Shown here: in pieces, positions 1-64,000 of the stretch
How positions within the stretch are numbered: position 1 is the first letter of the stretch
Layout: the number at the start of each line of letters is the position of its first letter
Source: a phage
DNA length: 64,000 bases
Direction: 5' to 3' (one strand)
Sequence record: OZ413487.1
Made by a program: the position numbers and the translations under genes
The notes under the pieces: model-generated
The model's input: the letters and a program-made list of their open reading frames with translations, nothing else
Database searches by the model: none
What the model was told of the DNA's origin: nothing

Positions 1-422
1 TCTGGACCCGATCTAAACACTCTTTACTTAATGCATACCAACAAAATGGCGGTGCATCGTTGTGTGACTTAGTTGGAATACTCATGCACCACCAGATGGT
101 GAAGCGTGGGTGGTACGATGAAGGTGTTCGTCGTATTATTTATTACCATAAATAACATTGTGGCTTCATAGAGTAATCTATGTCGAATAACCTCTTTAAC
201 TGCGGGAAGCCTAAACCTTATGGCAAGGTAATCCGCAACGAAGCGCTCAAAAGAGCGAACGCTCAGAGGCCATTCCGAAAGGAAGTAGACCAGCAAGTGC
301 GGTCGAAATGGGAGGATTCCTGTGGTTGCTTATCATAGGAATATGAGATGGTCCGATCCTACGTGAAAACGTATGGCTATGCACGTAATGGTGCGGGGTA
401 GCTTAACGACCTACCTGAACTA

Positions 423-779
423 TTGGATGAGTACCAACTTCAAGTGCCTGACACACCGAAGTATAAGACTGTGTACACCTTCGACACAATTGAAGAACTG
501 GAAGCATTTAAGGCAGAGCAGGAAGCCAAACTTCATGTGTTCGACGGTCATAAGTACAAAAAGGCACGCAAGGATGAGGACGGAAACGAAGTGGTTGACA
601 GAGACGGAAACACGGTGTACGATCCTATCCTGAACGATGACGGAAAGCTTGAACTTATCTGGAGCCCTGTGGGTGAAATGGTGGTACATTGCTTCTGGCA
701 AGCTTCTAAAATGATGGGAGTCCCGTTCCAGATCACAGGTGAATACTTGTGTGGTCGTAATTGGGGTGATTGTCACTAA
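423..779 (+). CDS. hypothetical protein
   Basis: 118-aa track ORF; TTG start, no clear SD; protein-like composition. Confidence 0.3.
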   Translation: MDEYQLQVPDTPKYKTVYTFDTIEELEAFKAEQEAKLHVFDGHKYKKARKDEDGNEVVDRDGNTVYDPILNDDGKLELIWSPVGEMVVHCFWQASKMMGVPFQITGEYLCGRNWGDCH

Positions 780-828
780 TGTAAACTATCAACACATGGA
801 AGTGTTGTTGAGCAAAGAGGAGACTTTT

Positions 829-1113
829 ATGGTAGTAGAACCAACAAAAACATTTACATCCATGACTATCCCTGTTATTATGCAGGTGGAGTGTGTTCAG
901 GTATCTCAAGTGTGGCCTGGCACCAAAATCCCAACAGGGCCTGATTTCTTTCAGGTTGGGAAAGTGTACAATGTCTGGAAGGCACCAGATTGTTACCCTT
1001 TCATTAAAGATGACCGTGGGATGCTGTGGTACCTTGGAAATGACTTGACACTGCACCTTGGGAATACTATTATTGCAGTATTCAGACTTAACAAGAAGGA
1101 GACCGATCAATGA
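829..1113 (+). CDS. hypothetical protein
   Basis: Start trimmed to ATG 829 after GAGGAG SD (track ORF 739..1113, same frame). Confidence 0.5.
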   Translation: MVVEPTKTFTSMTIPVIMQVECVQVSQVWPGTKIPTGPDFFQVGKVYNVWKAPDCYPFIKDDRGMLWYLGNDLTLHLGNTIIAVFRLNKKETDQ

Positions 1114-1337
1114 CGACTTTGGTTAAAGCTACCTTTGTAGAAGAAAAGATGACAGACCTGTCATTCTTTAAAGAAGGAAAGACCTACGAGGTTTATTACG
1201 ATAAAGCTCGTGCAAACAAAATGATTAAAGACGAGGAAGGGGTTGCCTGGTATATCTCTCACCTGGCAAACGGTGAGTATCATATCTACGGAACCACTTT
1301 GCTTGCCAAGTTTGTAGTTGTTGAAGAGGACCTATGA
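1110..1337 (+). CDS. hypothetical protein
   Basis: 75 aa; AAGGAG SD; start overlaps upstream stop (ATGA coupling). Confidence 0.55.
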   Translation: MTTLVKATFVEEKMTDLSFFKEGKTYEVYYDKARANKMIKDEEGVAWYISHLANGEYHIYGTTLLAKFVVVEEDL

Positions 1338-1528
1338 AAGTAAAGTATCTTGCTGAAGGTATGAATAGGTATTTTACCCTTGGTGAAGAATATTGGCCCT
1401 TTACAAACAACGGCGATGTCTACGTGAAAGATAATTTCGGCACGCCGTGGTTTCTGCACTCTAATGGGCTGGGATACTCCATTTACTGCGGTGCAGTGAA
1501 CAACACAACTCTTGCAGAGTTCGTTTAG
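1334..1528 (+). CDS. hypothetical protein
   Basis: 64 aa; GAAGAGGA SD; start overlaps upstream stop. Confidence 0.5.
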   Translation: MKVKYLAEGMNRYFTLGEEYWPFTNNGDVYVKDNFGTPWFLHSNGLGYSIYCGAVNNTTLAEFV

Positions 1529-1538
1529 AGGAGGTAGG

Positions 1539-1910
1539 ATGTTAGTAAAAGGTACCCACACAGTCAAACAACGTATTGAAGTTGAGATTGATGATTGTGA
1601 GCTGAAGCATATTTTACGGTCATGCTCCAACGTTTTGCTCCTTAGTATTCTTCAGGAGCGAGCGGAGAACGAGTTCTTAAATGCATTGGCAGGCCGTCCC
1701 GGTGACTTCTGTGTGCGTAAGCGTGGTGACAACAAGTCGTGGTTGTGGGAGATCGATGCCGACTGGGATTACCACAAAAATGAGGGTATAGATGAGCCTA
1801 TTCGTGAACTGACGGACAAAGAGATTCAGATGTACAATGAAGTTTGTCATTGGGCAACACGCCAACAAATTTACCTAGACCCTGTGTGGCTGATTGAAAA
1901 TAGTCGTTGA
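1539..1910 (+). CDS. hypothetical protein
   Basis: Start trimmed to ATG 1539 after GAGGAGG SD (track 1512). Confidence 0.55.
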   Translation: MLVKGTHTVKQRIEVEIDDCELKHILRSCSNVLLLSILQERAENEFLNALAGRPGDFCVRKRGDNKSWLWEIDADWDYHKNEGIDEPIRELTDKEIQMYNEVCHWATRQQIYLDPVWLIENSR

Positions 1911-1986
1911 CAAGAAGTAAGGCTAGATGTAAGATACTCCCCACAAACAGAGTATTGATTGTTAAATAATTAAGGAGACCTCTAAG

Positions 1987-2241
1987 ATGAAAATCATGTT
2001 GAAACCAGAATGCGTTGCAAACGACCGAGCTTTTAAAGATTGCACACTTGGCGCTACTTATGAAGCAGAGTTTTGTGAGAACCCTTTGGTAAAAGCCCTT
2101 TTGGAAGAAGGGGCCCCTCTATCACAAGAAGAGCTTGATGAGCTGGAAAACTCAGCACAGTGCCTTACCTTTAAAGATGATGAAGGAGACTCTGTCTGGT
2201 GCACTGTTAATGAAGTAGTTTTTGTAAAACCTGAACATTAA
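1987..2241 (+). CDS. hypothetical small protein (paralog family A)
   Basis: 84 aa; AAGGAGA SD; promoter 1907-1935 upstream; shares AF(K/R)DCT and DxxW-C-T motifs with 2305..2565. Confidence 0.6.
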   Translation: MKIMLKPECVANDRAFKDCTLGATYEAEFCENPLVKALLEEGAPLSQEELDELENSAQCLTFKDDEGDSVWCTVNEVVFVKPEH

Positions 2242-2304
2242 TACTTGACAACAGTGATGGGGCCTAATATAATGGCCCTATCAAAACGAAAGGGGACCAC
2301 AGCA

Positions 2305-2565
2305 ATGACCAAACAATATCAACGAATTAAAGCCAAGGTTAAGCCAGACTATCTGGAGAAAGACTCTGCTTTTCGGGACTGCACAGCCGACAAAGTTTAC
2401 ACAGGGGCTGTCCTGTTGAACGATAAACTTGAAGTAGATGTGCTGGGTAAAGAGGCCGTTATCGAGGATGACAACGGTGACTGGGTTTTCTGCACCACAC
2501 GAGAGCTAGAAGTCTTAGAATATTTCGGTGAAATCTTCAACTCCTTAGACGACGAGGAAGCGTGA
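2305..2565 (+). CDS. hypothetical small protein (paralog family A)
   Basis: Track start 2245 is the -35 TTGACA of a consensus promoter; real ATG 2305 after AGGGGA SD; paralog of 1987..2241. Confidence 0.6.
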   Translation: MTKQYQRIKAKVKPDYLEKDSAFRDCTADKVYTGAVLLNDKLEVDVLGKEAVIEDDNGDWVFCTTRELEVLEYFGEIFNSLDDEEA

Positions 2566-2954
2566 TGAAAAATATTTGGGATATCGATATCTTTGAAGCC
2601 TCTAAGCTTGACGGTGCTGATGGAGTGATTATGGTGTCTGATGGCAAGGCAACACTAACTTCCGGAGATATCATCTATGCCTTGGACGAGCTGGCGCTTC
2701 TGAAATCTACCGGTAACACTTTGGAGGAGCGTCTTCAAGGATTCGCTTTCAAAGAAGGTACAAATACAGCCATGATGTGCACCACACGGACAGTTCAGGT
2801 TGGTAACGGTGTCTATATGATTATTGCTGTGTGTCCTAAATTCAGCAACGTCAACAAAGATGATGCTGACGCGGTCAACGATGTGGTTGTTCTCTTCGTG
2901 GGTGACGCTATGGCAGATCTGATGAATGCAGGAGAAGCAGCAAATGAAGACTGA
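2565..2954 (+). CDS. hypothetical protein
   Basis: 130 aa; ATG overlaps upstream TGA; GAGGAAG SD. Confidence 0.55.
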   Translation: MKNIWDIDIFEASKLDGADGVIMVSDGKATLTSGDIIYALDELALLKSTGNTLEERLQGFAFKEGTNTAMMCTTRTVQVGNGVYMIIAVCPKFSNVNKDDADAVNDVVVLFVGDAMADLMNAGEAANED

Positions 2955-3246
2955 AAACATCACCCCAGCAGGGTTCTTAAAAGTATACCGTGAACTGCTA
3001 TATACTACAGAGGACAGTGTTCTAGAGTATCCAGAATATCTTTTGCTGTATAAGTATCTGCAGGAGGCTGGTGAAAATCTGCCAGTTAGTGCAGAAGGTG
3101 GTCCAAACTGGATATACAGCGCATGGAGAAAGGTTGACATTCTCCCAGACCCAGGTAAAGATATGGTAGTTTGGCAGCTTATCAACAACATCGGGATTCC
3201 AATCTTTGATGAAGCTGTTAAAATCTATTTTGAACTTGACGATTAA
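2944..3246 (+). CDS. hypothetical protein
   Basis: ATG 2944 after AGGAGA SD (track 2926, same frame). Confidence 0.5.
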   Translation: MKTENITPAGFLKVYRELLYTTEDSVLEYPEYLLLYKYLQEAGENLPVSAEGGPNWIYSAWRKVDILPDPGKDMVVWQLINNIGIPIFDEAVKIYFELDD

Positions 3247-3263
3247 TATCAGGAGACCTTAAG

Positions 3264-3509
3264 ATGACTGAAGCAGTTGCTCGCGCAGGACAGAAAGTAC
3301 GTTGTGTTGAAGTAGGTTTTGGTGGCAAAGGGTGTCAAAACTTGACTCAAGGTAAGGAATACGCTGTTATCTCTGGGGGTGGAGACGAAAGTATTGTGTT
3401 CGAGGGCCACATCCTGGATGCTGAAAACTTTGAAATCTTTGACGACGATGGGGACCCGATCACCTGCCTGCTGGACGGGAATTGGGGAACTTTCGAAGTG
3501 ATTGGCTAA
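3264..3509 (+). CDS. hypothetical protein
   Basis: 81 aa; CAGGAGA SD; Gly-rich acidic product. Confidence 0.55.
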   Translation: MTEAVARAGQKVRCVEVGFGGKGCQNLTQGKEYAVISGGGDESIVFEGHILDAENFEIFDDDGDPITCLLDGNWGTFEVIG

Positions 3510-3592
3510 CAAATACCTATTGTAATTTACAGAAGGGGATGCTAAAATAGTGTCTCCTTCTATGTTGTTCAAATAAAATCGGAGATTCCATA

Positions 3593-3958
3593 ATGGAACA
3601 AATGAACGATCAAGCGTCGGTTGCGATGAACGAGCAAGAACAACCTCAAGAATTTTTCTTAGGGTTAAGTAAAGATCAAGTGTCTCTTCTGCTAGTGCTT
3701 TCTTCTTTCATGGGAAGACTTCAGGAGCTTACACAACAGCCAGAGGCTGAACAATTATTCCAGGCTCTGCGTGAAGAAGAAAAATATCGTCGTTTGGACT
3801 ATGCCTTAGGTTGGGTAGCTCAACAACGAGATATGCTGATGGCCCTCTCTGGGACCACAAGTTTTGCAATGGGCCTGTTGGCTCAAGTTCAGGACAAATT
3901 AATTCAAGCAGGGTTTGCACACACGGCAAACACTAACGAAGAACAAGGAGATAAATAA
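3593..3958 (+). CDS. hypothetical protein
   Basis: 121 aa; GGAGA SD; Q/E-rich. Confidence 0.55.
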   Translation: MEQMNDQASVAMNEQEQPQEFFLGLSKDQVSLLLVLSSFMGRLQELTQQPEAEQLFQALREEEKYRRLDYALGWVAQQRDMLMALSGTTSFAMGLLAQVQDKLIQAGFAHTANTNEEQGDK

Positions 3959-5184
3959 TGAGCGTTATTCAACAATTCGCTAACCCGATGAATCCGCGTG
4001 AAACTGTTTTACTAGCTCACGGCATGATTAAACGTGTCAGCATCAAGCCTATCAAAGGTGCTGATCCTACAACAGGTATTAAAACCACTGTGTGGCAAGG
4101 TAAGAAAATTGAATCCAGCCACACCATCTCTTTACTGATTTCTGAACTGGATTCCTCTGATAACCTACTTCAAGGTGGTGAAGAAGTTTGGATCAGTATG
4201 GGCGATAAGCTGCTTAAACCAGGTCATCAAGACTCTGTCTCTGTTAAAATTGATGACAAGTGGGAAACCGTAACGCCAGGATGGATCGTAAATATCCCTT
4301 TGAAGGCAAACGAGCATAACGGTAAGACCTACTACAAAGGCTCACTGGCTAAGATGGTTAAGCTGGGTGCAGGAGAGGCTCCAGCAGCGACTCAGCAGCA
4401 AAAACAGCAACAAGGTGCACAATCACAAGGCCAGAAGCAGAAACCTCAGCAGAATGCCAATCAGGACGTTTTACGCATCTATGGTGATGTGACTCAGATT
4501 GTTGGCAACGTGGTTACTGTTAATGACCACAAGATTGGCGAAGGTGCTATGGTTGTCACTGATGAGCAGCTTAAAGACCTGGTGGTAGGTGGTCGTGTTG
4601 CAGCCATTGTTGACAAAGACACCGGAAACATTATCAGTGGCTTCAAGGCCTATCCTCCTAAGGCAGAGAACGGCACTCAAGGCTCTGGTGGCAAGCGTAA
4701 ATCCTCTTACGACCCTATCGGTGTGGAGACGGGACATAGCATCAATGCGTTGCAGATCATCCTGGATCGCGGGTTTAAGGTGGACGACCCACTAGGCGTG
4801 GCTAAAACACTGCACGTAGTCACCATTGAGCTTAAGAAAGAGTATGCTCAAGCCACCAACCGAACTGAAGATGAAGTAGGTGCCAGTGTCGGCAATGCGG
4901 TGTTGAACGCTTGTCGCCGTATTGACAAGAAAACGAAAGTTGATGATTTTGCAGCGGCAATTACTGCAGAAGCAAAAGATGTCTTGACTAATCTGGCTGA
5001 GCCGTTGTACGATTGGATCAAGAACGGTGCTGGGTCCACTGACCATCAAGAACCTCAAGCTGCCAAACAGGAAGCAGCTCCACAGCAAAACACTGTAGAC
5101 GCTCCTCCTGTAAATGACGAGGAAGATGACCCGATGGATCAGAATCCAGCACAGTATGAGTTCGATGACTCGATCCCTTTCTGA
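3958..5184 (+). CDS. single-stranded DNA-binding protein-like (SSB-type acidic C-terminal tail)
   Basis: 408 aa; AAGGAGA SD; C-terminus ...EFDDSIPF matches the canonical SSB tip (D-D-D-I-P-F); Q-rich linker; OB fold not verified. Confidence 0.5.
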   Translation: MSVIQQFANPMNPRETVLLAHGMIKRVSIKPIKGADPTTGIKTTVWQGKKIESSHTISLLISELDSSDNLLQGGEEVWISMGDKLLKPGHQDSVSVKIDDKWETVTPGWIVNIPLKANEHNGKTYYKGSLAKMVKLGAGEAPAATQQQKQQQGAQSQGQKQKPQQNANQDVLRIYGDVTQIVGNVVTVNDHKIGEGAMVVTDEQLKDLVVGGRVAAIVDKDTGNIISGFKAYPPKAENGTQGSGGKRKSSYDPIGVETGHSINALQIILDRGFKVDDPLGVAKTLHVVTIELKKEYAQATNRTEDEVGASVGNAVLNACRRIDKKTKVDDFAAAITAEAKDVLTNLAEPLYDWIKNGAGSTDHQEPQAAKQEAAPQQNTVDAPPVNDEEDDPMDQNPAQYEFDDSIPF

Positions 5185-5192
5185 GGTCAGTT

Positions 5193-5771
5193 ATGAAATG
5201 CAAACGTTGTGGAGAGGACAAGGAGGCCTCCGACTTCTACACCAGTAACAAATCAACGTGCAAAGAGTGTTGCAAGAAGGCCAGCAGGGAGGCTGACCAA
5301 TTTGCTAAAGACTCTTCAGAAAAAGGTGTAATACGTGTGTTGTACAAGGCTCAAAAGTGCAACAGCAAGCAAAGAGGTCACCCTCCTCCGACTTACACCA
5401 AAAAAGAGTTTAAGGAGTGGCTATACCTTAACGGTTACAAAGAGTTGTATGATCAGTGGGTAGCCAGCGGATACGACAAAAGGAAAAAGCCTTCTTGTGA
5501 CAGGATAGATGATTTCAAAGGGTACTCTTTTGATAATATCCGTTTAACGACTTGGGGAGAAAATAAAGACAAGCAGACAGAGGATATTCTGTTACATAGA
5601 AGCACCAGCGGTAGACGGTGCAAAAATGTAAGGAGGTTGGACATGAATGGTAACGTTCTTAAAGAATGGGTATCTCACAACTCTTGTAGCAGAGAAACCG
5701 GAATATATATTGGTTACTACATTCATGAAAAAATTCCAGCTCCAGATGGATACTTATACGAATACTTTTAA
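5193..5771 (+). CDS. zinc-ribbon protein with degenerate HNH-like segment (possible homing-endonuclease relative)
   Basis: 192 aa; N-terminal CxxC..CxxC; central C-D-R-I-D...N...N spacing resembling an HNH motif with the His replaced. Confidence 0.35.
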   Translation: MKCKRCGEDKEASDFYTSNKSTCKECCKKASREADQFAKDSSEKGVIRVLYKAQKCNSKQRGHPPPTYTKKEFKEWLYLNGYKELYDQWVASGYDKRKKPSCDRIDDFKGYSFDNIRLTTWGENKDKQTEDILLHRSTSGRRCKNVRRLDMNGNVLKEWVSHNSCSRETGIYIGYYIHEKIPAPDGYLYEYF

Positions 5772-5786
5772 CACATAACTAACATA

Positions 5787-5816
5787 GCCCTGCCCGAAAG
5801 GGTGGGGCATTTTTGT
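5787..5816 (+). terminator. rho-independent terminator
   Basis: GC-rich hairpin (gccctgccc-gaaa-gggtggggc) followed by ATTTTTG. Confidence 0.55.
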
Positions 5817-5833
5817 ATAAGGAGATCTGAAAA

Positions 5834-6250
5834 ATGACATTAGAAGATATCATTGTTAAACCTGAGAACTATGACCAATACAACCTGTCAACTCAATCTG
5901 TAGACCTTGGATGCGCCACAGTTAGTGCGTGGCTGGTTAATGGAAAAGAGCTGGACAAGTGCTTAGAAGCTCACATGTCTGTTAACAAGTTTCTGGATGA
6001 AAATACTCACTGGCTTGAGGGTGCTGGAGTATATGCTTCATGGTTGGAGAGCATGGGCTTTGACTATCAATCTGATGAAGGGTGGTGGAGCTATCTGGCT
6101 ATCTGTCCAGAAACACTGCAATGCTTCATGAAATACTCTGAAGATCTTGAGTACCGAGCGGTGGTTGATAGTGCTATTGCCCGTTATAGCCGTAAACCTT
6201 TTTCCCATGACATTAAAACTGTGGAAGAATTTGTTGAAGTTTTCTGTTGA
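5834..6250 (+). CDS. hypothetical protein
   Basis: 138 aa; AAGGAGA SD. Confidence 0.55.
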   Translation: MTLEDIIVKPENYDQYNLSTQSVDLGCATVSAWLVNGKELDKCLEAHMSVNKFLDENTHWLEGAGVYASWLESMGFDYQSDEGWWSYLAICPETLQCFMKYSEDLEYRAVVDSAIARYSRKPFSHDIKTVEEFVEVFC

Positions 6251-6346
6251 CACAGGTTGAAAGGTGTGCAATTATAACTTCATAAAACGGGAGGACGCGA
6301 TGAACGAAGAAAACTGGGATGTATAACTAACAGGAGACCACTGCCC

Positions 6347-6544
6347 ATGATTTATCGAATCCGTGTAAGAGAAGATGCACCAGGCTGTTACTTTGACTGG
6401 CGTGGGTGGTGGTTTCTCCACCCGATGGATGGACTCACAGATAGAATGCTGGATGCTGCCCTTTATACAGATACCGACATAGAATATAATCTTTATCTGA
6501 AGGACGGTATAGATAACGGCCTATTTGAAGCAATTCCTGTGTAA
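6347..6544 (+). CDS. hypothetical protein
   Basis: 65 aa; CAGGAGA SD; promoter-like TTGACA at 6247. Confidence 0.5.
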   Translation: MIYRIRVREDAPGCYFDWRGWWFLHPMDGLTDRMLDAALYTDTDIEYNLYLKDGIDNGLFEAIPV

Positions 6545-6612
6545 GAGACTGCGATAGCCATGTTTTATGATCTTCCTGTAGCACCACCACCTATTGAACC
6601 CGGAGAACCAAG

Positions 6613-7032
6613 ATGATCTATGAAATGCCAAAATTGATCCGTGACGATGCCCAAAACCACACCATTATTATGGGTAAACGCATGAATATCCTTTGCCGTA
6701 ACGATTTCTGTGGTGGAGAATACGTTGCAGACTACTTCGGTGAGAATGGTAAACACCCTGTTCAGTTCTTCCTTGACCATGAGGATAACATTATCTGGGA
6801 GTTTGAAACTGAAGATATCCGCAACCTCTTCATCTTCCTCGGTGTCAAGGTTAAGGCCAATTTCGCAGAAGGTGAGTGCGACGATTGTGGATTTTATGAG
6901 GTGACAGACTTTTATCTCCCGAGTGGCAAGAACCTTTACTATGAGAGTCACTTCGGAAACACCAACATGCCTCAAAGCTGGGAAGAATTTTTCAGTATCG
7001 TAGAAGAGGAGCTGGCATACCGTGATTATTGA
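6613..7032 (+). CDS. hypothetical protein
   Basis: 139 aa; CGGAGAA SD; directly upstream of and overlapping the macro-domain gene. Confidence 0.55.
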   Translation: MIYEMPKLIRDDAQNHTIIMGKRMNILCRNDFCGGEYVADYFGENGKHPVQFFLDHEDNIIWEFETEDIRNLFIFLGVKVKANFAEGECDDCGFYEVTDFYLPSGKNLYYESHFGNTNMPQSWEEFFSIVEEELAYRDY

Positions 7033-7480
7033 TACTGTAAAGGGAGATTTAATCTCCCTTTTTAAGAGCGGTGCTGGTCACCTGATCCACGGTTGTAACT
7101 GCTTCCACACAATGGGTAAAGGTATAGCAAAACAGATTGCCCGTGAGTTCCCTCAAGCATTGGCAGCCGACAAAGAGACGAGACACGGTTGCCTAAGTAA
7201 ACTGGGTGCGTTCTCCCGATGGGAGCACTTATCTCCGATAGGTATTGTCTACGGAATCAATCTGTATACTCAGTTCTACCCAGGGCCTAATGCTGAATAT
7301 TTCTCAATCCTGAAAGGCTTTGAGCTAGTCAATGAGGTATTCAAGGGATCGACTTTACCATTCTACATCCCTAAGATCGGGTGCGGCATAGGCGGTTTGA
7401 AGTGGGAGCACGTAGAGGACGTTATTAACCTCGCCACTTTTGATATAGATATTATCGTGGTGGAGTACAAAGAGTGTTGA
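7022..7480 (+). CDS. macro-domain protein (TARG1/OARD1/DarG-type ADP-ribose hydrolase-like)
   Basis: 152 aa; GTG start overlapping upstream stop; N-terminus GDL..(8)..AGHLIHGCNCFHTMGKGIA follows the TARG1-type pattern GDLF...LAHCIS.DC.MGAGIA. Confidence 0.65.
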   Translation: MIIDTVKGDLISLFKSGAGHLIHGCNCFHTMGKGIAKQIAREFPQALAADKETRHGCLSKLGAFSRWEHLSPIGIVYGINLYTQFYPGPNAEYFSILKGFELVNEVFKGSTLPFYIPKIGCGIGGLKWEHVEDVINLATFDIDIIVVEYKEC

Positions 7481-7533
7481 CAGCTGGCTTTTGAGATGGT
7501 ATAGTCACCACAACGATTGAGAGAGGGAGCACT

Positions 7534-7734
7534 ATGGAGACTAAAATCTTAATTCTGGCTGTGATAGATACGACCGAAGGGGCCGTGTTCGAATCTGCAG
7601 GAGGGTATTTCTACCTGCCCTACGGAAAAAGAACTTCCGAACCGAGTAAAGATTCAATCCTTAAAGTGTTCCCTTGTGCTTTCTGGCTGGAGATTCTGGT
7701 AGAAGATTGCAGAGGATTGGGGAGAGAATTATGA
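7534..7734 (+). CDS. hypothetical protein
   Basis: 66 aa; GAGGGAG SD; promoter 7477-7505. Confidence 0.45.
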   Translation: METKILILAVIDTTEGAVFESAGGYFYLPYGKRTSEPSKDSILKVFPCAFWLEILVEDCRGLGREL

Positions 7735-7925
7735 GAAACAAGAAAGAGCTTTACTCTGGCGAGTGGATCAACGATCAACAGGTCGGAGAGGTAACCTGCT
7801 TCCGATGTTTTACCAGGTACAATCTTAAAACTGCACCAAAAAGTGTTCCAAAGACTGATGGTTATTATATAAAAGAACCTCATTGCCCAAAATGTAAATG
7901 CCGATTGTACTGGAGCAATCTGTAA
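7731..7925 (+). CDS. small zinc-ribbon protein
   Basis: 64 aa; ATG 7731 after GGGGAGAG SD; CxxC...CPKCKC. Confidence 0.45.
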   Translation: MRNKKELYSGEWINDQQVGEVTCFRCFTRYNLKTAPKSVPKTDGYYIKEPHCPKCKCRLYWSNL

Positions 7926-7988
7926 GAGGTTGACATCTGAAAACTGCAGTGTATAATATACGCATAAACTAACAGAGAGCGATGTATT

Positions 7989-8180
7989 ATGGTAATTTTT
8001 AACCGGGATGGTATCATAGTTAGACAGCACCCGTTCCTTGAATACTATCAAATTGAGCAATGGTGCTACGGGGATTGCAGTCACTCCTATGGGCAAAGTT
8101 GGGGATACCGTACAGTTTTTGAATCCACAGACCTTGACAAAGTAAGACAGAAAGTTTTAGAACTTATTAACAACAAGTGA
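7989..8180 (+). CDS. hypothetical protein
   Basis: 63 aa; consensus promoter 7930-7958 upstream. Confidence 0.5.
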   Translation: MVIFNRDGIIVRQHPFLEYYQIEQWCYGDCSHSYGQSWGYRTVFESTDLDKVRQKVLELINNK

Positions 8181-8187
8181 GTATGAT

Positions 8188-8520
8188 ATGGTAACATTAG
8201 AAAGACGTAAAGCTATTGCCGCCACACTGGCAGACATCTTTTGGGATTGTAATTTAAAATCTACCCGAAATTGTGGCGCATCTGTAGATGTATTATTCCC
8301 ACGGCCTACTATTGTTGCAATGGGCAACCTTCTTGATGTGGTATATGGAGCATGGGACAAGGAAGGTGGATTCTATATCTGGCAACCTGACTACGGGACT
8401 TGGAAAGAGGTTAGTGGTTCTACGGACTTCACTCCTGCAGTGGCTAAAATGGATGGCTGGAAAATCTATGTCGGTAACGACATGGAACTGAAAGGCGAAA
8501 TTGTTTACTGGTTACCTTAA
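8188..8520 (+). CDS. hypothetical protein
   Basis: 110 aa track ORF, ATG start. Confidence 0.5.
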   Translation: MVTLERRKAIAATLADIFWDCNLKSTRNCGASVDVLFPRPTIVAMGNLLDVVYGAWDKEGGFYIWQPDYGTWKEVSGSTDFTPAVAKMDGWKIYVGNDMELKGEIVYWLP

Positions 8521-8541
8521 GAGAATGCAGGAGATAAAGTT

Positions 8542-8787
8542 ATGAACAAAGGGTGGACATTTGTAGACGGCGTTAAAAACATGCCTCTAGGAAAGTATAT
8601 TGTAGCCATGGCTGATGAGGATGGCAATGTGGATTTCGGAGCTTGCGAGGTTGTTCTTGCAGGATCTGGTAACTATGTGGACAAAACCGGGATAATTAAC
8701 GGTCAGTTCTACTTTGATCACAACCCTGTTGTAGCGTATATGGCTATGCCAGAGTTTAAGTTCCCAAAGGATGGTGCTGATGTTTAA
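8542..8787 (+). CDS. hypothetical protein
   Basis: 81 aa; CAGGAGA SD. Confidence 0.5.
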   Translation: MNKGWTFVDGVKNMPLGKYIVAMADEDGNVDFGACEVVLAGSGNYVDKTGIINGQFYFDHNPVVAYMAMPEFKFPKDGADV

Positions 8788-8977
8788 GCTTAAATCCGCA
8801 TGGAGCATTGCTGTGGGTGATGAGATCCGTATCCCCGGTGGGAAGACCATTATGAAGATATCTCGTATTGAGTACGAAGGTGACCGTGTATTCCACATCT
8901 TCGCAGAAGATGGTCGAGAAATTTATATACAGGCAGGTTCTCACATTTATATCCGTAAGAAAGGGGACGACAAATGA
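8780..8977 (+). CDS. hypothetical protein
   Basis: ATG 8780 after AAGGATGG SD (track 8771). Confidence 0.45.
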   Translation: MFKLKSAWSIAVGDEIRIPGGKTIMKISRIEYEGDRVFHIFAEDGREIYIQAGSHIYIRKKGDDK

Positions 8978-9303
8978 CAGAAATCATCATTTCAACTGCA
9001 GGGTATGTGTTCCTGACAATCATTGCACTGACTATTTTGGTGACAGTGTATGGGTTTGTTATCCTTCCTATCCTTGAGACATTTAGTTTGTGTCGGTGTT
9101 GGAGAAAAGCTTACGGTCCACAACCATGGAAGGACTGGCCCCACCTGGTGCGCTTAGCGTTCTCTTATGCTTACGATCACTCCAGTAGTGCATGCATAAC
9201 CGGATACCACGCCCACAACTGGAGCTGGGAAGGGTTGAGGAAATGGAATGTTACAAAGACCATACCTCTGCGCATGTACAAACCTAAAAACAAAGACAAC
9301 TGA
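8974..9303 (+). CDS. membrane protein (N-terminal TM helix)
   Basis: 109 aa; AAGGGGA SD; hydrophobic N-terminal segment. Confidence 0.5.
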   Translation: MTEIIISTAGYVFLTIIALTILVTVYGFVILPILETFSLCRCWRKAYGPQPWKDWPHLVRLAFSYAYDHSSSACITGYHAHNWSWEGLRKWNVTKTIPLRMYKPKNKDN

Positions 9304-9611
9304 TACTTGAAAATTCTTGGCATATCAAGTATAAGGGGGATTTCTAAAATGGATTTCCTCCTTTTGATATTTCACCGGGCCGGATATTTTAAAATTCTTA
9401 GAAAATCAGAAAATGGATCGAAAACTAAAATGGATTTTTCAGAGTAGGCGCGACAAGCTGAATAACTCATCCTATCGTTTGCACCATATTCCAGGCCACC
9501 ATTATAGATTTCCCACACATGCTAACCTCCCTCTACTAGAACTTCCTCCACTTACCCTTGACCTTCTATGGTAACAATCTAACCGCTATCTTGAAGTTGC
9601 TGTGCAGCTTT

Positions 9612-9760
9612 CCAGGTACTCGATCTACTTTTCATTTCAGGGCTTGGATTTTCTGAAAATTTTTCTCGATAAATTTCTCAGTACTCGATCTGTTTTTCGT
9701 TTTCTGAATCGGATTTTCTGGAAATCGTTCCGGCTCTCGACCTGAAATTTTTGGGGACGA
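9612..9760. repeat. degenerate tandem repeats (about 70-bp unit x2) in non-coding region
   Basis: gtactcgatct, ggattttctg and tttttcgttttc motifs recur in the same order; aaaatggattt recurs 4x across 9340-9790. Confidence 0.5.
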
Positions 9761-9941
9761 AATCGATTTTTCGTTTTCAGAAATGGATTTTTAAAATTTC
9801 TATATGGGAATATTTTATGGGATACTGTTTTATAGGAAATTGTTACGGAGGGTAATTAGCGTGCTAATTAAATTTATTAAATGCGAGGAGTTCTCATTTA
9901 GAATTTTGAATGATAATCATTCTCGTTTGCAGAATAACGGG

Positions 9942-9961
9942 CAGGCCCGGTGATTGTCTCC
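9942..9961. repeat. GC-rich 20-mer, left copy of an exact inverted repeat pair
   Basis: caggcccggtgattgtctcc; exact reverse complement at 17381-17400; degenerate direct copy near 10077-10100. Confidence 0.6.
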
Positions 9962-10319
9962 CGGCCCCTACTGCCCCGGCTTGTTATTATAGTATCACAC
10001 AGGACAAAGAAAGCAAGGATTTTTTGCATAAATTTTTAAATGATAATGATAACCGTTCTCATTTTATGCAGCGCCCATCCCCGGTGGTTGTCTCCCCCGT
10101 CACCGGTGCCTGCCGTCCTTTCGATAGGTATATCGTGCCACCTGGCGGGGCCGCTGTCAACACTTTTCAAAAAATTTTTCTAACCTGATGCGCTAACCGC
10201 TGCAACCTGGCGGGGTCAGCCTGGCAGGACCTAACTGACCGGGTAGGAGAGAATGAAGGCTTGTAAACCTGGTGGGCCTATGCTACAGGATAGGTAACAA
10301 TTGAAGAGGAGGTACAAAA

Positions 10320-10487
10320 ATGAAAGGTAATATGATCCCCCTAGAAAATGTAGCTATTAATGACGCTGAGGCTATCGCCCTGGTTGAAAAGGCTATGGCG
10401 GGAGCGTTGGAACATAAAGAAGAGTACGAAAAATGGTGGTTAACCTGGCGGGGGCGGCAGGTGGATTCTATCATAAAAATAATTTAA
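10320..10487 (+). CDS. hypothetical small protein
   Basis: 55-aa ORF below the track cutoff; ATG after GAGGAGG SD; translated by hand to TAA. Confidence 0.4.
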   Translation: MKGNMIPLENVAINDAEAIALVEKAMAGALEHKEEYEKWWLTWRGRQVDSIIKII

Positions 10488-10495
10488 AATAGTCG

Positions 10496-10523
10496 TTGAC
10501 AACAAGGTTAATCATGGTATTAT
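10496..10523 (+). promoter_or_regulatory. sigma70-like promoter
   Basis: TTGACA-N16-TATTAT with upstream aaaatagtcgttgaca motif also present at 1899-1912. Confidence 0.5.
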
Positions 10524-10573
10524 TACCCTACAAGGTGAACAACACCGCACTAACCAGTAAAGAGGATAAATTT

Positions 10574-10771
10574 ATGAACGCATACGGGATCAAAGTACGT
10601 CGCAACACTCGCCAGGTGGTCACCAATCAAGTGATTTGCCGGGTGGATGTAACCATCAACAACGGGCAAGGCCTTTATAAATTTCGTCGCGGTCATAGCT
10701 ATACCCTGCAACAGCTTAATCGTTGCGCCCTGACAAAAGGTCAGATCAACCATTGGTTTAATAAAAAATAA
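10574..10771 (+). CDS. hypothetical protein
   Basis: 65 aa; ATG 10574 after AAGAGGA SD; track start 10496 lies in the -35 box. Confidence 0.5.
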   Translation: MNAYGIKVRRNTRQVVTNQVICRVDVTINNGQGLYKFRRGHSYTLQQLNRCALTKGQINHWFNKK

Positions 10772-10835
10772 GTATTGACATACAGTCCGACACCAAATAC
10801 ACTAAAAGCACAAAAGACACTAAGAGGATAAAATC

Positions 10836-11234
10836 ATGAAAACCACTACCTTTAATTTTGATAATGCAGACTTTTCTTTTTCTGATGTCAAGAACTGCCG
10901 CCGTGATCGTGGATTTTACAAGGCTTATAATCTGGTGGGCCTGGACGATGACAATAATTTGCACGAAGTAGCTGAGATCCGGTATTATGCCGCCGCCAGC
11001 GGTAACACTAACTACTGCGTTTTTTGGATACACGACAACAAGAACAATAAGTACGGTTATACTGGTGGCAAGGCTAGCGGTCACGGTTATGATAAAGCCA
11101 ACGCTGCACTTGAAAGCGCATTAAATGCCATGGGAATCACTGCCGACGGCTGGATCTATGAAGAAGAGTTTTTGGCGGCACTTGCTGCCCACCTGGGCTA
11201 TAAAAAGCACATTGTAACATGCGCCCACGAATAA
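10836..11234 (+). CDS. hypothetical protein
   Basis: 132 aa; AAGAGGA SD; TTGACA at 10775. Confidence 0.55.
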   Translation: MKTTTFNFDNADFSFSDVKNCRRDRGFYKAYNLVGLDDDNNLHEVAEIRYYAAASGNTNYCVFWIHDNKNNKYGYTGGKASGHGYDKANAALESALNAMGITADGWIYEEEFLAALAAHLGYKKHIVTCAHE

Positions 11235-11321
11235 AAAAAAAATTATTGACACGCTGCAAAATTCAAGTAAACTAGGCACAAAAGGCGGGAATGTTTCCCG
11301 CCAACACGAAGGAAAAAGATC

Positions 11322-11717
11322 ATGAATAAAAACGTACGCCGCATCATGAACGAACTGGCAAACGATGAAAAAATTATTGATATGCATTTGGTCAACATTT
11401 GCCGCCGTTGTGTAACATATAACAACCGCGCCGCAAAAGCGCGTGAGATGAACGCAAAAGGCACCTTAAAGCCCTTTCAGGTGGTTGTAAAATCTATGAC
11501 CAGTGCAGCAGGCCAGGCGCATGACCACAACAACGGGAGCACTAATATTGATCCATCTTACGTAATGAAACGGATCCGGACTTGCAAGAATAAAGAGCAG
11601 GTGTATAACGTCATAGATTGGCTGGACTCCCTGGGTGACGTGGTTTACAATAGGTTTTCTGCAGCTATTGAAATTCAGTTAGACAGGTTGGACGGGAAAG
11701 TACTGAAAACTTACTGA
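11322..11717 (+). CDS. hypothetical protein
   Basis: 131 aa; GAAGGAAA SD; TTGACA at 11246. Confidence 0.55.
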   Translation: MNKNVRRIMNELANDEKIIDMHLVNICRRCVTYNNRAAKAREMNAKGTLKPFQVVVKSMTSAAGQAHDHNNGSTNIDPSYVMKRIRTCKNKEQVYNVIDWLDSLGDVVYNRFSAAIEIQLDRLDGKVLKTY

Positions 11718-11764
11718 GTTTATTTTTAGATGGCCTTGACTCCAGGGCCATCAATAAAGTAAAC
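11717..11764 (+). repeat. intergenic stem-loop element, copy 1
   Basis: tttttagatggccttgactccagggccatcaataaagtaaac; 7-bp stem gatggcc/ggccatc with 10-nt loop; contains TTGACT..TAAACT. Confidence 0.6.
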
Positions 11765-11994
11765 TAATCCCAGTTAAGCGAAAAAGGAGGCTTGAAGATG
11801 AGCACTACACGCCAGCACACAAAGGTAACTATTATCGTTTGCATCATTGGTTATATCCTGGCGCAAATGTTGATGGGTAGCGCTAACGGTGTCGCAAAAT
11901 TTTTCTTAAACTTTTAATTGACAAGCTAACTTAGATCAGTATACTAAACACATAAACGGGAAAACTTCCCAGAACACCAAAAGGAGAAAACATT

Positions 11995-12345
11995 ATGAAT
12001 ACTTCCATCACTATGACCGCCGAAGAAAAAGCCCTGCAGATCGCCGCTCTGAAAAAACAGATTGCAGAACTTGAAGACAAGATCGACAATTTTGAAATCG
12101 ACGAAGACAAATACGACGATAAATATGATGAATGGTTGGACGAGATCTACGGCGAAATTATGATCGGAAACATTTCTTTTCTTCCGTCGCGTATCCTCAA
12201 GGAGCTAGATCCTATCGCTTACCGCTGCGGATTTAGCGACTACATCGACAGCCTGGATATTGAGGACGATGAAGAATACCAGGAATTGCAGACAGAGCTT
12301 GAAGAAGTGAAAGAAGAGCTTGCAGAACTGGAAGAAAACGAGTAA
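11995..12345 (+). CDS. highly acidic small protein
   Basis: 116 aa; AAAGGAGA SD; promoter 11917-11944; D/E-rich with heptad-like segments. Confidence 0.6.
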   Translation: MNTSITMTAEEKALQIAALKKQIAELEDKIDNFEIDEDKYDDKYDEWLDEIYGEIMIGNISFLPSRILKELDPIAYRCGFSDYIDSLDIEDDEEYQELQTELEEVKEELAELEENE

Positions 12346-12392
12346 GATTATTTTTAGATGGCCTTGACTCCAGGGCCATCAATAAAGTAAAC
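12346..12392 (+). repeat. intergenic stem-loop element, copy 2
   Basis: Identical to copy 1 over the hairpin and flanks. Confidence 0.6.
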
Positions 12393-12434
12393 TTTATACT
12401 GTTAACACTGAACTAATGCATAGGAGTTAAAACC

Positions 12435-12680
12435 ATGGCAGCACTAATCACCAAATATTATGCCCCTACCAACACCAAAAGCGCCCGTATCATGGTAAAA
12501 GGCTTCGGACGTAAAAAGGTTTACACTTGGGATTATTCCCTAGACATGGAAGACAACTACACCAACGCGATGACCGATTTTATTAATGAACTAAATAAGC
12601 AGATCTTAACCAATTATAAGGTGACCGACATCGCCTATGTTGGGGAAGGTGGGATCTGTTTTGTCGGTATTGTCAAATAA
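12435..12680 (+). CDS. hypothetical protein
   Basis: 81 aa; TAGGAG SD. Confidence 0.55.
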   Translation: MAALITKYYAPTNTKSARIMVKGFGRKKVYTWDYSLDMEDNYTNAMTDFINELNKQILTNYKVTDIAYVGEGGICFVGIVK

Positions 12681-12755
12681 GCTGTTTTTTCGGTGGTCCT
12701 GGTGGCAGGGCCATCTATAAAGATAGTTTATTAACACCATGAAAGGAGAAAGTAC

Positions 12756-13109
12756 ATGATCAGCGGGGCTAGTTTTATTATTGGCGCTATTGCTACAGCT
12801 TTAATTGTAAACAAGATCCAGGATAAAAAGGAAAGAGGAAGTACCGCCCTTGCAGAATATCCATTTTGGACATTCAACGATAACGAAGATTATATTATAA
12901 AGTATAAAAATAAAGAAGGTGACCAAGTAACACCGCGACCGATCCCGGCTTACAAGATGCAGGAAACACTATACCGCTTGGAGGCAGGGGGCGCAAAAAT
13001 TGTGGACTTTTGGGGATACGATCACACAGATCAGGAAGTTATAAAGCGCCGTATCCGGGCTATTCAGGCCAATATTGAAGTTAGCAAGGGGGGAATATAT
13101 GAAGATTAA
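12756..13109 (+). CDS. hypothetical protein (N-terminal hydrophobic helix)
   Basis: 117 aa; AAAGGAGA SD. Confidence 0.55.
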   Translation: MISGASFIIGAIATALIVNKIQDKKERGSTALAEYPFWTFNDNEDYIIKYKNKEGDQVTPRPIPAYKMQETLYRLEAGGAKIVDFWGYDHTDQEVIKRRIRAIQANIEVSKGGIYED

Positions 13110-13296
13110 TTTTGAGAAAATTGTAAAGCGATCTCATGATTCCGAAGAGCTGCCGGAACGCCGCCAGCGTAACAATAAACTGAATAAGCCAAAAAGATTT
13201 GGGAAGATCTGGCGGAATCATTATGATCGTAAATTGCCGGGCCTCCTTTTGGAACGTGAACGGCAGGCGGAACGATACCGCCACAAAGGCAACTAA
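13099..13296 (+). CDS. small basic protein
   Basis: 65 aa, R/K-rich; ATG 13099 after GGGGGG SD. Confidence 0.4.
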   Translation: MKINFEKIVKRSHDSEELPERRQRNNKLNKPKRFGKIWRNHYDRKLPGLLLERERQAERYRHKGN

Positions 13297-13303
13297 CAAC
13301 CAA

Positions 13304-13331
13304 CGCCCCGCCATCGTGCGGGGCTTTTTAT
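13304..13331 (+). terminator. rho-independent terminator
   Basis: cgccccgc-catcgt-gcggggc hairpin followed by TTTTTATTT. Confidence 0.6.
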
Positions 13332-13454
13332 TTCTACCCTACGAATAGCGCCCCTGGTTGGCCCCACAACGCCCTAAAAGCCCCCTACCCATGCAATCCC
13401 ATTTCTTAACCTGAAAACATCGTCAAAGGCTGTTTTAAAGCGTTAAAAATATTG

Positions 13455-13482
13455 TTGACATCTAAAATATTCTAGATATACT
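13455..13482 (+). promoter_or_regulatory. sigma70-like promoter
   Basis: TTGACA-N16-TATACT. Confidence 0.5.
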
Positions 13483-13517
13483 AATCACATCAAAGCGAGA
13501 AGTAAGGAGTAAACGCC

Positions 13518-13778
13518 ATGCGTAAATTAAAAAATTTTGATAAAGTTGATATTGTCCTGAATAATTTTTACTACTGCAATAACAAGGCCGTTTGGTGGCG
13601 TGATAGTTCCACCGATAAAGTCAAGGCGCGCTTTCTCCAGGGGCACTGGCAAGGCCGCCCAGTGATTAAAATCATGGGGCAATTGGTAGCGTTTAAAAAT
13701 TGCCGCCGTGTTGATGACGTTGAAGAGATTTTAAACATTTTGCGCCACAATAATTTAAAAAATAGTGTTGACAAGTAA
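13518..13778 (+). CDS. hypothetical protein
   Basis: 86 aa; AAGGAG SD. Confidence 0.55.
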   Translation: MRKLKNFDKVDIVLNNFYYCNNKAVWWRDSSTDKVKARFLQGHWQGRPVIKIMGQLVAFKNCRRVDDVEEILNILRHNNLKNSVDK

Positions 13779-13795
13779 ATCTCAATAAGTATAAT
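13768..13795 (+). promoter_or_regulatory. sigma70-like promoter
   Basis: TTGACA-N16-TATAAT preceded by aaaatagtgttgaca. Confidence 0.55.
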
Positions 13796-13852
13796 TAAAA
13801 ACACAGGCGGGAAAACTTCCCGCCACTAACAAAGAAAACAGGAGAAAATATC

Positions 13853-14476
13853 ATGACCACCGTTAACATTACCACAGGTTACAATTTATCTTTCGACGTG
13901 CTGACCGACGAACAAAAAGAAAAAGCCGTGGAAATGGTCCGCGAAAGAGAAGAACACAGCGGGGATAACTTTTTTGCAGAAAGTGTAATTGAGTACTATA
14001 AAGAATATGTTTTTCCAGAGTACGGCCTTGAAGATACCGATGTACATTGGTCAGGCTTTTGGTGCCAGGGTGACGGCGCGTCAATCAGTGCGGAAAACGT
14101 GGATTTAGAAAAATTCTTGCGTAAAGTCAAGTCTCTGACTAAATTCCGCTCAATTCGTCACTTGTTCGGCACAATGCACGATGGCGAGTTATCCGCAAGT
14201 GTTGAGCGTGATCCATATAGCCGCTATAGTCACGAAAACACTGTAAACGGATACATCGATACTACATGGCTAGACCTGACCACCAAACAAGAAAACAAAG
14301 TGGAAGATCTGGAAGAGCTGATCACCGAGACGGTACGGGAGTTATCCCGCAAGGTTTACGTAGACCTGGAGGAGGCCTATCTTGAACAATTCACCGCCGA
14401 AAACTTGATCGGCCTTATCGAGGCCAATGATTGGCGGTTTGATGTCGATGAACACGGTAAGATGACTTTTTCATAA
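13853..14476 (+). CDS. hypothetical protein
   Basis: 207 aa, largest ORF of the module; CAGGAGA SD. Confidence 0.6.
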   Translation: MTTVNITTGYNLSFDVLTDEQKEKAVEMVREREEHSGDNFFAESVIEYYKEYVFPEYGLEDTDVHWSGFWCQGDGASISAENVDLEKFLRKVKSLTKFRSIRHLFGTMHDGELSASVERDPYSRYSHENTVNGYIDTTWLDLTTKQENKVEDLEELITETVRELSRKVYVDLEEAYLEQFTAENLIGLIEANDWRFDVDEHGKMTFS

Positions 14477-14564
14477 ATAAAGTGTTGCAATAACCTAAAA
14501 ACCTGCTATATTAAAACTCAAGGGGCAAGACGTTTGCCCCACACAAAACAAAGAGGTAAACATT

Positions 14565-14945
14565 ATGAAAAACACTACTAAAGCTATTGACACCGTTATG
14601 TTTAACCTGGTTACATTCCGTGAAGATATGAAAGATCTTCCACGTGAAACAGTGTGCGATCACATTGAAAACTATCGCAAACTAATCAAAGAGTTGCCTT
14701 TAAAACGTGACCAGTATGCGGCTAACGCTATGCTTAACGCCATGATCAAAAAGATGATTCAGTGTGATTTAACTCTGGCCTATGATTATGCAGGTGGTCG
14801 TTTTGCAGTATACAATCAGCCCGTGCCTGGTATGAGCACCACCGAAGAATTGCACGCGTTAAATCTGAAACAAGATGTATGGGATAACATGCCCCGCGTG
14901 GTGGTGTGGGCAGAAAGCGGAAAGATTTACGGCGATAATTTTTAA
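14565..14945 (+). CDS. hypothetical protein
   Basis: 126 aa; AAGAGG SD; TTGCAA..TATATT promoter-like at 14485. Confidence 0.55.
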   Translation: MKNTTKAIDTVMFNLVTFREDMKDLPRETVCDHIENYRKLIKELPLKRDQYAANAMLNAMIKKMIQCDLTLAYDYAGGRFAVYNQPVPGMSTTEELHALNLKQDVWDNMPRVVVWAESGKIYGDNF

Positions 14946-15009
14946 TCAGGTAACAGGCGGCATATTTGCCGCCTTATTGTTAAACAGAACTGCAAAAGAG
15001 GTACATAGA

Positions 15010-15381
15010 ATGGAATTTATTATTTTGGCTGTAGTAGTTGCCTTGTTCAACGCCTGGATCGCTGGCAAGATAGGTAGATCCGCTTTTCTATGGTTTGTTA
15101 TATCTATTTTCCTGGGAGTGGTTGCAACTATTGTATTGGTTATCCTTGCAATTGTTGACAAGGGCGATAATAGAAAGGGTAAAGTGTTTTCCGACCTGTA
15201 TGACGCACAAACGTTTGTCAACGCCTATTATAGTGATCTTCCAGTCTCCCTACGCTGCAGCCTGGCACAACAGGTTTTTGATGAGGCTAAAACCAGAGAC
15301 CAAGCCCATGAGATATGTTTAACTGAAGCGGATCGCCTATTTGAGAGGAATAGAAAATATGTGGACCAGCCGTTTAAATAA
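15010..15381 (+). CDS. membrane protein (two TM helices)
   Basis: ATG 15010 after AAGAGG SD (track 14875); hydrophobic stretches. Confidence 0.5.
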   Translation: MEFIILAVVVALFNAWIAGKIGRSAFLWFVISIFLGVVATIVLVILAIVDKGDNRKGKVFSDLYDAQTFVNAYYSDLPVSLRCSLAQQVFDEAKTRDQAHEICLTEADRLFERNRKYVDQPFK

Positions 15382-15580
15382 CGCCACGTTAATTAATCCC
15401 TTTAGTGAAGATTTGAAGCCAGCCGCCTGGCGTGACGGATTCAATAACGAACGCTTTATTTTCAGGCCTGATCTTGAGGAATTTTATAACAATGGATCGA
15501 ACAACAGCGGAGATAATTTTTCTTGTGGTGTGCGTGGTGATAGGACTCCTGGGGGCCATTGTAAACCACGTCACTACTAA
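15359..15580 (+). CDS. hypothetical protein (doubtful)
   Basis: GAGAGGAA SD but N/G-rich low-complexity product; competing TM micro-ORF in another frame (15492..15617). Confidence 0.25.
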   Translation: MWTSRLNNATLINPFSEDLKPAAWRDGFNNERFIFRPDLEEFYNNGSNNSGDNFSCGVRGDRTPGGHCKPRHY

Positions 15581-15600
15581 CAGGAGGGAAGGGGGAGACG

Positions 15601-15720
15601 ATGACAACCAAAGATAAGCCATGCGCTGATAAGGTGCGCCGTGTTATGGTATGGCTTGAGATTATCGCCCTTGAAATATTGTTAGGCGTAGGGATGTACT
15701 TTATCGCTGTAAGTAACTAA
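15601..15720 (+). CDS. 39-aa hydrophobic peptide
   Basis: Below track cutoff; ATG after GGGGGAG SD; single TM-like segment; followed by terminator. Confidence 0.35.
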   Translation: MTTKDKPCADKVRRVMVWLEIIALEILLGVGMYFIAVSN

Positions 15721-15723
15721 GAG

Positions 15724-15752
15724 CGGCCCCCGATCATGGGGGCCTATCTTTT
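15724..15752 (+). terminator. rho-independent terminator
   Basis: ggccccc-gatcat-gggggcc hairpin then TATCTTTT. Confidence 0.6.
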
Positions 15753-15858
15753 AAAAAATTTTTCTTCCGGGGTGTTGCAATCCGGTCCGGAATGTGGATA
15801 ATAACAATCAACGGGGAGCTAATCCCCACCACCACAAAAACCAGAAAGGAGAAACAAA

Positions 15859-16059
15859 ATGAGCAACAATATCCGCGTTATTAACTTCAAAAAAGAAGAA
15901 AAAATTGCCGTGCTGATTGACGGTCAAGAAATCTTCAAGGGCGACTATGAAGATCATCAAACGGCGATTAGTATCACTCGCGTGATTGGTTATCATAATT
16001 TCTACCCCCAAGGCGCTGAGGCAGCAGTTAAACGAATCAAAGAGATTGTAGGCCTGTAA
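15859..16059 (+). CDS. hypothetical protein
   Basis: 66 aa; AAAGGAGA SD. Confidence 0.55.
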   Translation: MSNNIRVINFKKEEKIAVLIDGQEIFKGDYEDHQTAISITRVIGYHNFYPQGAEAAVKRIKEIVGL

Positions 16060-16060
16060 A

Positions 16061-16108
16061 ATTTATTTTTAGATGGCCTTGACTTCAGGGCCATCGATAA
16101 AGTAAATT
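16061..16108 (+). repeat. intergenic stem-loop element, copy 3
   Basis: Same 7-bp stem gatggcc/ggccatc; one loop and one flank substitution (compensation-free stem conservation). Confidence 0.55.
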
Positions 16109-16152
16109 TAAACCCTGTTAAAATACCACGCAGTTAACAAGGAGTGATAGAC

Positions 16153-16452
16153 ATGTTTATCCAGGCTAATAATCTTTATTTCTTTGATGGTCAGATCGTA
16201 GATGGTGTGGAAGTGGAGATCACCGGGTGCCCTGGCGGTCAGGCTATGACTTTTCGGAATAATGCCTTTGATGATTCTCATATCGTTATAAGAATGGAAG
16301 TTACGAAGCTGGACGACAAGAAAACACTTATTGACTATTCTGTGAAAGATCATCCAGACTACCGCATGATCCATGGTGATTTGTGCATTGTTGACCGTGA
16401 CAAGGTGGGCGGCATTGTGATCGCTATTGTGAACGATGTTTTCTCAAACTAA
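16153..16452 (+). CDS. hypothetical protein
   Basis: ATG 16153 after AAGGAG SD (track 16144 GTG). Confidence 0.5.
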   Translation: MFIQANNLYFFDGQIVDGVEVEITGCPGGQAMTFRNNAFDDSHIVIRMEVTKLDDKKTLIDYSVKDHPDYRMIHGDLCIVDRDKVGGIVIAIVNDVFSN

Positions 16453-16469
16453 TTTCAGCAGGCGATTTT

Positions 16470-16820
16470 ATGAAAGTCAAACTATATTACCTTAATGAGC
16501 TTAACCCCCTTGCCCAGGTCCGCGCCCTAGCTAATACCTTGATTTGTGAGAAATCTGTATATTGTGTTGAGCTTAACGCCATGCGTGAACGTCTCAAAGG
16601 TGGTTACTTTGACATCCATGCTGCAATCAACGGCCTGAATATGGAATTTATACGCTTACGTAACAGCCGCCGGAATCTGGCAAGAATGGAACAAGATCCG
16701 GCCCACCTTCGTAAACTGGTTATTGAAAATCATCTGATGTTTAATGCCGAGGGGGATTATTACCATTTTCACCGCAAACGCTGGTACCGTGGCGGCAATA
16801 CAGGCAAGAATGCAAAATAA
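16470..16820 (+). CDS. hypothetical protein
   Basis: 116 aa; weak SD. Confidence 0.5.
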   Translation: MKVKLYYLNELNPLAQVRALANTLICEKSVYCVELNAMRERLKGGYFDIHAAINGLNMEFIRLRNSRRNLARMEQDPAHLRKLVIENHLMFNAEGDYYHFHRKRWYRGGNTGKNAK

Positions 16821-16856
16821 GGCCCCTAGCAGGGCCTGCAGCAATATAATCACATA

Positions 16857-16889
16857 AAGGCCATGCGGTTGCATGGCCTTTATTATTTT
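16857..16889 (+). terminator. rho-independent terminator
   Basis: aaggccatgc-ggtt-gcatggcctt hairpin then TATTATTTT. Confidence 0.65.
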
Positions 16890-17380
16890 GGCGTTACAAC
16901 GGCATACGGGGCGCTTAAAAAATTTTTAAAGAAGTACTTGCATCATTCCCGACAATATGGATAATAAGAGTTGTCGAGGGGGAGGCCCCCAATCGTTGAC
17001 CAGATAGATAGGAGTTAAAATCATGGCTATTGTTACCGCTGGCTATCTTCAAAGATGCGGAAGCAAAACAACGCCGGATCTCAATACATGAGATCATCAA
17101 CCTTAACGCTGGAGGCACACCATACCGCCCAGGACCTGGCCGTGAGATGGACAATACGCTAGCGATCCTGAAGATACGCCGTAAACGGTCCTCCCTTACT
17201 CTGGACTCATTACACACAATGCAGCCTCCGTTCCAGGTGACCGGGAAACGGATCGCCAGGTCCTGGACAAAGGCCAATGATCGGACCGTATAAATAAAAG
17301 TGTTTTGGTACTGATTTTGGGGTTGACTTGTTCGGCCCCTTTTGCTATTCTTATTAAACGGGCGGCACTTGGGAACAGGG

Positions 17381-17400
17381 GGAGACAATCACCGGGCCTG
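17381..17400. repeat. GC-rich 20-mer, right copy of the exact inverted repeat pair
   Basis: ggagacaatcaccgggcctg is the exact reverse complement of 9942-9961. Confidence 0.6.
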
Positions 17401-17510
17401 CCTGTCATATAAGAACTATAAAAACCGTTGACATCTGCCATGGGGTGGGGTAACATTTATCTTGAAGGGGCAAAAGTGCCCACACAACAACCAAGAGAGA
17501 GGAAAACACT

Positions 17511-17783
17511 ATGTCAAACTGGATTAATCAAGAAGTCGAATCACGTTTTAATGCTATTTGGGATCTCATCGAAAAAGAAGACGGCACATCAAGCCCCTAC
17601 CTCAACAATTTGGAATTCCATTTTGTGGAAGCGATGAACGCAGAACATGATCACGAAGGTGGCGCGGATGAGTTCGCTAAAGGTTATGGCTTTAACAATG
17701 CCAACGAAATGATCGAGGCGGTAGTACTCCAGGCTGAGGAAGATTATCAACTAAAAACGCTTGAATTCTGCCGCCGCAAGTAA
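17511..17783 (+). CDS. hypothetical protein
   Basis: 90 aa; AGAGAGGAA SD; TTGACA at 17428. Confidence 0.55.
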   Translation: MSNWINQEVESRFNAIWDLIEKEDGTSSPYLNNLEFHFVEAMNAEHDHEGGADEFAKGYGFNNANEMIEAVVLQAEEDYQLKTLEFCRRK

Positions 17784-17843
17784 TAAGATAATGACACGGG
17801 CCAAAAGGCCCACTAATCAGAACCGCACAAAGAGGTAAACATC

Positions 17844-18107
17844 ATGAAACGTCTTGATCAGCTCAAATTAGTTCAATATATGGCTTATCGTGTTCTTGAA
17901 GTCCAGAAAGGTAGCAAAAAAGAGGTTTGCGAGAAAGCTTATAAGATCTTCACTCGCAAAAAAGATGACTGGATGCTACGCCAGACTAAAAAGGCTGACA
18001 TCTTGGGGTACCTGGAAGAAGAGATCCGCCTTGAAGAGCAAGAAGAGATCCGCCGTAGTGAGGCAGATTATCAGGCAGCTTGGGAAAACTGGATGAGCAA
18101 CAAATAA
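17844..18107 (+). CDS. hypothetical protein
   Basis: 87 aa; AAGAGG SD; K/E-rich. Confidence 0.55.
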   Translation: MKRLDQLKLVQYMAYRVLEVQKGSKKEVCEKAYKIFTRKKDDWMLRQTKKADILGYLEEEIRLEEQEEIRRSEADYQAAWENWMSNK

Positions 18108-18126
18108 TACAACAAGGTGCACGGTC

Positions 18127-18151
18127 AGGGGCTTAAAGCCCCTTTCTTTTT
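18127..18151 (+). terminator. rho-independent terminator
   Basis: aggggc-ttaa-agcccct hairpin then TTCTTTTT. Confidence 0.65.
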
Positions 18152-19019
18152 GTCTCCTCTTTTCCTACCACAAATGGCCCCGCCTGGCAAATGGAATAAT
18201 CAACAAGCCAGCAATTAACCCCACTGTACAAACATACATATAAAATAACTATTGCATAATTTTTCATTGTGTGGTAGCAGTGCCATTTTTACACGTTTTT
18301 CCTTCCAAAATTGCACGTAATGCAGCATTTGCACAAAATTTAACCTGATGCATATCTTCAATAGCTTGTCAACAACTAAAAATCTTTATAAGTCATACAC
18401 TTACATAACTACAAAAACGTTTTCTACGTGAAAAATCGAGTATAACTATAGCCGCCAGATCTCAGAATTTACGTACGCTCGCCATTCTATAGCCTGCTAA
18501 GCATTTATTCCAACCATAGAATAACGGAATAGTCAATACCTGCATAAAATAATTATTCGTGTAAACTGCATAACATAAATCGGCCCAGGTGTCAACATTT
18601 TTCGTAAACAGTCTGGAATTGTCACGTTAGGTTACCATAAGCAGAGAAATCTTTAGTCGTCTAATGTTTACTGTACATTACTATACTGACTGGAATCATT
18701 AGATGACTAAGAGAAAGATAAGAAATAATTAATAATGTAATTATTTTACCTGTAACAATAAGGCAACTATGCAAACGAATGGCATGGCGCGACGGAGTCG
18801 CGACATAATATAAAAGCAGTAACCATCACCCCCGTGATAGTTTGTCTGCAAACTATTAATCAGATCATAGTTGCCTTGTATTTAGTTAATCATGACATGA
18901 CAAGCAAGGCAACTATAGATCTGCTAATAGTTGCCCTGCTTTTATATTATGTCATGCTAATTATAATCAGTGCGATTATTGTCATGTATAATTATTGTCA
19001 TGCAAACGAATGGCATGGC

Positions 19020-19160
19020 TGATTATCGGTGTGTAAACAGTCAATCATGTAAATGGTTAGCATGTGAACAATCAGGAATGTAAACAATCCAGTGTGTAAA
19101 CTAATAGGTGTGTAAAAGTGTCATGTTGTGTCAGTTAGGTCACATTATGTCAGACAAGTT
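19020..19160. repeat. iteron-like array of (g)tgtaaac(a) motifs
   Basis: At least six tgtaaaca/tgtgaaca/gtgtaaaa variants within about 140 bp, flanked by 18-bp direct repeats gcaaacgaatggcatggc at 18771 and 19002. Confidence 0.5.
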
Positions 19161-19395
19161 TTTCTCCTCTTTGTCAAGTGCTGCATGAAAAATTTACAAG
19201 CTTGTATGGTAGCATTTTTGCGGCCCTGTTTACATTCAGTAATGTATGTATAATCCTTGTTGTGTGGGCGTTTAGACGTCTAGACGGTTGGAAGTCCACA
19301 GGTCAATATCTAATCTATCGGCTGCTAACTATATCCCACACAAATAGTAAGAAATATGATTGTTATATGCGTAAACTGTAACTCATGTTATCAAT

Positions 19396-19765
19396 CCCTG
19401 TATGGATCGCCAGTGGTGCGCATAATAGGTATTATGTTAAATTGCCCGTAATGATAACAGTTCTCACAATGATAGGTATTCTCATTCATCCACACAAAAT
19501 AGGTTGCAAATGTTGTGCCACTGTGTGAACGGCCTGGCCTATTAATTTCTCTCACTGCCTCGATATTTGAGAATTGTTATCCCTGTATGGATCGCCAGTG
19601 GTGCGCATAATAGGTATTATGTTAAATTGCCCGTAATGATAACAGTTCTCACAATGATAGGTATTCTCATTCATCCACACAAAATAGGTTGCAAATGTTG
19701 TGCCACTGTGTGAACGGCCTGGCCTATTAATTTCTCTCACTGCCTCGATATTTGAGAATTGTTAT
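19396..19765. repeat. perfect tandem duplication, 2 x 185 bp
   Basis: Unit ccctgtatgg...gagaattgttat at 19396-19580 repeats identically at 19581-19765. Confidence 0.85.
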
Positions 19766-20823
19766 AAGAATGAGAAGTATTCCCATTCCGTCCGCCTGGC
19801 AGCACTCCTGTAGGTCCTGCAAGGACTCTAGCTGAAAGCTAGACCCTTCGGGCCTCCCTGTAGGTCAGGTCAAAATCGTGGTAGAATTGGGCCTGTTCAG
19901 ATATTTCTGGCTGACTCTTCAGGTCTGTGTGGGAAAAGCCAACCTCTCCGGCGGGGCAGGGGGTCATGACGGGAAAATTGCAGGTCAATTAAAAAATTTA
20001 CGTGGTGTATGAAGCGCTCTTCAGGTAAGGCATGTATTATGGGATGAAACCCTCTTCAGGCAATGATATTTGTGGGTGTGATATTTGCTGGAAAGCCAGA
20101 TATGACGGGACTCCCGGCGGGGATGGGGTAGTACAGACAGGGAAAATATGAGAATGTAGTTGGGGAAATTGATCAGACAGGTAGAGTATGGAATATGTTA
20201 CAAGTATGTTAAATATGGAGGTTGAATATCTGTAGGATTTGTGTGTAAAATCAAAGACTTAAGGGGTGTTGTGGTATTTTCTATAAATAATTCAAGTTTA
20301 ATAGGCAATATTTGTCTCTATCCGCTTTGTGTGGTAAACAGATTCAGATTAGATTGGTTTACAAGTGTATACATAATATACAAATTAAAGATACAAGAAA
20401 CCCCCCTCCCCCTTCGGCTACCATTCACCTTTTCCTCTGACTGGTACTTAAACACTTATTCAGACTCTTCAGGTTATCACCCATATATCATATGGCAGTG
20501 ACTGGTGTCCTCCGGCCCCTCTTTCGTCACCCGTCCGCTTCGCCATGCTAATGCCATAGCCAATGGTTCGGTTGTTCACTCTGTTCACTCAGGTGTATCT
20601 CCATACCCCTTCAAACCGAAGAGAACAGAAAACCCGAATTACTCGGTAAAAGAAAAGAGAAGAACTTAATTTTATCAGGATAGGCAAGAATGTCAAGGCA
20701 TGACTGCTCACTAAACAAGCAAACAGTCATGTGTGGAAGGTAAGTGATTGTGGTGGTGGGAAATTTAGTTGAAAGATGTGTTATAGGTGCTCCCAGCACT
20801 TTAGCCGGGTAGCTAATTGTGTG

Positions 20824-21039
20824 TCAGTCCAGTGGTTCATCACCTACTTCACTGAAATCAATGTTCATGGTCTCCTCCCAACCATCAATCTCAGCACCAG
20901 AGTAGAGATCTTTAGGACTTACTCCCAAAGCATCAGCAACAGAGTCCATATTTAACACCTCTGGCAGGTATGATTCATCGAATTCAAGGTAAATCAGGCC
21001 ACGAGTGTTGTCAGCTCCACCAAATATTTCTATCTTCAT
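20824..21039 (-). CDS. hypothetical acidic protein
   Basis: Start trimmed to ATG 21039 after GAGGAG SD (track 21105). Confidence 0.5.
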   Translation of the reverse strand: MKIEIFGGADNTRGLIYLEFDESYLPEVLNMDSVADALGVSPKDLYSGAEIDGWEETMNIDFSEVGDEPLD

Positions 21040-21159
21040 GAAATCTCCTCTGGGAATGAGAGTGTGAACAGGGTTTATACGTTCCAATGCGCTGGAATTA
21101 TGCACGTTTGCCTCTTCAGGCCATGCTTCAGCATGAGGAACCTGTGTGGGCTCGGTGCT

Positions 21160-21372
21160 TCATAGTCTACCACCCCTGAACTCTTCGTGCTCAGGCATAA
21201 TAGAGAACCAGATATCTACGATGTCTTCCCACGTCAGGTCATCAGCCTCAGGATCTACCTGGAGCGAAGATGAAGAATCTTCAGAATCGAAGTTTTCCTC
21301 TTGCACTGGCTCAGTCAAGGGACATATAGTCACTCCTTTGGATGTCTCTTCAGATGCATGTGTGTTTATCAT
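21160..21372 (-). CDS. hypothetical acidic protein
   Basis: 70 aa; start overlaps the stop of an upstream micro-ORF (ATGA). Confidence 0.4.
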   Translation of the reverse strand: MINTHASEETSKGVTICPLTEPVQEENFDSEDSSSSLQVDPEADDLTWEDIVDIWFSIMPEHEEFRGGRL

Positions 21373-21458
21373 GTTCCACCCGTGAGTATTCCGGCAACAG
21401 CTGCTATGGACGTAATGATCATCAGGATCACCACTAAAACTTCGGACAATGTTCTCAT
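21369..21458 (-). CDS. 29-aa hydrophobic peptide
   Basis: Below track cutoff; GGAG SD 9 nt upstream; coupled to 21160..21372. Confidence 0.3.
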   Translation of the reverse strand: MRTLSEVLVVILMIITSIAAVAGILTGGT

Positions 21459-21732
21459 TGTGTACTCCATATTCTACAAACTATGTGTGGATACTATCAC
21501 TGGATCGGTAATGTGTCAACAGAAACGCCGCGAGGGTTTGGTTAAAATCCGAGCGTATGGTGATTTGGGTCAAAACGGACGTGCGTTCTCGCTACGCTCG
21601 AAATATGGAGTTGTTTGTAGGGAGCTCTTAAACGCTCTGTAATGAAATTAACTACCCAAGGTATGCAATCGTGCACCAGACAAAGAAAAGGACGCCACAG
21701 AGCGTCCTAGGTGTCTTAAATTTGATATTTTG

Positions 21733-22032
21733 CTATACCCACGAGGGCTTATCAAGGTTGGAGTAGCTGAAAGGTGTCAAAAGGTGACTGTCAAAATCTC
21801 TCAAACTATCCAAATCTTTTTCCTCGTCCTGACACCATCTGTGCCTACATTTGTTGTTGTAGTGCATGGAATGCATAGCGTTCTGCAACTTAACAGGCAC
21901 AAGTGATTCAGGAGTAGATAGTATTGTTGGGTATGCCAGAACCACCTCAAACAGTGGAAACACATCGAAACTAAAGTCTACCTCTGCAGAGGTTGATGGC
22001 ATATAGGAGTATTTAGCCGCCTTTGTAGACAT
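21733..22032 (-). CDS. hypothetical protein
   Basis: ATG 22032 after GAGGTGG SD (track 22044). Confidence 0.45.
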   Translation of the reverse strand: MSTKAAKYSYMPSTSAEVDFSFDVFPLFEVVLAYPTILSTPESLVPVKLQNAMHSMHYNNKCRHRWCQDEEKDLDSLRDFDSHLLTPFSYSNLDKPSWV

Positions 22033-22040
22033 AATCCACC

Positions 22041-22373
22041 TCACACAGGTTTGATAATACCTTCACCGAATAGCTCTTCGTATCTAATCTTGTCCGGATC
22101 CCACTCCTGTATAATTTCGAAGACAATATCCAACCCAGGAACAATCACTTCTCCAGTGTCAAGCTTAGCAAGAACAAAACCGGAAGGTTGAATGGTTTCC
22201 CAGTTACGGCGATCAGAATAAAATACTTCGAAAATATCACCAACCTCAATCCGTTTCTGTTGCTCAAGATGCTGAAGGTTCTCTTTCATACGGATGCAGC
22301 GTATTTTTCGTGCAGGCCATAGACCACCTGCATCACGTTCATTCAATTCTTTTACAGTGATCGGTATACCCAT
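22041..22373 (-). CDS. hypothetical protein
   Basis: 110 aa; GAAGGAGA SD. Confidence 0.55.
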   Translation of the reverse strand: MGIPITVKELNERDAGGLWPARKIRCIRMKENLQHLEQQKRIEVGDIFEVFYSDRRNWETIQPSGFVLAKLDTGEVIVPGLDIVFEIIQEWDPDKIRYEELFGEGIIKPV

Positions 22374-22394
22374 CTCAAGTCTCCTTCATGGATA

Positions 22395-22424
22395 GTAAAA
22401 AGAGGGGCCTAAGCCCCCCTCTTT
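22395..22424 (-). terminator. rho-independent terminator
   Basis: agagggggg-ctta-ggcccctct hairpin followed by TTTTT on the minus strand. Confidence 0.6.
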
Positions 22425-22428
22425 GTCA

Positions 22429-22734
22429 TTATTCTACAGAGCGTTTGAACAGAATGTCTGCCTCAGACATGTGCTCAACCTCTTCTTCGATTTTAGCTCG
22501 ACGTTTTTCAGCCTCATATCGAATATCGAACTCGGTAGCCACCAGAGATTTGATGAATTTAGGAGAATACAGATGATCCTGCTTCTCAACAAGAATGATA
22601 TCCTTGATGGCATCTTTCAAATCTTTAATCTGAAGCTGGAGTTCCACCAGTTCTTCAATTGTTTTGCGAAGGCGATCACGTTCTGCAGTGTCAGAAGGAA
22701 GAGAGGTGAACAGTTCAACTTTAGATTTAGCCAT
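22429..22734 (-). CDS. hypothetical protein (coiled-coil-like)
   Basis: 101 aa; AAGGAGA SD. Confidence 0.55.
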   Translation of the reverse strand: MAKSKVELFTSLPSDTAERDRLRKTIEELVELQLQIKDLKDAIKDIILVEKQDHLYSPKFIKSLVATEFDIRYEAEKRRAKIEEEVEHMSEADILFKRSVE

Positions 22735-22762
22735 AGTAAGAGTCTCCTTATGTTGTTTTAAA

Positions 22763-23014
22763 TTAACGTTCTACAAAAATACCGTTCAGTTCAATAACCA
22801 GGAATTTCTGGTCTTCACTATCGTCTCGTGCCAGCACCTCACAGACGTATCGGTCATCCCCATCATCATCGCAGTCAAATACAAGACTGAGGACTTTATC
22901 ATGGTAAACCTTCGCCACTACCGCCTCGTAAGTATTGCCGATTGTGAATCCAAGATAATCTCCGATGCATTTGACAACAACATGGTCTCCAGCATTTAAG
23001 TCAATCTTCGTCAT
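22763..23014 (-). CDS. hypothetical protein
   Basis: ATG 23014 after AAGGAGCG SD (track 23080). Confidence 0.5.
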   Translation of the reverse strand: MTKIDLNAGDHVVVKCIGDYLGFTIGNTYEAVVAKVYHDKVLSLVFDCDDDGDDRYVCEVLARDDSEDQKFLVIELNGIFVER

Positions 23015-23169
23015 TACTGCGCTCCTTGGGTAATAATACTGTATGTAAAACTTTAACCAGAGATGTGAATAACGCCCCAAAACACACCGATAGCGCTAAA
23101 ACAGACAAGGCCATCATTAAAGCTTCAGTAAAATCCGTCATTCCTCACCTCTTGTTAGTCACTATACTA

Positions 23170-23433
23170 TCATTTATCCTTGTCGTCAAGAACTTTTTTA
23201 AATCTTTCAGGGATATCTCCCGTTCTTAGATAGTTCATGACCTCGCAAGGTTCCCACTTGAATTTCTTACAGAGCAGGGCGGCTGAGATTGTTTCATTGC
23301 GAAAAGAAAGGATATTAATATCCCACTCTGAGAACCCCAACTTCCGAAGGGTAGCTACAGAAATCCTCACCGCAACCCAGCAGCAAAAACATGCAACAAA
23401 CGCCACTGCTACAACCCACATCAGGATGTTCAT
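23170..23433 (-). CDS. membrane protein (N-terminal TM helix)
   Basis: 87 aa; TAAGGTG SD. Confidence 0.5.
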   Translation of the reverse strand: MNILMWVVAVAFVACFCCWVAVRISVATLRKLGFSEWDINILSFRNETISAALLCKKFKWEPCEVMNYLRTGDIPERFKKVLDDKDK

Positions 23434-23522
23434 ATAAGCACCTTACTGAAATACAAGACACAGTGTTAAGGTTACTGACCAGCAAATAATTAACAGTGCC
23501 GTTGCAACCTTGGCAAGATTTA

Positions 23523-23810
23523 TCATAGTGCCTCTAAGATTTCATATCCTTCGGGTCGGAATACAAGCCACTCCGTGGCTCCGTTTGGTCGATACGCTTT
23601 ATACAGAACAACCTGATCTCGGCACATGCACATGGCTACATAGTTTTCATCCACACCTGCAGCCTGCATTGCATCTTCTTCTCCGGCAACCGCTTTGCTT
23701 ACAACTTCCTTGGTAGGCAGGTGTGCGATCAGCTCGTCACCATCATTAATTCCAAAATGGCTGAGTTCTCCATTGGTATCTTTGATCTTAATCTTAACCA
23801 GATCTTTCAT
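23523..23810 (-). CDS. hypothetical small acidic protein
   Basis: 95 aa; GGAGAAAG SD. Confidence 0.55.
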   Translation of the reverse strand: MKDLVKIKIKDTNGELSHFGINDGDELIAHLPTKEVVSKAVAGEEDAMQAAGVDENYVAMCMCRDQVVLYKAYRPNGATEWLVFRPEGYEILEAL

Positions 23811-24139
23811 TAGTCTTTCTCCAGGTTCAAAGGTCCTAAGATTTCATATGCCAGATTAGAAGTTACAAGAGGGTCTTCTGCGTCTTTAGTATTATACCAC
23901 CCGTGAATAACCAGAGTCCCACTTTGTTTCATGTCCAACTGTAACTCTTCTGCCGTTTCCTCATCCAGCTCCAAGATTTCCATAAGGTATTTGATGTTAG
24001 GGAGGTATGCAGCTGTTACAGTCCCCTCTACCAGACCTTCAGGCCAACCTACATCTGGATGACAAGTAGGAACCAGGTTGGTCAGCTTAATGGTGTACGC
24101 TTTTTCTGCACGAGCCTTCAGTAACGGGTCAATCTTCAT
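23810..24139 (-). CDS. hypothetical small acidic protein
   Basis: 109 aa; GAGGAGG SD; overlapping stop/start. Confidence 0.55.
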   Translation of the reverse strand: MKIDPLLKARAEKAYTIKLTNLVPTCHPDVGWPEGLVEGTVTAAYLPNIKYLMEILELDEETAEELQLDMKQSGTLVIHGWYNTKDAEDPLVTSNLAYEILGPLNLEKD

Positions 24140-24489
24140 TATTCGTCCTCCTCTTCGGTACCTGCTTCCAGTAATAAGTTAAGAATATCTTCTGCACAAG
24201 GCTCATAGAACTCTTGGCCTTCATTATCGATGATTTTATAGTCATCTCCACGAATAATCAGGGGATCACTCTCAAAATTATCGAGACCTTTAACAACGAC
24301 AACACGATCGATTGCCATCATTGTAAGAACTTTATCGACATCTTCCTCTGCTACACCATACTGCAGCAGAATGTCTTTGGTAGGAGGAACAGCATCCACC
24401 ACAACGCCGTTACCAAAACCTTCTGGAAGTTTAGCTAAAATATCTTCCGGAACCACATTCACATCAAAACCGGTAATTTCTACTTTCAT
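24139..24489 (-). CDS. hypothetical small acidic protein (family B)
   Basis: 116 aa; GAGGTG SD; MK(V/I)(E/K)... N-terminus and acidic C-terminus shared with 24490..24750 and 25914..26183. Confidence 0.55.
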   Translation of the reverse strand: MKVEITGFDVNVVPEDILAKLPEGFGNGVVVDAVPPTKDILLQYGVAEEDVDKVLTMMAIDRVVVVKGLDNFESDPLIIRGDDYKIIDNEGQEFYEPCAEDILNLLLEAGTEEEDE

Positions 24490-24750
24490 TTACAGCACCT
24501 CTTCGTCAACTACTTCATAAAAATGGCCTGGGATTGCAATAGCGTTCTCACCTTCACCTACAAACACAGTTCCGTCAAGAATCAACATCATAAGAATTTC
24601 TGTAATATCCTCTTCCGGAACGTTGCCAAAACCTTTAATCAGCTCGTAGGTTGGAATATTTACCTCTAAGATGTCACCATCTTTAGAACGGAAATCAACA
24701 CCGTCCTGAATCTCTGCCGTTTCAAGGTTTTTCAATTTAATCTTCATCAA
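24490..24750 (-). CDS. hypothetical small acidic protein (family B)
   Basis: 86 aa; CAGGAGA SD. Confidence 0.55.
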   Translation of the reverse strand: MMKIKLKNLETAEIQDGVDFRSKDGDILEVNIPTYELIKGFGNVPEEDITEILMMLILDGTVFVGEGENAIAIPGHFYEVVDEEVL

Positions 24751-24779
24751 TCGGTCTCCTGTCTTGTTAAGATGAAGGT

Positions 24780-24817
24780 ATTATTTCACACAGGGTTGGC
24801 GTTGTCAACACCTGTGT
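24780..24817 (-). promoter_or_regulatory. sigma70-like promoter flanked by inverted repeat
   Basis: Minus strand TTGACA-N17-AATAAT; inverted repeat cacacagg/cctgtgtg brackets the -35 box. Confidence 0.5.
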
Positions 24818-24826
24818 GCAAGAAAA

Positions 24827-25222
24827 TTACTGAAACAGTGCGGATAAATTACCTTCTGGTGGGAACTTATCTGCCAAAAACGGTGTTAGCACAGTAGCCC
24901 TCTGAAGATCTGGGGTCCACTCGTTGTTCAGAACATCCCAGTAGTACGCAATGTTGCTGTGTGGGTGCCGCATTACGAACTTTTTCCCTTCGTAGTCATC
25001 TGAAACCTCTACAGAAGAAATAACAACAGAATCTTCAAGGGTTTCTTCATAGAAAGATCCACCTTCAAATTTCCAACGAGATGCAAGAGCCCCTGCCTTG
25101 AACGCTGCAGATAACGGACTGTCGGCAAGAACATACATTTCTTGCACTCTGTCGCTGCGATCTTTGCTTCTTACGTTGTATACAGTATCTGAGCTATACT
25201 CAACACGGTATAGGCTTACCAT
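24827..25222 (-). CDS. hypothetical protein (family C)
   Basis: 131 aa; C-terminal region FVMRHPHSNIAYYWD..WTP aligns with FVIVHPDSRVKHYWN..WTP of 27029..27427. Confidence 0.55.
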   Translation of the reverse strand: MVSLYRVEYSSDTVYNVRSKDRSDRVQEMYVLADSPLSAAFKAGALASRWKFEGGSFYEETLEDSVVISSVEVSDDYEGKKFVMRHPHSNIAYYWDVLNNEWTPDLQRATVLTPFLADKFPPEGNLSALFQ

Positions 25223-25554
25223 TACCGAACCTCCTCAATAACTTCCACATCTGAACCTACCACAAATGCAAAAGGACAGGTTTCATGAAAGATATCCGGA
25301 TCGCCGCCAAGCTTGCTAACAATTTCTCCACCACTAATAAACACAAGCTCACCGATATTCATCAGATTGCTGAAATAGTACCCATAATGATTAAAGAATG
25401 CAGCAGGGTCAGGTAGACTAGTAGCCTCAAGCACTACATCGGTTGAGGTTACTTTCTTATCATAACCTCTCGCCTTTTGAGATGCAAGATCTGCAGAATC
25501 CTCAGGCGACCGGAGATGCACAGGAATTGTTTCACCAATAAAGCGTACTTTCAT
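25222..25554 (-). CDS. hypothetical small protein (family D)
   Basis: ATG 25554 overlapping upstream stop; MKV(R/K)(F/I/V)... family. Confidence 0.5.
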   Translation of the reverse strand: MKVRFIGETIPVHLRSPEDSADLASQKARGYDKKVTSTDVVLEATSLPDPAAFFNHYGYYFSNLMNIGELVFISGGEIVSKLGGDPDIFHETCPFAFVVGSDVEVIEEVR

Positions 25555-25558
25555 ATTA

Positions 25559-25822
25559 TCACCCAACAACCATAGCTTCAAAAGGAGTCATGAACGAATA
25601 AACGGCATCATCATCTGCTTCAGGGAATGCTCCCAAAGACTTCATATCTGAGCCCTTGACAAATACAAGGTTTTGATCAAAGGCTTCTTGGGGGTCAATC
25701 CGATACATATTTCGTAAAATATCGCTTACCTCCTCATCAAGAGGTGAGTATGCTGTGCACGTTTTTCCGATCAAGCTTTGAGAATCAGGGTATCCACCTG
25801 AAGTTTTAAAATAAACAATCAT
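25559..25822 (-). CDS. hypothetical small protein (family D-like)
   Basis: 87 aa; GAGGTGA SD. Confidence 0.5.
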   Translation of the reverse strand: MIVYFKTSGGYPDSQSLIGKTCTAYSPLDEEVSDILRNMYRIDPQEAFDQNLVFVKGSDMKSLGAFPEADDDAVYSFMTPFEAMVVG

Positions 25823-25913
25823 ATAGTATCACCTCTGGTAAGAGATTGGGACTCCTTTCCCACAAATAATTACAAATCTTCCTTAGCGAGGAAGTATGCT
25901 AATCCAAGCAGGA

Positions 25914-26183
25914 TTATTCCTCTACAATCTCATACACATCAGGAGTTACAATCAACTCTTCTCCGTTACCCGGTGCAACAAACACCACCAAACCTTCAGG
26001 TGTGTGCTTTTTAGCCATCTCGATAACATCTTCTCGCAGAGCTGGCTCCATCAGATCAAAACCTTCACCTAGGGCATCACGAACCACCTTCATATAGTCC
26101 ACTGGTTGTGCTTCAACAATCATGCCTTCAACCAGTCCACAATTTTTGTCTGCCAGCTCAGTTTGGAATAATTTAATTTTCAT
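25914..26183 (-). CDS. hypothetical small acidic protein (family B)
   Basis: 89 aa; GAGGAGA SD; hairpin downstream. Confidence 0.55.
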   Translation of the reverse strand: MKIKLFQTELADKNCGLVEGMIVEAQPVDYMKVVRDALGEGFDLMEPALREDVIEMAKKHTPEGLVVFVAPGNGEELIVTPDVYEIVEE

Positions 26184-26209
26184 TTAGAGGTCTCCTCAAT
26201 TATTTGATA

Positions 26210-26311
26210 TTAATAGCCGTAACCTAACACATTAACTACAACTGCGATTGCAAACATAATTTCAAAGCATGCAATCTCTACATTTGGGACTAATTTCTTA
26301 ATCACACCCAT
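26210..26311 (-). CDS. 33-aa hydrophobic peptide
   Basis: Below track cutoff; GGAGAATGAGGTG SD; immediately downstream of the HPF-like gene. Confidence 0.3.
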   Translation of the reverse strand: MGVIKKLVPNVEIACFEIMFAIAVVVNVLGYGY

Positions 26312-26320
26312 TGTAGCACC

Positions 26321-26638
26321 TCATTCTCCAAAGTCAATCTTTACTTTGCCTTTCCCCTTACCTTTCTTTCCACCGCATTTAGCCAGCTGACGTGCTGCAA
26401 CATCTACCATACGGTCAGTTGCCTCGTAAGCATCACTGCCTTTAGCCTTGGCAATAACTTCTTTTCCAGAATTGTCAAAAATGAACGCCATAACTTCCTG
26501 GTGATCATTTTCAACTTTTACACTCACACGTGCATAGTTGGCAGAGGGATGCAAACGCTCCAACTTAGACATTTTGTGGGAAATGAAAGACACCATACCT
26601 TCAGTGATTTCTACGTTGCCAGTGATTTCAATTTGCAT
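26321..26638 (-). CDS. ribosome hibernation promoting factor / RaiA-family homolog
   Basis: 105 aa; MQIEITGNVEITEGM...KLE...VSVKVE...ARQLAK follows E. coli HPF MQLNITGNNVEITEAL...KLE...VVLKVE...ARQLTK; K/G-rich C-terminal tail; AAGGAAC SD. Confidence 0.7.
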   Translation of the reverse strand: MQIEITGNVEITEGMVSFISHKMSKLERLHPSANYARVSVKVENDHQEVMAFIFDNSGKEVIAKAKGSDAYEATDRMVDVAARQLAKCGGKKGKGKGKVKIDFGE

Positions 26639-26685
26639 AACGTGTTCCTTTTAAAGAAGAGGGAACCGAACCCTCTTTGAAAACA

Positions 26686-26714
26686 ATGATACTAAATCTG
26701 AAGCGTTGTGTCAA
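26686..26714 (-). promoter_or_regulatory. sigma70-like promoter upstream of HPF-like gene
   Basis: Minus strand TTGACA-N17-TATCAT; 5' UTR contains hairpin aagaggg-ttcggtt-ccctctt. Confidence 0.5.
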
Positions 26715-26720
26715 CAGTTT

Positions 26721-27011
26721 TTACAGATTGTTGTCGATAGTTTTTAAAATATCCACAGCAAGATCTGCCATTTTTCGAACATACTCTGCAAACTCAACAG
26801 GATCCTTGATCAAAGAATTCACAGGGTCGTACCCTAGAGCGTTCAAAATGGCTGCAGCATCTACAACCTTCTCATCATTTGCGAAGATCTCTCCATCAAA
26901 CTTGTAGGTCCATTTTGAGTCAATCTTGGCAGGGAATGATTGGTCAACGCTTGTTACACCATCCTTTTTAAACGCTCCGGTGTTATCAGTGTCTAGAACT
27001 AAATCCATCAT
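26721..27011 (-). CDS. hypothetical protein
   Basis: 96 aa; GGTGAGGT SD. Confidence 0.5.
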   Translation of the reverse strand: MMDLVLDTDNTGAFKKDGVTSVDQSFPAKIDSKWTYKFDGEIFANDEKVVDAAAILNALGYDPVNSLIKDPVEFAEYVRKMADLAVDILKTIDNNL

Positions 27012-27028
27012 GTTAGTACCTCACCGTT

Positions 27029-27427
27029 TCAGTTTAGCTTTTCTTCAACAACCCCATAGCTCGGGACAGAGTCAAGAGCTTTCTGGTTTAAAAGTGGTGT
27101 AGCAGAATCTGCAAACGGTGTCCAAGTTTTTGTTCTGGCGTTCCAGTAATGCTTCACTCTGGAATCTGGATGCACTATAACAAAAACTTTTTCACTTGTC
27201 AACACATTAATTTCTTCCACACCCCTGCTGATAATTTCTCCGTCATATCCCCCGGTCTGGTATCCTTCGTACCAGGTTCTTGCATAGGCATAGCCAGCCT
27301 GCCAGCATGCAGCCTCCTCCGAGGTGGAGACTACGTAGAAGTCTTTCTCAAATTCTGGGATACGCCCTTGCTTTACGCTCCAAGCTCCGCGAATTTTCAT
27401 TGTAACTTTGAATAGTTTATTTTTCAC
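27029..27427 (-). CDS. hypothetical protein (family C)
   Basis: 132 aa; GTG start; paralog of 24827..25222. Confidence 0.55.
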   Translation of the reverse strand: MKNKLFKVTMKIRGAWSVKQGRIPEFEKDFYVVSTSEEAACWQAGYAYARTWYEGYQTGGYDGEIISRGVEEINVLTSEKVFVIVHPDSRVKHYWNARTKTWTPFADSATPLLNQKALDSVPSYGVVEEKLN

Positions 27428-27439
27428 AACGGTTACCCA

Positions 27440-27694
27440 TCACAGTTCTACAATATCTGCATCTGACCCTGCCCCAAAGGCATAATAGGACTCTTCCCCG
27501 AAATAATATTCCGGTGCACCAGCAGCGATCAGGTCTGATCCCAAAATGAATACCACGTTGTGGCCTACATAGCTGTGATTTTGCCGCACAGGATCATCCC
27601 ACGGCAACCCTTCGAAGTATACCGCAGGGACGACCTTTCCTTTCAGGAAGGATTGCCCCAAGTAGACGTTAGAATCAAGAATTTTAACCTTCAT
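27440..27694 (-). CDS. hypothetical small protein (family D)
   Basis: 84 aa; MKVKILDS...LIAAGA motif; GGAGGACG SD. Confidence 0.55.
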   Translation of the reverse strand: MKVKILDSNVYLGQSFLKGKVVPAVYFEGLPWDDPVRQNHSYVGHNVVFILGSDLIAAGAPEYYFGEESYYAFGAGSDADIVEL

Positions 27695-27908
27695 GATCGT
27701 CCTCCACTATCTCTACATCCTCACCTAGGGCAAAGTTGTAGGTCCACTGACTGTCAAAGCATTCCTGAGATGCACCAGCGGCAATAAGATCTGCCCCTTT
27801 TATTTTTAAAAGGTCAGGGTAATCTTCGTTAGGGACAGCAGTAAACACTTTCCCTACTAAAGGCTCCTGACCAATATAGAAGCTTGAATCTAAAACTTTA
27901 ACTTTCAT
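27684..27908 (-). CDS. hypothetical small protein (family D)
   Basis: ATG 27908 (ATGA coupling); MKVKVLDS...DLIAAGA. Confidence 0.55.
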   Translation of the reverse strand: MKVKVLDSSFYIGQEPLVGKVFTAVPNEDYPDLLKIKGADLIAAGASQECFDSQWTYNFALGEDVEIVEDDHEG

Positions 27909-28195
27909 CAACGGTCTCCATCAGGTGGTTGTGGGACGTAAACACTGTTACGAATATCGTCCGCAGTATAGTAATAAGTGTCTCCAACCCTATCTCTGGC
28001 TGCAATGTACTCTGCTATACCAATAAGTGCCATTGATTTGGTGGCGTATCTTCCCCACTCGTTAGCTCCCCAGTAGAATTTAGACCAGTAGGGAATAATA
28101 CCGAACAAATATACCTTTTGACGAACTTCCCAGTAAGTGCCTTTTCCGACAAGTTTAAACTCTACTTCACTACTGTTAATCTTTTTCATTATCAA
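27908..28195 (-). CDS. hypothetical protein
   Basis: 95 aa; GAGGGAG SD. Confidence 0.5.
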   Translation of the reverse strand: MIMKKINSSEVEFKLVGKGTYWEVRQKVYLFGIIPYWSKFYWGANEWGRYATKSMALIGIAEYIAARDRVGDTYYYTADDIRNSVYVPQPPDGDR

Positions 28196-28488
28196 TCTCC
28201 CTCTACCGTGGTCGGATTGTCAGTAAGAAATTGAGCATTGGCTGGAGGCACGCCTGACATTTTCCACACAACCATAAGTTTGTAACCAGGAACTCTATTA
28301 AGTGCAGATCGAGTAGAGTTTGTGCACGTATACTTTCGCTTTCCAAACCCGTTCTCCATCATAATCCAGTACCCAGTATCTTTGTCACCAGGTATCGGTA
28401 GACCACCTTCATCAACCCACTGAATGGACCACGGCACGATGGCTACAGCTTTATATTTAAACTTTTTAAACCACTCAAAAAGTTTCAT
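28192..28488 (-). CDS. hypothetical protein
   Basis: 98 aa; GCGAGGCTG SD. Confidence 0.5.
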   Translation of the reverse strand: MKLFEWFKKFKYKAVAIVPWSIQWVDEGGLPIPGDKDTGYWIMMENGFGKRKYTCTNSTRSALNRVPGYKLMVVWKMSGVPPANAQFLTDNPTTVEGD

Positions 28489-28491
28489 AAT

Positions 28492-28581
28492 TCAGCCTCG
28501 CATAGACATAATCACTATAAACAGGCAAACAATGAATCCGAATGCCACGCCACCCATAAACGTTAATATTGATGCAATCAT
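28492..28581 (-). CDS. 29-aa hydrophobic peptide
   Basis: Below track cutoff; GCGAGGCTG SD; stop overlaps next start. Confidence 0.3.
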   Translation of the reverse strand: MIASILTFMGGVAFGFIVCLFIVIMSMRG

Positions 28582-28583
28582 AG

Positions 28584-28769
28584 TCAATCAGCCTCGCTTG
28601 GCAACTCTTCTACCTTAACATGCCGAAAAGTGTTACCGTAATGGTTGATCCATGACATCAGCTCGCTTTCTTGCTCTTCCTCTGGGATGAACTCTCGAAT
28701 GCTGACAAGTTTTAAGAAAACCCAATCACAATCTGCACCCATTCTACCAGACAGGCAATAGTGCTTCAT
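28584..28769 (-). CDS. hypothetical protein
   Basis: 61-aa track ORF. Confidence 0.4.
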   Translation of the reverse strand: MKHYCLSGRMGADCDWVFLKLVSIREFIPEEEQESELMSWINHYGNTFRHVKVEELPSEAD

Positions 28770-28787
28770 AAAAACCCCCCGCCTGGT

Positions 28788-28982
28788 TTAGAATATTGCT
28801 TCTTCCATTGCACCTGAGAGCAACAAAGAGGTGATCTGGCTAACATTCATCTCAGACTCTACTTCCTCCCCTTTGAAAGGTTCGCGGCAGAATAGGACTG
28901 TTTCAGGACTTTTACTTCGAACAATATAATACAAATCATTCAATGTGTTGTAGTAATAAGTGTTAAAACGTAAGTTTTTCAT
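28788..28982 (-). CDS. hypothetical protein
   Basis: 64 aa; AAGGGGA SD. Confidence 0.45.
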   Translation of the reverse strand: MKNLRFNTYYYNTLNDLYYIVRSKSPETVLFCREPFKGEEVESEMNVSQITSLLLSGAMEEAIF

Positions 28983-29266
28983 TTTCTAGTCCCCTTCTTA
29001 GATTTTTGTGTAGAAACGCTTTCTGCAATACGAGACAAACGTTCTTCTGAAGCCTTGCCTATTCCAGGTTTTTTGAGTGGGTTATCTTTATGACCACAAT
29101 CCAATTGGATATTGGATACCTCTCCAACCTTGTAAGTCAATTCTAGCAAAAGGTTGTCGTCCTTGTCAAATGTTCTTACGATAAATTTTTTATCGTTCTC
29201 CTGAACTTCGTATCGGGTACCCGCAGTATACAGCATGGTGCCATCCGCATAGGATATCCAGATCAT
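28979..29266 (-). CDS. hypothetical protein
   Basis: 95 aa; GAAGGAGG SD. Confidence 0.5.
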   Translation of the reverse strand: MIWISYADGTMLYTAGTRYEVQENDKKFIVRTFDKDDNLLLELTYKVGEVSNIQLDCGHKDNPLKKPGIGKASEERLSRIAESVSTQKSKKGTRK

Positions 29267-29610
29267 TGAACCTCCTTCTGCTGCAACAGCATTAACTCTT
29301 TGTTGGAGATTTTTACTGCTGTTTTTATTGTTCCATCTTCACGAAACCACGACCAGAACTCTACAGTGTCCCCACTGTCAAGCAAAGCATACCCGTGGTA
29401 GAAGTCTTTGTCCTTAGACAGTTTCTCATCTATGTCTGCATCGACACATTCGTGATCCATAGCATTTTGCCTGAATGCATCGGTTATACCAATGCACGCC
29501 TTGCTCTCAAGACTGGTATATCCGATATCTTTTAATTCAGTTTCCCAAGTCCAGTACCCTATAAAAGCTAAAACAGCTACCCACATTAATAACGTTTTAA
29601 TCTTTGGCAT
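29263..29610 (-). CDS. putative secreted/membrane-anchored protein
   Basis: 115 aa; N-terminal hydrophobic segment; AGAGGTAGAGAG SD. Confidence 0.5.
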   Translation of the reverse strand: MPKIKTLLMWVAVLAFIGYWTWETELKDIGYTSLESKACIGITDAFRQNAMDHECVDADIDEKLSKDKDFYHGYALLDSGDTVEFWSWFREDGTIKTAVKISNKELMLLQQKEVQ

Positions 29611-29672
29611 TCTCTCTACCTCTTTCTTAGTTTATTTCACTATGGCACATCCTTTGTGCCATATCTCAACCA

Positions 29673-30134
29673 CTACTTAAATAGTAGTCCAAAATAGTGC
29701 AAAATTAACAGAAGTTGAACTACACCTAGTGCAACGGCGAGTATGTTAATCTTAGAATCGAAAAACTTCTTAACTTTTACTCTAAAAGGTTCCTTAATGT
29801 CCTTTACGATCCTATTTATAGATGATTTCATATCCCTGATTACCATCCTAAACATTAGAGACGGATCTTCCTTCTCTGTAATAGAATCGAAAACATACTC
29901 TCTTCGGTCATAAGGACCTCCAGATCTGCGTATTAACCTCTCCACAGAGACCTCGTACGACACACCTGTAACGTAATCATCTATGATAAGTAGTGACGGG
30001 TCTTTATCGTCCAAGGGTATTAAAGTTATCTTTCCAGATTTTGTTAAAATTTCTCCTTTTTCAAGCAAGGTGTACCAATGCTCTCTACCAAGATTGTTGA
30101 GGCACGTTTTTACATATTTAACAAACATCGTCAC
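29673..30134 (-). CDS. hypothetical protein with C-terminal TM helix
   Basis: 153 aa; GAGGGGTG SD. Confidence 0.5.
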   Translation of the reverse strand: MTMFVKYVKTCLNNLGREHWYTLLEKGEILTKSGKITLIPLDDKDPSLLIIDDYVTGVSYEVSVERLIRRSGGPYDRREYVFDSITEKEDPSLMFRMVIRDMKSSINRIVKDIKEPFRVKVKKFFDSKINILAVALGVVQLLLILHYFGLLFK

Positions 30135-30334
30135 CCCTCATCGCACGTCTGATATAACCACTCTATGAAATCTTGATACCATTCGCCCTCTGAGCGCTCC
30201 GTAGGCCAATAATCTTCACCCTCTCGTGCATTAAAATCTGAGTATTCAACTTTCCACTCCTTTACCAGCTCGTGGAGAAGGTTTTCAGCCTGCTCTAAAG
30301 ATTTATTTTTTGCCATTGCTGTCTCCTTTTTCAA
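30131..30334 (-). CDS. hypothetical protein
   Basis: 67 aa; AAAGGAGA SD. Confidence 0.5.
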   Translation of the reverse strand: MKKETAMAKNKSLEQAENLLHELVKEWKVEYSDFNAREGEDYWPTERSEGEWYQDFIEWLYQTCDEG

Positions 30335-30399
30335 GATAGTTATACATCAGAACTGCACCACCTAAGATGGCTACCAGTAACAATATCCCAGATAGCATC

Positions 30400-30552
30400 T
30401 CAATAAACATGGCTTGAAACACTGGAAGGTCTCCCTAAATTAACGCACCATTTTAAATACATGCTCTTTTCCCATAAAGGTGCCTGGCTAAGATCTGCGT
30501 AGAACGCAATCTCTTTAAGAACAGTATAGATAGTTTTAGGTGCGGTCTCCAT
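30400..30552 (-). CDS. hypothetical protein (doubtful)
   Basis: ATG 30552 after AGGAAGGAGAG SD (track 30588); overlaps a competing micro-ORF. Confidence 0.3.
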   Translation of the reverse strand: METAPKTIYTVLKEIAFYADLSQAPLWEKSMYLKWCVNLGRPSSVSSHVY

Positions 30553-30763
30553 CCCTACTCTCCTTCCTGATATTCTTGTAGTAATCAACTAGGCACATTG
30601 TTACGATGAAGATAACAACAGGCCAAAAAGGTGCAGCAGTGATGATGGTGATAAAATCATCAAACTTCACCCTTCGTCTGGACACGATGCATACACCTGT
30701 CAAGAATGCCGCTGTTATAACGGACATTACCAGGTAACCTATTAGCACAACATTTATACTCAT
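30536..30763 (-). CDS. small two-TM membrane protein (holin-like topology)
   Basis: 75 aa; two hydrophobic helices plus charged C-terminus; AGGGAGG SD. Confidence 0.5.
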   Translation of the reverse strand: MSINVVLIGYLVMSVITAAFLTGVCIVSRRRVKFDDFITIITAAPFWPVVIFIVTMCLVDYYKNIRKESRDGDRT

Positions 30764-30793
30764 TGGTCCTCCCTTTGTAGGTTAAATTGTATA

Positions 30794-31318
30794 CTACAAA
30801 TGGTCGCTGAGGGTGTCAAGAAAATTATCCCGTTCTTTCTCAGAGTTTTCATGTGTGTAGCTGAAAAACATATCGAGAATAACCTTATTGATATATTCCA
30901 GCTCCTCTGTGTTCAGATGCTTAGCAGGATCTACAATGACATCCCAAATATCATACAGACCACACTCATGATACCCATAACGCCACTCAATTGTCAAGCT
31001 GAGCGGCAAATCTTTACCTTCACAAACAACCTTCCATCTACATATGTTGGTATCTGGTCGTACCTGTGCACGGTACACCTGCACAAAATCCAATTTGAAT
31101 TTGAGGTACTCGTCATACAATTTAAGCACAAAGCTCTCGATTTGTGGAGACACTTTTGCAGCAAACTGTGCGTATTTGTACTTGCACTGGATGATCTTTC
31201 TACGTTTTGCAGTTAAATTTTTTGCCGCCAGTTGTTCTTCAGTGTATCTCCACCTACGATCAACAAACGCAACAGGGTCTTTGTCCCCATAGAGGTCTTC
31301 CCAGTTAATCAGAAGCAT
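30794..31318 (-). CDS. hypothetical protein
   Basis: ATG 31318 after GGAGGAG SD (track 31327). Confidence 0.55.
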   Translation of the reverse strand: MLLINWEDLYGDKDPVAFVDRRWRYTEEQLAAKNLTAKRRKIIQCKYKYAQFAAKVSPQIESFVLKLYDEYLKFKLDFVQVYRAQVRPDTNICRWKVVCEGKDLPLSLTIEWRYGYHECGLYDIWDVIVDPAKHLNTEELEYINKVILDMFFSYTHENSEKERDNFLDTLSDHL

Positions 31319-31323
31319 ACCTG

Positions 31324-31557
31324 TCACTCCTCCACAACTTCAAGGCCTTTACCGCCTCGCTCTGGCAGATTACTTAAAGATAGGTAATACATATAATCAG
31401 GAGAGATCCTGCCAGACTCTGCACCTGCAGCTAGTAAATCCTTCCCTTTAACCAGGACAACATTCTCGTTTGCAGATAGCCGTTTTGCTTCCACAATTTT
31501 ACCAACACAGTCAACCAAGGAAGGGTACCCTAAATCTGTAAGAAATTTAACTTTCAT
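31324..31557 (-). CDS. hypothetical small protein (family D)
   Basis: 77 aa; MKVKFL...DLLAAGA; GGTAGGAGG SD. Confidence 0.55.
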   Translation of the reverse strand: MKVKFLTDLGYPSLVDCVGKIVEAKRLSANENVVLVKGKDLLAAGAESGRISPDYMYYLSLSNLPERGGKGLEVVEE

Positions 31558-31594
31558 GCTACCTCCTACCTACCGTCCCTGGTAAGATAAATTA

Positions 31595-31993
31595 TTACTG
31601 AACAGAGCGCGGTGCTGGGAAGGATAACTCCTCTAAAGAGAAGATTTCATTTCCTACCACCCAAGTTGCTGGGTCATCTGGATCAACAGGTTGGATAATC
31701 ATTACCTCATCCGCCTCGCACACACGTTTCCCACCCATAGTAGCGTCAGCCACTAACATACGCGGCTCTTCAGAAATGCACAGGTAGCCACCTCGGCCCA
31801 CTGTTCCTTCCACGGGATCCTGCCCTTTGACCACAATGAATACCTTCTCTCCTGTGGAGATATTACTTTTCACACTAACAGTTTGACCAACTTTAGATGT
31901 ACCGATCTTGGTGGCTTCAAACATTAAATCCCGAATTACTGTTGCATAGTTGCCGGACACTTTCTTACCTTCTTTAGTAATCTCAATCTTCAT
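31595..31993 (-). CDS. hypothetical protein
   Basis: 132 aa; AAGGAGC SD. Confidence 0.55.
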   Translation of the reverse strand: MKIEITKEGKKVSGNYATVIRDLMFEATKIGTSKVGQTVSVKSNISTGEKVFIVVKGQDPVEGTVGRGGYLCISEEPRMLVADATMGGKRVCEADEVMIIQPVDPDDPATWVVGNEIFSLEELSFPAPRSVQ

Positions 31994-32229
31994 AATCTAG
32001 GCTCCTTAAATGAATCTATGTAATCAATTAAATCCCAAGCATCGCGATGGGCTGTCAGAGGGTATACTTCTCCGAGAGGGATCATAGCAATAAGTCTATC
32101 AAAAACCCAGTCTGGACGCAACATTTTATGGTGATATTCCCACTCACCTTCCACAGATTTTTTCTGAGTTATCAGGATCTCTGTGTAGTGTTTCTCCTGT
32201 CTTGAGTAGATTGAAAATGACTTGTACAT
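31990..32229 (-). CDS. hypothetical protein
   Basis: ATG 32229 after AGAGGGGG SD (track 32265 TTG). Confidence 0.5.
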   Translation of the reverse strand: MYKSFSIYSRQEKHYTEILITQKKSVEGEWEYHHKMLRPDWVFDRLIAMIPLGEVYPLTAHRDAWDLIDYIDSFKEPRL

Positions 32230-32265
32230 AAATGACCCCCTCTTGTTGAAAACAACAATACACAA

Positions 32266-32550
32266 CTACCAGGTTACTGTCAAGTAGGCAACCGTATTAT
32301 TTTTCTCTGGGGAGATGCCAACAACATCTACCTGCAGACCTCCTGCCCTTAAATCTCCAACAATGTGAGGGAAGTAATCTGAGAGATGCGAGGGTAGATT
32401 TATCGAAAATCCGCACCCCAGAAAGCCTGCTAACGCTTTATTTTGTATCTCCCCCACAATCGCATCATAAATGGAGTTAAGCTCGTCAGGGAGCGTTACA
32501 GGACGTTTTAGCGCTAACTGGTGTAATTTGTCCTTAGCACTCATTTTCAT
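32266..32550 (-). CDS. hypothetical protein
   Basis: ATG 32550 overlapping upstream TGA (track 32580). Confidence 0.5.
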   Translation of the reverse strand: MKMSAKDKLHQLALKRPVTLPDELNSIYDAIVGEIQNKALAGFLGCGFSINLPSHLSDYFPHIVGDLRAGGLQVDVVGISPEKNNTVAYLTVTW

Positions 32551-33080
32551 TTCAGGTCTACCTCTGGAGGTGCCAACCACATAAACGGCGGCAAGTCTAA
32601 ACGGTTTTTCTTATCCCACACAAAATATGCATATGCTTGCCCGTCAGTTCTGCCGTTTGATTGAAATGATGGACGCTTAGATATTGTGATCACAGTAGTA
32701 GGTGCATTATCAAGCCACCATTCAAATCTGGCTTTGCTTTCCAGAAAATTAAGACGCAAAAGCATAATAACTACGTCAGCATCTTTCAACGCCTTGTCTA
32801 CAAACTCACGAGCCAGGCTGTATGGTGGGTTGGTGATAATACAGTCAACATGGTTGTATTCTGTATTCAGATAGTCAACACCTTCTTGTATTTCTCCCCA
32901 TGCAGATCCTAACGGCATACGGGAGTAGAACACACCTGAGGCACTATTCCTGCAAGGCTCTAAGTAGGTCCAGTCTTCTGGGAACGGAATAAGGTCATAC
33001 AGCCCTTCTGCACACCACTCCGGTGTCACATACTCATCGTAGGCGTTACGTTGTTCATCAGGTTTTCGAGCACAAGTCAT
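32547..33080 (-). CDS. DNA methyltransferase (amino-methyltransferase, NPPY motif)
   Basis: 177 aa; DCIITNPPYS catalytic motif IV typical of N6-adenine/N4-cytosine MTases; no adjacent restriction gene. Confidence 0.6.
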   Translation of the reverse strand: MTCARKPDEQRNAYDEYVTPEWCAEGLYDLIPFPEDWTYLEPCRNSASGVFYSRMPLGSAWGEIQEGVDYLNTEYNHVDCIITNPPYSLAREFVDKALKDADVVIMLLRLNFLESKARFEWWLDNAPTTVITISKRPSFQSNGRTDGQAYAYFVWDKKNRLDLPPFMWLAPPEVDLK

Positions 33081-33096
33081 GCAAATCTCCAGATCA

Positions 33097-33121
33097 TAAA
33101 AGCCCTCCGAAGAGGGCTTTA
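33097..33121 (-). terminator. rho-independent terminator
   Basis: aaagccctc-ttcg-gagggcttt hairpin followed by TTATGAT on minus strand. Confidence 0.6.
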
Positions 33122-33131
33122 GAATTAATGT

Positions 33132-34181
33132 TTAAGCTTCTTCGACAATTCCTGCACCCAGGATTTTTTCATTGAGCTCTTTTGCTGTTTTAATAATATT
33201 GTCCACCAGACGCTTGCGAGTCTTATCTTTTACCTTAACCTCTTCACCGCCGTTTAGGGTTGTCTTCAATTGGGACAAAATGTCTTGAAGTTCAACGACA
33301 GAGAATCGCTGCAGATCTTCTGAGGTAATCTCACCTAAGGCAATCTTAACGGTCTCACCACTTTCCATCTGCAGGTTCAGGAACACAGTGTGAACATCCC
33401 CTTTCGAACCACCCGCTTTTGCAGATTCAACAGCATGAACTAACTCATCTAAAGATGTGCACTGGTGAATCTCCGGAAGACCTGCTTCACCTAACACGCC
33501 TTCTTCATCACCTTTTGCCAGAAGCTTTTTCGGTTTTTGTCCGTTCTGGATGCGTTGTATGTTGCCTTCATCCAGAATAATAGCTCCAGTGCGTGCTGCC
33601 AGCTCTTCTCCGTCCAACCACACTTCGCCACCAGCTGTGATGGATGCGATCTCATCTTCTGTCAGCACCCCACCGTAGTATTTTTCGATCAGGCGTTCAA
33701 AACGTTTTTTCCAGTAGCTGACCTGAGTATTCATGTTCACACCGTTACCATAAGTGCCACCTTGATAGTAGTGGAACATAAACTCTGTGTCCGGAGCCAC
33801 AGTACGTTCTTTGCAACCCAGCCATAAGATTGTTCCCGCAGAGCAGCACATCCCTTCCGCATGTGCAACAACGCTTGCCTGAGACTCGCGGAATGCCTGC
33901 AGATAAGCCATCGCAATGTGCACGCAACCACCAGGGCTGTTAATGATCACTCGAATGCTTTCTTCAGGCTGAGCCATACGGATCGTCTGCAGGCGAGACA
34001 TATGATCCTGCAGGTCTTCCAAATCGTCGATATAAAGAACGTGGTCAACAACAGGTGTTGGGTAGCTGTATGTTTCCATGATACCGCCCGGCATACCAAA
34101 CATTTTATTACTCATAGGTTCGAAACCGTTCTGTTTCTCTTTCATGCCGTGTACCATGGTGCTGCGAGGTGTTAAATTCAT
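33132..34181 (-). CDS. ClpP-like serine peptidase (S14 family)
   Basis: 349 aa; INSPGG and GMCCSAG motifs resembling ClpP LNSPGG / GQAASMG; long C-terminal extension. Confidence 0.6.
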   Translation of the reverse strand: MNLTPRSTMVHGMKEKQNGFEPMSNKMFGMPGGIMETYSYPTPVVDHVLYIDDLEDLQDHMSRLQTIRMAQPEESIRVIINSPGGCVHIAMAYLQAFRESQASVVAHAEGMCCSAGTILWLGCKERTVAPDTEFMFHYYQGGTYGNGVNMNTQVSYWKKRFERLIEKYYGGVLTEDEIASITAGGEVWLDGEELAARTGAIILDEGNIQRIQNGQKPKKLLAKGDEEGVLGEAGLPEIHQCTSLDELVHAVESAKAGGSKGDVHTVFLNLQMESGETVKIALGEITSEDLQRFSVVELQDILSQLKTTLNGGEEVKVKDKTRKRLVDNIIKTAKELNEKILGAGIVEEA

Positions 34182-34241
34182 GAGAAATCCTTAATATTGG
34201 AAGTTGAAAGCTATTTATTTAAACCTGATTCACATTTACCT

Positions 34242-34553
34242 TTATTTAGCAATCACTATGGAATACTTACGATTGTCAGAAGCATCACAGCTCAATGATT
34301 GCCAGTCTACCACATACCACGTATCATTGTCAACAATTACTTTATCGCCTGTTCTGTAGCAAGTGCTGCTTTCAATAATTCGAGACTCGATAAAGAATCT
34401 GTGTCGGCGCTCACGTAGCAACGCTAAGTTAATTATATTACCACCGCTGTCCTTGGTCCACACATTCTTGGATCCCTTATTTGCCAAAATTGTCTCGCCG
34501 TTATAGACAAACAGGCAGTATATTTTATTCAGTTTCTCTTGTATTGTAGCCAT
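34242..34553 (-). CDS. hypothetical protein
   Basis: 103 aa; AGAGAGAAGGA SD. Confidence 0.5.
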   Translation of the reverse strand: MATIQEKLNKIYCLFVYNGETILANKGSKNVWTKDSGGNIINLALLRERRHRFFIESRIIESSTCYRTGDKVIVDNDTWYVVDWQSLSCDASDNRKYSIVIAK

Positions 34554-34571
34554 ACTGTCCTTCTCTCTGTT

Positions 34572-34600
34572 TTGTCCGATAATAATATCTAAAGCTTACC
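34572..34600 (-). promoter_or_regulatory. sigma70-like promoter
   Basis: Minus strand TTGACA-N17-TATTAT; preceded by bidirectional hairpin 34620-34650 after PhoH stop. Confidence 0.5.
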
Positions 34601-34654
34601 TATTTGTCAACAACTGTTTTAGATATTTAAGGGTGGAATAACCACCCTTCTGTA

Positions 34655-35443
34655 TTACTCGGAAACAGGGGTCCAAATATGATTTGCACGATCCTCAATA
34701 AGATTGAGTGCGATCTGACGACCCAACCCAGAACGAACGACATCGTCTGGACTATCAAAGCTGATCATTCCAACCTCAGGATCTGGATGACGAGTAAAGA
34801 AATCCGTCACCCATGCAAGGCCAGATTTACCAGGGATGTCACGTTGGCTATTATCACCCATAATTACAAGGGTGGCTTGATCAGAGATCCTTGTGATAAT
34901 TGACAACATTTCTTCAGGGTTAGTTTGCTGTGCCTCGTCAATCAGGACAAAGCATCGCTCATCGAAACTACGACCACGAATGCTTTCAACTTCACAAATC
35001 TCGATACGACTGTTCTGACCGTCTCCCAGCATTGCGGCAAAAGCACCTTTGCCAACACGACGACAAATCGTGTCCATCATGCTTCGAAGATAGGGCCACA
35101 GTTTCTGCATTGCATTTCCGGGTTTAAATCCTGAAGTCTTTCCTGTCTGGACGTAAGGACGTGCAACAATGATCTTATCAATCTCATTCTTACGCAGAAG
35201 ATCACCTGCATATGCAGATGCCATGAATGTCTTACCGGATCCAAACACACCGTTTACAATAATAATCTTACGTGACCCTAGATAATCAAGATACTTTTGC
35301 TGCTTTTTATTCATTGGTCGGAGAGCTGGAGCGGTGTGCTCTCGTTCGTCAGCAAATTTCTCAGCAGCCTTACGCAGGCGATCAGATTTGCGAGCCTCTC
35401 TAGCTTCATCACGCATGCGTTTTGTTTCTTTAGCTCGACCCAT
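34655..35443 (-). CDS. phoH: PhoH-like ATPase
   Basis: 262 aa; Walker A GVFGSGKT and overall PhoH-like layout; AAAGGAG SD. Confidence 0.7.
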   Translation of the reverse strand: MGRAKETKRMRDEAREARKSDRLRKAAEKFADEREHTAPALRPMNKKQQKYLDYLGSRKIIIVNGVFGSGKTFMASAYAGDLLRKNEIDKIIVARPYVQTGKTSGFKPGNAMQKLWPYLRSMMDTICRRVGKGAFAAMLGDGQNSRIEICEVESIRGRSFDERCFVLIDEAQQTNPEEMLSIITRISDQATLVIMGDNSQRDIPGKSGLAWVTDFFTRHPDPEVGMISFDSPDDVVRSGLGRQIALNLIEDRANHIWTPVSE

Positions 35444-35481
35444 GTTGGGACTCCTTTCAGATTGAGATGTGCCAAGTACTT

Positions 35482-35832
35482 TTACTGCAACAGTTTTTCA
35501 ATAGCCGCTTCCATGCTGCTTGCAACAGCCTGAACTCGGATATTCATCTCTTCTTGGTGGATCAGCTCCTTAAGCTCTTTAATGGTAAATTCTTTAGAGA
35601 AACCTTCCACCATAATCTTGTGCAAGGCTTCTTGCGTGTCTACTTGCAAGAACTTTTCCAGTTTGTTGGCAGAGGCTTCTAAATCAGCCCGAATACGAGG
35701 GTCATCTGTGCGATTCAGCATTAGGCGTAAGCCATCAAGATTAGTAGAAATAGCGTCTGCATGTTGAGTAACTAACCGTGGCAAAATGAGATCTACAAAC
35801 TTATTAGCCAAATCGATACGTTCTTGTGTCAC
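35482..35832 (-). CDS. hypothetical protein
   Basis: 116 aa; GTG start after AGAGGGGG SD. Confidence 0.5.
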   Translation of the reverse strand: MTQERIDLANKFVDLILPRLVTQHADAISTNLDGLRLMLNRTDDPRIRADLEASANKLEKFLQVDTQEALHKIMVEGFSKEFTIKELKELIHQEEMNIRVQAVASSMEAAIEKLLQ

Positions 35833-35942
35833 TGTTGCACCCCCTCTTCATCCTCATGATATTTCTTTTCACGCTTGTGTTTTTTCTTAAGCTCAAGCGC
35901 AATCTCTTTTTTGTACGCCTTCTTCAAGGCTTTTTTAGCCAT
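35829..35942 (-). CDS. 37-aa basic peptide
   Basis: Below track cutoff; strong GAGGAGGTG SD; K-rich; stop overlaps next GTG start. Confidence 0.4.
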   Translation of the reverse strand: MAKKALKKAYKKEIALELKKKHKREKKYHEDEEGVQQ

Positions 35943-36004
35943 TTGGCACCTCCTCTGCTCTCATTACGCTAATTATAACCAACTTAACAAAGCTTTGTCA
36001 ACGA

Positions 36005-36478
36005 TTAGTCAACCTGAACCCAACCATCTGCTACCTTTTTAAACATTCTTTGGTTATCACTACCTCTGAATGGTTTTTTGGTGGGGTTATCTTTTTCGTA
36101 CTTACCATCCATAATGTAATCGACACTATCTTTAATATAATCTGGGACTTCTTCAAACAAATACCCTGTGTACACCCAGATAGTTTTTGTGTTGCCGAAG
36201 CGTTCACGGATAGCGAGAATGATCGAGTACATACCATCGATATTGTAAGGCGCTAAAGGTTCGCCACCACACAATGTAACTCCGGTAATATGTTTCGGCT
36301 CTATAGAGTGAAGTATACTCTCAATTGTGTCATTTGTTAACGGTTCCCCTTTAGCGGGTGACCAAACACTTTTGTTTTGGCAACCAACACAGTGATGTGG
36401 ACAACCAGAACAGAACACCGTTGTCCTAATGCCTGGGCCGTCAACCATGCTACACTCTATAATATTAACAACATTCAT
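36005..36478 (-). CDS. nrdG: anaerobic ribonucleotide reductase activating protein (radical SAM)
   Basis: 157 aa; CSGCPHHCVGC radical-SAM cluster motif; same operon as nrdD. Confidence 0.75.
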   Translation of the reverse strand: MNVVNIIECSMVDGPGIRTTVFCSGCPHHCVGCQNKSVWSPAKGEPLTNDTIESILHSIEPKHITGVTLCGGEPLAPYNIDGMYSIILAIRERFGNTKTIWVYTGYLFEEVPDYIKDSVDYIMDGKYEKDNPTKKPFRGSDNQRMFKKVADGWVQVD

Positions 36479-36711
36479 TCCTTACCCTCTTTGAGGTAGG
36501 GATATTCAGGCCCACAATAAGCTCTATCTAAGAAAACAGCTTCTTCCCCTCTGGAATCAGTAGATCTATAATACCCATCACCCTGGTAACTAACGAACCA
36601 GTAGCACCCATCATCGCTTTCTACTGTTGTGGCTCTGTCCGAATGAAAGATAATTTCGTAATCCTTGCCGAATGTAAACCATCTGTTAGCTTTTACACAG
36701 ACACCTACCAT
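36475..36711 (-). CDS. hypothetical protein
   Basis: 78 aa; AGAGAGG SD; overlaps nrdG start. Confidence 0.5.
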   Translation of the reverse strand: MVGVCVKANRWFTFGKDYEIIFHSDRATTVESDDGCYWFVSYQGDGYYRSTDSRGEEAVFLDRAYCGPEYPYLKEGKE

Positions 36712-36861
36712 AAGGAACCTCTCTTCTGTGGTGTGCTTCTATTCAAGATAAACTTATAAAAGTCCATTTGATGAAGCCGTATAACTTTTTATACTTACGC
36801 TTCAGTGCTAACAATTTTATCTTGAGTTTCTTGATAGATTTCCGCATTTCGACCCCTTATG

Positions 36862-36978
36862 CTTATAAGTACTCTGCATCGCATTCAGGACAATGCCAAA
36901 TAAAATCGTCCAGTGCCTTGCACCAACGAAGATTGCAACGACAACCACACTTGCAAATTTTATAAATACCTTTAGACA
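36862..36978 (-). CDS. 38-aa cysteine-rich peptide
   Basis: Below track cutoff; AGGAGGT SD; 8 Cys in CKCGCRC...CPEC pattern (zinc-binding-like). Confidence 0.35.
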
Positions 36979-37042
36979 TACTGTACCTCCTAGCTCACTG
37001 TGTGTCAATAATATGCCACATCCTTGTGGCTTTTGTCAAGTA

Positions 37043-39166
37043 TCAGCAAATACAACTTCCATAGTGCTTAACTCGCTCGATAACTTCCGCTTGCTTACCT
37101 TTATTGTAAGGACGGGAGTTAGGACTGGAAAGGTATCCAGACACACGTCGAATTACACTGATCGTTCCCTCTTCATGGTTTCCACACTCTGGGCATACAA
37201 AGCCTTTAGCTGTTGCACTGAACTCACCAGAGAAACCACACTTGAGACATTTATCCACAGGTTGGTTAATACCAAAATACATAATATGTTTATATCCGAA
37301 ATCAACAAGAGTTTCCAAAGCATCTAAGTTGTTTTTCAGATTTGGTGTCTCTACGTATCCGATGTTGCCACCAGAGGAGATCATAGCAAAACCTTCCTCA
37401 TACTCCCACTTATCAAAAGGAGAGCTACTGATCCATACTGGCTGATGGAAACTGTTGGTGAGATATTCATGCTCGTGCTTCAACACTTCCGGATATTCAC
37501 GATCCAGACAGGTTGCAGCTTTATAGCATAGACTTTCAGAAGGGGTGCCGTACAAGCTAAATGCTAGTCTACTTTCCTTCTTGTATCTCTCACAAGCATC
37601 TCTCATGTGCTGAAGGATTCCAAGAGCTAAAGCCTTGTCACCCTCTCTGCCCAAAATCTTACAGGTTTCATACACACCAATATACCCAATACTGATGGAA
37701 GCGTACCCGTCATAGAAGAGTTTATCAATACTCTCTTCAGGATCCAGGCGAGCAAGAGCGCCTTCACACCACATGATAGGGTTCTGCCCTGCCTTGGTGC
37801 CTTTCAGACGGTTAACCCTTACAAGGTGAGCTTCATATGCCAAATCCAGATACTCGTCAAGAACGGCAAAGAAATCAACACCTTCCGTCTTAGCTTTTGC
37901 CGCAATCATTGGTAGGTTAAGGCTAACAACACCCAAGTTGAATCTGCCGAGGTATTTCTCCTCACCTGTTTCCAAGTCATTGTATTTGCTAAGAAAACTC
38001 CGGCAACCCATACTCGTTACTTTGCCATCTGTCGAGCCTGTCACTTTACGATTTAGTGGAACAGAAACAAAGTCAGGATAAATCCGCTCTGCAGAGCATT
38101 CCAGAGCTAATCGTTTCAAATCATAGTTGGGATCTCCAGGGTTCATGTTGACACCCTCTTCTAGGAAGAACAGCACTTTAGGGAACACAGGTGTGATACG
38201 TTCTTCACCAAGACCCATTTTGTGGACTTTCAAGTAGTTTTTGGTAATCATTCTACCAAAGACTGAGGTGTCCAAACCTAAACTCAATGTGATGAATGGA
38301 GTTTGCCCGTTGACAGAAGTTAACGTATTGATTTGATAGAGCAAAGTCTGCATGCTGTCAAATACGTCTTTATCTGTCATTTGCATTGCAACAGTCTCAG
38401 CATCTGGCAACCAATGTTCCTGGCAAAATTTAAGGTTCTTCTCATAAGTCGCCTCAACATACTGTGCCAAATAATGGTCAATATGGCTCATAGTCTGACC
38501 CCCATATTGAGCACTAGCTACTGCACTAGAGATTTGGCTAAGGATTGTTGTTGCAACCCCTATTGACTTCGGCTTACTGACATGGGCGTTACCAATGTTG
38601 AATCCGTTTTCCAACATATCTGGATAATTTACCAAACAACAGTTTGTTAACGGACTGATCAAGTAGTCAAGATCATGCACATGGATGAAGCCTTTATTGT
38701 GCTCTTCTGAGACACGGTCTGGCAGGATCTGTGTTGATGCAAGGTGTTTGCTAAGGATGCCTGCAAGCAGGTCACGATGAGTGTGTACATGATTGGTAGG
38801 CTTATTTGCGTTTTCTTTTGTAAATTCATCACAAGTTCGATCCAAGAAGCCACTAATATCTGCAAGCAGTTTTCCACCTGCCTCTCTGTTATTATCTCTT
38901 GTCTGTCTATACTGGATGTATTCTCTGGCTGCACATTTTAAACCCATATCCATAAGAGCATCTTCAACAAGGATATGGATATTTTTTACAGAGATCGTGC
39001 ACTGGTCGGTTGGTAGATTGTTAGCAACAACTTCATTAACCGCACAAGCGATCCGGTAAGCTTCTTCTTCAGTATGTCCAGACTCAAGTAAGGCGGACTC
39101 TGCCGCCTTGATCACCTTAATTCCGTTATAGACCTCTTCTCTACCGTCCCGTTTTACAACTTTCAC
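37043..39166 (-). CDS. nrdD: anaerobic ribonucleoside-triphosphate reductase (class III)
   Basis: 707 aa; C-terminal glycyl-radical motif RRVSGYL; GTG start overlapping nrdH stop. Confidence 0.85.
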   Translation of the reverse strand: MKVVKRDGREEVYNGIKVIKAAESALLESGHTEEEAYRIACAVNEVVANNLPTDQCTISVKNIHILVEDALMDMGLKCAAREYIQYRQTRDNNREAGGKLLADISGFLDRTCDEFTKENANKPTNHVHTHRDLLAGILSKHLASTQILPDRVSEEHNKGFIHVHDLDYLISPLTNCCLVNYPDMLENGFNIGNAHVSKPKSIGVATTILSQISSAVASAQYGGQTMSHIDHYLAQYVEATYEKNLKFCQEHWLPDAETVAMQMTDKDVFDSMQTLLYQINTLTSVNGQTPFITLSLGLDTSVFGRMITKNYLKVHKMGLGEERITPVFPKVLFFLEEGVNMNPGDPNYDLKRLALECSAERIYPDFVSVPLNRKVTGSTDGKVTSMGCRSFLSKYNDLETGEEKYLGRFNLGVVSLNLPMIAAKAKTEGVDFFAVLDEYLDLAYEAHLVRVNRLKGTKAGQNPIMWCEGALARLDPEESIDKLFYDGYASISIGYIGVYETCKILGREGDKALALGILQHMRDACERYKKESRLAFSLYGTPSESLCYKAATCLDREYPEVLKHEHEYLTNSFHQPVWISSSPFDKWEYEEGFAMISSGGNIGYVETPNLKNNLDALETLVDFGYKHIMYFGINQPVDKCLKCGFSGEFSATAKGFVCPECGNHEEGTISVIRRVSGYLSSPNSRPYNKGKQAEVIERVKHYGSCIC

Positions 39167-39441
39167 TTTTTCTCTCCAAAACCATTCTTAACAAAAGAGA
39201 TGAAATCGTCGGCACCGCCTATATGGACACTTTCAAGATTGCTTTCTAAGAAGATCTGCGGCAACGTTCTGGGTACGATTGGACTGCACTTCTCAATAAG
39301 CTCTTCTTTTGTGTAACCCTCGCCAAGTGTCTTATATACAAAAGGCAGACCTTTACTGACTGCAAATTCTTTTGCTCTTACACAATGTGGGCAGTTATCT
39401 TTACCGTAAATAATAAAGAAAAAAGATTTTTCACAGCTCAT
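39163..39441 (-). CDS. nrdH: glutaredoxin-like protein (NrdH-type)
   Basis: 92 aa; CPHC redox motif; sits between nrdB and nrdD. Confidence 0.6.
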   Translation of the reverse strand: MSCEKSFFFIIYGKDNCPHCVRAKEFAVSKGLPFVYKTLGEGYTKEELIEKCSPIVPRTLPQIFLESNLESVHIGGADDFISFVKNGFGEKK

Positions 39442-39444
39442 GTA

Positions 39445-40533
39445 TTAAAACTCCCAAATTTCTTCTTCAGCGTCATTAACAGTTGTGTTGACGCGGTAGT
39501 CAGTGTTCGACATTTCTTGGTTCGCCGTCTGTTGCAATGAAGGTTTCATCCACACCTGCATAAACGGTAGAGGGTCCTTTGTTGGCGGCACAAAGTCTTT
39601 GTCGATGCCGTAGTAATCATAAATCGGTGAGCAGTTATAGTCAACCCATTCTTTAAGCAACGGTGAGTTAAGACCTATAATCGCTCTTCCTTCGCTGAAA
39701 ATATAGTCACTCCAACCGTACTCTTTGGTTCGTACTTCATCAAGAATCTCTTTTAACTCCCCTTTTATCTCAAGGAAGCTTTTCTCCCATGCCGGATCAT
39801 TAAGCAGGATATCAATGATGGCAAAATCACCTTTCGAGTGTAGCATTTCGTCAAGCATGATTTTTTGAACAAGCTGCGCCACCTGAACAAAAATACCCTG
39901 TTCAGCTACTGCGAAAGTGCATGCAAAACTTGCAATAAACTCAATACTTTCCAGGGCTAAAAGTGCAAAAAGCGCTCTAAGAATGCATTTCCGCACAATA
40001 TCTTCTTCAACACTAGAAGGATCCAGTCGGTATTTTGCACCAATAACCTCAAGCTCTTGCATGTATTTGACAATAACGCCAGATCTGCTCAGAACGTTTT
40101 GGTTTTCCTGAATCTCTTCTATAATCTCACGGGCATTGGGGAGGCATTGTCTAACAATCTCTGAGTAAGTTAGTGCGTGAAGAACTTCAATCTCTGACTG
40201 TTTCATCAATAGAGTGAAAAGCTCACTATTAGTGATGAATGGTGAAAAGAGGCAGATGATCGATCTTGCCGCAACGCTATCAGCCTCCCATTGCCACATC
40301 AAGGTCTGCACCATCACGTCATAAGTTGACTTGGAGCATGTTACAAAATCTGAAATAGATTGCGACAAATCCACTTCATCCTCTGCCCAATCTTGCTCTT
40401 TTTGTTTTTTGTATAGTTCAAACAGTTGTGGATATTTTTTGTTGATAGAGTCATACATACCCATTTGCTGTCCTAGAAACAGCGGATAGTCACCAGTTTT
40501 ATGAGCGGTGTTCTCAGCATTAAATACAGCCAT
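39445..40533 (-). CDS. nrdB: ribonucleotide reductase small subunit (class Ia)
   Basis: 362 aa; SFACTFAVAE...DEMLHS segment matches NrdB SFACSFAFAE...DEALH iron-ligand region. Confidence 0.85.
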   Translation of the reverse strand: MAVFNAENTAHKTGDYPLFLGQQMGMYDSINKKYPQLFELYKKQKEQDWAEDEVDLSQSISDFVTCSKSTYDVMVQTLMWQWEADSVAARSIICLFSPFITNSELFTLLMKQSEIEVLHALTYSEIVRQCLPNAREIIEEIQENQNVLSRSGVIVKYMQELEVIGAKYRLDPSSVEEDIVRKCILRALFALLALESIEFIASFACTFAVAEQGIFVQVAQLVQKIMLDEMLHSKGDFAIIDILLNDPAWEKSFLEIKGELKEILDEVRTKEYGWSDYIFSEGRAIIGLNSPLLKEWVDYNCSPIYDYYGIDKDFVPPTKDPLPFMQVWMKPSLQQTANQEMSNTDYRVNTTVNDAEEEIWEF

Positions 40534-40547
40534 TATTCTAACCTCTA

Positions 40548-40570
40548 AAATGGGGCCGAAGCCCCTTTAA
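40548..40570 (-). terminator. hairpin between nrdA and nrdB (terminator/attenuator)
   Basis: ggggcttcggcccc hairpin followed by ATTTTAG on minus strand. Confidence 0.45.
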
Positions 40571-40572
40571 AA

Positions 40573-42888
40573 TTATAGTGCACAACTTTCGCAATACGGA
40601 TCTTCAACCGAACTATCTGCAATCAAAGGGTAGTTCTTTCTGGTTTCATCTTCAGCCTGTTTCTTGGCATGAAGTTCCTCTGCCAATGAGTCACCAGCAC
40701 CAACCCTGGAGTTTAAATAATACCATGTCTTCATCCCGAATTTAGTGGCACGGATAAGGTACCCTAGCTGCTCCTTCATTGAAATTTTACCATCTTTCAA
40801 CTTGGTGTAGTCTATGTATAAATCCGCGCTGATTGCCTGACCTGTAAATTTTTGAATCACAGCATACATATCGATCATGTCGTTAGTATCAACGTCCCAA
40901 GCCGAGGTGTAATACTCTTTCAACTCATCATAGTCAGGAACGATAAACAGCACCTGCCCTTGTGGCGACTTTTTAAAGATAATGTGCTCACGGACAGGAT
41001 AAACCCCGTTAGTGGTGTTTGTTGCCAGCGAAGAGCTTTCATTAGGCATATATGCTTCAAGAACGCTATTACGTAGCCCACCATTTTCAATGATTTCTTT
41101 ACGTAACCCTTCCCAATCCTGTTTAAGAGAAGGATCTTTCACCACGCTATCGACCTCTTTGTTATAGGTGTCGATTGGTAACCAACCTTCTGGATATTTT
41201 GTTTTATGCATCCACTCGCAGACACCACGCTCTTTTGCCAACCGTAAACTTGCCTTATGCAAGCTGTAGCTGTGAAGTTCTGCAAGATCGTGAACAAGCT
41301 GTTTACTTTCAGGAGATCCGTAAGTAACCTTGTGGCTGGCAATAAAATGTGCAACATTGGTAAGGCCAACCCCGATGGATCTGCGTTTTTTAACTGTGCT
41401 TTCCATATTTTCATACGGATATGTCATGATTTCCATAACATTGTCAATCATAAGCACCGTGTAGTATGCAACATCCTCATACTCCTCTGGAGTAACCCTT
41501 CCAGCTACAAGAGATGACAGGAAGCACAATGCAACCTCTCCATCATCAGCATCGTACTTGAAGATATTACGCATATCTGAATAGCCTTTTGTAGGGAGGG
41601 CTATTTCTGCACACAGGTTACTTGAATAGATCACATCTTTAAAAGGTGTATGTCTATTCATCTCATCTGTCCAGTATACATACAGCCTTCCCACCTCAGT
41701 ACGCTGCGTGATCAGTTCAACAGCAAGATCTCTGGCTCGGATCCATGTTTTAGGAATACTGTCATCTTTAGCAATACGATCAACCTCTGCATCAAACTCC
41801 TCCATAGACATGGTGAAGATACCCTCATGCAGTTGAGGAGCGTGCTTATAAGAAACAAGCATCCAATCTAAATTCTTAGCCACACGGTTGATAAACGACC
41901 TATTAATACCGATGGAGTAGTCCATGGTGTTGATTCTTTTTGAAGCAACAGTCATAGGGTTTCTCAAGCGGATTAGCTCATCAATCTGCGGGTCTAGTGC
42001 AAGGAATGATACTGTTGCAGAACCGCCACGTGATTGTTGTCTGTTCTCCTTAACACCAGCATCAATACCTCGATAATATGGAATCTTACCCATGTGTTTA
42101 ATAGTGTTACCGCGAACACCATCACCTGCAGATCTTGATGATAAATAGTAGCCGATACCTGCTTGGTTAACCGTCATTGTGTACGCAACTTCACGTGCCA
42201 CACCAATAGATTTTGCTGTATCGTCAGCTTTTATTACACAACAAGATGCATACCCTGTCTTACCTGTGCGCAGCCCGTTTAAGTACGGTGTCGGGGCATT
42301 GATCTTTAAGTCGGACAGATAAGTGTATAATTTTACAACATCGTTGATACGACGTTCTTTTGGCATATTCTTCATGACAGCCATTGCTATCCCCATAAAC
42401 ATCATCTGGGGAGATTCAAACAAGGTGTCTTTAAGAGTATCCTTGATCCCGTATTTGTCGCGAAACTGTTTAAGGACTGCATAGCCATAACCGAGATCTT
42501 TACTGTGGTCAATAACAGCGTCTAAAGTGTTTAGCTCGGTAAAGCTATATCCCATATCCTCCCAATACCCTTTCTCAACCATGTCGTTGTAAAATGATGG
42601 TAAGGAAGGGATCTTTGTAAACCCTCCAAAAGCCTCTTTATAAATCTGACCAATAAGAACACGACCAGCCATACGGGAATGTGCTTCGTCTTTACGGCTA
42701 ACACAGGAGTCTATGATAGCTTGGTTAACTTCTTTGGTTGTACATCCATCATACAGTCGTTTGTATGCATCCAGTGCAATATGTGACCAATTGCCGTTAC
42801 CGTCGTCACCGAAAATAGCTGCCTTATTTAAACGTTCTGGATCGAATGCCACTTCACATCCGTTGCTTTTAATTACCTTGGTGATCAA
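40573..42888 (-). CDS. nrdA: ribonucleotide reductase large subunit (class Ia)
   Basis: 771 aa; N-terminal ATP-cone-like region, NLCAEI active-site motif; TTG start after GGAGGAAG SD. Confidence 0.85.
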   Translation of the reverse strand: MITKVIKSNGCEVAFDPERLNKAAIFGDDGNGNWSHIALDAYKRLYDGCTTKEVNQAIIDSCVSRKDEAHSRMAGRVLIGQIYKEAFGGFTKIPSLPSFYNDMVEKGYWEDMGYSFTELNTLDAVIDHSKDLGYGYAVLKQFRDKYGIKDTLKDTLFESPQMMFMGIAMAVMKNMPKERRINDVVKLYTYLSDLKINAPTPYLNGLRTGKTGYASCCVIKADDTAKSIGVAREVAYTMTVNQAGIGYYLSSRSAGDGVRGNTIKHMGKIPYYRGIDAGVKENRQQSRGGSATVSFLALDPQIDELIRLRNPMTVASKRINTMDYSIGINRSFINRVAKNLDWMLVSYKHAPQLHEGIFTMSMEEFDAEVDRIAKDDSIPKTWIRARDLAVELITQRTEVGRLYVYWTDEMNRHTPFKDVIYSSNLCAEIALPTKGYSDMRNIFKYDADDGEVALCFLSSLVAGRVTPEEYEDVAYYTVLMIDNVMEIMTYPYENMESTVKKRRSIGVGLTNVAHFIASHKVTYGSPESKQLVHDLAELHSYSLHKASLRLAKERGVCEWMHKTKYPEGWLPIDTYNKEVDSVVKDPSLKQDWEGLRKEIIENGGLRNSVLEAYMPNESSSLATNTTNGVYPVREHIIFKKSPQGQVLFIVPDYDELKEYYTSAWDVDTNDMIDMYAVIQKFTGQAISADLYIDYTKLKDGKISMKEQLGYLIRATKFGMKTWYYLNSRVGAGDSLAEELHAKKQAEDETRKNYPLIADSSVEDPYCESCAL

Positions 42889-43115
42889 TTTGCTTCCTCC
42901 ACTTCATCAACGTATTTATCAAGGCAGGTATCAGTATCTTGCTGGATAAAGGTATCCTCTTCTACAGAGATATTTATAATTTTGCCTGTATACTCGTCAT
43001 AATAAACATCATCATACATTTTAATATCGTTTGTCAGGCCGTTGAACCAAAGCCAACCAACATACTCTGACCGACTTGCAAAACCAAGATCCTTCCACTT
43101 GGAGTTATGACTCAT
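42885..43115 (-). CDS. hypothetical protein
   Basis: ATG 43115 after AAGGTGG SD (track 43193). Confidence 0.4.
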   Translation of the reverse strand: MSHNSKWKDLGFASRSEYVGWLWFNGLTNDIKMYDDVYYDEYTGKIINISVEEDTFIQQDTDTCLDKYVDEVEEAN

Positions 43116-43125
43116 CTTCACCACC

Positions 43126-43626
43126 TTAGCTTTCAATACCGAATAATTTTTCCAGGCGATGCAGATCTTCAAAATTGAAAGGTTCATCAACAATATGAAT
43201 ATCTTCAGCCTTTTCAGATTGTTTTGTATACTTTCTTACATTAACACGATCCTCTACAGGAATATCATACGGAAGATCTTGAACAAGCATTGCCTCACCA
43301 GGTGCTTTATCCACATCTAAAATATCTACACCGTTATACATTTGCGGGTATCTAAAGTCTGCACGCATGACACCAGCAAATACATCTGCCTTTCGATAAT
43401 GTGTTGGCTTATTTTTGCATCGAACGTTTTTTCCACGAAGAACATCAATACTTTTTAAATCAAACCCTACGGCAAAGAGTGCAGCTCGGAGACCGTTTCG
43501 TGTGCGAACGTTAAACCCGGGAACGGTAGATAGGAAATCCAAAGTAACTGAAATAAATGTCTTTTTAGGAATCATAACATTACTCATATCTGTCTCCATT
43601 TCTGGCTCACCAACAAAGTGAGCCAT
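43126..43626 (-). CDS. hypothetical protein
   Basis: 166 aa; no SD before first ATG, GGTGAG SD before an in-frame ATG 27 nt downstream. Confidence 0.45.
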   Translation of the reverse strand: MAHFVGEPEMETDMSNVMIPKKTFISVTLDFLSTVPGFNVRTRNGLRAALFAVGFDLKSIDVLRGKNVRCKNKPTHYRKADVFAGVMRADFRYPQMYNGVDILDVDKAPGEAMLVQDLPYDIPVEDRVNVRKYTKQSEKAEDIHIVDEPFNFEDLHRLEKLFGIES

Positions 43627-43685
43627 TATTATAGATTATCTAATACTATTAGTCAACACAAAAGTTACCTATCGCTGTGATAGGA

Positions 43686-44669
43686 TTAACCTTTCACGAA
43701 GTGGTTATTAAGCAGTTGTCTGTGCTGAACCCACCCACAAAAGTTGGCAGACCAGAATTTACCATCACGGTCTTGATGGGTTACACCTTCCTGCCAAGTA
43801 CTGATGTCTTGTGTGATTTCACATGAAGACAGGTAGTAGTTTAAACGTTCCATTGCGTTATCGTGATCCATAGGTGTTGCCTGGTGCTCGTAAGGGCTTG
43901 CATGAATACGATCCCCACCAATCAATTTTTTAGCAACACTATCTGCCTTTTCAAACGTGCTGTCAATATTTCGATAAGATACTTGTGCACAGCAACTAGC
44001 ACTGATAGACAGAGCTTCTTTAGTATCGAGAATGCAAAGCTTTCCTTCTGTGTCACGTACAGCGTAGTTAAACTCTCCGTCCAAATAAACGTGCTCTACA
44101 TATGGGGTGTGCCATTGACCCGGTTTAAGGATTTCAGGAGTGCTATTCTCAAGAGCCTCCCACATACAATTAGCTAACATCTGAATCGTAGGATCCGCAT
44201 CGTGCCAGCAACGGAGGTGGAAAAAATTATTCCACTCGGTGCTTGTTACAACTGTTTTCATGCGCTGGAACGGCTCCACTAAGCGGTTACATACTTGCTT
44301 ATGGTAACCAGCAAGGGCGAACTTCTCTGCATGCCAAGCGGCGTTTTTTGCAGCTTCTTTCCAAAACTCTTCAGGAGTTAGCTCCATGTCAGTGTACTCT
44401 ACACGGATCTTTTGATCGTGTTCCCCACCATCTTCCATTCCTCGCTTATTTACACCGAAGCGAACTGGCATTGCCGGATTCTCCACAATCTGTTGCAGCA
44501 TCTTTCCGACAGGCACTGCACGGGAAGACATGGCGTTTCGGCTGAACACTCGGTGCGTCATAAGCTCTGAGTGAATAATTCGAGGATACTCTAGCTCAAA
44601 AGTGGTGATGCGCTTACCTTTCTCGGAAATGCTGTCAGCAATGATCTTTGCAGTGCACAGTTTTAGCAT
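43686..44669 (-). CDS. thyX: flavin-dependent thymidylate synthase (ThyX-like)
   Basis: 327 aa; HRVFSRNAMSSR fits the ThyX RHRxxxxxxS signature; AAGGAGAG SD. Confidence 0.7.
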   Translation of the reverse strand: MLKLCTAKIIADSISEKGKRITTFELEYPRIIHSELMTHRVFSRNAMSSRAVPVGKMLQQIVENPAMPVRFGVNKRGMEDGGEHDQKIRVEYTDMELTPEEFWKEAAKNAAWHAEKFALAGYHKQVCNRLVEPFQRMKTVVTSTEWNNFFHLRCWHDADPTIQMLANCMWEALENSTPEILKPGQWHTPYVEHVYLDGEFNYAVRDTEGKLCILDTKEALSISASCCAQVSYRNIDSTFEKADSVAKKLIGGDRIHASPYEHQATPMDHDNAMERLNYYLSSCEITQDISTWQEGVTHQDRDGKFWSANFCGWVQHRQLLNNHFVKG

Positions 44670-44869
44670 TATTTAGCTCTCCTTGTTTTAATTTTGGAAA
44701 TTTCGTCTGGGTTTATGTTGGCCTTAAATGCAAGGTATCTGTTGAACATATCGGAGCACATGTCTTGGGTGATCCTAGAGGCATACACTAGCTTACCTCC
44801 TAGATCATACACCTCTAGCCAGTCACCGTATCTGACTACAGGATCGCCACCTTTAGAACATCTGCCCAT
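44669..44869 (-). CDS. hypothetical protein
   Basis: 66 aa; AGAAGGT SD. Confidence 0.45.
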   Translation of the reverse strand: MGRCSKGGDPVVRYGDWLEVYDLGGKLVYASRITQDMCSDMFNRYLAFKANINPDEISKIKTRRAK

Positions 44870-44870
44870 T

Positions 44871-45464
44871 TCAAATACCTTCTAAAAATTTTCCTATTTT
44901 ATACCAGCTATTAGCGGTATAGTCAACACTGACCTTTAACTCCTCGAATTGCTCATAAGGCGTATCTTTTAGGATTTTAATAACTTCAGGTCGTGAAGCG
45001 AATTGGTTCAGGTATTCATGCCTGTCATCAATTATAACATCTACAGCCACATTTCCTTTGAAATGTGTGGCGTAGAATCCGTGGCCCTGGGTGTGATCGT
45101 CCAGATCCATAAAATCACTGGTCCAACGCTTTAAGAACCTTGATTTAGATGCAAGGTGACCTTTCTTGCATACCGAGATAAATGCAAGCTTGTGACCACG
45201 AGCCACCAAATCTTTCATAACCTCAATAGCCCCCTCTTCAGGCTTAAGGAAGTCGTAGAGGGACGGATCACTCCAGAAATCAAAAGGTCCTATGATGTTT
45301 TCTTTGGGACGATCAGGCCAATACTTTGACAGATCGTAATACATTAGCCCATTAGAAGGTTTAGCTACTGTCTTACTGGCTGGACCATACAAACGCTCCA
45401 ACCACTCCCACCATGCTGTTCCTGAATCTACCAGTGTCAGATCTACATCAATTCCGATTAACAT
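44871..45464 (-). CDS. HAD-superfamily hydrolase (possible 5'-deoxyribonucleotidase)
   Basis: 197 aa; N-terminal DVDLT matches HAD motif I DxDxT. Confidence 0.5.
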   Translation of the reverse strand: MLIGIDVDLTLVDSGTAWWEWLERLYGPASKTVAKPSNGLMYYDLSKYWPDRPKENIIGPFDFWSDPSLYDFLKPEEGAIEVMKDLVARGHKLAFISVCKKGHLASKSRFLKRWTSDFMDLDDHTQGHGFYATHFKGNVAVDVIIDDRHEYLNQFASRPEVIKILKDTPYEQFEELKVSVDYTANSWYKIGKFLEGI

Positions 45465-46072
45465 TCTTCTTGGGCCTCTTTAGCATCAATATACTTGCAC
45501 ACAATCTCCGATGCACACTCCCAAGGTGCACCTTCAGGGTTTACAACATCAAACTCAACCCCTTTTATTCCGTTCTTTTCCAGACTTAGATAGGTTCTGG
45601 AATCATTTCCCCAGTCATATCCTACACGGTGAATACGGAACAACAACAGATCTCCACCTGTGCTGTATGCGTACTCGCTAAGGCATGCCAGCTCCTCTTT
45701 GAATCCCCCATCGGAGTAAACAATAACCCCTTTACCTTCAGGGAAATCTTTCTTCAAAGATGCGACTGCGGCTTTACCGAAAGCATCTTCACCAAAGATA
45801 GGTTTAATCAGATTTTCACTACAATGGATCATCCATTCTCGCGGAGAAACATGCTTGCCGTCTATCATTAAGAAAGGGCAAGGCTCTTCTTTGTAGTGAC
45901 GGTCATAAAGTGCATTCCAGAGTTGAGGAGTTACACCAGCTGCCTTAATTGCCACACTGAAGAGCATTTCCTTAACCTCGCGGTGGTGTGAGTTAGGAAT
46001 AGCTTCCAACAAGAGATCTGCAATGTGATCCTTACCACTGCTGGGTGGGGCGTTAAGAACAATAATATCCAT
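45458..46072 (-). CDS. P-loop kinase (dNMP-kinase-like)
   Basis: 204 aa; MDIIVLNAPPSSGKDHIADLL resembles T4 dNMP kinase N-terminus ...SGVKRSGKDTTADFI. Confidence 0.55.
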   Translation of the reverse strand: MDIIVLNAPPSSGKDHIADLLLEAIPNSHHREVKEMLFSVAIKAAGVTPQLWNALYDRHYKEEPCPFLMIDGKHVSPREWMIHCSENLIKPIFGEDAFGKAAVASLKKDFPEGKGVIVYSDGGFKEELACLSEYAYSTGGDLLLFRIHRVGYDWGNDSRTYLSLEKNGIKGVEFDVVNPEGAPWECASEIVCKYIDAKEAQEEC

Positions 46073-46275
46073 TAAAAACCTCCGTGGTATTCTTCAACTG
46101 CATCAATAATACTTTTACACTTATCTACCAGCTCGTTAGCCACTACAGAATCGTCTTCCCAAACAGCCTCCTCAATCTGATCAAGCAATGATCGCATCTT
46201 ACTCATCATTTCTGGGATAAAGTTTTCTGAAAAGTTGTCTGGAATTGTTAACTCTAGTGTCATTTCGGTCTCCAA
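46072..46275 (-). CDS. hypothetical acidic protein
   Basis: 67 aa; GGAGACC SD. Confidence 0.45.
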   Translation of the reverse strand: METEMTLELTIPDNFSENFIPEMMSKMRSLLDQIEEAVWEDDSVVANELVDKCKSIIDAVEEYHGGF

Positions 46276-46290
46276 TCATACTATGCGTTA

Positions 46291-46749
46291 TTAGAAGTTT
46301 GTTTTTACACGTCCCTTCTCATCAACCTCGTTGTTAGCTAAAAGCGTTACAAAGTCTGTGAAACGAACATGAAGAACCCTTTTCTTATCAAGGTATCCTA
46401 AAGCCACCCCTGAGAAATTTAGCATCAAAGGGGCTAAAGAAGCTCTGGCACTGAAATGCTGTTGTTCTACCCTTCCAACACCCTTAGTGTAGGATGGGTT
46501 AAGATTGTAAGTTCTGAATCCCAGTTTTGTTGGAGCTTTAGAATTAAAAACGACTTTATAGCGTTTCTTACTCAACTTATGCTCCAGGATAAGCATTCCC
46601 TTATCACCTTTGATAAGTTGAAAATCTGTAAAGTGCTCTTTTAAGACGAAAGGTAGTGCCAGTCCCATCGCCTGTCCTCTTTGTACCGCTGTCTCACCAA
46701 AAGCTTTTGCATCAGTAAGTTCTTTGGTCAAGTCTATGCTTTTGATCAT
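46291..46749 (-). CDS. hypothetical protein
   Basis: 152 aa; GGAGACC SD. Confidence 0.5.
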   Translation of the reverse strand: MIKSIDLTKELTDAKAFGETAVQRGQAMGLALPFVLKEHFTDFQLIKGDKGMLILEHKLSKKRYKVVFNSKAPTKLGFRTYNLNPSYTKGVGRVEQQHFSARASLAPLMLNFSGVALGYLDKKRVLHVRFTDFVTLLANNEVDEKGRVKTNF

Positions 46750-47530
46750 ACCTGGTCTCCAAAATGTATTGTAGTTCTTTCTTACCTATACTCTTCATTC
46801 CAGCAGTCTTACCTGCTTCTTCTTGAAAAGAAGAATAGCATTCAGCAAACACTCTGTCAACACCGTTAACTAAAGATTTTATGAAATATGTTGATTCTTC
46901 AGATTTTGGGTCATCATCCCCCAATACTTTTCCAGCATTATACCCAACACGTCTTACACAGAAGTCGTAGTCATCTGGTGTGCTAAAAGAAAATAACTTA
47001 TTCTCTCCAATCTCTACAGGATCCCTATTGCACGCCTTTTTCTCCCAAATTTGGAAAACACATGGCACGTCATAAGGTTTGCCATTAAGTAAAAACGAAT
47101 TCTTAGGGCACCTTTCGCTGTAGACAAGGTGCATCGACATGTCCAGTTTGTTTGCAAAAAATATTTTTTCAAATGTCCGTGGCAAGATGAAGGCTATAGC
47201 CCCTCCAAGCTCTAGCAATGATGCACAATGGTTAAAGAATTTGCAAGCTAAGGATGAATTCTTGCCAAATGGTGGGTTACCTATGAAGACATCTGCCTTG
47301 GGATGCACCTCCAAGAAGTTTGCCTGAATGCACGGTGTTGGTCCTTCAAATTCAGGATCTGGTACTAAATCGTACGACAGTATCTCTGAAAATAGTTTTG
47401 AAAAAGAACCCCTTCCAGCAGAAGGCTCAACGTATGCACAATTCCCATACTTATCTTTTACTTTACCAACAAGATATTCTGCATACTCAGGGTTTGTGTA
47501 GTATTTGTCGTTGGACTCTTTCTTGCTCAA
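46712..47530 (-). CDS. DNA N6-adenine methyltransferase-like
   Basis: EPSAGRGSF (motif I-like) and IGNPPFG (motif IV); TTG start after a terminator hairpin at 47552-47569. Confidence 0.6.
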   Translation of the reverse strand: MSKKESNDKYYTNPEYAEYLVGKVKDKYGNCAYVEPSAGRGSFSKLFSEILSYDLVPDPEFEGPTPCIQANFLEVHPKADVFIGNPPFGKNSSLACKFFNHCASLLELGGAIAFILPRTFEKIFFANKLDMSMHLVYSERCPKNSFLLNGKPYDVPCVFQIWEKKACNRDPVEIGENKLFSFSTPDDYDFCVRRVGYNAGKVLGDDDPKSEESTYFIKSLVNGVDRVFAECYSSFQEEAGKTAGMKSIGKKELQYILETRYDQKHRLDQRTY

Positions 47531-47575
47531 AGTGCCTCCAAAAGGAAAAGGGAGGCGCAAGCCTCCCTATAATTG

Positions 47576-48559
47576 TTAGATTATCTGAATCAGGGTATTT
47601 TTCATTTCTTCTCTGGTTCGGATGTTGTTACGGTCACGAACAACAGATCCACAACCTTCGCAGCGGTATGTTTTAAATGCACTCAGTTGAGTATACGCCA
47701 AAGCTTCTTCCTCGTGAAGGTGTTCTCCACCACAGCGTGGGCAACGAACTTTTGGCTCCTCATCCTGGTAGTACAATGACATGTTGGGGTGCTGCTTAGC
47801 AAACGGGCGAGCCAGCAAATACAGGCCTTCCAGAGATAGGATATCGCCAACATTGTACTCCCGCATCTGTTTAAACGCCTCAAGATCACCGTGAACACAC
47901 TTGATCCACATTTCAAATGTGTGGTCAATCAGTTTCTGTCGGGCAAGTTGGAAGTATTTGCATGCATACTCCAAAGTGTTTGCATTCAAACGGAATGCCT
48001 TCTTGATCATTTTAAGGGTGTCAACCTCTTTGTAGGGGCTTGTTGGAGGCAATCCGTGAAATGCAAATCGTTGGTTGGCCCACCCACAGTCAAAACCTGA
48101 ATTGTGGGCTACTGCGACATCACATTTATCCAGATAATACCACAAATCCTGAATCAATTCGAGATCATTGTGAATATCCTCATCCCACATTTTGTAATCA
48201 GGAAGAGCGCAGTCAACCACACTAGGACTGTCTAACCACTTACCTGCGAAAGTTAGCATGTAGGGCATAATTTCAATACCACAGGTTTGAATGTTGGTCT
48301 TATAGTGCCCAAAGAACCAGCCGTTTGTTGGGGATGTCTCTGTATCATACACCCAAACTTTAGCACCTTTGTGCTCCTCAAGGAAGCGCTCCGTTGCCTC
48401 TCCTACAATCTCTGACATATTCTCTTGTGCACGTTTAAGCTGTAGTCGGATCCAGCTCTCACGTGACTCACGGCCTAAAAATTCACGAGCAATTTGTCTA
48501 TTAGTGTATCCCTGTTGCTTTAGTGTTAAAATTTGCTCAAGAGTTAACTTTGTCATCAT
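47576..48559 (-). CDS. DEDD-family 3'-5' exonuclease
   Basis: 327 aa; Exo I VYDTET, Exo II VAHNSGFD, Exo III YNVGD; C-terminal CxxC..CxxC. Confidence 0.65.
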   Translation of the reverse strand: MMTKLTLEQILTLKQQGYTNRQIAREFLGRESRESWIRLQLKRAQENMSEIVGEATERFLEEHKGAKVWVYDTETSPTNGWFFGHYKTNIQTCGIEIMPYMLTFAGKWLDSPSVVDCALPDYKMWDEDIHNDLELIQDLWYYLDKCDVAVAHNSGFDCGWANQRFAFHGLPPTSPYKEVDTLKMIKKAFRLNANTLEYACKYFQLARQKLIDHTFEMWIKCVHGDLEAFKQMREYNVGDILSLEGLYLLARPFAKQHPNMSLYYQDEEPKVRCPRCGGEHLHEEEALAYTQLSAFKTYRCEGCGSVVRDRNNIRTREEMKNTLIQII

Positions 48560-48571
48560 CGTTAAGATTCC

Positions 48572-48793
48572 TTAGTAAAACTGAAGAATGTCTTTTAAAG
48601 CGAAGTCACGATATTCGCCCTTGTCTACATCGAAGGCACGCATCAACCACTGCTCTTCTTTATGATACTCTGTAGAGCCAAACCATAAATTAGGCTCAGT
48701 AACGCAGCGATCTGCAACAACACCTTTCCAGTTACGGTATTTCATCCTGATCAGGACTGAGTCGCAAGGATTGAATACCTTTTTCATCCCCAT
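48572..48793 (-). CDS. hypothetical protein
   Basis: 73 aa; GAGGAGAGAG SD. Confidence 0.4.
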   Translation of the reverse strand: MGMKKVFNPCDSVLIRMKYRNWKGVVADRCVTEPNLWFGSTEYHKEEQWLMRAFDVDKGEYRDFALKDILQFY

Positions 48794-49337
48794 AGAAATC
48801 TCTCTCCTCAGTTTTCTTTATAAACTCTTGCATGTAGGACTCAATAGCCTCATGCTTGGTGCACTCCGGATCAATGACAAGATTGAGATCTGATTCTGCT
48901 CGTGCAATAATCGTAGCTTTAGAGCATCTCCTCAAGAACTTTGTCATATCATCTCTGTAGTTTTTGTGGAGCGGGAAGTCGCTGTAGTCTTTCTCCAAAT
49001 AGTCAGCCATCCGGCGCAACGCCTCTGATAAACTGCAATCTGTATACTCGTTACAGTATTTCATCCAGTATTTAAGCACATACCCCTCAAAGGTATTAGT
49101 GCATTGAGACAAAACACCCCTGCAACGACCAGTCAGATGATCATGATCTAAACAAGGCTTACGAAGTGGCTCGCACAAGATCGGATCAAGACCATCCTGC
49201 TCCTCTGACAATTCTTTTCGAAAGTTGGCTATGTCCTTAGAATCTTTTAACCACCCGTTATGAACTGGGGCTTTGACAGCTTTCTTTCTTATTTTACGCT
49301 TTGCGATAATCCCTCCAGATGAGCCCTGCCTATCCAA
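48732..49337 (-). CDS. recombination endonuclease VII-like
   Basis: 201 aa; C..C...LDHDHLTGRCRGVL..C.N matches the endo VII family signature. Confidence 0.55.
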   Translation of the reverse strand: MDRQGSSGGIIAKRKIRKKAVKAPVHNGWLKDSKDIANFRKELSEEQDGLDPILCEPLRKPCLDHDHLTGRCRGVLSQCTNTFEGYVLKYWMKYCNEYTDCSLSEALRRMADYLEKDYSDFPLHKNYRDDMTKFLRRCSKATIIARAESDLNLVIDPECTKHEAIESYMQEFIKKTEERDFYGDEKGIQSLRLSPDQDEIP

Positions 49338-49918
49338 TAAGCATCTGCGAGATCGGCCTTACCTTGTACCAAATTGATCCCGTCTAGGAACCCAGGTTCA
49401 GATACTTCGCAGGCCTTAACCATCAACTTTTTATCCATTGTAACAGGTTTCTTCACAGTATGCTCTTTACCTGTCTTTTTGTCAAGCTTTTTCTTCTCCT
49501 CAAAAGCAAGTTCTTCAGGAAGATGACTACGAGCAAACTTTTTGGCAGTTGTTGGTGTCACTGTGTGGACCTTAAACAGGCCGTCATTTTCACAATCAGC
49601 TAAGGCATCCCAAAGCATAATTTCAAGACCGTAAAACAACCCAGCCAGTTCACGTGTGGCATCCCCGCGTGATCCAAAGGAAAGCCCTTCCATAACCACG
49701 GTGTCAACGTGATGCGTGTGGATATAATATCTGACCTGTTTGCAGATCCAGTCAATACGCTCAGCAGCTGTTGCAAAAGAAACCGTCCCTGGTTTCTTCT
49801 CTTTTGCAGATGAGCTTTGAGTTCGTAACACAACCTTATGAACAGGCTTTCCATCGTCCCATACAACGCAAGCTGTGTGTGTCAACGACTGGTCTATGGA
49901 TAATAGACGCTCTCTCAT
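49289..49918 (-). CDS. RuvC-like Holliday junction resolvase
   Basis: 209 aa; LSIDQSLTHTA (RuvC GIDPGS-like), VVMEGLSF, and ADLADAYWIG (RuvC ADAADALAIA-like). Confidence 0.55.
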   Translation of the reverse strand: MRERLLSIDQSLTHTACVVWDDGKPVHKVVLRTQSSSAKEKKPGTVSFATAAERIDWICKQVRYYIHTHHVDTVVMEGLSFGSRGDATRELAGLFYGLEIMLWDALADCENDGLFKVHTVTPTTAKKFARSHLPEELAFEEKKKLDKKTGKEHTVKKPVTMDKKLMVKACEVSEPGFLDGINLVQGKADLADAYWIGRAHLEGLSQSVK

Positions 49919-50250
49919 ACTTCCTCATCCTCCTCTCCTTCATCAGGAGCATAAGCCTTATCTTTGAACAAGACGAGAGAGCAAAGCTTAACATCTGTTT
50001 CCACACTGGTGAACATGCATAACCGCTCGCCCTCAATCAGTTCACAATCCTCTTTTAAAACAGCAGACCATACACGGTCATCTGCGTAATCATCAGTGTA
50101 CAGGATGTATGAAATGGTGTCATCTTCATACAACCGCCACATACCTGTGGCAACAACGAATGTATTTTTTGTTTTAAGTGTCCCTGTTGTATGATCATCC
50201 TCAAAAACAGCTTCCATAATTGCACTATCTACAGAATTTTTAGTCATCAA
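49915..50250 (-). CDS. hypothetical acidic protein
   Basis: 111 aa; TGGAGC SD. Confidence 0.45.
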   Translation of the reverse strand: MMTKNSVDSAIMEAVFEDDHTTGTLKTKNTFVVATGMWRLYEDDTISYILYTDDYADDRVWSAVLKEDCELIEGERLCMFTSVETDVKLCSLVLFKDKAYAPDEGEEDEEV

Positions 50251-51386
50251 ATTGCTCCAACATTTCTAAGAACGTTAACAAGTTTTGTTTGATCATTGAA
50301 TGTTCGCTTCATATACAAACAGTCAAAAATTATACTCATCCATTGACCTACGGAAATTCTACGATCAACACCATTGAAGTCAGTATACTTAACAACACCT
50401 TTCGGGAACCACTTCTTGTACTGATCAATAATAGCCACCCACATCTCCTTTGGAGTGCTGCACTGAGACAGTAGGTAGAATGCTGAGGCATCTCCGAACT
50501 TACCCTTACCGATAAGTCCCTGATACGGCTTGATGTTGTCAGCAGAGTCACCACACAGCATTTGGTATCCGAAGAACAGCATTCCGTAACCACCAACCTC
50601 TCCATTAGGCTTCATGAAGATGTTCCCCATACCGTTATCGATCAGCATAGGGGTTTCTCTTACAAAATCTCCCTTATCGTTTCGCATGGGATCGAACACA
50701 AGCCCCGGTAGTGTTCTTTGGTCCTTATCAATAGAGATAATAAACTTGTTGAACTTACCTGTTTTTTGGTAGTGGTTCCAACCTTCAAATTGCTGGATAG
50801 CTAACCAGTCGTCAGCCTCGATACCGTTGATCACTTGAGCATTATACTGCTTTTGGAGATACTGTCTTGCATCTCCAAGCAGCAGTGGTCGAAGAGTATT
50901 GTTACGGTTGGCTTTATATCTTTCCGGCATGGGAAGATCTAGTCTGAAATTACCTGTGCCTCCAAGTACCCCCACGCACCGATCTTCCGGAATACCGAGA
51001 TAATTAAGGACTGCATTAGCTTTACACTTAATTGTGTGCAAGCAGTTCTCTACAGGATCAGGGGTTTGGATATCCAAGACATCGAAATCTTCTCGTGTCC
51101 ACGGAATAAACTCCTTGCCAGCCTTTTTACATGCAGCTTCACGGTTGGTATTCTCAGCTTTTAACCAACCACCAACGGTGTTCTTCTGCCGCCCCCAGAA
51201 CTCTGTTCGTGTTTTAAACATCTTCTTACGTCCGGAGGCTTTGTGTGTTACCTCAATTGTCCTTTTTTCACAACTTGCTGCAGCTTGATATGCAACCTGA
51301 TCGAAGTCATAATAAACTATAGCGTCAGGTTCAAGAAGATCAGCCAGACAATCTATGGACTCAATAAGTGGATATTCTCTACTCAA
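50247..51386 (-). CDS. 5'-3' exonuclease / flap endonuclease (RNase H-like, FEN family)
   Basis: 379 aa; GIEADDWLA and GDSADNIKPYQGLIGKGK match FEN motifs GVEADDMAA / GDLGDNIRGVEGIGAKRG; TTG start after AGGAGGG SD. Confidence 0.7.
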   Translation of the reverse strand: MSREYPLIESIDCLADLLEPDAIVYYDFDQVAYQAAASCEKRTIEVTHKASGRKKMFKTRTEFWGRQKNTVGGWLKAENTNREAACKKAGKEFIPWTREDFDVLDIQTPDPVENCLHTIKCKANAVLNYLGIPEDRCVGVLGGTGNFRLDLPMPERYKANRNNTLRPLLLGDARQYLQKQYNAQVINGIEADDWLAIQQFEGWNHYQKTGKFNKFIISIDKDQRTLPGLVFDPMRNDKGDFVRETPMLIDNGMGNIFMKPNGEVGGYGMLFFGYQMLCGDSADNIKPYQGLIGKGKFGDASAFYLLSQCSTPKEMWVAIIDQYKKWFPKGVVKYTDFNGVDRRISVGQWMSIIFDCLYMKRTFNDQTKLVNVLRNVGAI

Positions 51387-51687
51387 AGACCCTCCTGTTA
51401 GTTATTCTGCAAGATGGTTGGATGCTGTAATGGAAGGCATCATCACTCTCTGCAATAAGTGACTCAACATCCCAATACTTTTCAAAAAGGAACGGATTAG
51501 ACCCCCAGTGGTGGGTTATTTTCATCAAGGAGTCTGGTATCATATAACCACAGATCTTAATTACATCGCCAGGTTGAATTGTGTTTTCATGAAGGTTGCT
51601 TGCCTTCTTCAGAATCATACCTTTATGATTCTCGTTTGCATACAACTGGACAATATCTTTATCTTCAACAATAAAAATTTTAAGCAT
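51379..51687 (-). CDS. hypothetical protein
   Basis: 102 aa; TAGGAGAA SD; promoter 51721-51750 upstream. Confidence 0.5.
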   Translation of the reverse strand: MLKIFIVEDKDIVQLYANENHKGMILKKASNLHENTIQPGDVIKICGYMIPDSLMKITHHWGSNPFLFEKYWDVESLIAESDDAFHYSIQPSCRITNRRVFE

Positions 51688-51720
51688 ATCTAGTTCTCCT
51701 AGTTTATAGATATCTTACCG

Positions 51721-51750
51721 ATAATATCAGATTAATAACACTTTTGTCAA
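51721..51750 (-). promoter_or_regulatory. sigma70-like promoter
   Basis: Minus strand TTGACA-N18-TATTAT. Confidence 0.5.
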
Positions 51751-52040
51751 GACTTTTTAGTCTTTCTTGGAGAGCTTTTTGTTGATCTTTTCCTTTTGTG
51801 GTAGATTCCAAGTGCAGCGTTTTCTTGGGCGCACGTTTTAACAGTTCTCAGACAAGAACTTTCAGCTTTAGGCAGGTTTAACTCCCACCAACCAAGCCAG
51901 TAAAGTTCTGATTCAGACAACTGCTCAGATTCAGCCTTCCGATACAAGGCTTGCATACCTCTGATGATATCGTCCAGAGGTGTATCGAATACAAAAGCTG
52001 TCTTATCGAATTTCTCTTTTACAGGTTTCTTAGCCATCAA
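51747..52040 (-). CDS. hypothetical basic protein
   Basis: 97 aa; GAGGGTT SD. Confidence 0.45.
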   Translation of the reverse strand: MMAKKPVKEKFDKTAFVFDTPLDDIIRGMQALYRKAESEQLSESELYWLGWWELNLPKAESSCLRTVKTCAQENAALGIYHKRKRSTKSSPRKTKKS

Positions 52041-52494
52041 GGTAACCCTCTATCCACGAAAAGTCAGTCTTCCACTCTGGAACTTTACTAAGCTCACGCC
52101 ACTCTGCAAAGCAGTCTCGGTAATACTCCTCTGCCATACCTTTGGTGATCTTATTCACCTTAGCCAACTGATTAACTGCCTGAGCATACTTTCCACGGAT
52201 ATTTGCTAACCCAGGGTGCACCGATGTGTGACAATCCGGGCACAACGCTATCAGTCCGACAAGCCGGATCACTCCCTCTTCGAAAGTGTAAAGTTCATGA
52301 CACTCCACTGGGTGTTTGCTGCCTTTACCGCCGCACACCTCACAGGTGTAGTTGGCTTCTCTATAGCACTTCTTGCGGATCTTATCCCACTCACTCTTCT
52401 TTACAGCGTTTCGGAGGTTATTATACCAAGCTGTTTCTGGGATCAGTTGCACAATAAGCCTGCGTTCAGACTTCATTAAACGTCCGTCTTCCAC
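52030..52494 (-). CDS. zinc-binding protein (possible HNH-like nuclease)
   Basis: 154 aa; CEVCGGKGSKHPVECHELY and CPDCH metal-binding pattern; GTG start after GAGGAGG SD. Confidence 0.4.
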   Translation of the reverse strand: MEDGRLMKSERRLIVQLIPETAWYNNLRNAVKKSEWDKIRKKCYREANYTCEVCGGKGSKHPVECHELYTFEEGVIRLVGLIALCPDCHTSVHPGLANIRGKYAQAVNQLAKVNKITKGMAEEYYRDCFAEWRELSKVPEWKTDFSWIEGYLDG

Positions 52495-52503
52495 GTATCC
52501 TCC

Positions 52504-52710
52504 TCATTCAAAGAAATGGGTACGAGGGCAGGAACCTGCCTCTCCTTGTTTCACAAGTTCGTAGAGCTCACCTTGGCTTGTCTCATAAAGGCAAATACGT
52601 TTACCATTGTCCCGATATACATCGACAAGATACGCTGTTTCACCTGCAAACACTACACCACAGGCCAGACATGCCGCCATGAACAAAATTGCCAACAGAA
52701 AATCTTTCAT
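52504..52710 (-). CDS. small secreted/lipoprotein-like protein
   Basis: 68 aa; N-terminal signal-like segment MKDFLLAILFMAACLACG with Cys after hydrophobic core (non-canonical lipobox). Confidence 0.45.
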   Translation of the reverse strand: MKDFLLAILFMAACLACGVVFAGETAYLVDVYRDNGKRICLYETSQGELYELVKQGEAGSCPRTHFFE

Positions 52711-52778
52711 GGTTAAACCCTCTCAAACATTTTATGAGGTGACAATACCACGTCCGTGTGGTTATGTCAATGATACTG

Positions 52779-53462
52779 TTACAAGCTTTCAGTAAGAGCC
52801 TTTGCGTAACACGCTTCAGCAGACTCTTTGGTGTCAAACCTGCCTAACGTTTTTCCTCTGAAAGTTACTTTCCATTTGCCCCTGTCTGCTTCAAATCTGA
52901 CACCTCTAGATTTATCCCTCCCTAAAGGCTGTCCACGATATTCCCTGACAAACGTGCCACTTTCAAAAGACTTTTGAGCAGCAATGGCCTCTTCTAAGGT
53001 ATCGTATTCTCCTAAATCTTTCTTATAGTAATGACCTACCTTACCAAAAGCAGCATACCTTCCAGATCTAGCATGAAAATATACACCCAAATGTCCAGTA
53101 TTGGATTTAGGTATCTTGCGTGCCAGGCATCCGTCATCTGCCGCCTTTTTTGCATTTTCTTCTGGTGTTAACAGTTGTAGGTTTTCTACCCTATCATCCG
53201 CAACACCATCGGAATAGAAAAGTGGCTTTATGTGATCAACTTCGTACCCTTCTGGGATTGGTCCATAGTGCATCTCCCACACCAATCTATGCCTGTAGTA
53301 ATGCACGCCACAATAGACTATATCCCTGTACCCGTCCATGTTAGTACATCCAGCCTCCTTTCCCAGTAGTTGAGGTTTGTTTTTTGGCGGGGACTTCCAA
53401 AACAACCTTCCAGTTCCTGTATCGTATCTAAAGACACTCCACCAGTTAATCCCGTTACTCAT
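52779..53462 (-). CDS. HNH homing endonuclease with AP2-type DNA-binding domain
   Basis: EVDHIKP...NLQLLTPEEN HNH motif; C-terminal GVYFHARSGRYAAF AP2-like repeat; ATG 53462 after AGGTGGAG SD. Confidence 0.7.
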   Translation of the reverse strand: MSNGINWWSVFRYDTGTGRLFWKSPPKNKPQLLGKEAGCTNMDGYRDIVYCGVHYYRHRLVWEMHYGPIPEGYEVDHIKPLFYSDGVADDRVENLQLLTPEENAKKAADDGCLARKIPKSNTGHLGVYFHARSGRYAAFGKVGHYYKKDLGEYDTLEEAIAAQKSFESGTFVREYRGQPLGRDKSRGVRFEADRGKWKVTFRGKTLGRFDTKESAEACYAKALTESL

Positions 53463-53943
53463 CTGTAACAACTCCACCTGCCTTCTTAAAGATATCCAGC
53501 ATCTTGTCTATACTTTCTGCTCGCTGATTGTACAGCTTTCCAGCTCCTGGCGGTGGTGGGAAGCTTGCCCAGCGGCTGCGGCATTTATAAATGGCCTGAT
53601 GAATACGCCCTTCGTCAATGTCAGCGAGAGCCTTGCACTCACGGATCAGTTGCAACGCAATCTTGTCCTGACTGGCAGGGCCAAAATCTGGTAATCCTAA
53701 CTGTTTCATGTAGTGTTTAGCAAACTTCTCCAAAACCTGGTAACGACCAGCAGCGGAGGAGGTAAGTTTAGCATTTAGCTTAACGTAAACACCTGGATGC
53801 TTGCTGTAATCGCTGAACAGCTTGCCGCCGACTATGACATCGTACCCCCGATCCTTGGTAGGTTGTCTACCATTATCTGTTCCTTCCGAATATGCGATCA
53901 TATCCAAGAAAGCTTTTCGTTGAACATTTTTATCAAGTTTCAT
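53455..53943 (-). CDS. endolysin (lambda R-type lytic transglycosylase)
   Basis: 162 aa; QRKAFLDMIAYSEGTDNGRQPTKDRGYDVIVGG nearly identical in pattern to lambda R N-terminus. Confidence 0.85.
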   Translation of the reverse strand: MKLDKNVQRKAFLDMIAYSEGTDNGRQPTKDRGYDVIVGGKLFSDYSKHPGVYVKLNAKLTSSAAGRYQVLEKFAKHYMKQLGLPDFGPASQDKIALQLIRECKALADIDEGRIHQAIYKCRSRWASFPPPPGAGKLYNQRAESIDKMLDIFKKAGGVVTDE

Positions 53944-54067
53944 TTTTCATACTCTCCAGTTTGCTCATAACTAACCCGATCAACAACACTGCATAGTGTG
54001 GTTATGTAGGTGCCAATTGAAAAACCATCATTCAATTGGCTACCGTTACCTACTAAACCATCCTACA

Positions 54068-55351
54068 TCATTCCAGAACCTCCCAAGTGTCTGGGTCAAC
54101 ATTTCGGACGCAGATACCGACAGGGAATTGGTAGTTGTTGTCTTCTGTCCTTGATTGATATTTGAAGGTGACAAACTTGCCGATCATTTCCTGCATCCTG
54201 TCATAGCTACGCTCCTCGTGCGTGCCTTTCATCTTCATTTTAACAATAACACCTTCCTTGTCAACACAGATAAGAACACCTTCATCATTCTTATCTTTCT
54301 CAACGTCAATAACTTTCACCTCTGCGTCGTTGAACTTTTTCCATTTCAATGCTTCAGATGTTCGCTGACCGTACTCGTATTTACCGCAGAAATTACGCAT
54401 GATAGTACCTTCATATCCTTCGGACATGAATATACCAACAGATTCTTCGCAATGATCAACTGTGTACGCAAGCTCTGCGTCAACAACCTTGATATGGTCA
54501 AGCATCAGAGTGGTAACGGTATCCTCTGCATCCATAAGATCCTTGCAGCGTCCAGACTCTGTTTCTGGATCCCACCACACCTTGTCGCTAGGAATATCAA
54601 AAATGTGATACTCCAGATCGTAGCTACAGTACCCACCGTAACGCAAATCATCACGAACAGGCTCAACATCGACAGGAATATCTACCTTGTTGAAGTTTTT
54701 GTATGTTGATAAGCCTGCCTTAATTGCTGCATGACGGCGTTTTTTATCTGCCTCATAGTCTTTATCGATCTCGGCCTGAATTTCTTCCTGTGTGCGCCAC
54801 CGTTTAGCAAGAGACACTATTTTCTGCAGAGGAAGACCATGAATATAGAGCTCTCCGTCGAGCTGTTTAATCCCGGTGGTTAGGTGGAAAGAGCGAAGTT
54901 GCTCCAGAAGCTTTCCTTGAATAGGGTAGGACTTATTACCACGGGAAATAAATTTAGGCTCACCATTTTGGAAAACAACAAGCAGACGAAGGCCATCTAA
55001 CTTACGCAAGATCCAGCAAGGTAATTTAAGTGCCTTGCCACGCTTCAGGTAGTCATGCACCAGCATGGGTAAAAGATCAACACCCTGCTCGCAATCTTCC
55101 ATGTTTTCAACATACCCCAGACGGACTTGTTTTTCCCACTTGCTGATAGCCTCAAGCTCGGCCTGTTGCTCAGCTGTAGTCTCGTTGGCACGACCTACGT
55201 TCTTAGGTGTGCATACCGTCTCTTTGTACTGCAGTTTACCATCAAGCTTGCCAAACTCTACGATAACCTTATCACCATCCGTGAATACTTTCCACTGTTG
55301 GTAGCTGCCATCTTTATTCAGTGCGTACAGTGTTGTTTTGATCTGATGCAT
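54068..55351 (-). CDS. DNA ligase (nucleotidyltransferase, KxDG motif)
   Basis: 427 aa; PML...KLDGLR motif I, EGYEGTIMRN and KWKKF downstream motifs; hairpin terminator after stop. Confidence 0.7.
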   Translation of the reverse strand: MHQIKTTLYALNKDGSYQQWKVFTDGDKVIVEFGKLDGKLQYKETVCTPKNVGRANETTAEQQAELEAISKWEKQVRLGYVENMEDCEQGVDLLPMLVHDYLKRGKALKLPCWILRKLDGLRLLVVFQNGEPKFISRGNKSYPIQGKLLEQLRSFHLTTGIKQLDGELYIHGLPLQKIVSLAKRWRTQEEIQAEIDKDYEADKKRRHAAIKAGLSTYKNFNKVDIPVDVEPVRDDLRYGGYCSYDLEYHIFDIPSDKVWWDPETESGRCKDLMDAEDTVTTLMLDHIKVVDAELAYTVDHCEESVGIFMSEGYEGTIMRNFCGKYEYGQRTSEALKWKKFNDAEVKVIDVEKDKNDEGVLICVDKEGVIVKMKMKGTHEERSYDRMQEMIGKFVTFKYQSRTEDNNYQFPVGICVRNVDPDTWEVLE

Positions 55352-55620
55352 TACTCGGCCTCTTCCTTAAAAATTTTAAACATCTCTTCTTTACTCATTA
55401 CCAACCAGTCTCCCATAAAGTCAACTAGCCAATCTCCCTGGTACAAGACAAGGTTACCAAAAGGCTCGACAAGCTCACACATGCGACGAAGATCTCTGGT
55501 CCGAACAGGTGACGATGTAAACACACCTGTATCAATCCACCGTTGCAGATCAGATACTGATGAAGAGCTTCCGTCAAACTGATGTGCTTCTACAGGTTTA
55601 GCAAGATTAAATAACGGCAT
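55351..55620 (-). CDS. hypothetical protein
   Basis: 89 aa; GAAGGAGG SD. Confidence 0.5.
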   Translation of the reverse strand: MPLFNLAKPVEAHQFDGSSSSVSDLQRWIDTGVFTSSPVRTRDLRRMCELVEPFGNLVLYQGDWLVDFMGDWLVMSKEEMFKIFKEEAE

Positions 55621-55936
55621 TGCAGTCCTCCTTCTGTAGTAGGTCTTTTATAGGATAAACAAGTAAGTGTGGGTCGTAATAACGTATAGTCCTATTCTGC
55701 CACACTATGAACTTTATTACAACCAAATTTACAATATCTTTATCACCATGTAGCCCAACACACACATTTGTCCATATTTTGTGGTTGAAGACCTTGCTAT
55801 CGATGTAGATTTTAGTGTCAAACTTATCCTCCATTCTACCAATAAGTTTAACCAACTCTTTCATCTGATCCCCAAACACAGCATCGTTTTCAAGATCTCT
55901 AGAGTGCTTGTACATAACTATCTGCCTCACTTGCAT
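55607..55936 (-). CDS. hypothetical protein
   Basis: ATG 55936 (track 55945 GTG); terminator hairpin agccgggattacccggct upstream. Confidence 0.45.
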   Translation of the reverse strand: MQVRQIVMYKHSRDLENDAVFGDQMKELVKLIGRMEDKFDTKIYIDSKVFNHKIWTNVCVGLHGDKDIVNLVVIKFIVWQNRTIRYYDPHLLVYPIKDLLQKEDCNAVI

Positions 55937-55978
55937 ACTTTCCACAACAAGTAAAGCCGGGTAATCCCGGCTATGTTG

Positions 55979-56692
55979 TTAAATATACTCTGTTACATCC
56001 TTGAAGCTCGAAGGCTTCATGATCTTACCTTTACTGTCAAGGAATATGATAACTTTATTACCGTTGTAGAATTCTTCCTTAGCAACAAAACCTTCATATC
56101 GACCATCAAAGCGTCGTTCAAGATCTTTAATCTCCAACTCGATGAGTTGTTCAGCAGGCATATCTGCACTGGCACCGTGTGAATACCGTAGATGGTTGAC
56201 CCGTGCAAACTTGCTGTCATTCGATTTGAGAACCTTACGCATCATCCCGCACACATCGCCGCGAAGCTGGAACAGCAAAGCTGTTGACAACTCTGCTAAG
56301 CGGTAAGCGGATGCTCTTTGCTTAGAGGTGTTTTTCGCAGCGATCAGTGTATCATAGAACTCACCGATCTTGAACTTAAGACCTCGTGGATTATCAAACA
56401 GGTTTGACCACTTTTCGTGATTGTCATTAACAAGATAAGCGGCATAACTTGTGACAACGTGAAGATCGCAGGCCTCTTTTAGCAGGTGATCTCCACCATC
56501 CCCTTTCTCCAGCTCTTCCAAAACTTCATTGAACTCTTCCTCAATGAAGCTAAGCTGTAATTCGAACGGTATGTATGATTTTTTCACTTTAGCTGCCACA
56601 CGGTTCCAGTTTTCCACCCAGTTGGCAGACCAAAGGTAGTTTTCAGGTTGGGACAGTTTTTCCAGGTTGTCAATTAATTTGGTATTCAGCAT
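55979..56692 (-). CDS. hypothetical protein (possible MazG-like NTP pyrophosphohydrolase)
   Basis: 237 aa; EEEFNEVLEELEKGD...ACDLHVV resembles MazG EExxE...D motifs (weak); AAAGGAGA SD. Confidence 0.35.
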   Translation of the reverse strand: MLNTKLIDNLEKLSQPENYLWSANWVENWNRVAAKVKKSYIPFELQLSFIEEEFNEVLEELEKGDGGDHLLKEACDLHVVTSYAAYLVNDNHEKWSNLFDNPRGLKFKIGEFYDTLIAAKNTSKQRASAYRLAELSTALLFQLRGDVCGMMRKVLKSNDSKFARVNHLRYSHGASADMPAEQLIELEIKDLERRFDGRYEGFVAKEEFYNGNKVIIFLDSKGKIMKPSSFKDVTEYI

Positions 56693-56705
56693 TAAAGGTC
56701 TCCTT

Positions 56706-57467
56706 TTAAAGTTCCATAAAGTTTTCTACGGTCTCAATGAATGTTTTATCAGAGAAGGCATCAACCGCACCGTTAAACCAAACTGGGATGCCGCGATCCT
56801 CATACTGGTAAATATCACTACGTGAAATGCCATTCTCCTCTAGATGCTGTGAGTCGTATTTATTAACGATCAGTAGTTTGGTTCCCTTATTGCAGGCAGG
56901 GAATAGCTCCCAGTTAAAATTGATAACTGTGTTGGAACACCCTACAAGGATAACCATATCATTGCTTGTAAGAGAAGTCAACAGGTCATACATGTCTGTA
57001 TACTTCGGAGCTACTTCTCCGAAGAACACCACATTAGGTTTAACCCAGGTATACTTTCCTGCATCTACCTCAGAGTATCCAATGTCCTTAATGACGTCAC
57101 TTCCTTCATCGTCCTCATAGACTATTTCTGGCAAATACCCGTGAACATGTAAAATATCTTCATGTTTTACACCAGCACGCTCCAGCAAATCATCTACATT
57201 GGTGGTAAGGTTGATCACACGACCAGACCAGCGGGAATACCACTCAGCGATCCGAAGATGTGCAAGGTTAGGCTCAACACCGCCTAGAGCTACACGACGT
57301 GCATTGTAAAAGTCATGCACCTTGTAGTAGTTCTTGGCAAAGGTGTGGATGTTGCACACCTCATCGATGCTGAAATTCTCCCACATTGCAGTGCTACCAG
57401 ATCGGAAAGTGGGAATACCAGATTCAGCGCTCAAACCAGCACCGGAGATAATAATCAGTCGTCGCAT
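56706..57467 (-). CDS. Sir2-family NAD-dependent protein
   Basis: 253 aa; ISGAGLSAESGIPTFRS matches the Sir2/CobB GAGIS..SGIPxFR signature; HG catalytic pair present; no CxxC zinc ribbon seen. Confidence 0.75.
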   Translation of the reverse strand: MRRLIIISGAGLSAESGIPTFRSGSTAMWENFSIDEVCNIHTFAKNYYKVHDFYNARRVALGGVEPNLAHLRIAEWYSRWSGRVINLTTNVDDLLERAGVKHEDILHVHGYLPEIVYEDDEGSDVIKDIGYSEVDAGKYTWVKPNVVFFGEVAPKYTDMYDLLTSLTSNDMVILVGCSNTVINFNWELFPACNKGTKLLIVNKYDSQHLEENGISRSDIYQYEDRGIPVWFNGAVDAFSDKTFIETVENFMEL

Positions 57468-57475
57468 AAGTGTCC

Positions 57476-57826
57476 TCAGTAGATGTTTTGTTTAATCTCT
57501 ATTCCAAACTTTTTAAACGAGTCAGCTGCAAGCATGAATTTACGAGCCGCTGATGGGTTAGAAGTATGCACGAAAATCTTCACGTTGTCAACTACAGGGG
57601 GCTTACCAAATACAAATTTTTCCTCCAACATAGATAGGCAATCGTACCCTTCGAACACCTCTCCAAGGTCGTTGTCCATGTGCCACTCAGAAACGCGTCT
57701 GTAGAGCTTTCCCCTATCGTTAATAAAATCTATAAACTCGGAGGAATTCTTTAGCCAAATAGCGTCTGGGAGCCCATAATTTGACGGATCTCTCAAGTCA
57801 TCCAGCCACACAATCAACTTCTTCAT
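57476..57826 (-). CDS. hypothetical protein
   Basis: 116 aa; weak SD. Confidence 0.45.
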   Translation of the reverse strand: MKKLIVWLDDLRDPSNYGLPDAIWLKNSSEFIDFINDRGKLYRRVSEWHMDNDLGEVFEGYDCLSMLEEKFVFGKPPVVDNVKIFVHTSNPSAARKFMLAADSFKKFGIEIKQNIY

Positions 57827-58740
57827 TGCATATAGTTCTCGTTGTGGAAATAGTAATCAAGTATCTCACGGCGTTCCTGCTCCAGGAGGCAGTTCCACAC
57901 ATCTTCTGTGTAATTGTTACGAATGAAGTTTACCATGCCGTAAAACTCTTCGTCAACACGTTTAAAGATATCATCATCCCAAATCCTCCAAGCTTTACCC
58001 CTCATTACGGCCTTCCGTGCCAGGTAGTATGGAGACTTGATCTTCAGCTGCAGGTCATAAGGGTAGTAAGGCTTACGGATCATATACCCTTCGCCCCTTG
58101 TTTCTGCGGCTAATTCTTTTGCATAGCTGAACGGGATTTCACGCACAGTGTGAGGACGTTTTGCACCAAGGTATTTGGCAATCCCATCTAAAGCTGCTTC
58201 TGGTAGCATTATTCCAGAATCATTATATCTGCAACCTATCAAATATGCGCCATGGTCTTCTTGAACAATATGCGGATCTGAAGGGTGACAAATTTCAAAC
58301 ATGAATGTCATGTTTTCATTGCCCATAACCTTCTTGATAAGATCTAAATTACCACATTGCTCTTGGATGGTTTCCTTTGCAAGGTTACAATATGGAGAAT
58401 CAAGAGACCCGGTTGTTGAGAACAATAGGTCACCTTTATGAGATGATACCACACCAAGGAATCCGTTCTTTTTCTCTACCGCAGTCACAAGCTTATTGTC
58501 AGGCAGGTTGGTGGAGTTTTCTCCCAAGTTAAACACTTTTGTGAAGGGCCATGCCACAACATTTCCTTCATTACCTACAACAATGCCTCGACACTCCAGT
58601 AAACGAGGGGACAAATGCCATAAATTGTTGTAAAATACTTTTCTAGCATATTTATAGATCTTTAACCCAAGATCCGGGTAATATCTACTGGTTACAAGAC
58701 CTTTGTCAACTAGGTCGTCTGCATTAAAATACTTCATCAT
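57823..58740 (-). CDS. rnlA: RNA ligase (T4 RnlA/Rnl1-like)
   Basis: ECRGIVV, KVFNLGEN, AVEKKNGFLGVVS, LFSTTGSLDS align with T4 RnlA ECRGIMF, KFFNLNEN, ILTKEDGSLVSTY, LFKSKGSIKS; ATG 58740 after GAGGAA SD. Confidence 0.75.
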   Translation of the reverse strand: MMKYFNADDLVDKGLVTSRYYPDLGLKIYKYARKVFYNNLWHLSPRLLECRGIVVGNEGNVVAWPFTKVFNLGENSTNLPDNKLVTAVEKKNGFLGVVSSHKGDLLFSTTGSLDSPYCNLAKETIQEQCGNLDLIKKVMGNENMTFMFEICHPSDPHIVQEDHGAYLIGCRYNDSGIMLPEAALDGIAKYLGAKRPHTVREIPFSYAKELAAETRGEGYMIRKPYYPYDLQLKIKSPYYLARKAVMRGKAWRIWDDDIFKRVDEEFYGMVNFIRNNYTEDVWNCLLEQERREILDYYFHNENYMQ

Positions 58741-58801
58741 ACGTTCCTCATTTGTCATTTTGTCAGTCTATCCTGCCACACAAATAACCTAGTGTCAACA
58801 C

Positions 58802-58830
58802 TTGAAATTAACAAAACAGTTAGGTATACT
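58802..58830 (+). promoter_or_regulatory. sigma70-like promoter (divergent from rnlA)
   Basis: TTGAAA-N17-TATACT; track ORF start 58802 is this -35 box. Confidence 0.5.
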
Positions 58831-58858
58831 ATCGTTGAAATTAAAACGGAGTATTACT

Positions 58859-59269
58859 ATGTCTAAAATGCTATATATCGTGCGTGGTCTACCAGGGTCT
58901 GGCAAATCAACACTGGCAAATGCGCTATCTTTAGAAGGTCTGTATCCACATTTTGAGAACGACATGTTCTGGTACGACGATGATGGAAATTACAACTGGG
59001 ATGCAAGTAAAGTAACACTTGCAGCAAAATGGTGCAAAGATAACGTAGAAGATATGATGCGTATGGGATACGACCGTATCGTGGTAAGTAATACGTTTAC
59101 AAAAGAAAAATATGTGCAAGAATATATTGACATGGCGATCAGTCATGGGTATAGTTATACCGTGATCGTGGTTGAAAACCGCCATGGTAATAAAAGCATT
59201 CATGATGTTCCAGACAGGGTTGTGGATCGTATGGAACGCCAGCTTAAAAACTGCATTAAACTTAAATGA
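58859..59269 (+). CDS. polynucleotide 5'-kinase-like P-loop kinase
   Basis: 136 aa; GLPGSGKST Walker A, VVSNTFT, HDVPDRVVDRM parallel the T4 Pnk kinase domain (GCPGSGKST, ISDTNL, VPIDVLRSM). Confidence 0.6.
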   Translation: MSKMLYIVRGLPGSGKSTLANALSLEGLYPHFENDMFWYDDDGNYNWDASKVTLAAKWCKDNVEDMMRMGYDRIVVSNTFTKEKYVQEYIDMAISHGYSYTVIVVENRHGNKSIHDVPDRVVDRMERQLKNCIKLK

Positions 59270-59276
59270 GGAATGT

Positions 59277-59831
59277 ATGAAATACTTTGTAACAAGCGAC
59301 ACACACTTTCTCCACCAGCGGGTCATGGAGTTCGATTCATGTCAAAAACACAGATCTCAGTATGATCACAATCTTGACAGTATGAATGCGGGAATCATCG
59401 CCGAGTGGAACTCTGTTGTGTCACCTGCAGACACTGTGTTCCACTTGGGAGATATTGCGTGCACTAATGATAAGAATATCAACAACTTACTTCCAGATAT
59501 TCTAAATATGTTGAACGGACATATTATTCTTGTTCGTGGCAACCATGACACAAGGACGACTGTCAGAATTATGAAAGAGTTCGGTCATGAGGTTGTAGAT
59601 TATTACGAGCTTCGCCACAACAAGAATTTGATCTGTATGAGCCATTACCAATTTGCAAAGTGGAACAGAAAGCCTCACGGATCAGTCCAACTGTTCGGTC
59701 ATGCTCACGGAACCACACAACAGTTGTTTGGCAGGCAGCTTGATGTCGGTTGGGATGTGTGGGGGAGACTCTTACCATTAGAAGAGGCATACCGTATTGC
59801 AATGAGTTTTGCTATTGACAGCGGGGAGTAA
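59277..59831 (+). CDS. calcineurin-like metallophosphoesterase
   Basis: ATG 59277 after GAGGAA SD; FHLGDI, RGNHD, GHAHG metal-ligand motifs. Confidence 0.7.
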   Translation: MKYFVTSDTHFLHQRVMEFDSCQKHRSQYDHNLDSMNAGIIAEWNSVVSPADTVFHLGDIACTNDKNINNLLPDILNMLNGHIILVRGNHDTRTTVRIMKEFGHEVVDYYELRHNKNLICMSHYQFAKWNRKPHGSVQLFGHAHGTTQQLFGRQLDVGWDVWGRLLPLEEAYRIAMSFAIDSGE

Positions 59832-59878
59832 TCCCTGCTATTTTAAAGAAAATTGCCACACAAGGAGAATCAGGAGAT

Positions 59879-60229
59879 ATGAAAGATGGGGATAAGCTGC
59901 TATATCTTAAAGTCCCCCTTGAAATACTGTCTATGTCAAAAGTTTTGAATGACACAACTGGAGAGGTTGTTGTTCTTGACTTGTATGACAAGATCGTATA
60001 CTGCTACCTGCACAACTGGTATAAGCTTGGAGGAAATTCACGCTTCACACCCAGCACAAGGAAAATTGCAGCAGATGTTGGGATAAAGAAAACAAAAGCA
60101 GCAGCGTGCGTTAAAACTTTAGAGTGTGCAGGGGTGGTTGAAACATCCACACAAGGGAGAGGTAAAAGATGCACATTTTCCAAAGTTTTGCCACCAGAAG
60201 AAGTTATTCGGATGTCAACAACTGGTTAG
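59879..60229 (+). CDS. hypothetical protein (possible DNA-binding)
   Basis: 116 aa; AAGGAGA..GGAGA SD; immediately upstream of palindromic site array. Confidence 0.5.
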   Translation: MKDGDKLLYLKVPLEILSMSKVLNDTTGEVVVLDLYDKIVYCYLHNWYKLGGNSRFTPSTRKIAADVGIKKTKAAACVKTLECAGVVETSTQGRGKRCTFSKVLPPEEVIRMSTTG

Positions 60230-60299
60230 ACCAGTAAAAACTTAAATATCTGTACTATAAGGATTCGTATGTTTTATGTTCGCCATGGAACGGATACTA

Positions 60300-60386
60300 T
60301 TAACTGTCCGTGATACGGACACTACTGTCCGTCACGCGGACACATCTGCCCGTAATACGGACACTAACTGTCCGTGATACGGACAC
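60300..60386. promoter_or_regulatory. array of four phased palindromic sites GTCCG-N5-CGGAC
   Basis: Sites at 60306, 60327, 60348, 60370 (gtccgtgatacggac x2, gtccgtcacgcggac, gcccgtaatacggac), spacing 21-22 bp. Confidence 0.6.
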
Positions 60387-60889
60387 ATAAAGAATATAAC
60401 TAAAATAACTAAATAATAAAAAATAAAAGATCTAGTACTTATGGTACTAAGTACATATACTTAACTTATGTAGAATATACTAGATCCTAAGTACCATGTT
60501 TTAAATTTATTACTTACTATGGGCAGTGTCGGCCCTTCATTGGCACTCGCCTACGAGGGGCGAGATGCCGTGCCTCCTTGGTGTACACAATAACAGAAGT
60601 GCATACATGCAGGTCTGTTAACATGTGTGGGAGCGAAGCGATAGCGCAGGCCAAAGGCCGAGCACTGCTGTGGACCACCGACGAAAGCTTGCCAGCGCCG
60701 TAAGGAGTCGGTTGAGAGTCTCCCGCGCGAGCTTGGATGAAGTTTATGTGTGGAAACTGACAAGAAGGTCCCTAAATCGCTCCACAGCCATGTAAACTAT
60801 ACCAAGTAAGGCAATCGCACCAGTTTGATAGAAAAGCTCGTTACAAAGCGATACAGTGAGTTTTTCTATAACTTGAAGAGGAGGCAGCT

Positions 60890-61468
60890 ATGAGTCCACG
60901 CAAAGATGACCGTGAAAAGATTGCAAAACGTTATCAGAATGAAGAACAGATGGAGAAAACTTTCAAGTGGAAGCCAGGTTTCCAGCGTAATCATTCTAAC
61001 GCTCGTGATCGTAAGCATCCGGATAAGTGGTTAACACCGCCAAATGATGGCATGCAGGTTGGGGATGAGAAGGAGCTGTCACCTGGAAAAGATGGCAACT
61101 ACATTCGCACTAAGGAAGCAGGTCCAAAGGATGACAGCTATCTTGTAGATAAGGTTCTTGATGGTATTGATGTAGATGTTGACACTGCACGAAACCTTTT
61201 TCTTGGTTGGTATCGTACAGGGTTTTTCGACATCAAGGCTATTCGTCGTGTTTGTGATATTAAAAAGTCTGCATATGATGATGACTCTCTACATCGCACT
61301 CTGAGACAATGCTCAGAGAGATACGGTCATCCAGTTATCACTCTTGACGATATTAACGAAGTGATGTATCATGCAGAGGTTGTTGCAGGTAGATTCGGTG
61401 ATGCATATCTCGGTATTCTTTCTGCAAAAGATGAGGTAATGTTAAATAAAATTTACTATGAACGCTGA
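60890..61468 (+). CDS. hypothetical protein
   Basis: 192 aa; GAAGAGGAGG SD; preceded by about 350 nt GC-rich leader. Confidence 0.55.
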   Translation: MSPRKDDREKIAKRYQNEEQMEKTFKWKPGFQRNHSNARDRKHPDKWLTPPNDGMQVGDEKELSPGKDGNYIRTKEAGPKDDSYLVDKVLDGIDVDVDTARNLFLGWYRTGFFDIKAIRRVCDIKKSAYDDDSLHRTLRQCSERYGHPVITLDDINEVMYHAEVVAGRFGDAYLGILSAKDEVMLNKIYYER

Positions 61469-61478
61469 GGAGCGCTTA

Positions 61479-61667
61479 ATGAACAACCCGGTAGCAAAGA
61501 ACTGTAATAAGTTCAACAAGTCTGCAATTCACACTGACAGGAAAAAGAGCTGGTCTCCTGACATTGACGAGGAGCTTGAGAGTTACTTTGAAGACCTGGT
61601 CACTAATGCAGATGAGGTTGCGATTAAAGAATACGCAGACAGGAAGGATAAGGCCGGAATCTGTTGA
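61479..61667 (+). CDS. hypothetical protein
   Basis: ATG 61479 after GAGGAGCG SD (track 61458). Confidence 0.4.
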   Translation: MNNPVAKNCNKFNKSAIHTDRKKSWSPDIDEELESYFEDLVTNADEVAIKEYADRKDKAGIC

Positions 61668-61743
61668 CAAAAATAGTGTTACCTGATAAGATCTGCAATA
61701 TGATGTGATGCAATTTTAACTTACGAGGTCTACAGGTAATGCT

Positions 61744-61986
61744 ATGTTTAAGGTTAAGCTCGTTTTTCGTTCCATGAATGAGGATTATTTAGAAGATGAA
61801 GGTGAATTTCGTGCACTGGATGATGCAATAGATTTTGCCAACGACTTAGCTTGTATGAATACAGGTTATGGGCTATGTTGTTGGGATGGTGGTGTTCAGA
61901 TCGGTGATAGCAAGATCTTCTACTTCTACCCTGAGCCTGATAACAAACAAATTAAGTATGTTTTATTTATTTGTGCTTTACAATGA
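61744..61986 (+). CDS. hypothetical protein
   Basis: 80 aa; promoter-like TTGACA-N17-TAAGAT at 61655. Confidence 0.45.
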   Translation: MFKVKLVFRSMNEDYLEDEGEFRALDDAIDFANDLACMNTGYGLCCWDGGVQIGDSKIFYFYPEPDNKQIKYVLFICALQ

Positions 61987-62275
61987 GGTTGTTTTCGTGT
62001 ATCATGATGAATATCCAATTTAAAGATGAATTTGATGGCTTTATCTCTGGATGCTTTGAAACAGGGTTCGGAGAAGACTGAGTTCCCCTTAGAGGGCTTG
62101 ATAGTGCACCACACTTAAAATGGTAGGGGCAGCCAGCACATGACGATGTGACCCCAGCCAACCTGTAACAAGGTCGAGCCGAAGCGCGGGTAATAGGCCT
62201 CTGGTAACCCACTTGTTGGGTCTTGCTGGCCCAGGACGCTGGACAAGTCGCAGGGAATACCACCCTGCGGCGAAC

Positions 62276-62304
62276 TTGACAATCAGTATTTGCTATGATA
62301 AAAT
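62276..62304 (+). promoter_or_regulatory. sigma70-like promoter
   Basis: TTGACA-N17-TAAAAT. Confidence 0.55.
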
Positions 62305-62332
62305 CCACCTATCACGTGATAATGGAGGAAAC

Positions 62333-62671
62333 ATGGCGGATACAACTAAAAAGCGTCGCCGTAGAGGCAGACCTCTGAAAGAGGAGTCCAACGCCATTCA
62401 GCTAGAGAAGAACATCCTTGATATGAAGGAATCTTTTATAGCGATGGTTCCAGAAGCTCACAAAGTTTTAAGAGAGCTGATGTTGGACCCGAAAACCAAA
62501 CAAAATATTCGTCAAAGCATTGCAGAGTATGTTCTTGATAAGGCAGACCGAATGCAGGAAGAATATGATGAGATGTTTGGTGAAGAGGAAGAGGTGGTAG
62601 TGGAAGAGGCTGAAAAACCAGCACCTTTTATGCCATTTACTACAGAAATACAGCCTGTTAGCAATAGCTAA
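62333..62671 (+). CDS. small DNA-binding-like protein with AT-hook motif
   Basis: ATG 62333 after GGAGGAA SD (track 62213); N-terminal KKRRRRGRP (RGRP AT-hook core), acidic C-terminus. Confidence 0.55.
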   Translation: MADTTKKRRRRGRPLKEESNAIQLEKNILDMKESFIAMVPEAHKVLRELMLDPKTKQNIRQSIAEYVLDKADRMQEEYDEMFGEEEEVVVEEAEKPAPFMPFTTEIQPVSNS

Positions 62672-62680
62672 AATATTTTC

Positions 62681-62709
62681 TTGACAAACTTTGCTTAACA
62701 GTGTAATAT
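62681..62709 (+). promoter_or_regulatory. sigma70-like promoter upstream of tRNA cluster
   Basis: TTGACA-N17-TAATAT about 60 nt before first tRNA. Confidence 0.55.
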
Positions 62710-62767
62710 TGTAAACATGGTCTCCCACCTTTTCTGGCGGCTAAGGTGTAAAAGAAAGCCACCCAGT

Positions 62768-62842
62768 GCCCTGTTAGCTTAGTGGATAAAGCAGCGGCCT
62801 TCTAAGCCGTTGACACTGGTTCGAGTCCAGTACGGGGTGCCA
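62768..62842 (+). tRNA. tRNA-Arg (anticodon TCT)
   Basis: Cloverleaf folded by hand: 7-bp acceptor (two G-U), loop CTTCTAA, T-loop TTCGAGT, encoded CCA. Confidence 0.7.
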
Positions 62843-62846
62843 AATT

Positions 62847-62933
62847 GGGGAGTTATCCCGTAGAGGTAGCGGTGTAGACTGTAAATCTATTGTCATTGCG
62901 ACTCGGGTGGTTCGACTCCACCACTCCCCACCA
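62847..62933 (+). tRNA. tRNA-Tyr (anticodon GTA), type II
   Basis: Acceptor ggggagt/actcccc, anticodon loop CTGTAAA, long variable arm, T-loop TTCGACT, CCA. Confidence 0.7.
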
Positions 62934-63047
62934 AATTTATATTTTTAGATGCATAAATAATACAGATAATGGCATTGATATTTATCGTCGTTTATACTAG
63001 TCACTAACTGCTCGAAAATCAGTGTCATTATCAGTATAATTTATAAA

Positions 63048-63138
63048 GGAGGGTAGGGAGCAATGGTGCTCAAGCGGTCTTGAAAACCGTCCCGTTGAGG
63101 ATGACTCGATGATGGTTCGATTCCATTACTCTCCGCCA
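63048..63138 (+). tRNA. tRNA-Ser (anticodon TGA), type II
   Basis: Acceptor ggagggt/actctcc, anticodon loop CTTGAAA, long variable arm, T-loop TTCGATT, CCA. Confidence 0.7.
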
Positions 63139-63236
63139 CATTGTTGACCTTGTAATTAAGCGAAAGCCGGAAGCAGAACCGGATTATCAAATGTTACAGT
63201 CGTCATCGCCGACTAGCAACATGGTCAACATGCTGA

Positions 63237-63335
63237 GCTAGGTAAGCCCTTTGGCAAGGGCGAGGATTTTTAATCCTGAAAATAGACGAGGTAGTCGTTG
63301 AATACATAGGTGGTTCGATTCCATCACCTAGCACC
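63237..63335 (+). tRNA. atypical tRNA-like element (possible tRNA-Lys TTT with long insertion, or pseudo-tRNA)
   Basis: Perfect 7-bp acceptor gctaggt/acctagc, good D-arm and T-arm (TTCGATT), but weak anticodon stem and about 30-nt insert before T-arm; no complete CCA. Confidence 0.3.
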
Positions 63336-63340
63336 TTTTT

Positions 63341-63416
63341 GCTGATGTAGCACAATCGGTAGTGCAATTGATTTGTAATCAATAGGTTGTAGGTTCAAAT
63401 CCTGCCATCAGCACCA
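63341..63416 (+). tRNA. tRNA-Thr (anticodon TGT)
   Basis: Acceptor gctgatg/catcagc, anticodon stem attga/tcaat, loop TTTGTAA, T-loop TTCAAAT, CCA. Confidence 0.8.
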
Positions 63417-63417
63417 A

Positions 63418-63492
63418 GGCCCTGTAGCTGGAAGGTTCAAGCAAGCGACTCATAATCGCCAGACGGTGGTTCAATTCCACCCAGGGCCACCA
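63418..63492 (+). tRNA. tRNA-Met (anticodon CAT; Met vs Ile2 not distinguishable)
   Basis: Acceptor ggccctg/cagggcc, loop CTCATAA, T-loop TTCAATT, CCA. Confidence 0.75.
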
Positions 63493-63503
63493 AATAGTAA
63501 ATA

Positions 63504-63581
63504 CTCCGCGTAGCTCAGCTTGGTAGAGCGCCTGATTTGGGATCAGGAGGTCGAGTGTTCGAATCACTTCGTGGAGACCAC
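63504..63581 (+). tRNA. tRNA-Pro (anticodon TGG)
   Basis: Acceptor ctccgcg/cgtggag, D-stem gctc/gagc, anticodon stem cctga/tcagg, loop TTTGGGA, T-loop TTCGAAT, CCA. Confidence 0.75.
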
Positions 63582-63626
63582 TTTCAGTTATACTTTAAAC
63601 ATATATAAACAAAAGGAACCTTTAAA

Positions 63627-63896
63627 ATGTATACACTTAAAATTGTAGAGCGTGTAAATCCAACCCATACTGTAGATTTTCGTGACGATTTCAATCCTCT
63701 GGCTGTAAATCTTCGAGAGTCATATCATGAACTCAGCTGCGATGCAGTGGTGGTCTTTTTTGAAGACAACTCTGAAGGGGCGGTAGCTTGTGTTGTTGAT
63801 AGTGAGCAGAAGTTTTATATTTACAGAGATGTAGATGCATACTTGATGAATGAAAACGCAGTTACTGTTAGAATCATCCACCGAGTGCCTCGATAA
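63627..63896 (+). CDS. hypothetical protein
   Basis: 89 aa; AAAAGGAA SD; followed by hairpin plus T-run. Confidence 0.5.
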   Translation: MYTLKIVERVNPTHTVDFRDDFNPLAVNLRESYHELSCDAVVVFFEDNSEGAVACVVDSEQKFYIYRDVDAYLMNENAVTVRIIHRVPR

Positions 63897-63949
63897 GTAT
63901 TAGTCTCCTTTTAGTTAGTTTCGATCTATTTAGGTTACTCAATTTTAAC

Positions 63950-63986
63950 CCGCCCCGTTAGCTGTATAGCTGCGGGGTTTTTTCGT
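63950..63986 (+). terminator. rho-independent terminator
   Basis: ccccg...cgggg hairpin followed by TTTTTTCG. Confidence 0.5.
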
Positions 63987-64000
63987 TTCTGGAGCCTTAA

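Follow-up and report, generated by a model that had tools for sequence, protein, structure and literature searches.

Which relationships connect the small genes packed along the minus strand between positions 23523 and 31557 of this phage genome, and what do their products do? The window, as the whole 64,000-nucleotide stretch analysed here is called (sequence record OZ413487.1), belongs to an rV5-like Vequintavirus of E. coli with 99.4% identity to JohannBauhin/Bas53. Vequintaviruses are broad-host-range therapeutic candidates in which roughly two thirds of the genes lack a known function; about a dozen such genes are given here a family structure, and ten of them a predicted fold. An initial annotation had seen in this region three families of small acidic proteins (B, C and D), taken as a rapidly evolving host-interaction or anti-defence locus. 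Every gene that it named was found on the minus strand where it had been placed, and all are annotated CDSs in JohannBauhin. The complete block holds 12 small genes packed head to tail, five of family D, five of family B and two of family C.

Family membership

Family D is formed by D1 (25222–25554, 110 aa), D2 (25559–25822, 87 aa), D3 (27440–27694, 84 aa), D4 (27684–27908, 74 aa, with an 11-nt overlap with D3) and D5 (31324–31557, 77 aa), and the five members initially proposed were all borne out by BLASTP and HMM searches. In an all-against-all BLASTP comparison of the 145 ORFs of the window, D4 matched both D3 (E=3e-14) and D5 (E=5e-6). An HMM built only from D3, D4, D5 and non-Vequintavirus homologues gave D1 (E=2e-5) and D2 (E=4e-5) as its next matches among the 145 ORFs, the following one being placed at E=0.3, and an enlarged profile recovered D1 at E=4e-10 and D2 at E=2e-15. 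D3, D4 and D5 match phrog_5009 with values from about E=5e-32 (D3) to 1e-39, and D2 matches it weakly (E=1e-4). The profile of family D and phrog_5009 spans about 70 aa (MKVK.L ... GK.v.A ... G.(D/E)LI..GA ... Y.F ... E(V/I)VE). The motif MKVK.L...DL(I/L)AAGA is literal only in D3, D4 and D5, whereas the divergent members D2 and D1, which carry inserts (a large one in D1), read MIVYFK..GSDMKSLGA and MKVRFIG..GGEIVSKLGG, respectively.

The family C pair, C1 (24827–25222, 131 aa) and C2 (27029–27427, 132 aa from a GTG start, or 123 aa if the annotated ATG at 27400 is taken), could also be confirmed, the elements HP.S, YW and WTP being invariant in the alignment. Both proteins match phrog_7379 over its full length, positions 1–131 (E=5e-66 for C1 and E=1.5e-73 for C2). 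A kinship between families C and D was considered and rejected (hhalign P=0.41). The family C profile also picked up the ORF at 15341–15580 (P=7e-4 across 24 residues), an unproven resemblance. The gene order D-D-C is present twice in the block, as D2-D1-C1 and as D4-D3-C2.

Family B turned out to be larger than the three related genes first recognised, B3 (24139–24489, 116 aa, pI 4.05, with an acidic C-terminal tail), B4 (24490–24747, 85 aa, pI 4.1) and B5 (25914–26183, 89 aa, pI 4.3), since B1 (23523–23810, 95 aa, pI 4.7) and B2 (23810–24139, 109 aa, pI 4.5) are also members. In leave-one-out HMMs searched against the 145 window ORFs, each omitted member was the top match outside the training set (B1 8e-6, B2 9e-4, B3 1e-5, B4 2e-2 and B5 5e-5), and the first unrelated ORF appeared at E values between 0.025 and 1.1; B4 is the weakest member. 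The description of the products as small and acidic fits 11 of the 12 genes (pI 4.05–5.4), the exception being C2 (pI 7.8).

Could these resemblances stem from composition, or from signals common to the gene ends (MK at the start, and an acidic EE at the close whose codons also act as a ribosome-binding site), rather than from common descent, or could the ORFs be non-functional altogether? Such an explanation is hardly credible. The C-terminal Glu-Glu codons do coincide with the Shine-Dalgarno sequences of the following genes, so that apparent C-terminal similarity is inflated, most of all between B and D. Composition bias, the objection foreseen at the outset, is ruled out within each family by shuffle controls, by the leave-one-out profiles and by the window-wide background, and non-functional ORFs would fit poorly with dN/dS values of 0.03–0.13, confident structure models and transposon phenotypes. 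For membership within the families this alternative is already refuted; it stays as a caveat for the link between B and D only. With respect to existing catalogues, phrog_5009 (D) and phrog_7379 (C) are entries without a function. PHROGs assigns D1 to phrog_13661, D2 to phrog_13920 and the five B genes to five separate, singleton-type phrogs; the five-member extent of D and of B is thus uncatalogued.

Organisation of the block

As noted initially, the diversified small paralogues do form tandem arrays; they are tightly packed and lie in a block of accessory genes. Seven junctions show gaps between -11 and +4 nt, consistent with the translational coupling that had been suggested, and in the tight B4-B3-B2-B1 array, headed by B4, B2 shares 1 nt with B1 and 1 nt with B3. 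GAGGAG is found at the ends of upstream genes, where the C-terminal Glu-Glu codons often constitute the ribosome-binding site of the next gene, and the genes are therefore probably co-translated. A pattern scan returned seven sigma-70 matches at 11/12 consensus, all on the minus strand. One of them, a pattern match at 24780–24808 (TTGACA-17-AATAAT with TG), lies in the intergenic gap between C1 and B4, just upstream of B4. A consensus scan also placed a terminator-like hairpin, likewise a pattern match, at 25878–25894 on the minus strand between B5 and D2. Strand and sigma-70-like promoters suggest early expression of the block; a literature search returned no transcriptome for Vequintavirus. 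A gene for a ribosome hibernation factor (HPF) is embedded in the array and gave the sole Pfam match among the 10 family members and 10 neighbours scanned.

Conservation and distribution

The proposed rapid evolution is not supported. The number of copies is constant in eight Vequintavirus genomes (5 D, 5 B and 2 C), and in six divergent genomes of the genus each member is found once with 80–100% amino-acid identity. All members are under purifying selection (dN/dS 0.03–0.13, values that match those of the neighbouring ClpP, PhoH and HPF genes), which argues against fast evolution at present. Each D paralogue has a closer relative of its own beyond the genus; the paralogues are thus old and individually conserved.

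Family D extends more widely: a set of 1.84 billion representative proteins contains 93 clusters of it, some with two to three repeats in one protein. Tandem D genes could be seen in unrelated viral contigs, three in L013, five in L014 and two in L015, one of these last being a two-domain gene. In L014 the five copies flank a large ORF that by eye resembles a DNA polymerase. The temperate phage mEp021 carries a single D copy in the accessory stretch that separates Q from the lysis genes, and D5 is nearest to homologues from temperate phages of the mEp021 type. The neighbour of D5 (30794–31327) and the neighbour of the mEp021 homologue have a YHECG motif in common, a match of only 7 residues. 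For families B and C, a word-indexed search of 5.8 billion proteins gave Vequintavirus orthologues only, and no outside diversity is therefore at hand for sharper B and C profiles.

A variant in which D4 and D3 are fused into one 70-aa gene was found in three metagenome contigs and in none of the GenBank phages searched. An assembly artefact was considered and rejected: the fusion is seen in three independent samples and has its crossover at a 9-nt microhomology, and the exact matches shared by D3 and D4 reach 11 nt at most, which looks too short for misassembly.

Predicted folds and the relationship between B and D

The AlphaFold models of D5 (pLDDT 95) and B5 (pLDDT 92) each show an SH3-like small beta-barrel. 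The family B model has a helical insert after strand 2 and before strand 3, a site that is also occupied by an insert in three D members. Families D and B are accordingly predicted to be mostly acidic proteins of 74–116 residues folded as single SH3-like beta-barrels. The closest known fold is the SH3-like small beta-barrel (SH3, KOW, the PhnA C-terminal domain, PsaE, OapB), with generic SH3 domains as the top structural matches. No Pfam family was matched at E<=1 by the ten B, C and D proteins tested, SH3 and KOW models included, and sequence profiles of the PDB gave no match to solved structures for B, C or D.

The predicted models of B and D agree in fold and topology, and the inserts of both families fall in one loop. 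The sequence link is weak: hhalign gives P=4e-4 to 1.5e-3 and a probability of 17–36% for a local alignment restricted to the N-terminal 28 columns, and the probability still stands at 35% after the D profile is enlarged by 67 outside sequences. When the D profile was compared with 118 non-D ORFs, B members ranked first and third (P=0.006–0.017). Descent of B and D from one ancestor is plausible, though not proven.

A search of BFVD with the D model gave as top structural match an 87-aa protein of Shigella phage CM1 (TM 0.72). The best matches after the Vequintavirus orthologues include Q76ZG7 of RB49, A0A2K9VNT9 of Shigella phage Sf20 and A0A2D1GP41 of Escherichia phage SRT8 (Foldseek E=2e-3 to 2e-2, TM 0.6–0.7), which like D are small and come from virulent enterobacterial phages; here the likeness is structural and homology unproven.

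Host-specific requirement in the sister phage Bas54

Orthologues of all 12 genes are found in the near-identical sister phage Bas54 (95–100% identity, gene mapping verified): bas54_0146 to bas54_0149 for B1 to B4, in this order, bas54_0150 for C1, bas54_0151 for D1, bas54_0152 for D2, bas54_0153 for B5, bas54_0157 for C2, bas54_0158 for D3, bas54_0159 for D4 and bas54_0166 for D5. The supplement of a published HIDEN-SEQ Tn-seq study of this phage classifies all twelve on K-12 as 'Non-essential' or 'Intermediate' (bioRxiv 10.1101/2025.11.20.689424). On the uropathogenic E. coli CFE311, C1, D1 and D2 are at zero reads (log2FC -6.8, -6.2 and -7.16, respectively; adjusted p about 0) and C2 shows a 4-fold drop (log2FC -2.14, again with an adjusted p of about 0) (bioRxiv 10.1101/2025.11.20.689424). 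B4, downstream of the depleted cassette, is unaffected, and none of B1–B5 and D3–D5 is significantly depleted, the roughly 7-fold lower value of B5 included (bioRxiv 10.1101/2025.11.20.689424). The clinical-host depletion data are those of CFE311, the CFE303 sheet of the supplement being a duplicate of the CFE311 sheet. According to this published Tn-seq, the D2-D1-C1 cassette, and partly C2, is required for growth of Bas54 on CFE311.

The follow-up in that paper concerns only bas54_0063 and bas54_0140, the latter being a validated Bas54 counter-defence gene against the predicted system DS-28, and bas54_0150 to bas54_0152 and bas54_0157 are not discussed (bioRxiv 10.1101/2025.11.20.689424). 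C1, D1, D2 and C2 are thus newly tied here to an existing host-specific fitness phenotype. A literature search returned no functional study of these genes besides HIDEN-SEQ.

Possible functions of the three families

Four genes needed on a clinical strain and dispensable on K-12 are probably host-specific accessory factors. The reading that we favour, by a modest measure of confidence, extends this to all twelve accessory genes: three old paralogous families would supply counter-defence or host-takeover factors, with the barrel surface as the part that contacts host or defence proteins. A separate target is supposed for each of the conserved paralogues, and the D and C products of one cassette may act together. 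Two of the three marks of a counter-defence gene, dispensability on a permissive host and requirement on a second one, are seen for C1, D1, D2 and C2, the third being the mapping of the system concerned. The host-interaction or anti-defence role suggested for the locus as a whole may thus apply to these four genes, which are conditionally required; B1–B5 and D3–D5 show no significant depletion on this clinical host.

The depletion of D2 and D1 could instead be a polar effect on C1. Family C alone would then drive the host-specific phenotype and the D and B barrels would have a general role, for instance as KOW- or Tudor-like adaptors on host RNA polymerase or ribosomes, with which the HPF gene in the array would agree. 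This alternative seems unlikely. The authors of the Tn-seq study hold that polar effects are not widespread and report that insertions ahead of essential genes are usually tolerated (bioRxiv 10.1101/2025.11.20.689424). A general role is difficult to reconcile with the dispensability of all twelve genes on K-12, and an adaptor of the KOW type with the lack of a Pfam match, KOW or other, and with an acidic pI of 4–5, which fits nucleic-acid binding poorly.

The families could also be DNA-mimic inhibitors of restriction or other nucleic-acid-sensing systems, or else small RNA-binding barrels such as OapB or Sm. We consider mimics or nucleic-acid-binding regulators very unlikely. Solved DNA mimics, anti-CRISPRs and anti-restriction proteins gave no sequence or fold similarity to the families, the top fold matches are generic SH3, and the acidity argues against direct binding of nucleic acids. 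Single barrels of 75 aa are also much smaller than known DNA mimics.

Returning to host-protein binding as the preferred reading, a bolder version, which we hold to be rather improbable, would unite B and D in one unrecognised superfamily of SH3-like 'adaptors' accounting for 10 genes of the block and repeatedly forming tandem arrays in unrelated phages, with D-D-C acting as a multi-protein counter-measure against an immunity or host factor of CFE311 distinct from DS-28. If the barrels are modular binders of host proteins, family D, with its 93 clusters, tandem arrays and multi-repeat fusions, would represent a new class of phage host-interaction genes that can be searched for; if they are not, the block would be an ordinary case of conserved accessory paralogues.

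A further point of comparison is bas54_0140 (window positions 21733–22044), which belongs to this minus-strand accessory block and lies about 1.5 kb downstream of B1. The Tn-seq experiment that showed C1, D1, D2 and C2 to be dispensable on K-12 but depleted on CFE311 gave the same outcome for this gene. It has no sequence relation to B, C or D, and its phenotype is backed by a clean knockout.

Family membership

The 145 non-overlapping ORFs of the window were translated and compared all against all. Genes, all on the minus strand, are named here by their lower coordinate. Three members of family D were clearly related in this comparison (D3, 27440, with D4, 27684, E=3e-14; D4 with D5, 31324, E=5e-6), and the divergent members D1 (25222) and D2 (25559) gave pairwise E values of only ~1e-2. 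An HMM built from the three clear members and their homologues outside the genus, searched against the same 145 ORFs, recovered both 25222 (E=2e-5) and 25559 (E=4e-5), and the next match came only at E=0.3. The five-member family D proposed in the initial annotation is thereby confirmed. Pairwise similarity is weaker in family B, for which three members had been proposed, 24139 (B3), 24490 (B4) and 25914 (B5). These are indeed related, but the family has five members and not three, as two genes downstream of 24139, namely 23810 (B2) and 23523 (B1), fit the pattern MKIKL .. G.v.A..PT .. EED .. G.vv .. N .. YEIve in a MAFFT alignment. When HMMs were trained on four members, the one left out was the top non-training match in all five cases (23523, 8e-6; 23810, 9e-4; 24139, 1e-5; 24490, 2e-2; 25914, 5e-5). 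The HMM recovery of D and the leave-one-out results for B show that the similarity does not stem from composition bias.

Multi-copy families of small accessory genes are a familiar feature of early regions in large virulent phages, and PHROGs already covers two of the three, grouping D3, D4 and D5 as phrog_5009 and C1 (24827) with C2 (27029) as phrog_7379. D1, D2 and each B gene are placed there in separate families, and none of these entries carries a function. The five-member family B is new. Eleven of the twelve proteins are acidic (pI 4.05-5.4), as had been stated for the whole set, the exception being C2 (pI 7.8).

Gene order and translational coupling

Over its 9 kb, the region shares 99.4% identity with Escherichia phage JohannBauhin (Bas53) and 90-99% with over 110 further rV5-like Vequintavirus phages. 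In the Bas53 record every gene from bas53_0142 to bas53_0169 is 'hypothetical', apart from a ribosome hibernation factor (HPF) and a 'putative glycosidase'. The region lies in a long minus-strand block bounded by GC skew flips at ~21 kb and ~58 kb, and the three families account for 12 of the ~27 genes in 23523-31557. Read in the direction of transcription, the genes are D5, a 177-aa gene and, further on, a 93-aa gene, D4, D3, C2, a 96-aa gene, HPF, B5, D2, D1, C1, B4, B3, B2 and B1. The order D-D-C is thus seen twice, a repetition that is new. The HPF gene (26321-26638; Pfam Ribosomal_S30AE, E=2e-12) sits between both D-D-C groups; its Bas54 orthologue is non-essential on K-12 and on CFE311 (bioRxiv 10.1101/2025.11.20.689424).

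Junctions within the arrays range from -11 to +4 nt: 0, -1 and -1 nt in B4/B3/B2/B1, 4 and -1 nt in D2/D1/C1, an overlap of 11 nt between D4 and D3, and one of 4 nt between D5 and the following gene. GAGGAG, which encodes the C-terminal Glu-Glu of many family proteins, coincides with the expected Shine-Dalgarno site of the following gene. Acidic C-termini (..EVVEE, ..EEEDE) are written in such codons at junctions 25222, 24139, 24489, 27694 and 31327, where they double as the Shine-Dalgarno site of the next, overlapping gene. Both the spacing and this placement support the translational coupling suggested earlier. The dual coding constraint may help to hold the C-terminal tails acidic. The common acidic C-terminus is thus in part a constraint at the nucleotide level and counts for less as a sign of B-D homology.

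Seven sites within 20-36 kb match the sigma-70 promoter nearly to consensus (11/12), every one of them on the minus strand; of the three that are intergenic, one lies directly upstream of B4. A literature search for a transcriptome of the Vequintavirus group found none, and we infer from the sequence that the block is probably expressed early.

Predicted folds

AlphaFold2 models computed from alignments of 22 D sequences and 29 B sequences (pLDDT 95.1 and 92.2, respectively) predict an SH3-like fold for both families, with the strand order b1-b2-(insert site)-b3-b4-b5. The insert site holds ~30 helical residues in B, and D1, D2 and D3 carry inserts at the equivalent position. Profile-profile comparison of B with D gave P=4e-4 to 1.5e-3 and a probability of 17-36%, and for this reason a common ancestry is regarded as no more than plausible. 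The predicted fold and the possible unity of B and D are new. Comparison of C with D found no relationship, and sequence searches of B, C and D against Pfam and solved structures gave no match. Among predicted viral structures, the top match of the D model is an 87-aa protein, equal in length to D2, of the Vequintavirus Shigella phage CM1, followed by small uncharacterised proteins of RB49, Sf20, SRT8 and others. Proteins with small acidic barrels of this predicted kind are more likely to bind other proteins than to act as catalysts or bind nucleic acids.

Conservation within the genus

Each member of the three families is present in single copy and in the same order in six divergent Vequintavirus genomes (Bas54, ECP32, EcoIv14a_Aya, HMD-6, YP-6 and FV3), with identities of 80-100% and dN/dS of 0.03-0.13; values for neighbours of known family are 0.04 (ClpP), 0.02 (PhoH) and 0.03 (HPF). 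For each D paralogue there is a nearer relative of its own outside the genus (47% identity for D5, 44% for D3 and 54% for D1). These comparisons show ancient, individually maintained paralogues that are not evolving fast at present, contrary to the rapid evolution that had been attributed to them. The sole copy-number change found was seen in three independent metagenome assemblies, where D4 and D3 are fused to a single gene of 70 aa, with the crossover at GCTGGTGCA, which codes for the common AGA motif; the fusion was absent from GenBank phages.

The variable genes of the block lie outside the paralogue families. Identities to other Vequintaviruses are 76% for 27908-28195, 62-66% for 28192-28488, 54-57% for 30536-30763 and 51% for the 'putative glycosidase' (30794-31327), and allelic replacement seems to have occurred at 27908-28488 and 30536-31327. 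The ~28192-30134 stretch is missing altogether from Bas54. In a 98-aa metagenomic protein (P0090) the C-terminal half of a B2 (23810-24139) orthologue follows an unrelated N-terminal half (precomputed Pfam PF24132), which suggests recombination within the B array of some relatives.

Family D outside the genus

No homologues of B or C beyond Vequintavirus were found in the protein search. The temperate phages mEp021, mEp013 and mEp554 each have one D copy, in the interval from the Q antiterminator to the lysis genes, and homologues also occur among E. coli proteins, presumably derived from prophages related to mEp021-type phages. An exhaustive search of 1.84 billion representative proteins with the D profile returned 93 clusters (E<=1e-3), mostly full-length matches of 63-90 residues. 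Two or three tandem D domains are present in each of six proteins (P0099, P0100, P0129, P0138, P0152 and P0171), and one match is fused to DUF3310. Among IMG/VR viral contigs, arrays of three (L013), five (L014) and two (L015) copies were found, those of L014 flanking on either side a large ORF that is DNA-polymerase-like by eye. The multi-repeat proteins and these arrays indicate that tandem expansion is a recurrent trait of family D. That D extends to unrelated phages, with arrays and fusions of several repeats, is also new.

The gene adjoining a D member carries Y-x-Y-H-E-C-G both in the window (30794-31327) and in temperate mEp021 (L002 4771-5004, mEp021_39), a likeness of 7 residues only (single-comparison E=0.005) that may be due to chance.

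Transposon-insertion phenotypes in Bas54

Transposon-insertion sequencing of the sister phage Bas54 (MaxBurger) was reported in a 2025 preprint (bioRxiv 10.1101/2025.11.20.689424), to which all phenotypes in this section refer. Its genes map to those of the window with 95-100% amino-acid identity: bas54_0146-0149 to B1-B4, 0150 to C1, 0151 to D1, 0152 to D2, 0153 to B5, 0157 to C2, 0158 to D3, 0159 to D4 and 0166 to D5. On K-12 all twelve orthologues were 'Non-essential' or 'Intermediate', the latter being 0151-0153, with 69-73% of TA sites hit. On the uropathogenic E. coli CFE311, relative to K-12, zero reads remained for 0150, 0151 and 0152 (log2FC -6.77, -6.17 and -7.16; adjusted p reported as 0), 0157 was down 4.4-fold (log2FC -2.14; adjusted p reported as 0), and 0153 was down 7-fold without reaching significance. 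There was no change for 0146-0149, 0158, 0159 and 0166. Since 0149, downstream, is unaffected, the requirement sits within D2-D1-C1.

Within that segment the depletion of D2 and D1 may reflect polarity onto C1, which is conceivable because the three genes are co-directional and coupled, although polar effects are uncommon according to the authors. Both C paralogues (0150 and 0157) are depleted in this one host, and the main alternative is that only C counts in CFE311 and the barrels serve a more general role; we consider this unlikely. The most economical reading is that the families are accessory proteins for particular hosts, either counter-defence or host-takeover factors. The evidence reaches a conditional requirement for C1, D1, D2 and C2 on one clinical strain, and dispensability on K-12 together with conservation under selection for all twelve genes; any targets of the proteins would be a matter of inference.

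In file 9 (Data S6/S7) the sheet 'resampling_K-12_vs_CFE303' duplicates the CFE311 console command (B54_2_311 wig) and values in comparable rows, so that only one clinical host is documented and the supplement appears to lack a CFE303 comparison for Bas54. As counter-defence genes against the predicted system DS-28 the main text treats just bas54_0063 and bas54_0140, the only two with knockout constructs; the link of the present families to the depletion on CFE311, left undiscussed there, is new. The same accessory block contains a gene (21733-22044) 99% identical to bas54_0140, which was validated by knockout as needed against DS-28 of CFE311.

Duplication in the divergent intergenic region

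A perfect 185-nt tandem duplication (19394-19763), whose two copies are 100% identical and give two identical 54-aa ORFs, sits in a ~2-kb AT-rich divergent intergenic region. A search of this region for tRNA genes found none. Its counterpart in Bas54 (between bas54_0134 and 0135) received zero transposon insertions (bioRxiv 10.1101/2025.11.20.689424).

Follow-up and report, generated by a model that had tools for sequence, protein, structure and literature searches.

A phage homolog of the short ribosome hibernation factor HPF in an rV5-like Vequintavirus

The hpf-like gene and its neighbours

The window analysed here, a stretch of 64,000 nt of phage DNA from the sequence record OZ413487.1, belongs to an rV5-like Vequintavirus. 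In the 1.7 kb around the gene of interest, many Escherichia phages of this genus share 98-99% identity with the window; phage WalterGehring, for example, shows 98.9% identity over 1.7 kb. The gene is located on the minus strand (26321..26638), starts with ATG and encodes a protein of 105 aa, a homolog of short HPF which corresponds to ORF144 of phage rV5 (ABI79209). A 105-aa ORF had been described at this place in the initial annotation and was recovered as such; the span given at that time (26321-26714) additionally comprises the leader and the promoter. Most of the coding region (26372..26638, minus strand) specifies a Ribosomal_S30AE domain, while its last part (26324..26377, minus strand) encodes a Lys/Gly-rich C-terminal tail. 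As also noted initially, the surroundings consist of small genes: the hpf-like gene sits within a long stretch of small ORFs, all of them on the same strand. It is preceded by an ORF of 96 aa (26721..27011, minus strand), the stop codon of which lies just upstream of the hpf promoter. Downstream, a micro-ORF (26210..26311, minus strand) and an 89-aa gene without a Pfam match, the homolog of rV5 ORF146 (25914..26183, minus strand), are found.

The encoded protein is 100% identical to rV5 ORF144. In the rV5 GenBank record DQ832317, this ORF is designated 'sigma 54 modulation factor', with the promoter P144 immediately upstream and ORF145 immediately downstream. The protein length, P144 and the neighbours ORF143, ORF145 and ORF146 are all shared with the window, and there is no substantive difference between the two loci. 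In other records the protein is called ribosome hibernation factor, HPF or RaiA, the last name being used by many databases. ABI79209 was already listed among virus-encoded ribosomal proteins and discussed as an HPF by Mizuno et al. 2019 in Nat Commun (PMC6375957), and Mathieu et al. 2020 mention hpf in rV5 phages 'as already described' (PMC6969025). Our literature search for newer functional work on the Vequintavirus HPF found none past these 2019 and 2020 papers. The initial observation is correct, and it concerns no new object, as the gene, its family and its promoter are already known from GenBank and the literature under the names rV5 ORF144 and P144. What we add is that the gene is old and constrained, that the contact surface and the tail of its product are partly unlike those of host HPF, and that the hairpin in its leader is not a distinctive regulatory element.

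Two observations on database records concern this region. Eighteen MG0656xx entries, which are named 'Campylobacter phage' and list Campylobacter jejuni as the host, are 97-100% identical to rV5-like coliphages in the region corresponding to 25800..27500 of the window. They resemble coliphages to which a wrong host was assigned, or contaminants. Further, the records of the bov* and *_SA_NWU phages wrongly name the true hpf ortholog 'ATP-dependent protease La type I'.

The hydrophobic micro-ORF of 33 aa, which had been noticed directly downstream of the hpf-like gene, is present there (MGVIKKLVPNVEIACFEIMFAIAVVVNVLGYGY) and is annotated as rV5 ORF145. It starts 9 nt past the hpf stop codon. Translational coupling of the micro-ORF is possible, because its Shine-Dalgarno (SD) sequence GAGGTG (26322..26317) overlaps that stop codon. 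From its sequence, the product is plausibly a small membrane peptide which is translationally coupled to hpf; no significant match to it was found in Pfam. In 10 of 10 close relatives examined, the micro-ORF is open, exactly 33 codons long and preceded by an intact SD. Its codons 11-33 are nearly invariant in DNA. At the third codon positions (n = 34 sites) its identity to five relatives amounts to 88-100%, compared to 61-94% for hpf and the flanking genes, which at this number of sites hints at an extra constraint at the nucleotide level or at a recent sweep.

The micro-ORF is missing in L004, the corresponding locus of a sister lineage described below. There, a spacer (4313..4395 of L004) with a second promoter-like sequence AAACTGTTTACA-N17-TACACT and a hairpin with the arms CTGTAGT/ACTACAG replaces the micro-ORF and precedes the ORF146 homolog, the gene order being otherwise syntenic.

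We also considered the possibility that the 89-aa gene next door (25914..26183) is a second HPF gene. This was rejected, since the gene is without a Pfam match and thus gives no S30AE signal. Nevertheless, its homologs carry the label 'sigma 54 modulation factor' in KR698074, MN850578, MK883718 and other records. Apparently, this is an annotation error in which the wrong ORF was labelled, as seen in phage APCEc02, and which was then copied.

Promoter and leader of the hpf-like gene

A sigma-70-type promoter is located upstream of the gene (26686..26714, minus strand). It consists of the -35 box TTGACA (26714..26709), a spacer of 17 nt and the -10 box TATCAT (26691..26686), and it coincides with the element annotated as 'Sigma70-type promoter; P144' in the rV5 record DQ832317. 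This agreement supports the proposal that the gene has its own promoter; the description as a consensus promoter has to be modified to near-consensus, with 11 of 12 matching positions. The motif AAACTGTTGACACA is invariant across all relatives, including the locus of the 64%-identical ortholog in the sister lineage (L004). The SD sequence of the hpf-like gene, AAGGA (26646..26650, minus strand), was read from the sequence 7 nt 5' of the ATG and is conserved in the close relatives.

In the 64-kb window, 21 promoter-like sites agree with the consensus at 11 or 12 of the 12 positions, the P144 equivalent being among them, and the extended motif AAACTGTTGACA with up to two mismatches was found 23 times where 10 were expected. 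Judged by these motifs, P144 belongs to a group of host-type promoters in this phage, which would support an early expression of the hpf-like gene. Other sites of this quality in the window are, for example, at 27202 (-), 29169 (-), 43656 (-) and 59127 (+). A further promoter-like site with 10 of 12 matches (TTGACT-N16-TACAAT with an upstream TG; 26310..26337, minus strand) spans the 3' end of hpf and the start of the micro-ORF. According to its sequence, it could be an internal promoter for the downstream genes or a chance match.

The leader harbours a hairpin (26657..26677, minus strand) in which AAGAGGG and CCCTCTT form a stem of 7 bp, closed by the 7-nt loop TTCGGTT. It begins 1-3 nt past the predicted transcription start and lies between the -10 box and the SD. 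In this respect the initial description of a structured 5'-UTR was right. The structure is, however, a modest and statistically ordinary one. Its folding energy of -9.9 kcal/mol corresponds to z = -0.40, with 64 of 200 shuffled sequences being equally stable, and 8% of random 40-mers drawn from the window fold equally well. For 40-mers next to promoters, the mean energy is -5.6 kcal/mol compared to -5.0 kcal/mol for the background, so that overall they do not show more structure. In close relatives the hairpin occurs in altered forms with energies from -7.0 to -12.5 kcal/mol: most of them retain it with changes in the loop, in the Murica/nomo/V18 clade it is weakened (-7.0), and in one relative (L002) it is re-shaped (-8.3). 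It is absent from the sister-lineage locus, the leader of which comprises about 21 nt, and no match to it was found in Rfam.

Based on the z value of -0.40, the comparison with random 40-mers, the absence in L004 and the lack of an Rfam match, we rejected the idea that the hairpin is a regulatory structure. A function as terminator of the upstream gene was rejected as well, since the hairpin lies downstream of the promoter, is followed by a poor U-tract (CUUCUUUAAAA) and was not reported by the terminator scan. At most, it is a dispensable 5'-terminal stem-loop with a possible stabilising effect.

Compact, GC-rich hairpins are also found directly after several other promoters of the window. 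One of them (GGCGGGAAAACTTCCCGCC, -14.6 kcal/mol) follows the promoter at 13768 (+), and a related one (CGGGAAAACTTCCCAG) the promoter at 11918 (+).

Family membership, fold and conservation

The assignment of the 105-aa protein to the HPF/RaiA family was borne out. The profile search, which had been named beforehand as a test that could refute the assignment, revealed a significant match to Ribosomal_S30AE (PF02482) with 48.3 bits at a gathering score of 23.7 (E = 1.8e-12), in which residues 3-88 of the protein are aligned with positions 1-83 of the 88 profile positions. The score for TIGR00741, the NCBIfam model of the HPF/YfiA family, is also above the cut-off (45.9 vs 40.9). When the sequence is compared to proteins of solved structure, E. 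coli HPF ranks first (2rql, E = 5.4e-12), residues 1-89 being aligned to residues 1-89 with one gap. BLASTP against HPF of strain MG1655 yielded 38 identical residues of 88 (43%, E = 5e-18), while the identity to E. coli RaiA is 25%. The short motif matches listed in the initial annotation were reproduced with the real MG1655 hpf: MQIEITGN-VEITEGM pairs with MQLNITGNNVEITEAL, VSVKVE with VVLKVE and ARQLAK with ARQLTK. All near-invariant positions of the family (T12, K22, G58, A63, D69, Y71, D75 and D79 in phage numbering) are kept. The 105-aa ORF encodes a genuine member of the HPF/YfiA (Ribosomal_S30AE) family, and in sequence its product is clearly nearer to HPF than to RaiA.

The predicted fold, the second feature by which the assignment could have been refuted according to the initial annotation, is in agreement with it. 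An AlphaFold2 model based on a 22-sequence alignment has a mean pLDDT of 83, with about 90 over residues 1-89 and thus over the S30AE domain, and shows the order of elements E-H-E-E-E-H. A Foldseek comparison to the PDB gave 37 matches at E <= 0.001, and 37 of 37 are HPF/YfiA/pY proteins. The top match is HPF of V. cholerae (4hei_A, E = 1.9e-9), and with ribosome-bound E. coli HPF (6h4n_x) the model shares a TMt of 0.90 at an rmsd of 1.1 A. A dimerisation domain of the long HPF type was not found: the protein has 105 aa compared to about 180-190 aa, and PF02482 was its sole Pfam match at E <= 1.

At the level of the more specific models, the enterobacterial HPF equivalog NF007780 is not reached (55.8 bits at a cut-off of 125), nor is the RaiA model NF007654 (17.6 bits at a cut-off of 158). 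According to the NCBI criterion, the phage protein is, as far as its sequence tells, a divergent relative and no functional equivalog of enterobacterial HPF. It also matches phrog_8990 weakly (E = 1.5e-6), while the rV5 group forms a PHROG of its own, phrog_12469.

Among phages, tblastn at E <= 1e-3 detected the gene in 118 Vequintavirus records, and no match in phage groups beyond this genus was found at the same threshold. A scan of IMG/VR yielded just 2 loci, both of the ordinary rV5-like type. Two large protein searches, one of them word-indexed (5.8 billion proteins) and the other exhaustive with phmmer (1.84 billion cluster representatives), revealed a sole closer relative, a protein of 103 aa (P0004) with 64-65% identity; all others are at most 45% identical, and this limit applies to any cellular homolog among the 1.84 billion representatives searched by phmmer. 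The second-best phmmer match, P0006, was discarded. It is a protein of 1160 aa in which eight stretches were aligned with HPF residues 35-81, and it contains nine PPC (pre-peptidase C-terminal) repeats, making it a repeat-driven false positive.

The gene for P0004 lies on metagenomic contigs about 125 kb long, at an unchanged syntenic position. At the megablast level, only 15-19% of the 8.3 kb around it match known Vequintavirus isolates, which places P0004 in an uncultured sister lineage. Compared to this locus (L004), dN of the hpf-like gene is 0.31 and the synonymous sites are saturated. Within Vequintavirus, pairwise Nei-Gojobori estimates of dN/dS are 0.03-0.09 at dS values up to 0.75. 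This lineage has carried the hpf-like gene for a long time, and the purifying selection acting on it is strong.

Age and constraint argue against the view that the gene is a functionless passenger, that is a recently captured fragment of a host gene which is drifting. It could be held in favour of a passenger that the only ribosome test was negative (PMC6375957) and that the tail is frameshifted in two GenBank records. However, the low dN/dS, the presence of the gene in 118 of the 118 Vequintavirus records found and in the sister lineage with its saturated synonymous sites, and the conserved promoter and SD all speak for retention, and with an identity of at most 45% to any cellular protein among the 1.84 billion representatives the capture was not recent. 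We regard the passenger reading as effectively refuted and its remaining probability as negligible. The earlier view that the transfer was relatively recent (PMC6375957) has to be qualified on the same grounds.

Residues at ribosome-contact positions and possible roles of the phage protein

For enterobacterial HPF, 12 positions which contact the ribosome were given recently (bioRxiv 10.1101/2025.10.07.680626). When they are mapped onto the phage protein, K26, E60, R83, K87 and K91 are identical, and R83 is the residue which contacts m4C1402 in enterobacterial HPF (same reference). Two exchanges are conservative (Q29 to R and H62 to I), while T53 is altered to F, H55 to F, K80 to V and K89 to G. 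K80 is one of the four basic contact residues which E. coli HPF and RaiA have in common (bioRxiv 10.1101/2025.10.07.680626). Judged from this mapping, the ribosome-binding surface appears to be largely but not fully preserved.

The second difference to the host factor is the C-terminal tail. The Lys/Gly-rich tail that had been pointed out initially comprises the 18 residues past K87 (residues 88-105, CGGKKGKGKGKVKIDFGE) and has a net charge of +4, whereas 8 residues with a net charge of +2 follow in E. coli HPF and 26 residues with a net charge of -3 in RaiA. It is predicted to be disordered, residues 91-105 having pLDDT values below 50. Between the two phage lineages, the tail has not kept its sequence: in the sister lineage it consists of 17 residues of another sequence, which are also basic (net +4) and end with WDY. 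Moreover, the purine-rich tract coding for the GK residues (GGAAAGAAAGGTAAGGGGAAAGGCAAAG) is frameshifted in two records, those of APCEc02 (KR698074) and Murica (KT001917), resulting in proteins of 101 aa and 99 aa with truncated or altered tails. This could be due to a sequencing error at a homopolymer or could reflect natural variation of the tail.

Thus, compared to the short HPF of E. coli (YhbH, 95 aa; structures 2rql, 6h4n and 6y69), the phage protein has the same fold and 43% identity over 88 residues, with equivalents of K26, E60, R83, K87 and K91 and the family-invariant residues, and it differs by T53F, H55F, K80V and K89G and by the tail of 18 instead of 8 residues. The genes also differ in their context, E. 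coli hpf being encoded downstream of rpoN and the phage gene being under the control of a phage sigma-70-type promoter. With RaiA (also YfiA or protein Y, 113 aa), the phage protein shares the fold, the family and the presence of a C-terminal extension past the length of short HPF. Here the differences are the low sequence identity of 25% and the tail, that of RaiA having an acidic end. The tail of RaiA is reported to head to the RMF site, and the tail of short HPF to do so less clearly (bioRxiv 10.1101/2025.10.07.680626). Because of this path of the RaiA tail, the phage tail could confer RaiA-like properties on the protein, which would then be 70S-locking and RMF-excluding.

Mizuno et al. addressed the function of rV5 HPF by expressing it in E. 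coli NM522 with the plasmid pBAD24. The crude extract contained peptides of the protein, but none were detected in 70S and 100S ribosomes prepared at high salt, and the expression had 'no discernible effect' on the 100S fraction (PMC6375957). In this respect, too, the phage protein differs from the short HPF of E. coli, which converts the 90S dimers induced by RMF to 100S particles: expression of the phage protein did not promote 100S formation. An unsuitable growth phase, lost binding and dissociation by salt were named by the authors as candidate causes, and the result was called inconclusive (PMC6375957).

Taking these data together, we consider it probable, though far from certain, that the protein is an rV5-type homolog of bacterial short HPF which docks in the decoding channel and exerts a RaiA-like control over idle ribosomes. 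According to this proposal, hpf would have been acquired from a gene of the gammaproteobacterial type before the known rV5-like lineages split, and kept since then by purifying selection; the 64%-identical ortholog at the same syntenic position in the sister lineage supports it. During infection, the gene would be transcribed from the host sigma-70-type promoter within the block of small genes, probably early and probably in one transcript with the 33-aa ORF145 and the genes downstream. The folded domain may then dock, like HPF and RaiA, in the decoding channel of the 30S subunit of vacant host ribosomes, where it would overlap with the A- and P-site tRNAs and the mRNA, and the retained helix residues K25, R28, R83, K87 and K91 are the likely points of attachment. 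The longer, basic and disordered tail would continue toward the mRNA exit and the RMF side, as the tail of RaiA does. In this way the phage protein could compete with host HPF, RaiA and RMF, and the idle pool would be held as RaiA-like 70S complexes, with no 100S dimers being promoted. The outcome could be that ribosomes are preserved or controlled in slow-growing or starved hosts.

The unchanged 100S fraction upon expression (PMC6375957) fits such a non-dimerising, RaiA-like mode, and we count the basic tail of intermediate length in its favour as well, given the reported path of the RaiA tail. Against it counts that the sole direct experiment was negative, lost ribosome binding being one of the causes listed by the authors (PMC6375957). 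The exchanges T53F, H55F, K80V and K89G, the NF007780 score of 55.8 at a cut-off of 125, and a tail which is not conserved and is frameshifted in two records also count against it.

Some of these data can be read differently. Mizuno et al. speculated that a viral HPF competes with the host factor and thereby prevents the dimerisation of ribosomes (PMC6375957). Extended accordingly, the phage protein would be an anti-hibernation decoy, which by weak or transient competition for the HPF/RaiA site prevents or reverses the 100S and 70S hibernation of the host, so that ribosomes are free for phage mRNAs. The absence of a stable association after the salt wash and of a 100S increase (PMC6375957) is consistent with a decoy, the loss of contact residues by T53F, H55F and K80V could lower the affinity, and the longer tail could clash with RMF. 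However, any occupant of the decoding channel blocks the binding of tRNA and mRNA, and it is not obvious how weak binding alone would activate ribosomes. Moreover, 100S ribosomes were not reduced either, the expression having had 'no discernible effect' (PMC6375957). A decoy is conceivable in our view, but on balance rather unlikely.

The altered contact residues T53F, H55F and K80V, the longer basic and disordered tail and the missing co-purification with ribosomes in one experiment led us to consider a more specialised tool of the phage. Such a tool might be a RaiA-like, RMF-excluding factor which controls or wakes hibernating ribosomes in dormant hosts or, less likely, a protein of HPF fold which, by analogy with Acb4, has taken on a non-ribosomal ligand such as an immune nucleotide. 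We rate this reading as doubtful. In general, phage hibernation factors bear on the way in which lytic phages deal with translation when their hosts grow slowly or are dormant.

The analogy refers to Acb4 of phage SPO1 (gp1.3, PF13876), an anti-CBASS sponge with a dsRBD-like fold resembling V. cholerae HPF 4HEI (PMC11722364). Like the protein studied here, which is probably expressed early as well, it is a small early phage protein with a dsRBD-like alpha/beta fold. Sponges of the Acb4 type are tetramers which bind 3'3'-cGAMP. On this basis, the phage protein could be a neo-functionalised HPF/dsRBD-like fold with a non-ribosomal ligand, acting as a sponge for immune nucleotides or on another RNA target. 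It fits that 4HEI is also the top fold match of our model, that the neighbourhood of the gene consists of small uncharacterised early genes, a setting shared by many anti-defence genes, and that ribosome association went undetected in the experiment (PMC6375957) while the contact surface is partly changed. On the other hand, the Pfam search gave no match to PF13876 at E <= 1, the 37 significant fold matches are without exception HPF/YfiA/pY proteins and the 50 Foldseek PDB matches listed include no Acb4 structure. In addition, the 43% identity to E. coli HPF covers the domain from end to end, and invariant residues of the family, R83 and K87 among them, are kept, as predicted for ribosome binding. 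A role apart from the ribosome is accordingly improbable. The specific case of an Acb4-like sponge was rejected, since neither a PF13876 match nor an Acb4 fold match was obtained and the supplementary files of the screen for Acb4 revealed no rV5-like phage.

Turning back to the HPF family itself, the rV5 protein shares its Pfam family with AFC21633 of Cronobacter phage GAP32, both being encoded by large myoviruses. The gene of GAP32 represents an independent acquisition, its product having been grouped with Firmicutes-like sequences (PMC6375957).

What the first reader, a model, noticed from the sequence alone, without database searches (positions are those of the whole stretch)
32547..33080. 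Two orphan DNA methyltransferases without cognate restriction enzymes
A 177-aa NPPY-motif amino-MTase (32547-33080) and a 272-aa N6-adenine MTase-like gene (46712-47530; EPSAGRGSF, IGNPPFG) lack any adjacent endonuclease. Self-methylation is a classic phage strategy to evade host restriction, and two distinct enzymes imply protection at two site specificities.
Basis: partly seen in the sequence, partly recalled or inferred. Interest (0 to 1): 0.4.

Follow-up and report, generated by a model that had tools for sequence, protein, structure and literature searches.

The report
Two phage DNA adenine methyltransferase genes
Both genes are real DNA adenine methyltransferases of an ordinary rV5-like E. 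coli phage: the first is already published as the phage's own GATC methylase, and the second is probably the unassigned GTAC methylase.

Summary
The window is about 64 kb of an rV5-like Vequintavirus, 98-99% identical to more than 100 public genomes in which both genes are already annotated as putative N6-adenine methyltransferases.

Gene 1 (32547-33080, minus strand, 177 aa) differs at one residue from bas51_0176 of phage Bas51. A 2025 PLoS Biology paper showed that this protein methylates GATC on phage DNA and triggers retrons Asa1 and Squ1.

That paper's source data also show complete GTAC adenine methylation (509-511 adenines; I count 516 in the genome). It is independent of gene 1 and is not assigned to any enzyme.

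Gene 2 (46712-47530, minus strand, TTG start, 272 aa) is the best candidate for it, at about 0.6-0.7. It shares gene 1's catalytic domain and matches a Type II methyltransferase model over its full length. A quarter of the 80 best bacterial loci with a relative of it carry a Type II restriction-enzyme-like partner, which the phage lacks.

The rival candidate is a 441-aa Type III Mod-like methyltransferase just outside the window. The lineage has four methyltransferase-like genes, not two.

An anti-restriction role remains untested. Published data rate this phage group as exceptionally restriction-sensitive, although no tested system targets GATC or GTAC. Ordinary and largely known.

The parts
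32547..33080 (-). Gene 1: a 177-aa minimal N6-adenine DNA methyltransferase, the phage Dam, specific for GATC. Motif order is X (DxYxTP, residues 15-20), I (EPCRNSASG, 41-49), IV (TNPPY, 83-87). It has no separate target-recognition domain.
   Evidence: ORF; motifs. It matches PHROG 799 'DNA methyltransferase' at E 8e-67. It is 176/177 identical to bas51_0176, and the published escape residues D69, D79 and T83 are present only in this protein. The GATC specificity comes from PMC12548924. The model has pLDDT 89.6.
46712..47530 (-). Gene 2: a 272-aa N6-adenine methyltransferase with a TTG start. Motifs are X (DKYYTNP), I (EPSAGRGSF) and IV (IGNPPFG), followed by a conserved C-terminal extension of about 100 aa. 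It is probably the GTAC-specific DNA methyltransferase.
   Evidence: ORF, alignment. PADLOC MTase_II model PDLC03255 matches at E 3e-34 over residues 8-253 of 272. hhalign to the gene 1 family gives 97.6% probability. It is 270/272 identical to bas51_0200. The model has pLDDT 91.4. Bacterial relatives pair with a REase_II-like protein.
47549..47568 (-). Intrinsic-terminator-like hairpin (AGGGAGGC-TTGC-GCCTCCCT followed by TTTTCCTTTT) between the DnaQ-like exonuclease gene and gene 2. It fixes gene 2's start at TTG 47530; a GGAGG lies a few bases upstream of that codon.
   Evidence: for the hairpin; for the sequence upstream of the start.
46291..46749 (-). A 152-aa ORF that overlaps gene 2's 3' end by 38 nt in another frame. 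It is a conserved companion of gene 2 with unknown function. It is not a methyltransferase, although some GenBank records label it as one.
   Evidence: It has no Pfam, NCBIfam, PADLOC or PDB hit and matches PHROG 9938, of unknown function. In Phapecoctavirus ESCO5 a 30%-identical homolog lies 9 nt upstream of the gene 2 homolog, in a different neighbourhood.

Best explanation
The window is part of a lytic rV5-like Vequintavirus genome. Gene 1 encodes a minimal, single-domain N6-adenine DNA methyltransferase that methylates the adenine of GATC on replicating phage DNA, so packaged DNA is methylated at essentially every GATC site. This was shown for a protein differing at 1 of 177 residues. In that experiment host methylation was nearly absent from the packaged DNA. 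Gene 2 encodes a homologous catalytic domain plus a C-terminal extension of about 100 aa. It belongs to a Type II DNA methyltransferase family and is most likely the enzyme behind the complete GTm6AC methylation seen on the same phage DNA (inferred by elimination). Neither gene has a restriction partner in the phage. The inferred benefit is protection of phage DNA from nucleases that cut unmethylated GATC- or GTAC-containing sites. This includes six-base sites that embed GTAC, such as KpnI GGTACC (from my own knowledge). The benefit is not demonstrated. The demonstrated cost is that GATC methylation by gene 1 triggers retrons Asa1 and Squ1.
For: Identity of the phage: the two regions are 99.0% and 99.8% identical at best to Vequintavirus genomes, where both genes are already annotated as putative N6-adenine methyltransferases.

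Gene 1. It is 176/177 identical to bas51_0176. D69, D79 and T83, the published escape positions, occur together only in this protein among the four Bas51 methyltransferases. In PMC12548924, wild-type Bas51 DNA has 1405 methylated adenines at GATC and the T83P mutant has 35. I count 703 GATC sites in the Bas51 genome, i.e. 1406 adenines. The phage was grown on MG1655 derivatives, which are dam+ (my own knowledge).

GTAC. There are 509 methylated adenines in wild type and 511 in T83P, against 258 sites, i.e. 516 adenines. The methylation is therefore complete and independent of gene 1. E. coli K-12 has no GTAC methylase (my own knowledge).

Gene 2. It has NPPF and EPSAGxGxF motifs and 34 invariant columns across 40 homologs. 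It matches the full length of PADLOC Type II methyltransferase model PDLC03255 at E 3e-34. It is homologous to the gene 1 family (hhalign 97.6%, E 4e-12). In 20 of the 80 best bacterial loci, a conserved protein of about 215 aa lies immediately downstream on the same strand, and 17 of 18 of these match PADLOC REase_II at E down to 5e-15. One such pair sits beside Type I HsdM and HsdS genes. Fold matches include M.BseCI, CamA, HsdM and M.TaqI.

The rival adenine methyltransferase, bas51_0070, matches the Type III Mod model at E 1.5e-205. Characterised Type III enzymes recognise asymmetric sites (established knowledge).
Against: No methylome exists for this exact phage, so everything rests on a relative that is about 92-98% identical at the DNA level.

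Gene 2's link to GTAC is by elimination only. bas51_0070 also has intact catalytic motifs (DPPF, FGGSGTT) and could be the GTAC enzyme. The T83P mutant still has 349 'other' methylated sites whose motif is unreported.

Neither protein reaches any curated Pfam or NCBIfam cut-off: Dam PF05869 scores 19.2 against 28.1, TIGR01712 16.1 against 97, and Eco57I PF07669 15.5 against 25.3.

By sequence, gene 2's best solved relatives are the uncharacterised Ta1320 and the rRNA methyltransferase METTL5 (E 2.5e-4 and 0.02). Its top fold hit is the tRNA enzyme TrmN.

Gene 1's SAM-binding loop is atypical, with a 2-aa insertion.

The anti-restriction role is untested, and Vequintavirinae are exceptionally restriction-sensitive in the BASEL panel.

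Palindrome-avoidance statistics in the bacterial loci with a restriction partner did not single out GTAC: GTAC is 0.66 against 0.83, but GCATGC is 0.43 against 0.84.
Confidence: 0.62

Rival explanations
1. Gene 2 is a DNA adenine methyltransferase but not the GTAC enzyme. The 441-aa beta-class methyltransferase just outside the window (bas51_0070, APECc02 gp006) makes GTm6AC. Gene 2 then has another, rarer or partially methylated motif hidden among the 'other' sites, or is poorly active in E. coli K-12.
For: bas51_0070 is a bona fide PF01555 N6/N4 methyltransferase (E 4e-42) with intact DPPF and FGGSGTT motifs, and it is conserved in the closest relative of the window. There are 349-576 unassigned methylated adenines. 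Known GTAC adenine methylases are mutually dissimilar, at 15-18% identity (PMC2588503), so enzyme class predicts specificity poorly. The bacterial loci with a restriction partner showed stronger avoidance of GCATGC than of GTAC.
Against: bas51_0070 matches the Type III Mod model almost end to end (E 1.5e-205), and characterised Type III Mods recognise asymmetric sites. The 349 residual sites are close to the roughly 275 expected for one asymmetric 5-mer in 140 kb (my arithmetic). Gene 2 is a full-length Type II-family enzyme whose relatives pair with small Type II-like endonucleases, which is typical of short palindromic sites.
Confidence: 0.25
2. Gene 2 does not act on DNA. It is an RNA (rRNA or tRNA) m6A methyltransferase, or methylates another substrate, and was recruited by the phage.
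For: Its best sequence matches among solved structures are Ta1320 and the rRNA methyltransferase METTL5. Its top fold hit is the tRNA m6A enzyme TrmN. JGI names several homologs 'predicted RNA methylase', and one homolog passes the rRNA adenine dimethylase model PF00398. The NPPF motif is shared by RNA and protein amino-methyltransferases.
Against: It matches a Type II DNA methyltransferase model over its full length. A restriction-enzyme-like partner recurs in 20 of 80 bacterial loci, one of them beside a Type I RM system. It is homologous to gene 1, a proven DNA enzyme. It sits in the phage's DNA replication and recombination module. There is an unassigned DNA motif that needs an enzyme.
Confidence: 0.06
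3. The methylation is real, but its main purpose is not anti-restriction. It might keep unmethylated phage GATC sites from MutH cleavage, regulate phage replication, packaging or transcription, or mark phage DNA as self. This rival concerns the role only, not the enzymes' identity, so its confidence overlaps with the other entries.
For: The phage group shows no general restriction resistance. Host methylation is nearly absent on the packaged DNA of the T83P mutant (35 of 1406 adenines), so the phage invests in complete GATC methylation although K-12 has no GATC-cutting restriction enzyme (my own knowledge). The enzyme is toxic when expressed alone. Gene 2 keeps a linked small partner ORF in two phage genera.
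Against: The methyltransferase mutants (D69G, D79G, T83P) plate like wild type without a retron, so GATC methylation is dispensable in the laboratory, as expected for a host-range or defence function. GTAC is the most under-represented four-base palindrome in the window (O/E 0.63), which is compatible with past restriction pressure on that site.
Confidence: 0.2

Closest known systems
Bas51 (Escherichia phage WalterGehring, MZ501111) N6-adenine methyltransferase bas51_0176, characterised in PMC12548924
   Same: It is essentially the same protein as gene 1: 176/177 identical, with the same neighbours (ClpP-like protease upstream). It methylates GATC and triggers retrons Asa1 and Squ1. D69G, D79G and T83P abolish triggering, and T83P abolishes GATC methylation.
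   Different: One substitution (V174A). The window's phage itself has not been tested.
Small phage Dam family (Pfam PF05869 'Dam', NCBIfam TIGR01712 'phage N-6-adenine-methyltransferase')
   Same: Single-domain enzymes of about 165-170 aa (profile lengths 169 and 165) from phages. The weak local match covers the motif IV region.
   Different: Scores are far below the curated cut-offs (19.2 against 28.1, and 16.1 against 97.05). Gene 1 therefore belongs to a separate, uncurated family: PHROG 799, with 312 homologs.
E. coli Dam and T4 Dam (alpha-class GATC adenine methyltransferases)
   Same: The same product, Gm6ATC, and orphan status.
   Different: The architecture differs. Alpha-class enzymes place a recognition domain between motif I and DPPY (established knowledge), whereas gene 1 has the gamma-type order X-I-IV and no separate recognition domain. 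No alpha-class Dam family (e.g. Pfam MethyltransfD12) was reported in the Pfam scan.
M.TaqI and other gamma-class N6-adenine DNA methyltransferases (M.BseCI, CamA, Type I HsdM)
   Same: Motif order, NPPY/F catalytic loop and Rossmann fold. M.TaqI is the best solved sequence match for the gene 1 family (E 3.5e-5), and these enzymes are among the top fold matches for both models.
   Different: Those enzymes are 390-590 aa with large recognition domains or separate specificity subunits. TM-scores are only 0.4-0.6 and cover the catalytic domain alone.
GTAC-specific adenine methyltransferases M.HpyAXII (H. pylori), M.PabI (P. abyssi) and M.CviQI (chlorovirus)
   Same: The same product, GTm6AC, if gene 2 is the GTAC enzyme. 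M.HpyAXII is also gamma-class, with its catalytic Asn at residue 87 (PMC2588503), against Asn 85 in gene 2.
   Different: Those enzymes are partners of restriction enzymes. They share only 15-18% identity with one another.
PADLOC Type II RM models PDLC03255 (methyltransferase) and PDLC03460 (restriction enzyme)
   Same: Gene 2 matches the methyltransferase model end to end (E 3e-34). The downstream partner of its bacterial relatives matches the restriction-enzyme model.
   Different: The phage carries only the methyltransferase half. The specificity of this RM family is unknown to me.

Membership tests
N6-adenine (amino) methyltransferases, gamma-type motif order | Catalytic motif IV (D/N/S)PP(Y/F) | tested here: met
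   Gene 1 has TNPPY at residues 83-87, and T83, N84, P85 and P86 are invariant in 44 sequences. Gene 2 has GNPPFG, invariant in 40 sequences.
N6-adenine (amino) methyltransferases, gamma-type motif order | SAM-binding motif I (ExxxGxG-like loop) lying N-terminal to motif IV, preceded by motif X (xYxTP) | tested here: met
   Gene 2 has DKYYTNP, then EPSAGRGSF, then NPPF. Gene 1 has DEYVTP, then EPCRNSASG, then NPPY. Gene 1's loop is atypical, with a 2-aa insertion and one glycine, but the near-identical Bas51 enzyme is active.
N6-adenine (amino) methyltransferases, gamma-type motif order | Class I Rossmann-like methyltransferase fold | tested here: met
   The AlphaFold2 models have pLDDT 89.6 and 91.4. 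Their Foldseek hits are exclusively class I amino-methyltransferases.
Phage Dam (GATC-specific DNA adenine methylation), for gene 1 | Methylates the adenine of GATC in DNA | not testable with these tools
   Published for the 176/177-identical Bas51 protein (PMC12548924). I checked only the identity and that the reported 1405 methylated adenines equal the genome's 1406 GATC adenines.
Pfam PF05869 Dam / NCBIfam TIGR01712 phage_N6A_met, for gene 1 | Score at or above the curated cut-off | tested here: not met
   19.2 bits against a cut-off of 28.1, and 16.1 bits against 97.05.
Type II DNA methyltransferase, for gene 2 | Full-length match to a Type II methyltransferase profile | tested here: met
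   PADLOC PDLC03255 at E 3.3e-34, residues 8-253 of 272 against profile positions 2-249 of 269. The Pfam models N6_Mtase and Eco57I are not reached.
Type II DNA methyltransferase, for gene 2 | Family members occur next to a cognate restriction endonuclease | tested here: met
   20 of the 80 best bacterial loci have a conserved ORF of about 215 aa directly downstream. 17 of 18 of these match PADLOC REase_II.
Orphan (solitary) methyltransferase, for both genes in the phage | No cognate restriction endonuclease in the same genome | tested here: met
   No restriction enzyme is annotated among the neighbours. The family's restriction-enzyme profile finds nothing in the six-frame translation of the window or of Bas51 (best E 2.6). 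Caveat: gene 2 keeps a linked 152-aa ORF of unknown function.
GTAC-specific m6A methyltransferases (M.HpyAXII, M.PabI, M.CviQI), for gene 2 | Methylates the adenine of GTAC | not testable with these tools
   Indirect only. GTAC is fully methylated in Bas51 independently of gene 1. The other adenine-methyltransferase candidate is Type III-like. Palindrome avoidance in the bacterial loci was inconclusive.
RNA m6A methyltransferases (METTL5/Ta1320, TrmN, KsgA/Dim1, Erm) | Closer to RNA enzymes than to DNA enzymes in sequence or fold | tested here: inconclusive
   Weak hits go to both kinds. For gene 2: Ta1320 at E 2.5e-4 against M.TaqI at 0.22; the fold hits are led by TrmN, then M.BseCI, CamA and HsdM. 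For gene 1: M.TaqI at 3.5e-5 against Erm at 1.3e-4; the fold hits are Dim1, then HsdM. Only the catalytic domain aligns, so this cannot decide the substrate.

The most novel reading that the evidence does not exclude
Gene 2 is not truly solitary. Together with the small ORF that stays linked to it in two phage genera (46291-46749 here; 9 nt upstream of the methyltransferase in Phapecoctavirus), it forms a phage-borne two-gene module. In this reading, GTAC methylation marks phage DNA as self while the partner acts on unmethylated host DNA or modulates the methyltransferase. This would be analogous to the virus-encoded CviQI restriction-modification pair of chloroviruses (my own knowledge). E. 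coli DNA is unmethylated at GTAC (my own knowledge), so GTAC, unlike GATC, could distinguish phage DNA from host DNA.
Probability: 0.07. Interest if true: 0.6.

Novelty: already known. Interest (0 to 1): 0.2.

Why it matters
As submitted, it matters little. Both genes are annotated in more than 100 public Vequintavirus genomes, and the first has a published specificity and phenotype.

The useful residue is a concrete, cheap hypothesis. Fully penetrant GTm6AC methylation sits unassigned in a published data table. It most likely belongs to the 272-aa gene, whose family has no Pfam or NCBIfam model and is 'unknown function' in PHROGs.

Confirming this would give a specificity to a family with hundreds of members. 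It would also flag its bacterial ~215-aa partner as a candidate restriction enzyme family whose specificity could then be tested.

It would also tell users of rV5-like therapeutic or typing phages which restriction barriers these phages can and cannot cross, and which methylation-sensing defences (retrons, methyl-dependent nucleases) they provoke.

Tried and rejected
1. Curated families. Pfam and NCBIfam give no hit above cut-off for either protein. PF26055, precomputed for some gene 2 homologs, was not recovered in my scan.

2. Substrate from structure. Foldseek against the PDB and the viral library aligns only the catalytic domain and mixes DNA and RNA enzymes.

3. Identity of the bacterial partner protein. 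Pfam, NCBIfam, PDB and the plasmid collection gave nothing. Only PADLOC identified it, as a Type II restriction enzyme.

4. Specificity from palindrome avoidance in 132 kb of bacterial loci with a restriction partner against 388 kb without. GTAC was 0.66 against 0.83 (Poisson p 0.006, uncorrected), but GCATGC was 0.43 against 0.84 and other sites were also low. This is inconclusive.

5. The 152-aa ORF as a frameshifted part of the methyltransferase or as a nuclease. It has no methyltransferase motifs and is not related to the bacterial restriction-enzyme partner. A D..ExK-like string is not conserved in the Phapecoctavirus homolog. Only close homologs exist in the protein database.

6. Literature on restriction digests or methylomes of rV5-like or Phapecoctavirus phages. 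The rV5 genome paper has nothing on methylation, and other searches returned nothing relevant.

Full report
WHAT THE WINDOW IS

Megablast of both regions finds more than 120 phage records. At least 115 of them cover 80% or more of each query, at 90-99.8% identity. All are rV5-like myoviruses (Vequintavirus; best matches APECc02 and phiWec189). In those records the two genes are already labelled 'DNA methyltransferase' or 'putative N6 adenine methyltransferase'. Aligning the window to Escherichia phage WalterGehring (BASEL number Bas51, MZ501111) shows that it corresponds to Bas51 coordinates 72.9-140.7 kb at 92-98% identity.

THE OBSERVATION

- Gene 1 runs 33080->32547 on the minus strand, starts with ATG and encodes 177 aa.
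- Gene 2 runs 47530->46712 on the minus strand and encodes 272 aa, with a TTG start.

A terminator hairpin at 47568-47549 lies just upstream of gene 2's start and excludes the longer mechanical ORF. Homologs begin at the same MSKK.

Both proteins have deep, well-conserved families: 312 and 806 database clusters, with 11 and 34 invariant columns that include TNPP and GNPPFG. Both give confident Rossmann-fold models. The two families are homologous over the catalytic domain (hhalign 97.6%, E 4e-12, 145 columns). Gene 1 is in effect the bare catalytic domain. Gene 2 adds a conserved C-terminal region of about 100 aa.

GENE 1 IS A PUBLISHED PHAGE DAM

A 2025 PLoS Biology paper (PMC12548924) selected Bas51 escapers of retrons Asa1 and Squ1. 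[quoted passage not shown]

Among the four methyltransferase-like proteins of Bas51, only bas51_0176 has D69, D79 and T83. It is 176/177 identical to the window's gene 1.

Native nanopore sequencing gave 1405 methylated adenines at GATC in wild type and 35 in T83P (supplementary source data). I counted 703 GATC sites in the Bas51 genome, i.e. 1406 adenines. Methylation is therefore complete and depends on this gene, even though the phage was grown on MG1655 derivatives, which are dam+ (my own knowledge).

Sequence and fold alone would not have settled the substrate. The best solved relatives mix M.TaqI, Erm, Dim1/KsgA and Type I HsdM. The protein also fails the curated cut-offs of the small phage Dam families PF05869 and TIGR01712.

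A SECOND, UNASSIGNED MOTIF

The same source-data table lists 509 (wild type) and 511 (T83P) methylated adenines at GTAC. The main text mentions GTAC only once, in the methods, and does not attribute it to an enzyme. The genome has 258 GTAC sites, i.e. 516 adenines. GTAC is therefore also about 99% methylated, independently of gene 1. E. coli K-12 has no GTAC methylase (my own knowledge), so the enzyme must be phage-encoded.

WHICH ENZYME MAKES GTm6AC?

The Bas51 annotation shows two further methyltransferase-like genes, which lie about 5-9 kb before the start of the window:

- bas51_0070, 441 aa, Pfam PF01555 at E 4e-42;
- bas51_0074, 254 aa, with C5-cytosine-type motifs.

Both are also present in APECc02, the window's close relative. 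The adenine candidates for GTAC are therefore gene 2 and bas51_0070.

Evidence favouring gene 2:

- It matches a PADLOC Type II methyltransferase model end to end (E 3e-34). bas51_0070 instead matches a Type III Mod model at E 1.5e-205. Characterised Type III enzymes use asymmetric sites (established knowledge).
- In GTDB genomes the gene 2 family occurs at 281 loci. In 20 of the best 80, from Campylobacterota, Alpha- and Gammaproteobacteria and Verrucomicrobia, a conserved protein of about 215 aa follows directly on the same strand. 17 of 18 of these match a PADLOC Type II restriction-enzyme model. One such pair lies beside Type I HsdM and HsdS genes.
- Gene 2 is homologous to the GATC enzyme, whose site differs from GTAC only in the order of the two central bases. 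This point is suggestive only.
- The 349 residual 'other' sites in T83P are close to what one asymmetric 5-mer would give in 140 kb (my arithmetic). That would leave a motif for bas51_0070.

Evidence against gene 2:

- The argument is by elimination only.
- Known GTAC adenine methylases are mutually dissimilar, so class predicts specificity poorly.
- My palindrome-avoidance test on the bacterial loci did not single out GTAC.

I put gene 2 = GTAC at about 0.6-0.7.

ORPHAN STATUS

No restriction enzyme is annotated near either gene. The family's restriction-enzyme profile finds nothing in the window or in the whole Bas51 genome. The nucleases in the neighbourhood are an EndoVII-type recombination endonuclease, a DnaQ-like exonuclease and homing endonucleases.

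There is one caveat. The 152-aa ORF that overlaps gene 2's end by 38 nt has a 30%-identical homolog placed 9 nt upstream of the gene 2 homolog in Phapecoctavirus ESCO5. The neighbourhood there is different: primase/helicase, small ORF, methyltransferase, DNA polymerase I. Linkage is therefore conserved while gene order is not. The ORF has no recognisable domain and only close relatives in the protein database.

FUNCTION

Methylation of the phage's own DNA is shown for a near-identical phage. Protection from restriction is inferred.

The BASEL study found Vequintavirinae exceptionally susceptible to its RM panel and concluded they seem to lack effective protection. [quoted passage not shown] None of these targets GATC or GTAC (sites from my own knowledge), so this neither supports nor refutes a site-specific benefit.

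GATC is at expectation in the phage (O/E 0.98-1.03). GTAC is the most, or second most, depleted four-base palindrome (O/E 0.59-0.63).

The methyltransferase mutants plate normally on hosts without a retron, and the enzyme is toxic when expressed alone. The demonstrated effect of gene 1 is a liability: it activates retron abortive infection.

VERDICT

The finding is ordinary and largely already known. The only new element is a testable assignment of the unexplained GTAC methylation to gene 2.

Noticed in passing
window 46291-46749 (-); L090 2560-2991: A 152-aa ORF overlaps gene 2's stop by 38 nt. Some GenBank records mislabel it as a methyltransferase, but it has no recognisable domain. A 30%-identical homolog sits 9 nt upstream of the gene 2 homolog in Phapecoctavirus ESCO5, in a different neighbourhood. 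Linkage to the methyltransferase is thus conserved while gene order is swapped.
   Followed up: partly
L006 4805-5404; L047 3779-4432 and 18 other bacterial loci (alignment A3): A conserved protein of about 215 aa lies directly downstream of gene 2's bacterial relatives. It has no Pfam, NCBIfam or PDB match but matches the PADLOC Type II restriction-enzyme model PDLC03460. It is a candidate restriction enzyme family of unknown specificity.
   Followed up: partly
outside the window: L004 14456-15781 and 17042-17806 (Bas51); L089 5469-6794 and 8055-8819 (APECc02): The phage lineage carries two more methyltransferase-like genes, about 5-9 kb before the window start. One is a 441-aa Type III Mod-like adenine methyltransferase with no Res partner. 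The other is a 254-aa protein with C5-cytosine-type motifs (LFDGSGG, FPPC) and no Pfam or PADLOC hit.
   Followed up: partly
window 30794-31318 (-): This ORF is 175/175 identical to the Bas51 'putative glycosidase' bas51_0171. A premature stop in that gene (R87*) lets the phage escape retron Asa1 but not Squ1 (PMC12548924). It lies 1.2 kb downstream of gene 1.
   Followed up: partly
window 32547-33080 (-), residues 41-49: Gene 1's SAM-binding loop reads EPCRNSASG. It has a 2-aa 'NS' insertion relative to close homologs (EPCR-ASG) and differs from the EPCxGxG of distant ones. The near-identical Bas51 enzyme is nevertheless fully active.
   Followed up: no
whole window; Bas51 genome (L003-L005): GTAC is the most under-represented four-base palindrome in the window (Markov O/E 0.63) and the second most in Bas51 (0.59), although it is fully methylated in Bas51. 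GATC is at expectation. CGATCG occurs only once in 140 kb.
   Followed up: partly
window 52779-53477 (-): A 232-aa ORF that looks like an HNH-type homing endonuclease, judged by eye from its sequence. It lies in a segment of about 800 bp that is absent from Bas51. Conversely, the two Bas51 stretches that hold annotated homing endonucleases (about 112.5-113.6 kb and 114.9-115.7 kb) do not align to the window.
   Followed up: no
phage database hits: About 20 GenBank records named 'Campylobacter phage' (MG0656xx series, unannotated) are 98-99% identical to E. coli Vequintavirus genomes. They are probably mislabelled or contaminant assemblies.
   Followed up: no
PMC12548924 source data (Fig 4f): 349 (T83P) to 576 (wild type) methylated adenines lie outside GATC and GTAC and are not discussed in the paper. 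They could hide a third motif. The drop of 227 in the mutant suggests some are off-target sites of the GATC enzyme.
   Followed up: no
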